Below, in pieces: positions 1 through 30,378 of a stretch of DNA of 30,378 nt. Position numbers and translations under genes: made by a program. The stretch is taken from contig NW_021832650.1 in assembly GCF_006345805.1 (NCBI RefSeq), positions 1 to 30,378 of the forward strand, read 5' to 3'. The DNA is from Octopus sinensis (lineage: Eukaryota). Position 1 is the stretch's first letter, and every line of letters begins with the position of its first letter. The notes under the pieces were generated by a model. The model was not told the DNA's origin and did no database searches. It was given only the letters and a program-made list of their open reading frames with translations.

Positions 1-96
1 CAAAGCGCGCTCACGCACACAACGCACAAGCAGTCAAACGCAAGCCCAAGGGGCCGACCAAGCCCCCAGCGCGCGCCAAGGCGCGCGAGCGCAAAA

Positions 97-107
97 CATA
101 TATATAT

Positions 108-141
<34 letters not shown>

Positions 142-175
142 ATATATATATATACATACATATATATATATACAT

Positions 176-206
<31 letters not shown>

Positions 207-211
207 TATAC

Positions 212-248
<37 letters not shown>

Positions 249-457
249 CATACATATATATATATATATACATACATATTACATATATTATATATATAAT
301 ACATATATATATATACATACATATATATATATATATTTATATATACATATATATATACATACAATAATAATATACATACAATATATATAATATATTTATA
401 TATATACATATATATATACATACATATATATATATATACATACATACATAATATATA

Positions 458-495
<38 letters not shown>

Positions 496-526
496 TATAC
501 ATATATATATATATACATATATATAC

Positions 527-561
<35 letters not shown>

Positions 562-666
562 GCATATATATATATATATGTATTATATATATATATATAC
601 ACACACACATATACACACGAATATACATGTATGTGTGTATGTACGTATCTTTCTCCCTCTCAATAT

Positions 667-708
<42 letters not shown>

Positions 709-730
709 ATATATATAATATATGCGTACA
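97..730. repeat. Compound (TA)n/(TACA)n microsatellite
   Basis: Direct reading; explains the Y/I-rich ORFs at 34-754. Similar tracts occur at ~3740-4015, 8311-8510, 8950-9600, 12555-12650, 19150-19310, 20300-20430, 21500-22040, 23360-23580, 25197-25310, 25625-25710 and 26440-26880. Confidence 0.97.
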
Positions 731-2058
731 TACAACACATGAACATACAAACACATTGACATAATGTTCGACTGAGAGAAAAAAAAAACAATAAAACTAA
801 AAAACATAAAAACAAATGAGCAATAAATTGATAAAAAAGACCAGAAAAGAACAACAACAATCACATCAGCAATAGCAAGAGAAGCAAAGAGAAGAAATAG
901 AAGAGAAAATAATTAAAAAGAAAAGGAATCACAACAACAATGGTAGCAGCAATAAACAATAATAATAAAAATAACAACAAAAATAAAAATATAATGATTA
1001 TAAAACAACAAAACAAACAAACAATCCCATCGATGCAAGAGAAGAATGTACGAGAATGTTTTACATAACGTTAGCAAGTATGTTGATGAGATGGAAAATA
1101 GAAAAAAAGAAAAAGAAAAACAACATAAATAAAGCAAAAAGTAAAGAAAAACAAAATAAGTAACAAACTTTAACCTGAAGTGAGAGTAATAAAGATTTTT
1201 TTTGTCTTGGCCAAGCGCCAATTTTGTATAGACAGTTGATATAAAACCATACCCTAGTATTTTACTGGTACCTAATGCGAAACCATCTTCAGACCAGACA
1301 CGAATGTTTATGACAAAATAGACATCGCTAAAATATACTACAAATACCAGGTAGTGATGTTAAAGCAGGTGATGTACCCTATCATGATTGAGGTAGGATT
1401 CATATCAGTCGAGACTAAAACCCGGTTTCAATTCCCGGTCATAGTTATTTTCATTTCATTTATACTTGTGTTCCTCTCCGCCTGTAAGTTTGACACATTG
1501 ATTTCAGATTAATTAAATATTAATGAACTTTGTTTAATCATCTATTAATTCAAGGCCAGTTGATTCTGTAATACGGTTTCGATTTCTGCTCAGAGACGTC
1601 CTGAATCACTTCCAACAGTGACAGCATATCTAGTCGTTAAGATGGCGACTATTTCATTGAAAGGTTTCAAGGTGTAGTCCAAATGAAGGGATGAATTTTA
1701 TTCCAGCGAAGAAAACTAAAATTTCTTTGGTTTGATTGACGTTTTCGTGTGAAAGAACTGGCGACTTTTGGCAGCTTTTATTACTGAATAAAATCTCTCC
1801 CAGAAGCAATATATTGTCTGTATATCCAGTGAGATTTTTCATCTCTAATATCAACACAAAGCCAGACTAGCGGCAATTATTTTATTATTTAATTAGACGA
1901 GAGTGATTAACAAGAAAACAGACCTCAGTAGTATTTGAACGTATAAACGGAAAGTGGCGAAGTAGGATCTGAAAACAATCCAGGATAATTTCGGACTTTA
2001 CGGTCCAAAATAGAAAATTTTCAAAAGAAATACTTGAGGGCCCTCATATGCTAATATT

Positions 2059-2273
2059 GGTTTGACATTCCGATACAAGGTCAGCAATTTTAGGGGAGGG
2101 GTAAGTCGATTATATCGACCCCAGTGTTTAACTGGTACTTCTTTTATTGCCTCTGAAAGGCATGAAAGGCAAAACCGACACCGGTTGAATTTGAACTCAG
2201 AACATAAAGTCGGACAAAATGCCGCTAGGTATTCTGCCCATCGTGCTAACGATTTTGCCTGTTCACCGCCTTC
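2059..2273 (-). mobile_element. tRNA-derived SINE (octopus type), near full length, with target-site duplication
   Basis: Minus strand reads GAAGGCGGTGAACAGGCAAAATCGTTAGC...GTTCTGAGTTCAAATTC (A/B-box-like)...AAGTACCAGTTAAACACTGGGGTCGATATAATCGAC. Flanked by CTCATATGCTAATATT (2043-2058) and CTCATAGCTAATATT (2274-2288). Confidence 0.9.
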
Positions 2274-2344
2274 CTCATAGCTAATATTAAAGAACAATAT
2301 TCTATAAAATTTCATATGATGTCATAGATATTATTGGTTATGGT

Positions 2345-2505
2345 TAACATTTATGGTTTTAGGGTTTAAGGCTAGGACTGGGATTAAGGCCAGGTTTAGT
2401 GCTTAGTTTTTGAGATGAGCATCAGGGTTTAGGGTTTAGATTTACGGTTACGGTTTAGGACTGGGAATTACGGTTTAGGGTCGGAGTTCAGGACTAGAGT
2501 TATTT
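2345..2505 (+). repeat. Degenerate telomere-like (TTAGGG/TTTAGGG) interstitial array
   Basis: Repeated GGTTTAGGG, GGTTTAG, GGTTACGG and TAGGACTGGGA (twice). Confidence 0.65.
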
Positions 2506-2979
2506 TTAATGTTAAGGCTGGTCATAGTTGGAGTTCATTCATTGAGACTAATTTGAGAATTTCCTTACAAAAAATTCCTTACAAAAATAAAAACAGGAAA
2601 GCTACAGATTAAAAGCTATCGTTGTGGCCAAATTTCTTTGAACGTGCGAATGACCTGCATCTTTAGCGCATGCGCAAAACCCAAAATGAATCGGACTGGC
2701 AAAATTTGTTTTTAAAACGTTTTTTGTTCCCGAGCGTAAATTTCAGCCTACCCTAACCCAGCTCGATCTAATGTTTGTATTAGTGTTTATCTTAACTCAG
2801 CATTATCAAAACTTCATGGTTTACGTTCTGTTCACGTCGATATTATCAGTCACAGATTGGTCTACTGTATCAACTAACCATTGTATATATATCTAGAATT
2901 TCAACTTCATTTCGTTTATAATCTGAAATATAGAAACAGTACTTTTGAATACAATCGGTAGAAAAGTGAAGAAAATGTC

Positions 2980-3110
2980 AAGCGGAGTTCAGTCTCTTTA
3001 TGTTCAAATCTAGCAGGCTTAAACTTGTCTTTCATCCTAACGAGGTCAATATTTAGACTGAATTTGTTCAAAATATCTGGCCCTGTTTGACTCCTAGAAA
3101 TTCTTATCTA
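2980..3110 (+). mobile_element. Old, degenerate SINE fragment
   Basis: GTTCAAATCTAGCAGG...CTTTCATCCTAACGAGGTCAATA aligns by eye to the body of the SINE at 2059-2273. Confidence 0.5.
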
Positions 3111-3799
3111 AGATATCCACTGTCTAATTGTTTTATAAATATATCGTTTAAATGAAAATGACTAATATTCGTGTCATACCAACAAGAAATTCTTTAAAGG
3201 CTTGTTTATCTCAAGTACAAATTATAAGAGTCAACAGTGAGGCTTCTCCACGGTCACCGAGTTCTACTGAATCGCATTCTAACAACTTTGGGAAATGAAG
3301 GACGTATTAGATACATTTCGTCTGAAACTACAGGCACAAATGTCACGTCAGTAACATCGGCTTAGAGAAAACTAACCTGAAGATCAGCAACAAGAACAAC
3401 TCTACCCTATATGTTATCAAATTTAGTTCTCTAAACATTCTAAACCATAGCTTTCTATCATTATAATAATAATTCTATAATTTTTGTATAATTATAATTC
3501 TATAACCAGAGAAATTTGTCACTGAAAAAAACAACGAAAAGCAAATATTAAACGAAAATAAAAAGAAGAAACCAACAAAAGTTATGAGAAATTTATTCCT
3601 AATCTCAGTTAAACTTGAAAAATCGTCCATTTCCATTCGTACTGTGAGTATGAGTGAGAATAAACAAATTAGTACAAAACTATAACATTATAAAGTCTTC
3701 ATATTTATCAACTACATGCTTCCTCCAACTCCCCCCTCTCACTTATATGTACGGATGTATATACATATATAATTATGCATGTATATATATATGCATATA

Positions 3800-3870
<71 letters not shown>

Positions 3871-4014
3871 ATATATATATATATATATGTGTGTGTGTAG
3901 GTATGTATATCTATCTATTTATCTAGCGTCATCTCTTTATATATATGTACATACATATATATATAGATATATACATTTATACACAGATACATATATATAA
4001 ATACGTGTATATAT

Positions 4015-4728
4015 AAAATATAAGAGGAATGACCACTAAAGTGGATTCCTAATATGCTAAAAATAGACGTCAAATCTCCTTAACACGGAGAGTGTGTTCT
4101 CAAGAAAATTTCAGCAACCGCCAGAATGTAAAAATGAGCAAGACAGATGAAAATATACAAAATAAAACGATTACCTACGTACCATGGTTTCGTCTGTTAA
4201 TATTTACGAATGTAAGTATCTGCAAATTCATAAGTGTAGTCTGTCGCTTACAAAACATAATTTTGAAAACTAGTCACCGATCGTTCACTCGAAAGAGAAC
4301 ATGTATAAAGTTTTGCAAATTATATTTGGGGGTATCTTTCAAATGTCTTCATTTGGGCGCGCTGAGGCCGGAAACAACTCTGCAGTTAATAAATTCCTGT
4401 ATCTAATTTACCGGTTAGACAACAATTGTTAATTTAGAACTTCAATAATGAGGGGAGAAATTGATATTAATCAATTAACATCAATTTAAACCAATGACTT
4501 AACATATTTTAAAAAATCCGAAGATGAAAAATTTTATTATATACAAAATATAAGAGGACTGACCACTAAAGTGGATTGCTAATATGCTAAAAATAGACAT
4601 CAAATCGCCTTGCCACGGAGAGTGTGTTCTCAAGAAATTTTCGGTAACCGCCAGAATGTAAAAATGAGCAAGACAAATGAAAATATACAAAATAAAACGA
4701 TTACCTACGTACCATGGTTTCGTCTGTT
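4015..4728 (-). repeat. Two ~184-bp direct repeats (4015-4198 and 4545-4728), probable PLE-type 3' end
   Basis: Exact 530-bp offset and about 10 substitutions by manual count. The minus strand of each copy starts with AACAGACGAAACCATGGTA, the 3' half of a hammerhead. Confidence 0.85.
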
Positions 4729-4890
4729 CATCCTAAGAAGTATTTATTATACTCTTTCTTTTACCTTACAACCTTAGAAAGTAATGGGTATGCTAGGCAA
4801 TGTCTGAAAATATGATAGGATTGAAGATGCTTCGGTTATACATCTGTTTGATCAGAGTTGACTGATTTAAAATTATAAGCTGAGTCACAA

Positions 4891-4959
4891 TCTATTCTTT
4901 TATTCATTTACTCTATTACTTGTTCCAATCATTTGATTGTGACCATGCTGGAGCACCGC
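4891..4959 (-). mobile_element. Isolated SINE/LINE 3' tail
   Basis: Minus strand GCGGTGCTCCAGCATGGTCACAATCAAATGATTGGAACAAGTAATAG, matching the tails at 8260-8310, 15310-15370, 20445-20500 and 22865-22910. Confidence 0.8.
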
Positions 4960-5044
4960 TTATGTTCACAAGATGATCAACGTCTGTTGTAGAGTAACAA
5001 TTCTGTTCCTGGCGAGACGAACTCGCAAATCCAGTTGTGATTTG

Positions 5045-5290
5045 TAGTTGAAGCCAATCACTTTCTTTTATAATGTGGTAACTCGACTTGCCAGAAATAT
5101 CAGTCAAATCTCGTTCAAATTCTAATCTACCTGCTTAACAAAAGGGAGTACACATTGGATGATGTAGTCCTAGATACAGTTGTCTGGAAATAGAAAGCGA
5201 AAGGATTTAGGCGCGGATATCTTTGATCGTAGGTTTGTTCCATCAAAACCACAACAACACCTTTTGTAGACCTCAGTTACACCACTTCAT
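5045..5290 (-). mobile_element. Old interspersed repeat family (SINE-like), copy 1 of 4
   Basis: CATCATCCAATGTGTACTCCC...GAGATTTGACTGATATTTCTGGCAAGTCGAG matches CATGATCCAATGTATACTTC...GAGGTTTAGCTGCTATTTCTAACAAGTCGAG at 28430-28590. Confidence 0.65.
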
Positions 5291-5990
5291 AAAATATATG
5301 GCTTTCTTTTAATTCTTTCTTAAAATATGGGGGTTTTGGAGCCTTCGAAGGATCTTGAAATCCAAGAGGACAAAGTACGATAAAATGTAGGGCCTGATGA
5401 ATCAATGAAGAAGGTCTGCAAGAAGTAGCTGTCTAAAACAAGGAAGTTTAGATTGCATTATATAGACAAGATGGTCACAGATGGAAATCTTTTGATTTAG
5501 TAATCATGTCTGATCTGAACCCAAGCAACAACAATTTATAAAGTCCTCCGTCTAGTCAAACCTAGCTGCTACTATTATCGAAATATTTCTTCTACCTCTC
5601 CACCTGGGCCAGTCTGTTGCTTCTACCTCCAGATGTTCTCTCTTCTCCAATTAAACTAATATTTTTTGTTTCTTTTTTTTTTCTGCATGTCTCAATTTAA
5701 AGCTAATTGGGGGAGGAATGGACACGGAAACCTTTTATTGTTATCATTGTTGTTTTAGTTTCTGTTTGGTCTTTCTCTGCAGTTGTTTAATCGTTAGTGT
5801 GGTTGCTATTGTTGTTCTTGTTGCCGTTGTTGTTATTGTTATTCCTGTAATTACTTGCAACATTCAGCATCGCGTAGCATTTAATGATGTGATGAGCTGT
5901 TGGGGAGAGCCTGAAGAGAACTGCACTTAAAAAAGCTTACACTGACAGGCAGACAAATAGATAGATGAATTAGATAGACAGACAGATAGG

Positions 5991-6059
<69 letters not shown>

Positions 6060-6081
6060 GATAGACAGATATATATATATA

Positions 6082-6096
<15 letters not shown>

Positions 6097-6112
<16 letters not shown>

Positions 6113-7846
6113 AATAATTGTGTACAGTGCTCAGGTGCACTACACAACTAATCTAAAGTGTATATATAATCAGGTGTAGTTTCGGCGGATTTCGGAAAGC
6201 ATGAGGGCCTTAAAAGATGCAGTGTCATGGCAGTCAACAACTGACGCAGGCAGTTTATTCCATGCTTCAGCAACTCTGAGCGTGAAAAAATGTTTCCGAA
6301 AGTCATGGGAGCTGTATTGTTTTCTGACTTTGTAGGCATGTCCACGTGTGTTAGACACATGGAGATCAAAAAGGTGTTCAGTGTTGTTGTTGGTGAGGTG
6401 GTTGATAACTTTGTGGGTGTTACCAAGTCCGTCGCCAAACGCCGGAGCTTCAGTGAATCCATGCCCAGGGAAACAAGGCGCTCCAGAATATGGTAGGTGT
6501 CTGATGGAGGGTATGCGTTTGGTTGCACGTCTCTGGACAGATTCCAGGAGGTCAATGTTCTGTGCAAGATAGGGGTTCCAAACTGATGATGCGAATTCCA
6601 AGTGTGGTCGTACCATAGCTGTATACAGTTTTAAATAGATGGCTGGAGAGCGGCTAACAAAAGACCTGCTGAGTGATGCCAAGACACCCTCGGCCTTCCT
6701 GACAATCTTAGAGATATGCTTTGACCAACGCAAATCACTGCTGACAGTGATGCCTAGTCACGCTCACAAGAGGATTTCTTGATATCAGTGTTGTGGAGGG
6801 TATGTGAACGCAGGGTTTTTTCTCCCAAAATGCATGGTGGTACCACTTGTCCACAGCCAGTTTCAGTTGCCAGTCTGTGATCCATTGCTGCATTGTGTCT
6901 AGGTCTGATTGCAGAAAGAGTTGTAGACATCAGGATCTGTCCTCTTGATTTCAAGTTACAGCTTGATGTCGTCTGCATATTTCAATACTGTGGCATTCCT
7001 TAAATTGGCATCTATGTCGTTAATGTATGCCACAAACAAGAGGGACCAAGGACAGATCCCTGTGGTACACCCGATGACATCTCATATGGTGTAGAGTGCT
7101 GTCCTAGAACTGTGACTACCTCCTTTCGGCTGAGGATGAAGGATTTCAACCAGTTAAAAAGGTCATCCCCCCACCCATTGCAGAGAGTTTCACCATAAGC
7201 CTTTGTGTGGCACAGAGTTGAAAGCCTTAGCAAAGTCAAGGTAGACAACATCCACCCATGAGCCACTGTCAGTAATCTGAGTAATGTCCTCAAGGAACTC
7301 GACAAGCTGGTCACTGCAGCTGGAGTTAGGGACAAATCCATATTGTGAGGGTCGGATGAGACTGTGAGAGCTCCAGAAGTTCCAGAGTGTTTCTATGACA
7401 CACGATTCCATCAGTTTTGCAATACAGCTAGTAGACTGACTGGGCGATAGTTGACAGGTGATGTGCGGTCGCCCTTTTTGAACAGGAGGATGACACTGGC
7501 AGTTTTCCACTGCTCCGGAGTAGCACCATTGTTGAGACAGTACTGGAAGAAAATAGAAAGCTGGTGTAAAAGGAAGTGCCTCCACGTTTGAGAAGCAGTA
7601 TGTAACTCCATCGAGACCAGGGGAGGCATAGTTGCGCTTATTTTGAAGGTGACGTCGCAGCATTGCAGGTGTAAATTCAGCAGGTGTTATGGAGTTTGCT
7701 GTTAGTGATGGTGATGAAATGGTATTTTGGCTTTCAACAGTGAATATGTTTGCATAGCACTCGGCAATGAGTTCTGCGCATTCCTTGGGGTCGTCAGTGA
7801 TCTGGTTTGTGTGAGGGTTGCGAAGAGGGCCCACTGGAGAGTGAGG
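6097..7846 (-). mobile_element. 5'-truncated, frameshifted CR1-clade LINE (ORF2 RT to 3' end, (ATT)n tail)
   Basis: Motifs YRPVSL, DVVYLDFAKAFNSVPH, SGVPQGSVLGP, YADD (6968-6979), RPHLEFASSVWNPY, LESVQRRATK, TRGHAYK and FFTLRVAEAWNKLP across several frames; ATT-repeat tail at 6097-6120. Confidence 0.95.
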
Positions 7847-7850
7847 TCTC

Positions 7851-7912
<62 letters not shown>

Positions 7913-8013
7913 GAAATAGATAGATAGAGAGATACAAAGATGAATAAATACATATATGTACAGGGAAACAGTCTGATAAACATACTAACAGACAAATCGA
8001 TATATATAATATA

Positions 8014-8307
8014 GGTCCACAGCTCTTCAACGCATCGCCACAAAAATCAAATCTGCATAAGGCGGAAGTAGATGTCTTCAAAAAGGAACTAGACACCCTC
8101 CTCTCCGCAATACCGAATGAACCAACAGCCCGACATAAGGCACAGACGAGGACGGCGGAATCAAACTCCCCTATACACCGAATGGGCCAACAGCTAGGAC
8201 AAAGGCACATACAACAGTGGTGATGCGAACCACCCCGACTGAGGAAATCAAAAAGACCACGGTGCTGCTCCAGCATGACCGCAGCCACATGACTGAAGCA
8301 AGTATAA

Positions 8308-8310
<3 letters not shown>
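8014..8310 (+). mobile_element. 3' end of a second LINE (CR1/L2-group-like ORF2 C-terminus plus 3'UTR)
   Basis: Frame from 8014 reads [37 protein letters not shown]...RTAESNS, the GPxLFN...FKxxLDxxL...PDEP type C-terminus; it ends in GGTGCTGCTCCAGCATGACCGCAGCCACATGACTGAAGCAAGTATAAGA. Confidence 0.8.
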
Positions 8311-8372
<62 letters not shown>

Positions 8373-8410
8373 TAAAAAAGGAGATGTGGAACACGAGTTG
8401 TGATATATAA

Positions 8411-8449
8411 AAAAGGAAATGAAGAAAATGTCAACATTTTCTTCATTTC

Positions 8450-8454
<5 letters not shown>
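8411..8454. repeat. Perfect 20-bp palindrome with 4-nt loop
   Basis: AAAAGGAAATGAAGAAAATG-TCAA-CATTTTCTTCATTTCCTTTT. Confidence 0.95.
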
Positions 8455-8500
<46 letters not shown>

Positions 8501-9021
8501 TATATATTACAAAGAGAGATAGAGAGAGAGAAGAGAGTGAGAGAGAAATATAGAAAACTGGATAGACAGACTTAAGGATACTTAGCTAAATGGACAGACA
8601 AAGAGATAGACAGAGAGATAGACAGACAGGGAGACATACAGACTGAGTAACAGACAGACAGAAAACAGATAGATTGATAGATAGGCACTGACAGATAGAC
8701 AAATAAATTGATAGACAGAGAACGTGTGACTGAGGAAAAGTTAATAGGTGTTGTGGTTAACAACGAAATAAATATAAAACTAAAATTACTAGATAAAAAA
8801 AAAATCACGCGATAACTGTCAAGAGACGGGGAAAGAAAAATGAAAAGAAAACACAGAAGAAGAGAAAAAGCAACAAAGAAAAAGAGAGGTAATTAAACGG
8901 GAAAGAAAAAGGAGAGGCTGTTTTGGATCTGTAATAATATTTACACACACACTCACACATATGTGTATGGATGGATATGTGTATATGCATGCGTGTGCAT
9001 ATCTATTTGTATATATATGTG

Positions 9022-9060
<39 letters not shown>

Positions 9061-9481
9061 ATATACATATATATTATATATATATATTACACATACATAC
9101 ATACATACCTACATATATAAATATATGTGTATGTGTGCGTGCATATGTATGTGTGTATGTATATTATATATATTATATATATATATATATACATATATAT
9201 ATACATATATATATATACATACCTATATATATGTGTGTGTGTGTGTGTACATATGTATGTATGAGTGTATATATTTGTGCATGTGTATATGTGTTTGTAT
9301 GCATGTATTGTGTATATGCACGTGAATATGTATTTACATAATTATGCTATATAAATGTATGTATGTATATACATCATACATATATATATATATATATATA
9401 TGAGCGTGTGTGTATATATATATATGTATTCATACATACAAAGATATATATATATATAGTATATTATATATACACACACAC

Positions 9482-9559
<78 letters not shown>

Positions 9560-9637
9560 CGCATATATAAACACACGTACGCATATGTGTACACACACAA
9601 AAACCACACATATTTCAATTTAAAATGACCAACTCAC

Positions 9638-9754
9638 CTGTGGTTGCTTACCCAGTTGGCTAACGTATGTTGTTGAAACCAGGTGTGACAGTTCACGTGT
9701 TGCTTGTAAGCGTGACTTTACCTCTCCAGCTCTTTCGTTATCAAACACACACAT
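9638..9754 (-). other. Candidate first exon (ATG to consensus donor)
   Basis: 39 open codons MCVFDNERAGEVKSRLQATRELSHLVSTTYVSQLGKQPQ ending at CAG|GTGAGT, with a GA repeat upstream. No downstream partner exon identified. Confidence 0.25.
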
Positions 9755-9777
9755 TACTTCTCCGTGTCTCTATGTGT

Positions 9778-9811
<34 letters not shown>

Positions 9812-9880
9812 GCACACACACGTCTACATATATCAGTATGCGTGTGCATGTATGCATGTATACGTATGCTTCTTGGGGGT

Positions 9881-10140
9881 GAAGGCACGTAGCTTAATGT
9901 TTAGGGCATTCGGCTCACGATCGTAAGATCGCAAGCTCAATTCCCAGCAACGCGTTGTGTCCTTGAGCAAGACACTTTATTTCACGTTGCTCTAGTCCAG
10001 TCAGCTGGGAAAAATGAGTACTACGTTAAGAGTACATGTGTTTGTGGAGTGCTCAGCCACTTGCACGTTCATTTCACGGGCAGACTGTTCCGTTGATCCG
10101 ACCAACTGGAACCCACGTGGTCGTAACCGACGGATTGTCG
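9881..10140 (+). mobile_element. tRNA-derived SINE with CORE-like segment, internally deleted, 9-bp TSD
   Basis: A-box-like TAGCTTAATG, B-box-like GCTCAATTCC, CORE-like GTGTCCTTGAGCAAGACACTTTA; TTCTTGGGG at 9870-9878 and 10143-10151. Confidence 0.88.
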
Positions 10141-10149
10141 GTTTCTTGG

Positions 10150-11020
10150 GGATTATTTCAAGTTCTTTTTTTACAGATCTCAAGCCAGTCCCATACAAAG
10201 CGGCAAAGCTCTTTTGTTAAATCAAGACAACTCTGGGAGTTGTGGTTACCGGAATTGCTTAATGTATGCATATTTGTGAGCGTATGCTGTGCATATGTGT
10301 GTCCGTGGGCTTGGGGATAAACTCATGTCTCGTGGTTGTGCGTGTCTCGTGGTTGTGCATACATATAAACACAGCTATATGTATGCTTCGTTACTGTAAA
10401 TATGCGTACGGGCATATATATTTCGTATGTATATGCGATTGTGTATATATATATTCATCTAGCAATCTCAAATGGAGAATCTCGGAAATGTTTTACACAT
10501 TTTGCAATGTATATCTAATTTGTTCTCTCCTGCTTTTGAGAATCCGAACATTTGTAGGTTTCTATGGCAGTCTGTTGTTACATAGCCAAACGAACCTATG
10601 ATAATAGGTACAATCTGTAGCCTGGATATAACAGGTGTATGCTTCTCATTACTTCACCACAGATGTTCCGCACTTTTTTCTTTTTCTTACGTGGCATTTA
10701 CGTCGACCGTGTAGCTGATCTCTTCAACGGTACAAGACTTTTGCTCCCTGTCCCATATAACTATCAGGTAGCTGCTTTTATTGAAATGTTCCCCCAGTAC
10801 CTATTACGTTTAAAGGTGTGGCTACTCTATAATGTGTCTTTGGATAAGGCCGTCCTTTAGCCTTAGTGACAATGTTATGTCTCATGGGAAGATAACATTT
10901 TGCTGAAAGTTTTAGATAGCTGTTAATTATATGGATGATACCTTCTATGCGCAAATTTCTATTACAACATGACGATGTAAAGCATCCTTATCTCTGTTTT
11001 TGATCAGATAATTAGTTGAC
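10150..11020 (-). mobile_element. Old RLE-type non-LTR retrotransposon fragment (R2/R4/NeSL group), copy 1
   Basis: Broken frames give E.IIHIINS, YLPMRHNIVTK, RYWGNISIK, IVIWDREQKSCTVEEIS..VDVN, IVPIIIGSFGYV and CKTFPRFSI* (stop 10468-10470), all collinear with copy 2. The 3'UTR boundary is approximate. Confidence 0.8.
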
Positions 11021-11124
11021 ATCTCCTATTCTTGGAGAGCAAAGGCGTGTATGTCCGTACGTGTATGTATCTTCGCGTTTGTATGTGCATATATGTATGT
11101 GTGTTTGCAAGTATATTACGAGCG

Positions 11125-11160
<36 letters not shown>

Positions 11161-11164
11161 CACC

Positions 11165-11350
11165 ATGATAGATCGCTAGCCACTACACATTCTTTATTTT
11201 CTCTCTTTGTTTCTTTCTGTGTTCCTTTCTGTGGAAGAGCGTAGGCTCGAAACATTAAAGACTTTTTCACTTCCCGAGGGTTATACTAATACATCTGTTT
11301 GTTGTCTACACCACCTGCCTTCGTCTTTTGATTTTTGGTGAATTCTACCC
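11165..11350 (+). mobile_element. PLE-type 3' end with decayed minimal hammerhead (11225-11260)
   Basis: CTTT-CTGTGGA-A-GAGC(GTAG)GCTC-GAAAC-ATT-AAAG: stems I and II intact, core and stem III mutated. Confidence 0.65.
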
Positions 11351-11358
11351 CCCTGTAT

Positions 11359-12549
11359 ATTAGGCACAACTTCACAAACCAGCCCCATACTCAACTCGTC
11401 CTGTCGAAAGACCCTTGTCCTACGTCCTGGTTTTGTTTTGTTGTTTATTTTTTATTTTTACCGTTATTGTTTTTACGTTTTTGTATTCTTATTGGTGTCA
11501 CGTATTCTGTATTTTTGTTTGTGTACTTCGTTCGTTTTCCGTCCTCGCGTTGTATACATTCGAAGCTTTCTTCCAGGGGATCTAATGCGCTTGGCTTAGA
11601 TTTCCCTTGGCGGGCTGGCCATATCGGAGCAATCTCAAGATTAATCAGCCGAAATTGCTAAGATGATCTGGTTCTTGACTGATGACTGAGGGCTTCGAAT
11701 GTCCCGTCCTGTGGTTCTTGTGTCGTCTCTGTGGTGTTTCATGTTCTTGTCCATGTCTGTAATTATATTTTCACTGTTTACCTATATAATCGGCGGCTAC
11801 GTATCCACAATTGTCCTTATACGATAAGTATATTTTTTCTCTAGCATTGATACGACTCTTAATCTGTCTCTTTTTCTCTCTCTCTCTCCTCCTCCCTTAT
11901 TCCCCTTCCTTCTTTCCCTCTCCATCCGTCTCCCCCCCCTTCTACGTTTTTCTCTATCTCTCTCACCTCCAGCCCCCTCGATCTGTCTCTTTCTTCTCCT
12001 CCTCGTCCACCTTCTCTCTCTTTTCATCTGTCCCTTTCTCCTGTCTTTTGTTCTCACGTGACCGCTAGCCGCTGTTGAGCGCTCTTTTCGTTTTCAGCAG
12101 TCGCAGAAGCAACACGTATTTGTTCGTCTCCCCGTGCCATTAGGCACAACTTCACAAGCCAGCCCCATACTCAACTCGTCCTGTCGAAAGACCCTTGTCC
12201 TACGTCCTGGTTTTGTTTTGTTTTTTATTTTTATTTTTACCGTTATTGTTTTTACGTTTTTGTATTCTTATTGGTGTCACGTATTCTGTATTTGTGTACT
12301 TCGTTCGTTTTCCGTCCTCGCGTTGTATACATTCGAAGCTTTCTTCCAGGGGATCTAATGCGCTTGGCTTAGATTTCCCTTGGCGGGCTGGCCAATCGGA
12401 GCAATCTCAAGATTAAGCAGCCGAAATTGCTAAGATGATCTGGTTCTTGACTGATGACTGAGGGCTTCGAATGTCCCGTCCTGTGGTTCTTGTGTCGTCT
12501 CTGTGGTGTTTCATGTTCTTGTCCATGTCTTAATTTTATTTTCACTGTT

Positions 12550-12554
<5 letters not shown>
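11359..12554 (+). mobile_element. LTR-like mini element: ~420-bp direct repeats (11359-11783 and 12139-12554) around a 355-bp pyrimidine-rich spacer
   Basis: Near-identical repeats with a few substitutions, one 6-bp and one 1-bp indel; no coding capacity. Confidence 0.8.
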
Positions 12555-12599
<45 letters not shown>

Positions 12600-12744
12600 T
12601 ATATAACATATATATATTATGTGTGTGTGTGTGTGTGTGTGGTGTGTGTGTATAATTAACATTAAGTTGAATTAAGTACTTAGATTGAGGAACAAAGCCA
12701 GTTCTGCATAGTCCGCGCAGCTCAAAGTTAGGGGAATAAAAAAC

Positions 12745-13695
12745 AAATAAGTAACAAGGATGTCTATGTATCAATGCATAACGGCCGTTTCAAGCGGCTC
12801 CATTTAATCTATCAATGCAAACATTACACCAATTTGAAAGAAACCGCTCTTCTCAATTGCAGACGACCATATAGATTTCTAATATAAAGGATGAAATTAA
12901 AATTTAAGGTTTTAAGTTTAATAATCTATCTTTTTTTCTTTATATTGTTCTAAAATTCTTTTCTAAATTTTTAATATGATAAATTGGCTAAGTTATAACA
13001 AACCTCATAACCCTCGGTTCTAATTAACACCCTTAGAACTTATTTTGATCTCTTTTGTTTTCCACTTTATTCCCCTTTTATCTGATAATCGAGGTATGTA
13101 CTAGCCATCCCAGCCCTTCTTCCTTCCACTTATTACCTCTTCTCCATTCGTCATTCTTTTACTAGCAGCTCTGAGACATATCCTTTTATGCAGATAAAGC
13201 TAGATACATGGTCCCAGTAAAATAAGGGTCAGGGAGAGTATCTGACATTAATTAATCACCATAAGCTGGAACTTAACTGTCAACTCAAAATGGATTTAAC
13301 TCTAAAGGGTTGTAGACTATATGCTGCATAAATTCTTATAAATAAAATAAAGATAAAGATAAATTAACAATCTCAGCATTCCTTTTTCTTGACACCCACT
13401 ATTCTCTTCTGCTACTCTCTAAATTATAGTAGGCTTTAGAAATACATTTTCTCCTAAATTCATTTTACCACAAGCATAGCAAAGGGAAGCAACGTAAGTG
13501 TTTTGGTTGTCTAGTACTGATGTAAATTGGGCTTAAAAATAGTTTATCGTTTATATTGGAAATCTATATGGTCGTCTGCAACTGAGGAACGCAGTTTCTT
13601 TCAAACTGATGTAATGTTTGCATTGATCGATTAAACGGAGCCGCTTGAAACGGCCCTAATGCATTGATACCTGGAAATCCTTGTTACTTAATTGC
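12745..13695. mobile_element. ~950-bp element with ~150-bp terminal inverted repeats (inverted PLE pseudo-LTR type)
   Basis: 12745-12895 is the reverse complement of 13545-13695 (e.g. GGCCGTTTCAAGCGGCTCC...GCAGACGACCATATAGATTT). Each arm carries a decayed hammerhead-like motif. Confidence 0.85.
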
Positions 13696-13704
13696 TTTAT
13701 ATAT

Positions 13705-14089
13705 ATGCTCACCAGAGGAGTCCTTTTTCATCACGACAATGCTCCAGCCCACACCTCAGTCGTTGCCATGGCAACAATTGGTGACTGTGGATACAAATTT
13801 GTTCCCCATCCGCCTTATTCGCCAGACTTAGCCCCCTCTGACTTTCATCTATTCCCCAAAATGAAAAAAGCCCTGGCTGGTCGCCATTTTGCCAGTGACA
13901 ATGACATCATAGACGCTGTAGGAAGTTTCTTGGAGTCTCAAACAAAAGAGTTCCTCTTCGCCGGGATAATGGCACTTCGTCACCGCTGGAGAAAGTGTTC
14001 AGCCATCAAGGGGGACTAGGTTGAAAAATAAATAATCAAAAGTCTTGTACTGTTTTTTTTGAGACTCAAGACTTATCATACACCCCTCG
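13705..14089 (+). mobile_element. mariner transposase C-terminal fragment plus right TIR (irritans-like)
   Basis: GVLFHHDNAPAH...HPPYSPDLAPSDFHLF...RWRKC...GD*VEK* (TAG replaces Tyr); TIR ends CACCCCTCG followed by TA at 14090-14091. Confidence 0.95.
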
Positions 14090-14101
14090 TATGTATATAT
14101 A

Positions 14102-14137
<36 letters not shown>

Positions 14138-14366
14138 TGTATGTATGTATACTGCCAAACCATCATTCCATCATCATCAAAGCATAAGTAATTAACCACA
14201 ATCGTCGTATATCCGCACCAAAAACCACCACCACCACCACCACTATTACCTTATTTATTATGTCTATATCACAGCCATTACCAACTGTAATGTCACAAAT
14301 CTCACCCCATTGATTATATTTCCACTACTACAATTTACTCGTCTTTACGACGATGATGATGATGAT

Positions 14367-14480
14367 CTTCTTCTTCTTCTTCTTCTTCTTCTTCTTCTTC
14401 TTCTTCTTCTTCTTCTTCTTCTTCTTCTTCTTCTTCTTCTTCTTCTTCTTCTTCTTCTTCTTCTTCTTCTTCTTCTTCTT
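14367..14480. repeat. Pure (TTC)38 / (GAA)38 triplet repeat
   Basis: 114 bp uninterrupted. Confidence 0.95.
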
Positions 14481-14494
14481 TATTCATCCATCAT

Positions 14495-15126
14495 GTATGT
14501 ATGACATTATTCAGTTTCATATCAAGATTTCTTGCCAATAGAGAAAGAGCCGGTTTCTAACCTAGATCCAAGGTTTTTCATTGGAATTTCAACATCAACA
14601 GAGTATGTATGTATGTATGTATGTATGTATGTATGTATGTATGTATGTATGTATGTATGTATGTATGTATGTATGCATGCAGATTTGTATGTTTTGCTTT
14701 ATGTATGTATTCTCACGCATATTGTTACATATCTAGACATGTTCATATATATTTAAATGATAAACCTCTCGAAAGTTTTACAGACTTTTACAGTTCCAGT
14801 GATGGATTGGATCTGTAGTCTTCGAATTAGCTTTCTCCTTTCTGGCTTTCAGAAGCCTAATTTCTCAAGATTAGTATTAAGGCAGTGTGTTACATATTCG
14901 AGGGCCCAATAATTACAGGTATAAACCCGAACTTGTAATTTGGATAGAGTAACTGCAAATTTCTCAATAGTTCAGCATAGGTGTTCTCTTTTTCACTGAT
15001 CTTCAACCTTATGTTAACATCCGCTGAGCAGCGAATTTTCTCTCTTCCAAATCATTACATCAAGTCTGTTGTGCTTACATTTTATTGAGGTCTTCACTGG
15101 AACATTCTATCTGTACTCCTTTTTAT
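14495..15126 (-). mobile_element. RLE-type non-LTR retrotransposon 3' fragment, copy 2 (younger), with 3'UTR
   Basis: HKKEYR*NVPVKTSIKCKHNRLDVMIW, EIRCSADVN, EKENTYAELLRNLQLLYP, IPVIIG and RLQIQSITGTVKVCKTFERFII* (stop 14753-14755); (CATA)n at both ends and inside the 3'UTR. Confidence 0.88.
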
Positions 15127-15309
15127 GTATGTATGTATGTATGTATGTATGTATGTATGTATGTATGTATGTATGTATGTATGTATGTATGTATGTATGT
15201 GCGTGTGTGTATGTGTGTGTTTGTTTTTTAAAATAATGTATGTATGTGTGTGTGTATGTGTGTGTGCGTGCGTGTGTGTGTGTGTGTGTGTGTAGGTTGT
15301 ATGAATGCA

Positions 15310-15440
15310 TCTTTTATTTTTATTTGTTTCAGTCATTATGTTGCGACCTTGCAGGGGCATCACCTTCAAGAATTTTGGTCAAATGAATCGATCCCAGTGT
15401 TTATTTTTTTAAAAAGTTAGGCATTTATTTTAGCGAACAC
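15310..15440 (-). mobile_element. SINE 3' fragment
   Basis: Minus strand CACTGGGATCGATTCATTTGACCAAAATTCTTGAAGGTGATGCCCC...ATGACTGAAACAAATAAAA. Confidence 0.8.
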
Positions 15441-15622
15441 AAGATATATATATATATATAATATATATATATATATATCTTTTGAATTTGTTTACGGTAA
15501 ACGTTTAGAATATGCAAATAAAGACCCTATTCCATTATGCCGACCACAGTCTAATGATGTTGAGTGGGGAACCAGTTTTTTAGTTGCATCGAGCTGTACT
15601 GATATAATGTAGGGTAAATAAA

Positions 15623-15967
15623 ATAATAATAAAGATAATCTTTCGATGAAATTTATAAGCATTTTCTGCATCGCTTCGCGTGTTTCCACAAATCACATGT
15701 CTCTTAAGATCACAGTCCGTATTCTTCAGATGATTACAATGTAGTCCGTAGTATCCGTGGGCATCGGGTCGATCATCTTCAATGTTATATCGCTTGAAGG
15801 AATGAATCCATGAAGATGATCTACCCAATGCCCACGGATATACGGACAACACTATAATTATCCCAGGAATACGGACTGTGATCTTAAGAGGCATGTGATT
15901 TGTGAAAACACGCGTAGCGATGCATTAAATGCTTATAGGTGCCATCCAAGGATTATTGTTATTATTA
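15623..15967. repeat. ~345-bp imperfect palindrome (arms 15623-15780 and 15812-15967, 31-nt loop) enclosing a decayed hammerhead
   Basis: Arms are reverse complements, e.g. CACAAATCACATGTCTCTTAAGATCACAGTCCGTATTC versus GAATACGGACTGTGATCTTAAGAGGCATGTGATTTGTG. Confidence 0.92.
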
Positions 15968-16268
15968 CCCCACCCCACACACACATTTATGAACACACAG
16001 ATATTCATGAATGTTTAGAAACACATACGCTCATAAACACACACATATATACAAATATATGCATACCTGCGGACATATACATACATACATATATATATTC
16101 ATATATTCATGTATACTACTTGTTTTGCCAGGAACTTAATCATAGAATCTAAAACGGATAGAACATAGATGAGTCACATTAAACATAGAAACCAATTAAT
16201 TATTGTATTAACATTTGTTTGTTACTGGTGTTAATACTATCGTCCATATATTTCATTGAAAACCTAAG

Positions 16269-16340
16269 ATGTGATCAATGACAGTCTAAGATACATCGAA
16301 GATGAGTATCACGGACCAGCTCAAGAGTTTACCACGAATG
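16269..16340 (+). CDS. Candidate internal exon A (72 nt, phase 1-1), unknown product
   Basis: (D)VINDSLRYIEDEYHGPAQEFTTN; donor ATG|GTATGT; weak AAG acceptor. Confidence 0.3.
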
Positions 16341-16528
16341 GTATGTATATATTAACTGGTTTTATTGAGCTTCAGTCACAGATACACATTTTTTGCAACT
16401 CACAATGGCATCTACGATGACGAGAAGTGCTTTATCCTTATCAGAATACTAGACATCTTATTAAGTGAGACAGAGTTAATTTCAAAGTGCGGCCATGAAA
16501 ACTATTACTTCCTAACTAATCTAAACAG

Positions 16529-16704
16529 AACTAATAAATTTAATTGAGTGTAAACAATCACGAAACCAGAAATCTGTAGATCACCATCTAGTATGCAGTA
16601 CAAACCAGACGATAACGAAGCAATATACGACAAACACTGATAAAAATGATAGTATAGATATTTGCTCCCCCAGACGGCTCCAACTGCAGATTGTTCATGA
16701 ATAG
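16529..16704 (+). CDS. Candidate terminal exon B (phase 1), unknown product
   Basis: Branch-like CTAAC plus TTACTTCC...AAACAG acceptor; open frame ELINLIECKQ...LQIVHE*; phase matches exon A. Confidence 0.3.
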
Positions 16705-17319
16705 GGACATGTAACTAAGTATAACTAATGTATCCAATATTTATCCTCTATAAGGTGGCTGTAGAATTACTGTGTGCTTAACAAAAGTTGCAAAACACAT
16801 CTATCCATATTTATTTATTCATGATTAAAAGATTAAATCCAGGAAGAATCCGTTCAGGCATAAAACACAATTAAAGTAACTTACTTATTTAATCAAATAA
16901 CTAAAAAGTTCTCTGAACTTCTCATCCACGCTGGAAACACCGGCAATCCCTATAACTTAAAAGCAGAGGAAGGTTGGAAATTAGTACTGAAAGAACTACA
17001 CAGGAGCTATAAAACTACTTCTAGAACAGCATTTGGTCAAATCAACTTGGAAGTTAGATCTTGAAGACAAAACAGAATCTTTCCAAGTGAACACCCACTA
17101 AACTCAACCTTAAGGACTTTAAGAGTAAATTCACTGAAAATCCTTTCGTAAGACCCATCTGCCTTCTCAAAGTCCGATATAGGAAATATAAGCAAATACG
17201 AATAAATAAATCCTTGATGTATTATACCTATTCTTTGTTCTATACTTTAATTTAACTCGTCGTCTAATAGTGTTGATGTAATAGATTGATTCATGCAGAC
17301 TCAGAGTAAACATTAGTGT

Positions 17320-17975
17320 AATTTTATACAAGTTGATATTGATAGTTATGTTTCTAGTATTTTGCTATACTAGCAAATAAATCTTAAATCTTCGCTATAA
17401 CGAGTTCATCTTTATCTAGAAATGAAAGTGGACGTCATTCTTAGCTCCACGTACAGAGTGATTGAATTTGATGACAAACTCTGGACGGGGGAAAAATAGG
17501 GTAAGCGATTTCGACATACGGGGTCTAGTGACTCGGCGCACGTAATTGATTTAGAAGGAATTTACATTTTGCATTCCCTTTATGATCATCTCCCGAACCT
17601 TTCAGGTTGTCTCTTTCGCGACGACGCACTTTTGTCAATTCGCAAATCGAACAGGGTCAAGAAAGACTAAGGAAGAAATTAAGAAACTTTCGCTCTTGAA
17701 ATATCTCTAGAGAATATTACCTCAAGGTAGCAAATTTTTTTATGTTACATTGGAGTTAAATACTGGTCTTTTCTCTCCTTTCCATCAATATGATAAGAAT
17801 TTAAATTACGTAAATAGATATTCTAATAATACAGAATGCGTAATTAATTCTATAATTAAAGTTGTATCTAATAGAATAACAAAATTATCTGCCAACGAAG
17901 AAATTTTTAAGCAGCACTAATTACTTTAACGAGGATATAAGCAGAACCGGATATAAAGGGAAAATATATCTTTTC
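17320..17975 (+). mobile_element. Penelope-like element RT relic (multiple stops and frameshifts)
   Basis: FDI..GSSDSAHVIDLEGIYILHSL, LFRDDA (17611-17628), ANFLYVTLELNTG, YVNRYSNN, SANEEIF and TGYKGK match the PLE RT motif order. Confidence 0.85.
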
Positions 17976-17978
17976 TAG

Positions 17979-18191
17979 AATTGAATAACTCAGCCACTAC
18001 GGCAAAAATACATGAAAATAGACAATTCAAATCACTTCACCAAGTTGATAAGCATTAAAATAAGATGCAGGATATGGTTAATGATCGCTCTACTTCCTAT
18101 TCCAATACTGATTATAAAAACATGTCAGTTAAGTATAATTCAGCGTGTCATACCGAGGTCCGTGCACCTATGTCTAAAAATCACACAACAG
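17979..18191 (+). pseudogene. Candidate 213-nt phase 1-1 exon carrying one in-frame TAA (18056-18058)
   Basis: Acceptor ATCTTTTCTAG, donor CAG|GTAAGA, length divisible by 3; ELNNSATTAKIHENRQFKSLHQVDKH*NKMQDMVNDRSTSYSNTDYKNMSVKYNSACHTEVRAPMSKNHTT. Confidence 0.3.
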
Positions 18192-18418
18192 GTAAGATTT
18201 TAAAAAAGTACCACACTTGAGGCATATTTAAGTATTCTAATGATAAATATTCTATTAAAGCTTCCACGCAGGAAGAGGGGAAATATCCTATAGTCAGACA
18301 TTATAAGCACACCATATATAATGTCGTGGGCACCCCCATATCCAACCTCGAATAGTAACAGTCGATAACGTAAGAGATAGATAGATAGATATAGATAGAT
18401 AGATAGATATAGATAGAT

Positions 18419-18502
<84 letters not shown>

Positions 18503-19227
18503 AAGAAAGAGATCCTGTGATATAATCATCCTGTTGTAAAATTTAGTACTCAGCTAAAAATTTCTTCGAAACTTGGGAGCGCAATTTCCCCATTCCCTCT
18601 TGCAAGTAAAAAAAAAAAAAATTAATAATTGCACTATGAAACATTCGTATTCAACCACGCTTAATTGGCTGCTAACAGTGATCCTATTAGCCATTATAAA
18701 CTGAGAAACTTGTTCCAAAATAAGTGCAACGTGGATACATACATGAATAAAGACCCTATTTCTTCTCTTATGTTTTGCTCCTATAGCAGAATATTGAATA
18801 TCATTAGGTAGGTAGATATGTTAGAACATCGAAACATTCCCAGTGTAGTTAGCACAAAGAAAAAAGCGTCTCTTGTTAACTCTATCAATGATTGCTTTTA
18901 CTATATAAAAACTTTAATATTGTTAATTATATGCAGCATCAAAAATATGACTCGGGTGCTAACAAACTATCTTTATCAATGCTCCTCATGGCATTATTAA
19001 CTATAATAAATCCAACTATACAATTAATAGTAGTTATAACGTTAGCAATGATTTTAATAGAAATTACAATCCTCATATATAGGTTCGTTCTACTTGTTTT
19101 CGTATTTTAAATATATTAGAGATTCTTAAGCGGCAATGTCTATTGGTTTACACACACACATATATATATATATATATAAATGTATATACGGTGTGTGTGT
19201 ATGTATGTATTTATGTATGTATGTGTG

Positions 19228-19306
<79 letters not shown>

Positions 19307-19467
19307 ATGTGTGTGTATAGTTTACTTTTCCATTAAGGTAAGATAAACAAAAAGTACTCCATCTGGTGACAGATAAATATTGTGTAATGTATACAGTATT
19401 TAGTTATAAGTTACTAATAGTTTCATAGGCTGGAGATGTTGTCTTGACATGTTTTAATAATACACTT

Positions 19468-20300
19468 ATAATTTGGTTCGTTCCGCGTCTCCTTAAATGT
19501 TAAAACTAACGTAGGTAAATGATTCTTGTCTCTCTTAGATAAGCAACTGTCGAGACTCTAGAGCTTGCCCACTTGACCAGACGTGCATGATAAAATCCGT
19601 CGTATATGAGGCTGAACTCACAGCTACGCTGTATCATAATCTGACCGAAAAGAAGAATTACATCGTGTTATTCAAATGCGACTTCGAAAGATGCTATGCT
19701 AACCATCTATCTTTCCCACACATGGACAAAAGTAAAGCCTCTAAGTTAGCAAGCTACTTATGGAATTTGAAGACCAACTCCCCGCCACATAAAATCAAGT
19801 GGAAAAGCGTAGTAAAATCCGAGCCATATATTAATTGATCAAAAAATCCAAGTTATGCATAGCTGAAAGATCGCATATCCTTTTTAAATCTAAGAATCCC
19901 ACCAATTCCAGATCAAAAATTTTCAACAAGTTTCTTGGCGAATTAGAGAACACCACCCTCTCTGAATTGAGCACCTGTACCGCAGACTTTAGACCCCTTC
20001 AGTTGGTCCTACACAACTAGTTTATGGCTTTACGGTCAAAGGAGACATAACTTTAATTCGTTTCTTTTTTCCATTTCCCCCCGTTTTGTTCACCCTTCCA
20101 CATTTTGCATCCACCTTCCTCTCATTTTTCTAGTGATTTCTCTTGTTCTATTGCCCTGATTTGTAACTTGCATAGGCCATGTGCTCAGAACCCGATGACT
20201 GCTTAGGGACATTAAGCGTGTTATTAAAACTTGCCTATACAATATCTCCAATGTATGACACTATTAGTTGCTCATAACTATATACCGTTTACGTTAAACA
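19468..20300 (+). mobile_element. Penelope-like linker plus GIY-YIG endonuclease relic and 3' region
   Basis: IIWF...NVKTNVGK*FLSLLDK, SNCRDSRACPLDQTCMIKSVVYEA, NYI, FERCYANH, SKLASYLWNLK, IKW, KLCIAE and NSRSKIF. Confidence 0.88.
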
Positions 20301-20330
20301 ATATATATATACACACGTATGTATTGTATG

Positions 20331-20381
<51 letters not shown>

Positions 20382-20444
20382 ATGTATGTATGTACTTACA
20401 TACACACTTACATATATATATATATATAAACAAAAAATCACTAT

Positions 20445-21006
20445 ATCTTCTATCTTTTACTTGTTTCAGTCATTAGACTATGGGCGTGTTGGGACACCGC
20501 CTTCAAGAATTTTTAGTCGAATGTATCGATTCCAGTGCTTATCTTGTTTTAATATCCGGTACTTATTCAACCGCTCTACTTTGCCGATCAGCCAAGTTAC
20601 GGGGATTTAAACACACCAATACCGGTTGTTAAGGATGGGTGGGGGCAGACACACACACACACATGTACACTCTCTTCCCAAAATCAGGTCGGGTGAATCA
20701 TCTGGCATAATGTCCTGTTTTGGAAGAACATCTTATTGTTAATTCTTACCTGTATTCACCTGATGAAAACGTTTTTCTTTTGCATGATGTAGCACTTTTG
20801 TTCACTAATAAAGAACACGTTTAAAATAGCTGTAGTGAACCGCAGCTTATAGGTGTTATATATATATTTCAGTTTCCGTCAACGAAATCCTGTAGCACCG
20901 AGGCTGTAGTAGAATACATTGACCCAAGGTTCCCAACAGTCGGACAGGAACCCGAACAATGTGGTTGGGAAGCAAGCTTCTTACCACACATCCACACCTG
21001 CGCCTA
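20445..21006 (-). mobile_element. Bipartite SINE (tRNA/CORE-like 5' half 20866-21006, 3' half 20445-20665) interrupted by ~190 bp of unique DNA
   Basis: The 5' half matches 25035-25195 and the 3' half ends in the shared CCGCC...CAGCATG/TGACTGAAACAAGTAAAAGA type tail. Confidence 0.8.
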
Positions 21007-21650
21007 TAACTTAAGAGTGGCAGCAGCAAGAAAATTTATGGGGACAGGTGCTGGCCGATTTGGCCTGTTATGAAAGGGATACCGTACTAATGACGTTTTG
21101 AGGTCTTGGCTATTCCATAACGACTAGATCAACACGATTCAGACCCACAGGAACTTCCTATTTCCTTCCAACAACAAAGATACAAATAAAATTTCCTTCT
21201 AAAATAAAATAATATAAGAAACAAACAACACATAAACAAATGAAAACTATTATGATATTCTGTGTTATAAACATTAAAAGTCGTTGGTGAAATGAATCGT
21301 GTATGTGTAAGATATGTGAATCATTGCACAAAATTACATTAACCCCCGGTGTTTCCACGTTTGAAGTGTAAACTTATATGATTCAATATGTCGTTGTGTT
21401 CTTTATTTTTCGTATCATACCTGCTGACTTTGGTTTACGTGTTTGTCTCTAGCCGTGACCAGCTTTAGCAAGACAAGTGTTCTGTCATTCGCATGTGGGG
21501 ATATTATTGCATATATATATACAGGCATACATACATGAATGTGTGTATATATATATACGTATATATAAAATATATACATAAATATCTTATTTACACACAC
21601 ACACATAACATAGTTTTATATGTGAATATATTCATGTGTATGCATTTATG

Positions 21651-21701
<51 letters not shown>

Positions 21702-21894
21702 ATATGTGTATATATGTATGTATGCTGATTACTAATGTGTATACATAAAATTAAAATAGACAACAGTTTGCAATGTTTCACCAAAAAGAAAACTATAATT
21801 GTAACTAAATGCGGGTAGGGTGTTAAAAACACCTACATTACTAGAAATAAGACACACACACAGAGGCACACATTATATGTATGTATATACATAC

Positions 21895-21931
<37 letters not shown>

Positions 21932-22009
21932 CATACATACATATATATATACACACATACACACATATATATATATACATATATGTATGTATGCATGCGT
22001 GTATGTATG

Positions 22010-22040
<31 letters not shown>

Positions 22041-22049
22041 TAATAGAAA

Positions 22050-22195
22050 TGGTAAGACAACAAAAGAATGAAAGAGGCCTTGATATTATGTAAATAGAGG
22101 AATTTATCTGTAAATATAATATGTAACAATTATTCGGTAGCCATGATAAAACCCCGAGTTTCGGATGTCGGGGCGGAAAATCACGCCGCCATCTC
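22050..22195 (-). mobile_element. PLE-type 3' end with partial hammerhead (stem II + GAAAC, core missing)
   Basis: Minus strand GATG-GCGG...CCGC...CATC-C-GAAAC-TCGGG-GTT; no CTGANGA upstream. Confidence 0.5.
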
Positions 22196-22231
22196 TAAAA
22201 CTTTACTCAACGTGATATATATATATATATA

Positions 22232-22725
22232 TCAGGTTAAGTTTTTGGGGGATTTTCACTGATGAAATTAGGCAACTTGTCTCACCGTTTTATATTATTG
22301 ATTTAATGCAACCTGTCCAATCGTTACTGAATTCTTTATTCTATTTCATATCTAGCATATAAACATTAATTGTTTATTCTTTATTTACAGCTTAAATAAT
22401 GAGTGGTGAAAAAATCTCAATTAAAAGCATTTTACGCTACCCGTGAAAGTAAGGAGTGAGGGCAAGGACAGCGGCAAAAGAAATTAATCACGTGGAAGGG
22501 CTAGGAACTATCAATGAACATATGTCGCAAAACTGGTTGAGGTGTTTCAAGGTAGATGATACCACCTTTGAAAACAAATGAAAATCATGGAGATATTCTG
22601 TTATGGAAGATGAAACCTTGCTTGAAATGGTTGAACTACAACCAAGCACAAGCATACGCACATTGTCGGCAGAACATGGTCCTTCACAAAGCACTATCAA
22701 CATTACCATAAACACAACCAACTTT
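22232..22725 (+). mobile_element. mariner 5' fragment (left end plus N-terminal HTH region, with stops)
   Basis: ATG 22399: MSGEKISIKSILRYP*K*GVRARTAAKEINHVEG...SQNWLRCFK...ETLLEMVELQPSTSIRTLSAEHGPSQSTI; TA-TCAGGTT left end. Confidence 0.85.
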
Positions 22726-22734
22726 CGCACTGGT

Positions 22735-22814
22735 GAGTATTCATTAATGTTATATCGCCTGAAGAAATAAATCCATGAATATGATCAACCCAATACCCAC
22801 GGATACTACGGGCT
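22735..22814 (+). repeat. Second copy of the loop and start of the right arm of the 15623-15967 palindrome
   Basis: AATGTTATATCGCCTGAAGAAATAAATCCATGAATATGATCAACCCAATACCCACGGATA versus 15781-15840; keeps an intact CTGAAGA at 22759-22765. Confidence 0.85.
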
Positions 22815-22912
22815 ACCGATAGAATAAGTACTGAAGTCGATTCATTCAGGTAAAAATTCTTCTAGGTGTTGCCCCAGCATGGCCGCAGTCTAAAGGCTGA
22901 AACAAGTAAATT
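22815..22912 (+). mobile_element. SINE 3' fragment
   Basis: ACCGATAGAATAAGTACTG..GTCGATTCATTC...GCCCCAGCATGGCCGCAGTCTAAAGGCTGAAACAAGTAAA. Confidence 0.85.
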
Positions 22913-23604
22913 ATATAAGATAAATGTCATACTACAAAAAAACATAACTGGAGGTCATAACTCACCAAGGGGCGTTATGTCGTACTGTTATGTAGTTTCA
23001 ACAGAAAACCAACTTACATCAGTTGTTGCGCTTCAGCAAGTACACATCCACACATCACCTGTCTCCACCAAGATCTTGCTGGTGCTCTCATTAACTATGT
23101 AGGCTCTTTAAGGTTAAGCAAAACGTTGGATGTTACTCTATACAATCTTTAAACATATCCTCTTCATACAAGATCAGAGAATTCAGTAAAATAAGCTGAC
23201 GGAATTTAAAGATACCTTCATTTCTCAAAGATATGATTGAAGTAGTTACGTTTCATTTTGTCTTCTCCAATTACATTTAGTTTTTATTTCATCTCCTTTC
23301 AATAACCTTTAATCATATATTATTCTAAGTGGTTGCTAACATACATATCTGTCCTTATCTAGGCACAGACAATCACACGCATGCGCACGTCACAGCCCGT
23401 GCACACCTGCGCACACACACACGTCTGCATACACATACACCTGCACATATACATACACATACACACCACATACACATACACACAAACACACGCCTGCACA
23501 CATGCACAGATCTGCATACATACACAAACACATCGCGCACACATACAGACACACCGTGCACAAACGTATACATATGAGCATATTATAATTATGTTGAGTG
23601 ACAT

Positions 23605-23800
23605 AATCGATAGAGCGCCGGACTAAATGTGTTGAAGTAGTTTATTTTTGTTATTTATTTTTAAATTGGAATCTTGATGGAGATCGACTTCGTCATACTT
23701 CCCGTCAGGATCGATAAGTACCAGTCATGAAATCGAATTATTAAATCAACTACATTCTTATCCTCCTGATATTTGTGGCCTAGTGTTGAACACGAAACAT
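23605..23800 (+). mobile_element. Highly degenerate SINE
   Basis: GATCGACTTCGTC...GGATCGATAAGTACCAGT...GATATTTGTGGCCTAGTG resembles the body and tail of the 2059-2273 SINE. Confidence 0.5.
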
Positions 23801-23814
23801 TTACGTGAAAGAAA

Positions 23815-24230
23815 TAACAACCAAATTTCCTTCAAGCCATGCTCTGCCGAATCGACGAAGGAAGGACACTTTAAATAATATGCAATGTGACCGAAAGATG
23901 GAATGGCATGGCTAGAACTCCTTAAGTAATGATTTAAGACGGCCCAGGGGTACAACGTATTGAGAGAAATATTCAGCCGCTTCGACATATTTTACTGATT
24001 AATAATATTTTCTTTAATTTAAATATTATATTAATTCTTCATGTCTAATTCCAAGTCAGCCCTGACGAGCAAGATTTCTGTACCTTGGAATTCCAGCTGT
24101 AACTATTCCATCTGATTCTCATCCTCTCAGGTAGCGTATCTAAGACTAATCAACGCATCGTTTCTCTATGATAAAATGGCAGTGTGAGCAGCGTGAGGTG
24201 CAAATTAATTGACCACATAATGGCTCTATC
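23815..24230. mobile_element. Two oppositely oriented old copies (23815-23960 minus, 24040-24230 plus) of the family at 5045-5290 and 28430-28590
   Basis: AAAGATGGAATGGCATGGCTAGAACTCC is the reverse-complement counterpart of GGAATTCCAGCTGTAACTATTCCATCT; aligned by eye only. Confidence 0.5.
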
Positions 24231-24384
24231 TCGTTGAATCAAAATAATTATTATTGAAGAACGGACAGTTTGGGTTAATCCAAAAAATTCCCTTTCTTTG
24301 ACACTTTGAAGAATGACTATCAAAGTTGGATAGTTTGCAGGATTAAAATGATTGTTGTAACACTGGTGGGTTTACCTAATCTCG

Positions 24385-24422
<38 letters not shown>

Positions 24423-24598
24423 CATATATATATATATATATATATGAGTAATTGAATGAATTATCTTATTAAGGATAATTCGAAAAATAACCGATACCTG
24501 GGTAGCAAATTCACACCAGAAAGAACACGGTTGAAGCTACGTCCCTAGGGCATAGACTACGTGTCTTCGTGCGGAAATTTGTATGTTTATTTTAAAAT

Positions 24599-24806
24599 TA
24601 TAAGTATATGAAAGAATGGAGTTGAACGACTAGTTAACAAATAGTTAACATTTTGATGTCGACATAAGTTTCCTTGATTTTCCTGAAGAGAAATCTGCAT
24701 AATGTACTCCTTATTCCTTCGGAATTAGGAATATGCAGCCTTCGAAACATATGTCGAGAATAAAGGATATTTGTTAACTAGTCGTTCAACTCCATTCTTT
24801 CATATA

Positions 24807-24812
<6 letters not shown>
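24599..24812. repeat. Perfect 45-bp inverted repeat (24599-24643 and 24768-24812) enclosing a hammerhead
   Basis: TATAAGTATATGAAAGAATGGAGTTGAACGACTAGTTAACAAATA and its exact reverse complement. Confidence 0.97.
24671..24767 (+). ncRNA. Type I hammerhead ribozyme with canonical core (PLE-associated, short palindromic stem III)
   Basis: Stem I 24671-24682/24756-24767 (11 of 12 pairs); CUGAAGA 24683-24689; stem II closed by G24690-C24743 (GAA/UUC then CUGCAUA/UAUGCAG); GAAA 24744-24747; stem III AC-AUAU-GU; GUC cleavage triplet 24753-24755. Confidence 0.85.
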
Positions 24813-24847
<35 letters not shown>

Positions 24848-24919
24848 TTTTTAGAAAACATAAATCCGGTGAAGAAGTACACTCTAAGAAGTAGAGTTGT
24901 CAATGTTTATATTTATATA

Positions 24920-25236
24920 CAGGGTAGGGTGAATGAACTGTCGTCGAAATTATGCAAAAATGAAAATGACACTGACATATCATTTTAACTGATATATTTA
25001 CCAAAATTACATAAACATATATTGAAGTGGTTGTTAGGCGCAGGAGTGGGTGTGTGGTAAGTAGCTTCCAACCACATGATTCCGGGTTCAGCCCCACTGC
25101 ATGGCACCTTGAGCAAGTGTCTTCTACTATAGACTCGGACCGACCAAAGCTTTGTGAGCGGTTTTGGTAGATGGAAACTGAAAGAAGCGTGTCGTATATA
25201 TATACATATACATACATACTACATACATACATACAT

Positions 25237-25299
<63 letters not shown>

Positions 25300-25623
25300 A
25301 TAGGCATGTATATGTTTGTGTGTCTGTGTTGATTGGATGTTTGATTTTTATCACTCTCAGTACATGTCCTCAAATTGTGCTGTCCTCAGTTTGACACCCA
25401 AACACTCTGAAATGTTCGTACTGGAGCTTCCGGCGCGAATGCCAAGCAGTACAGCATGTCGTTTCAAAATTTCTGGCAGAGTTAATTGCGTCATGGTGCT
25501 TTTTTTCTCACAGACGGTGCCCAAATGACCCTACTATACTGTGTAGTCGACAAAATCAAAAACAATGTGTATGAGCGCGAAATAAAAAATATAAAATGGC
25601 TACAATTTACACATCGCACCCTG
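24920..25623 (-). mobile_element. Internally deleted Tc1/mariner-superfamily element (maT/Tc1-like) with both ends, TA-flanked
   Basis: TA-CAGGGT at 24918-24925 and, on the minus strand, at 25625-25618; ATG 25494 gives MTQLTLPEILKRHAVLLGIRAGSSSTNISECLGVKLRTAQ (HTH). The DDD/E domain is absent, so the family is not confirmable. Confidence 0.75.
25035..25330 (+). mobile_element. SINE 5' half (tRNA head, CORE-like GGCACCTTGAGCAAGTGTCTT, internal microsatellite) nested in the DNA transposon
   Basis: TAGGCGCAGGAGTGGGTGTGTGGTAAG...GGGTTCAGCCCC...GGAAACTGAAAGAAGC. Confidence 0.85.
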
Positions 25624-25640
25624 TATATGTATATATATAA

Positions 25641-25677
<37 letters not shown>

Positions 25678-26062
25678 ATATTATATATATTATATTATAT
25701 ATATATACATAAACACCCGCGTTCTTCCACTGTCACCATATGGATAAAGAAAACTTGTCTTTATTGGTTTCAAAAGCTTCCAGGTAATTGGAACAGACTT
25801 CCACCTTTCTCTTTTTCAAATCGGGTATCAACTGCAGAGGTACTTACTTTACATCTATTTAAAGTCTTTTACATAATCGGTAACGCATAGTGGGCATAGT
25901 CCAGTTTAACAACAAGTTCATAAATTGTGACCTGTGTCTTCACGCCAATCGATTCGTGCACTCGCTGATGAATCGTATTCCATTGATACTTTGGTTATTA
26001 TGTTTTTATTGGGGGAAATTGGCGATAAAATTTCTCACATTGGTTGACCAATTGCATCTCAG

Positions 26063-26118
26063 AGAATCAGAGAATTATCGAAATGGATTTTCCACCGAGA
26101 TGAAATTTCTCAGTCAAT
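26063..26118 (+). CDS. Possible upstream exon (56 nt, phase 0-2) of the unknown gene
   Basis: CATCTCAG|AGA...TCAAT|GTAAGG; RIRELSKWIFHRDEISQS(I); end phase fits the next exon. Confidence 0.35.
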
Positions 26119-26254
26119 GTAAGGAATTGCACTTTAAATTACCTTCTTTCATACATTTTGTGTTCGTGTGGTGATGTAGTAGTGGTGGTGGTGGTAGTGT
26201 GTATGTGTGTGTTTATGTATATGTATGTATGTCAACAAAAAATTCTTCAAAGTA

Positions 26255-26357
26255 GTGAAAAACAAAACCGACGTCGGCGGAATTTTGAACTCAGAACGTA
26301 AACTCAGAACATTTTCCCCCCGGACTCTATTTGTCATGCATAAGGCTCGCCGCCTTA
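26255..26357 (-). mobile_element. SINE 5' fragment with fold-back rearrangement
   Basis: Minus strand AAGGCGGCGAGC...GTTCTGAGTTCAAAATTCCGCCGACGTCGGTTTTG; perfect 19-bp hairpin at 26328-26370. Confidence 0.75.
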
Positions 26358-26452
26358 TGCATGACAAATATTAAGGTGTGTAAATATATAGTGTTTTCTG
26401 TTTGTGTAGATATATGTACGTCTGTGTACAGTTTTGAATGTGTGTGTGTGTG

Positions 26453-26487
<35 letters not shown>

Positions 26488-26715
26488 TGTGTGTGCGTGC
26501 GCGCGCGTGTGTGAGCATGTATGATGGCGCTGTATTGAATCGGAACAGTTATGGATTTTAAGATTTACTGAATTACTGAAAGGAATCAGCTCTATAACCG
26601 TTTATCATAATCGAAGCCATATCAAGAACACAATTAAAAGGTCGCTGGTAGTAAACAACAGCCGTTCGGTATCAATGTATGACTACTTGCACTTTGTATT
26701 CCTTCCTTCTAAAAG

Positions 26716-26790
26716 AGCAACTTGGAACCCTTTGCATTCTGTTTCTTCCTCCCGTGGAAAATATTTTCTGAGTGACGTGGCGGCTAGTGG
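26716..26790 (+). CDS. Internal exon (75 nt, phase 2-2) of an unidentified gene
   Basis: Acceptor TTTGTATTCCTTCCTTCTAAAAG, donor TGG|GTAATG; only phase 2 is open (ATWNPLHSVSSSRGKYFLSDVAASG), which is the phase the next exon needs. Confidence 0.6.
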
Positions 26791-26827
26791 GTAATGTATT
26801 CTCCACTAAATCGCACACACATATACA

Positions 26828-26877
<50 letters not shown>

Positions 26878-27656
26878 TGTGTGTCTATATGTGTGTGCGC
26901 GTGCAAGCGTATATTATGTGAGTGTAATGGAGAAGATTATTTCTCATTAATGAGAAAATGATAACCGTTTGAACGACGCCAAAGAAATTACATATCAGTA
27001 TTATTAGGTTGTAGAGAGCGATGACATCGCCAAGTTTCAGGATTGGGAGTTTCACATTATTAACTGCACATGGCCGCATTAACTATACGCATTTACTACT
27101 GCCTTCCTTTCTCTGTCCGTCAGCCTGTTTGTTTACAGAATTTCCAGCGTTACACAGAAAATACTTATACTATCTCCATCACCGCCATCACTACCATTGT
27201 TAACATTATCACCGTCATTGTATATGCTGTTATTGTAACTACGTTACTACTACACTTAGGATTTCGATTACGACGTTGACACCGTCTCCGACGGCACAAC
27301 CATCGTCATCATCATTGTCGTCGTCGTTGTCATCGTCATTGTCATCGTCATCATCATCATTTCAATTAATCTAATGTTACTCTCAAATAGGAACAACCAA
27401 GCCCAGTCTTGAGAACCTACAGTTTCCTTCCTTCTTTACGTGTTTACTGGTTTACTAAAACTAATTCGACATACGATATATGTTTATGCTATATCAATGT
27501 TGCGGACGGTATAAGTTCCGGGGTTATATATTTATCGGCTTATTTTATTTTAACACTAATTCACATTACAAAAACTGGACCTGAATGTAATTGTATTGTT
27601 CTGGTTTTCCCAATTTCTTGACTTTTATATCTGGATAGTTTCTCCATTTTTTAAAG

Positions 27657-27843
27657 ATGGGAGCATATATCGGAAGATAGGAGAATGAGAACTTGTGACA
27701 TGCATGACTGTCTGTTGCAAGGAGAGTGGCGATGCAAAGGGTCTGAAAAAGTTGTAAATGGGAATAGAAACCTGGTCGTAAATTTTGCTTGTCAGAAATG
27801 TGACATCAAGTTTGATTGGCCATACTGTCACATGCCAAAATAG
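27657..27843 (+). CDS. Terminal exon of an unidentified gene, Cys/Trp-rich C-terminus
   Basis: Acceptor TTTCTCCATTTTTTAAAG with in-frame TAA just upstream; WEHISEDRRMRTCDMHDCLLQGEWRCKGSEKVVNGNRNLVVNFACQKCDIKFDWPYCHMPK*. Confidence 0.62.
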
Positions 27844-27936
27844 CCGTGAATATGTCTGGACCTTCAATCTTGACATTCTTCTGAATGGTATCTCAAACAT
27901 CATAAAGATACTAGCAATACTCTGATACAGTTTATA

Positions 27937-27950
27937 AATAAACAAATAAA
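27937..27950 (+). promoter_or_regulatory. Candidate polyadenylation signals (AATAAA)
   Basis: About 95 nt after the stop, but part of an (AAAT)n tract. Confidence 0.35.
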
Positions 27951-28429
27951 TAAATAAATAAATGAAAGAAGGGTTCAGCATTCTTTAATGCTCTGAAACT
28001 TGTCTGCCACTAATGTCTGCAAGTAACCTAATACTAGTTCTGTTTTTGTTTGTTTCATTTACGACAGTCTCGATGCCGTCCAAAAATGGCAGCTATTCCA
28101 AACATGCTATATAAATGAAGTTCCATTTACTTATAACATTTTGAATTCTTTTTTTCTTTTTCTTCTGGGTTTGAACTCTCTAATTTACGATTCCTTTCTG
28201 TCAATATACCACAATGTCAAAATGTCAAGGATTAAATACACTTATTCCATTTCTATTACAAAATATTCTTATCTATCCAAAATTAATCTAAATTATTAAA
28301 GAACCCTCAACAAACGCTTTGTTAAAAACTTGAAAGATTTATCATATCTCCACGGCATCAAATATCACATCATACTCCACATACGAAAAAATTTAAGTCG
28401 TTGCTACTGTTACTTAATCCTCATTGAGT

Positions 28430-28590
28430 TGACATATAAGAAAGAGGATTCCAGTGGTGACCATCCAGACTTACTTCGTGCACAGTGCATTCTGAACCCC
28501 ATGATCCAATGTATACTTCTTAAAGACAGCAGGATTTGAGAGTGAGGTTTAGCTGCTATTTCTAACAAGTCGAGAGACTATAAAGAGATT
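28430..28590 (+). mobile_element. Old SINE-like repeat, same family as 5045-5290
   Basis: GGATTCCAGTGGTGACCATCC...CATGATCCAATGTATAC...GCTGCTATTTCTAACAAGTCGAG. Confidence 0.6.
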
Positions 28591-29555
28591 CTATTTTTGT
28601 AGGAGATATACAAGCGTATTTAGTCTTTGCTGTGGCAGGAGCCAAAATTAACTAGAATTTCTTTAGCTAGGCGCTCAGCACCTGGAGAAGCAAGTTTATG
28701 CAATCCAACATCGTAGAGCGCTATACGGACGAACGAGTTTAATTGCTCGGGATTTGGTTTGTTCCAGACCTCCAGGTGGACAAGAACTTGAATGGAGTGA
28801 TGAGCTAGTCTTTCTAGGCAAGTGGTCTGATAGAGTGGTGTGGGTGAGACTTTTCTCGGTTATGGTGGTGTAAGTGCTTTAGTTTTTCTCGGGTGTGTTA
28901 CCTGTGCATGCTCCTCGTCTTTAATTATATACATTTATATATAATGATTTTCTTCTTAGTGTCTTCTTGCACTTCTTCCGGTGTGTTAATGAAAGCTGTT
29001 CTACCAGTCTTTTTTAAATGCACCTTAGTCATTCAACTCGAAATTTCCTATTTTCCGACACGCTATTGCGAAACCGTTCCCATCCTGCTTAAGAAAAAAG
29101 AATGGCCGCTGCTGTCGCTTTGTTAATGTTTGTGGTGATGGTGGAGACTGTGGTGGTGGTGGTGGTTTGGTATTAGGAGCGGTGTAGGAGATCGTGCTTC
29201 TGACATTTTAAAATATGTATTGCTCTCACAGCTGTTGTTGTTGCTTCTGTTGTTGCTGTTGTTGTTGCTGCTGCTGTGTTTGTTTCTTTTCTCGACAAGT
29301 GGTGGGAAAACAATATCACAGCGGTTATTCTAACAGCTACTGCTTCCATCGATTTGTGAAGCCATATTGATATTGTTGTTTTAAAATGTTAAATTTGCAA
29401 TTTTAAATCTCAAAATTCGTCCTTAATGGGTGAATTCTCGCTTGTAACGAGCTGAGATATTTAGTTAACACTTGAACAAAATTCGAATTACCAACTTATA
29501 AAACAACACATTTTAAAGAAAATTTACAAACCACAAACGTGCGTTCCAGATATAT

Positions 29556-29570
29556 ATAATAATAATAATG

Positions 29571-29631
<61 letters not shown>

Positions 29632-29640
29632 GAACAATAA
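29556..29640. repeat. (AAT)n microsatellite at the LINE 3' end
   Basis: Direct reading. Confidence 0.92.
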
Positions 29641-29642
29641 TA

Positions 29643-30378
29643 ATTCATTCATTTATTGACCACAATGGATTACATAAAACAATATGAAGAGACAAAGACA
29701 GGATGATGCAAAGGGTTTTAAAACGTGTAAACAAAAATAACAAACAAAATTAAACAAATAAAACTTCCAATAGGGGAGACGCTTTAAGGTTAATCGCGGA
29801 AAACCCCACAAAAGCCACGACTGCATGACCAACAGAGAAAGATCCCTTCTTTTATTTTTCACAAGTTCATGCTCAAAATGGGGCCTTTCACACTGACCAT
29901 TTTTCCGACATTCACCCACCTTTCAACAAATTTTCTAGAAGGCAACACTTCTCTCTCCACCTTCACTTTCCTTTTCAAGTGAAAACGTTTATGAGGCCTT
30001 GGCCAAAGAGGAAAGTGTCTGTCTTTAGCCCCTTCAAACGTGTCCACCATACTCCCTCATTTGCTACAGCCGCTAGACAAATAAAATTTGCCTGCCCCTC
30101 CCGACCAAAGGAAGGTGGCGGGGCAACCTTCACTATGGATTCAGCTGATAGCTGGATACGCCCCACAGGCGACAGCAGGTGTTCGACATAAATCCGCAGG
30201 TCAGCAATGCTCGGGCACAGGACGAGTGCGTGCAGAACGGTTTCGTCCCTCTGCGTACACCTCGAGTAGTTCCGGCTAACGGCACTTCCGTGCCTGTAAA
30301 GTTTATCCCGAACGGGCAGCACCCCTCGGTAGAACGACTAGGCGAGGAATTTCTGGAAGTTATCCATAGGCTCCGTCC
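29643..30378 (-). mobile_element. L1/Tx1-clade LINE ORF2 C-terminus and 3'UTR (continues beyond the window)
   Basis: LPVRDKL...SRC...ETVLHALVLCP zinc-knuckle region, VWWTR, frameshift near 30000, stop at 29859, AATAAA at 29657-29652. Confidence 0.88.

What the first reader, a model, noticed from the sequence alone, without database searches (positions are those of the whole stretch)
24671..24767. Intact-looking type I hammerhead ribozyme, possibly intronic and sense to a host gene
Seen: every conserved core position is present (CUGAAGA, G10.1-C11.1, GAAA, A15.1-U16.1, GUC), with an 11/12-pair stem I and an unusually long branched stem II. Known: short palindromic stem III hammerheads are characteristic of Penelope-like element ends and tend to cleave efficiently only as dimers. 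Inference: it is the only undecayed hammerhead among several here and lies on the same strand, ~1.3-2 kb upstream of the candidate host exons, so it could cleave a host pre-mRNA.
Basis: partly seen in the sequence, partly recalled or inferred. Interest (0 to 1): 0.85.

Follow-up and report, generated by a model that had tools for sequence, protein, structure and literature searches.

The report
Transposon-borne hammerhead ribozyme in octopus DNA
The hammerhead ribozyme motif is real and intact, but it is the 3' module of a short interspersed repeat found in octopus genomes, with no sign of a host gene around it, so it is an ordinary transposon-type hammerhead with one odd local feature, a perfect 45-bp hairpin.

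Summary
A complete type I hammerhead lies at 24671-24767 (+), with cleavage predicted after C24755. All core positions are present. Rfam Hammerhead_1 scores 30.2 bits, below the gathering cut-off of 34 bits, largely because stem II carries a 50-nt insertion. Such a motif appears in 6 of 1000 random 30-kb windows.

It is part of a ~364-bp element (24446-24809) set in (TA)n microsatellite. A paralogous copy at an unrelated Octopus sinensis locus has the same 5' head, the same hammerhead near the 3' end, the same tail and the same (TA)n flanks. That copy keeps the catalytic core and shows four compensatory stem changes. This fits a non-autonomous, Penelope-like or retrozyme-type retroelement: a new member of a known kind.

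Stem II is long but unbranched. No other hammerhead is detectable in the window. No protein-coding exon was found between 20.8 and 29.2 kb, so the host-gene reading has no support.

Together they fold the locus into a rod that competes with the hammerhead fold. This feature is specific to this copy.

The parts
24446..24809 (+). One whole copy of a ~364-bp interspersed element: 5' head, middle, inverted tail copy, hammerhead, 3' tail
   Evidence: Homologous element at L014:17682-18193 (O. sinensis), with matching head, hammerhead and tail and (TA)n on both sides. Flanks outside the (TA)n are not homologous.
24386..24445 (.). (CA)n(TA)n microsatellite abutting the 5' end of the element
   Evidence: Sequence. 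The L014 copy is likewise preceded by (TA)n.
24446..24530 (+). Conserved 5' head (..TGAATGAATTATC...GGGTAGCAAATTCAC..)
   Evidence: MAFFT alignment A2, columns 1-95, against L014.
24599..24643 (.). Left arm of the perfect 45-nt inverted repeat, an inverted copy of the element's own 3' tail
   Evidence: the repeat finder I7, 100% complementary, 124 nt between the arms. Absent from the L014 copy. The repeat does not extend outward.
24659..24672 (+). Inner inverted segment UCGACAUAAGUUUC. It pairs with GAAACAUAUGUCGA (24744-24757) and so competes with the hammerhead core, helix III and the cleavage site.
   Evidence: 13 of 14 complementary; 0 of 2000 shuffles reach the score. This pairing is part of the minimum-free-energy (MFE) rod.
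24671..24682 (+). Hammerhead helix I, 5' strand
   Evidence: Pairs with 24756-24767 in 11 of 12 positions. Two compensatory changes against L014.
24683..24689 (+). Catalytic box CUGAAGA (C3-A9)
   Evidence: Sequence, and the Rfam alignment.
24690..24743 (+). Helix II: a 54-nt unbranched imperfect hairpin closed by G10.1-C11.1
   Evidence: Fold. Two compensatory changes and one repaired mismatch against L014.
24744..24755 (+). GAAA box, 2-bp helix III with AUAU loop (palindrome ACAUAUGU), and C17. Predicted cleavage between 24755 and 24756.
   Evidence: Sequence, Rfam alignment, dimer cofold.
24756..24767 (+). Hammerhead helix I, 3' strand
24768..24812 (+). 3' tail of the element (..GTTCAACTCCATT..ACTTA), which is also the right arm of the 45-nt inverted repeat
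24809..24845 (.). (TA)n microsatellite abutting the 3' end of the element
   Evidence: Sequence. The L014 copy has the same arrangement.

Best explanation
The hammerhead is the 3'-proximal ribozyme module of a short (~0.36-0.5 kb), AT-rich, non-coding interspersed retroelement family of octopod genomes. This copy is solitary and sits in a (TA)n microsatellite.

By analogy with elements that carry hammerheads in Penelope-like pseudo-LTRs, and with metazoan non-LTR retrozymes, the ribozyme would process the element's own transcripts. It would cut after C17, leaving 2',3'-cyclic phosphate and 5'-OH ends. It would work best when two copies pair through the palindromic helix III.

At this locus the element also carries an inverted copy of its own last ~74 nt: a perfect 45-nt arm plus a 13/14 match to GAAAC..GUCGA. 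A transcript of the locus is therefore predicted to fold into a 214-nt rod that sequesters the GAAA box and the cleavage site. This copy is most likely a dead-end monomer with an attenuated ribozyme and no host function.

Shown: the motif, the paralogue, the covariation, the flanks, and the inverted repeat with its energetics. Inferred: retrotransposition, dependence on a Penelope-like element, self-cleavage, attenuation.
For: The core is intact and Rfam Hammerhead_1 gives 30.2 bits. Chance expectation is 0.006 per window.

A paralogous copy at an unrelated O. sinensis locus shares head, hammerhead, tail and (TA)n flanks. Its outer flanks are unrelated.

Both copies keep CUGANGA, GAAA and GUC despite ~27% divergence. 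There are 4 compensatory pairs, and 87.5% of cells are paired against 39-50% in the slid controls.

Helix III is palindromic in both copies (ACAUAUGU and ACAUGU), and a dimer is favoured.

Head and tail form no terminal inverted repeats, and the element has no ORF with homologues.

The literature reports, for Penelope-like elements, a (TA)n/(CA)n target bias, hammerheads near the 3' end, and adjacent inverted 5'-truncated copies (PMC8557442). It also reports small palindromic helix III and long helix II (PMC4209133), and dispersed monomer derivatives of retrozymes related to the pseudo-LTRs (10.64898/2026.07.22.740005).

The rod trap rests.
Against: Only two family members could be retrieved, so copy number, consensus and covariation statistics are thin; 27 of 500 shuffles reach the observed covariation.

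No Penelope-like RT/GIY-YIG ORF lies next to either copy, and no autonomous partner sharing the tail was found.

The copies are solitary, not tandem as in retrozymes.

The Rfam score is below the gathering cut-off, and the L014 copy is not called by Rfam at all.

Cleavage and transcription are untested.

Nearest-neighbour energies ignore the tertiary core, and they also disfavour the hammerhead fold in the L014 context, by 5.9 kcal/mol. The attenuation claim is therefore relative.
Confidence: 0.75

Rival explanations
1. An exapted host ribozyme. The hammerhead sits in an intron, sense to a host gene, and cleaves the pre-mRNA to regulate it, like the conserved intronic hammerheads of amniotes.
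For: The core is intact. Large octopod introns could span the whole window, so an intronic location is not excluded.
Against: No coding exon is detectable between 20.8 and 29.2 kb on either strand. The motif belongs to a repeat with an unrelated paralogous locus. The local rod fold disfavours the active conformation. In Xenopus, retrozyme copies are depleted from introns (10.64898/2026.07.22.740005).
Confidence: 0.05
2. The primary entity is the 214-bp hairpin (24599-24812): a foldback or MITE-like DNA element, or a hairpin-RNA or miRNA-like locus. The hammerhead would be an incidental passenger in its loop.
For: Perfect 45-bp arms and a fold of -101.7 kcal/mol with z -16.5. The arm ends are TA-rich. 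There are generic hairpin-type Rfam hits such as MIR821 at 41 bits against a gathering score of 249.
Against: The O. sinensis paralogue has the hammerhead, tail and head but no inverted repeat. The repeat is therefore secondary to the hammerhead element, not the reverse. No second copy of the hairpin exists in the window or in ~92 kb of searched sequence, of which about 62 kb is sampled octopus DNA. The miRNA-family hits are far below their gathering scores.
Confidence: 0.1
3. A chance match to the hammerhead consensus in AT-rich DNA.
For: The Rfam score is below the gathering cut-off. Folding of the 97-nt motif alone gives a z-score of only -2.2.
Against: Expected 0.006 per window. An independent paralogue retains every core nucleotide and shows compensatory stem changes.
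Confidence: 0.02
4. A DNA copy of a viroid-like or retrozyme circular RNA. The quasi-palindromic 214-nt rod with a hammerhead would be a linearised monomer of a rod-shaped self-cleaving circRNA.
For: The rod size falls within the 170-400 nt of metazoan retrozyme circRNAs (PMC7229834). The rod and hammerhead alternative folds resemble viroid switching. On the minus strand the inner inverted segment reads GAAACUUAUGUC, which is half of a hammerhead.
Against: The minus strand has no CUGANGA box (sequence). There is only one cleavage site, so no circle can be released. There is no tandem arrangement. The element has fixed linear ends shared with L014.
Confidence: 0.04

Closest known systems
Hammerhead ribozyme type I (Rfam RF00163)
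   Same: All 11 conserved core nucleotides, G10.1-C11.1, three helices with helix I open, and a GUC cleavage triplet. The match covers the full model.
   Different: The 54-nt helix II (a 50-nt insertion relative to the model) pulls the score to 30.2, below the 34-bit gathering score. No recognisable loop 1-loop 2 tertiary motif exists, and the internal loops are not conserved in position between the two copies.
Hammerheads of Penelope-like elements (Cervera & de la Pena 2014, PMC4209133; Craig et al. 2021, PMC8557442)
   Same: A small palindromic helix III, a longer than usual helix II, a position near the 3' end of a retroelement, insertion into (TA)n/(CA)n microsatellite, and an adjacent inverted 5'-truncated copy that creates inverted repeats.
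   Different: No RT/GIY-YIG ORF and no pseudo-LTR pair at either locus. [quoted passage not shown] Helix I is 12 bp rather than 4-5 bp. The inverted copy lies inside the element, just upstream of the ribozyme, rather than upstream of the whole unit.
Metazoan non-LTR retrozymes and their monomer derivatives (PMC7229834; bioRxiv 10.64898/2026.07.22.740005)
   Same: A type I hammerhead in a non-coding repeat of a few hundred bp with low GC. Helix III is 2 bp plus a tetraloop, as in invertebrate retrozymes. Dispersed monomer copies are known.
   Different: Both copies are solitary, not tandem. Both have the same fixed 5' and 3' ends, like a SINE, rather than circularly permuted ends. No circRNA evidence exists.
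Schistosoma Sm-alpha SINE-like hammerhead element (Ferbeyre et al. 1998, cited in PMC4209133; my own knowledge)
   Same: A short interspersed non-autonomous element that carries a type I hammerhead.
   Different: No sequence similarity was tested. No pol III-type head was recognised here: ARAGORN finds no tRNA-like head.
Conserved intronic hammerheads of amniotes (de la Pena & Garcia-Robles 2010, cited in PMC7229834)
   Different: Those are single-copy and ultraconserved with their host genes. This one is a diverged repeat copy with no detectable host exon.

Membership tests
Hammerhead ribozyme, type I | Conserved core: C3 U4 G5 A6 N7 G8 A9, G12 A13 A14, A15.1-U16.1, and H17 that is not G | tested here: met
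   24683-24689 CUGAAGA, 24744-24747 GAAA, A24747-U24754, C24755.
Hammerhead ribozyme, type I | Three helices around the core, with helix I open | tested here: met
   Helix I 11/12 bp, helix II a 54-nt hairpin, helix III 2 bp plus tetraloop. Four compensatory pairs against the paralogue.
Hammerhead ribozyme, type I | Reaches the Rfam RF00163 gathering score (34 bits) | tested here: not met
   30.2 bits, E 6.9e-6 in the local scan. Missed in the whole-window scans. The paralogue is not called at E<=1.
Hammerhead ribozyme, type I | Site-specific self-cleavage giving 2',3'-cyclic phosphate and 5'-OH ends | not testable with these tools
   Needs in vitro transcription and end mapping.
Hammerheads of Penelope-like elements | Located in the pseudo-LTR of an element encoding RT plus a GIY-YIG endonuclease | tested here: not met
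   No such ORF lies within about 4 kb on either side. The ORF at 19539-20017 has no Pfam, PDB-sequence or fold match to GIY-YIG.
Hammerheads of Penelope-like elements | Palindromic 15.2-16.2 and loop 3, allowing a dimeric active form | tested here: met
   ACAUAUGU in the window and ACAUGU in L014. The cofold gives an 8-bp intermolecular helix III.
Hammerheads of Penelope-like elements | [quoted passage not shown] | tested here: inconclusive
   Helix II is enlarged (met). Helix I is 12 bp and there is no extra nucleotide (not met).
Hammerheads of Penelope-like elements | Integration into (TA)n/(CA)n microsatellites, with inverted 5'-truncated copies | tested here: met
   Both copies have (TA)n on both sides. 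The window copy has an inverted copy of the last ~74 nt.
Metazoan non-LTR retrozymes | Tandem repeats (dimers to multimers) of 150-450 bp units, each carrying a type I hammerhead | tested here: not met
   A single hammerhead at each locus, with no second copy in the window or in L014.
Metazoan non-LTR retrozymes | Expression as linear and circular RNAs of unit length | not testable with these tools
   No transcriptome access.
Interspersed non-autonomous retroelement (SINE-like) | Multiple dispersed copies with the same 5' and 3' ends at unrelated loci | tested here: met
   Window 24446-24809 and L014:17682-18193 share ends, while their outer flanks are unrelated. n = 2 only.
Interspersed non-autonomous retroelement (SINE-like) | Head derived from a pol III gene (tRNA, 5S or 7SL) | tested here: inconclusive
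   ARAGORN finds nothing. No Rfam hit on the head.
MITE / DNA transposon | Terminal inverted repeats at the element ends | tested here: not met
   Head against reverse-complemented tail is not significant in either copy.

The most novel reading that the evidence does not exclude
Octopods may carry a very abundant hammerhead-bearing interspersed element; one paralogue turned up in only about 62 kb of randomly sampled octopus DNA. Copies such as this one, where an inverted tail duplication builds a perfect 45-bp dsRNA stem around the ribozyme, might act as gated ribozymes or as hairpin substrates for ADAR or Dicer. That would link self-cleaving RNA to the heavy RNA editing of cephalopods or to their small-RNA pathways.
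Probability: 0.07. Interest if true: 0.6.

Novelty: new member of a known kind. Interest (0 to 1): 0.3.

Why it matters
The finding adds cephalopods to the animals known to carry transposon-borne type I hammerheads. No paper in the searchable library describes one. It also defines a concrete element, with head, ribozyme, tail and (TA)n target, and a covariance model that can be used to census octopod genomes. The Rfam Hammerhead_1 model under-calls this family: one copy scores below the gathering cut-off and the other is missed entirely. Genome annotation of octopods will therefore miss these ribozymes. The hairpin-embedded copy is a natural test case for how flanking sequence can switch a hammerhead off. 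For the host gene question the result is negative: nothing here suggests regulation of a gene.

Tried and rejected
1. Whole-window Rfam scans at the gathering and E-value thresholds found no hammerhead. Only the local scan did.

2. A search for other copies in the window by self-BLAST found none.

3. Other 'hammerheads' were checked. 20755-20839 has one core mismatch and is rejected by Rfam and by model R1. The CUGAUGA sites in the 775-bp tandem duplication at 11.3-12.5 kb and in the mariner fragment are not hammerheads.

4. I looked for an extension of the inverted repeat beyond the 45-nt arms, which had seemed plausible by eye. It is not significant.

5. A direct-repeat (partial tandem) reading of the left inner segment is not significant; only the inverted alignment is.

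6. Pattern scans for relatives covered viral contigs, JGI metagenomes (12 hits, all in coding DNA without stems) and prokaryotic genomes. All were empty or chance.

7. A six-frame peptide search of the element gave no hit. Exact ORF look-ups for the element and for 10 window ORFs found nothing on record.

8. The idea that the ORF at 19539-20017 is a Penelope-type GIY-YIG endonuclease came from memory. Pfam gave only DUF7298 at E 0.057, ten homologues have no Pfam domain, and neither a PDB profile search nor a Foldseek search gave a match.

9. Terminal inverted repeats of the MITE type are not present.

10. Orthology of the window locus and the L014 locus is rejected, because the flanks are unrelated.

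11. The supplement of PMC8557442, which might list octopus Penelope-like consensus sequences, is not held.

Full report
**1. The observation**

Reading 24400-25000 shows a complete type I hammerhead on the + strand.

| Feature | Coordinates | Sequence or note |
|---|---|---|
| Helix I, 5' strand | 24671-24682 | UCCUUGAUUUUC |
| Catalytic box | 24683-24689 | CUGAAGA |
| Helix II | 24690-24743 | closed by G10.1-C11.1 |
| GAAA box | 24744-24747 | GAAA |
| Helix III | 24747-24754 | A-U and C-G closing an AUAU loop |
| C17 | 24755 | cleavage between 24755 and 24756 |
| Helix I, 3' strand | 24756-24767 | GAGAAUAAAGGA |

- Helix I has 11 of 12 positions paired, including one G-U and one G.A mismatch.
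- Rfam at its gathering thresholds reports nothing in the window, and the whole-window E-value scan does not list the motif either.
- A local scan of 24590-24820 gives RF00163 Hammerhead_1 at 24677-24761. The match spans the full model with a 50-nt insertion in helix II, at 30.2 bits against a gathering score of 34 and E 6.9e-6.
- Scaled linearly to the whole window, that E-value is about 1e-3. This scaling is my inference.
- My own descriptor required a perfect core, helix I of at least 5 bp, helix II of at least 3 bp and helix III of at least 2 bp. It finds this site and no other on either strand.
- The same descriptor fires in 6 of 1000 Markov-1 random windows.
- Folded alone, the 97-nt motif adopts the hammerhead secondary structure within 0.8 kcal/mol of the minimum free energy (MFE) fold.

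**2.

- Helix II is long but is one imperfect hairpin. It runs 3 bp, a 2x2 internal loop, 7 bp, a 6-nt asymmetric loop, 4 bp, a U.U mismatch, 5 bp and a UUC loop. It is not branched.
- 'Several hammerheads' could not be reproduced.
  - The only one-mismatch candidate is 20755-20839, where GAAA has become AAAA. It has no Rfam hammerhead hit at E<=10 and scores 16 bits, E 0.42, with the family model.
  - One such hit compares with 0.15 expected by chance.
  - The CUGAUGA boxes in the 775-bp tandem duplication at 11.3-12.5 kb and near the mariner fragment are not hammerheads.

**3. What surrounds it**

- The window is 35% GC and crowded with (TA)n, (CA)n and (TACA)n microsatellites and transposon debris.
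- An RTE/jockey-type RT ORF at 6170-6757 (-) has its best hits in Octopus sinensis (65%) and O. vulgaris (66-78%). The window is therefore octopod DNA.
- Further in, 24659-24672 (UCGACAUAAGUUUC) is a 13/14 inverted copy of 24744-24757 (GAAACAUAUGUCGA). No shuffle in 2000 reaches that score. A direct-repeat reading is not significant.
- The repeat does not extend outward beyond the 45-nt arms.
- As RNA, 24595-24815 folds into a rod of -101.7 kcal/mol, z -16.5. In that rod the inner segment pairs with the GAAA box, helix III and the cleavage site.
- Forcing the hammerhead fold in the same context costs 8.1 kcal/mol (-93.6), an ensemble fraction of about 6e-7.
- The competitor lies upstream, so it also wins before the right arm is transcribed (-38.6 against -31.6).
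- These energies ignore the tertiary core of the ribozyme, so they are indicative only.

**4. Relatives**

- Pattern scans of viral contigs, JGI metagenomes and prokaryotic genomes gave only chance hits or nothing.
- A six-frame peptide search of the element and exact ORF look-ups also gave nothing.
- Octopus DNA could be sampled only around the RTE homologues found: four loci, about 62 kb non-redundant.
- One of them, L014 (O. sinensis CM016860.1, 206.12 Mb), contains a homologous element at L014:17682-18193. BLASTN gives 73.6% identity over the hammerhead and tail.
- The full alignment shows the same 5' head (..TGAATGAATTATC....GGGTAGCAAAATTCAC..), a hammerhead at L014:18058-18152, and the same tail (GTTCAACTCCATT..ACTTA). 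(TA)n lies immediately on both sides, as in the window.
- Sequences outside the (TA)n are unrelated. These are therefore independent insertions of one interspersed family, not orthologous loci.
- The L014 copy has about 150 nt more in the middle and has no inverted repeat.
- Its hammerhead keeps CUGAUGA, GAAA and GUC. It has G10.1-U11.1, and its helix III is reduced to the palindrome ACAUGU. Rfam does not call it at E<=1.
- On the two-sequence alignment there are four compensatory double changes: two in helix I, one in proximal helix II and one in distal helix II. The window's U.U mismatch is repaired in L014.
- 87.5% of cells are paired, against 39-50% when the partners are slid. 27 of 500 shuffles reach the observed covariation, which is weak statistics with n = 2.
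- A covariance model built from the pair (R1) was searched with filters off over 92 kb. It recovers only the two training copies.

**5. What it is**

- The element has no ORF with homologues, no terminal inverted repeats and no tRNA-like head.
- It has fixed ends shared by two unrelated loci, a hammerhead about 55 nt from its 3' end, and microsatellite flanks.
- These traits match what is published for Penelope-like elements (PLEs) and their non-autonomous derivatives:
  - a small palindromic helix III and an enlarged helix II with predicted dimeric action (PMC4209133);
  - retrozymes related to PLE pseudo-LTRs, with dispersed monomer derivatives (PMC7229834; bioRxiv 10.64898/2026.07.22.740005).
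- RNAcofold supports the dimer: -57.0 against 2 x -23.1 kcal/mol, with an 8-bp intermolecular helix III.
- I therefore file it as a new member of the transposon-borne type I hammerheads. It is closest to the PLE/retrozyme group but is not a proven member. [quoted passage not shown]

**6. The inverted tail copy**

Read on the minus strand, 24672 to 24599 spells GAAACUUAUGUCGA, then a 15-nt spacer, then the 45-nt tail. This is the last ~74 nt of the element in inverted orientation, placed just upstream of the ribozyme. There are two readings:

- an inverted duplication, arising during reverse transcription or by later DNA template switching;
- a nested, severely 5'-truncated second insertion in opposite orientation at an AT-rich site.

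Neither reading explains why the 45 nt are identical while the adjacent spacer (15 nt against 10 nt) is unrelated. I leave this open.

**7. The host gene idea**

- All stop-free stretches of 45 codons or more, with reasonable complexity, on both strands between 20.8 and 29.2 kb, were concatenated (2364 aa).
- They were searched against 5.8 billion proteins, which include annotated Octopus proteomes. Nothing scored E<=0.01.
- Shorter exons, UTR exons and non-coding RNAs would escape this test, and the whole window could lie inside one large intron. 'Intronic and sense' therefore cannot be decided. The specific 'candidate exons' 1.3-2 kb downstream are unsupported.

**8. Verdict**

The motif is real, more than chance, and intact. 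It is a transposon module rather than a host device. At this locus it is predicted to be held in an inactive rod. Novelty: a new member of a known kind. Interest is modest.

Noticed in passing
L014:17682-18193 (O. sinensis CM016860.1, about 206.138 Mb): A paralogous copy of the hammerhead element, 511 bp, with an intact core but G10.1-U11.1 and a loop-less palindromic helix III. Rfam does not detect it. One copy in about 62 kb of random sampling hints at a high copy number.
   Followed up: yes
window 19539-20017 (+): A frameshifted ORF of a large uncharacterised protein family: 741 homologues at E<=1e-3, consensus CNCRxKxxCPLDGxC..IIYxAxV..YIGLT..FKxRYxNHxxSF..CxLCxxEK. There is no Pfam domain (DUF7298 only at E 0.057) and no PDB sequence or fold match. 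The AlphaFold model has pLDDT 80. It looks like a transposon protein. My memory-based guess of a GIY-YIG nuclease was not confirmed.
   Followed up: partly
window 20755-20839 (+): A hammerhead-like arrangement with AAAA in place of GAAA, about 740 bp downstream of the ORF above. It has no support from Rfam or from the family model and is probably chance.
   Followed up: yes
window 11359-11758 and 12139-12530: A tandem duplication with a period of about 775 bp and 96-100% identity. It is non-coding by eye and contains CUGAUGA boxes that are not hammerheads.
   Followed up: partly
window 6170-7834 (-): A decayed RTE/jockey-type LINE reverse transcriptase in several frames. It is 79-82% identical in DNA to copies in O. 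sinensis and O. vulgaris, and this identified the window as octopod.
   Followed up: partly
window 13660-14016 (+): The C-terminal fragment of a mariner-type transposase (..HHDNAPAHTS..PYSPDLAPSDFHLFPKMK..), recognised by eye only.
   Followed up: no
window 25035-25138 / 20898-21006 and 22824-22922 / 20444-20542: Copies of short interspersed repeats in opposite orientations, also present in O. sinensis L014 (86% identity). They resemble the abundant octopus SINE that I recall from microsatellite flanks.
   Followed up: no
window 29975-30322 (-): An ORF resembling the C-terminal zinc-finger region of a LINE reverse transcriptase, at the edge of the window.
   Followed up: no
whole window, e.g. 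21939-22020, 14609-14681, 9085-9166: Microsatellites give dozens of spurious sub-threshold Rfam miRNA hits (mir-3149, mir-297, mir-466). These are not genes.
   Followed up: no
window 24644-24658 against L014:18011-18033: The 15-nt spacer of the inverted tail copy (minus strand CATCAAAATGTTAAC) resembles a direct-orientation stretch upstream of the L014 hammerhead (TTATGCAGTCATCAAAATTGTTA; 19 of 23 matches; 22 of 500 shuffles reach the score). It may be a remnant of a second kind of post-cleavage sequence in the family. Unresolved.
   Followed up: partly
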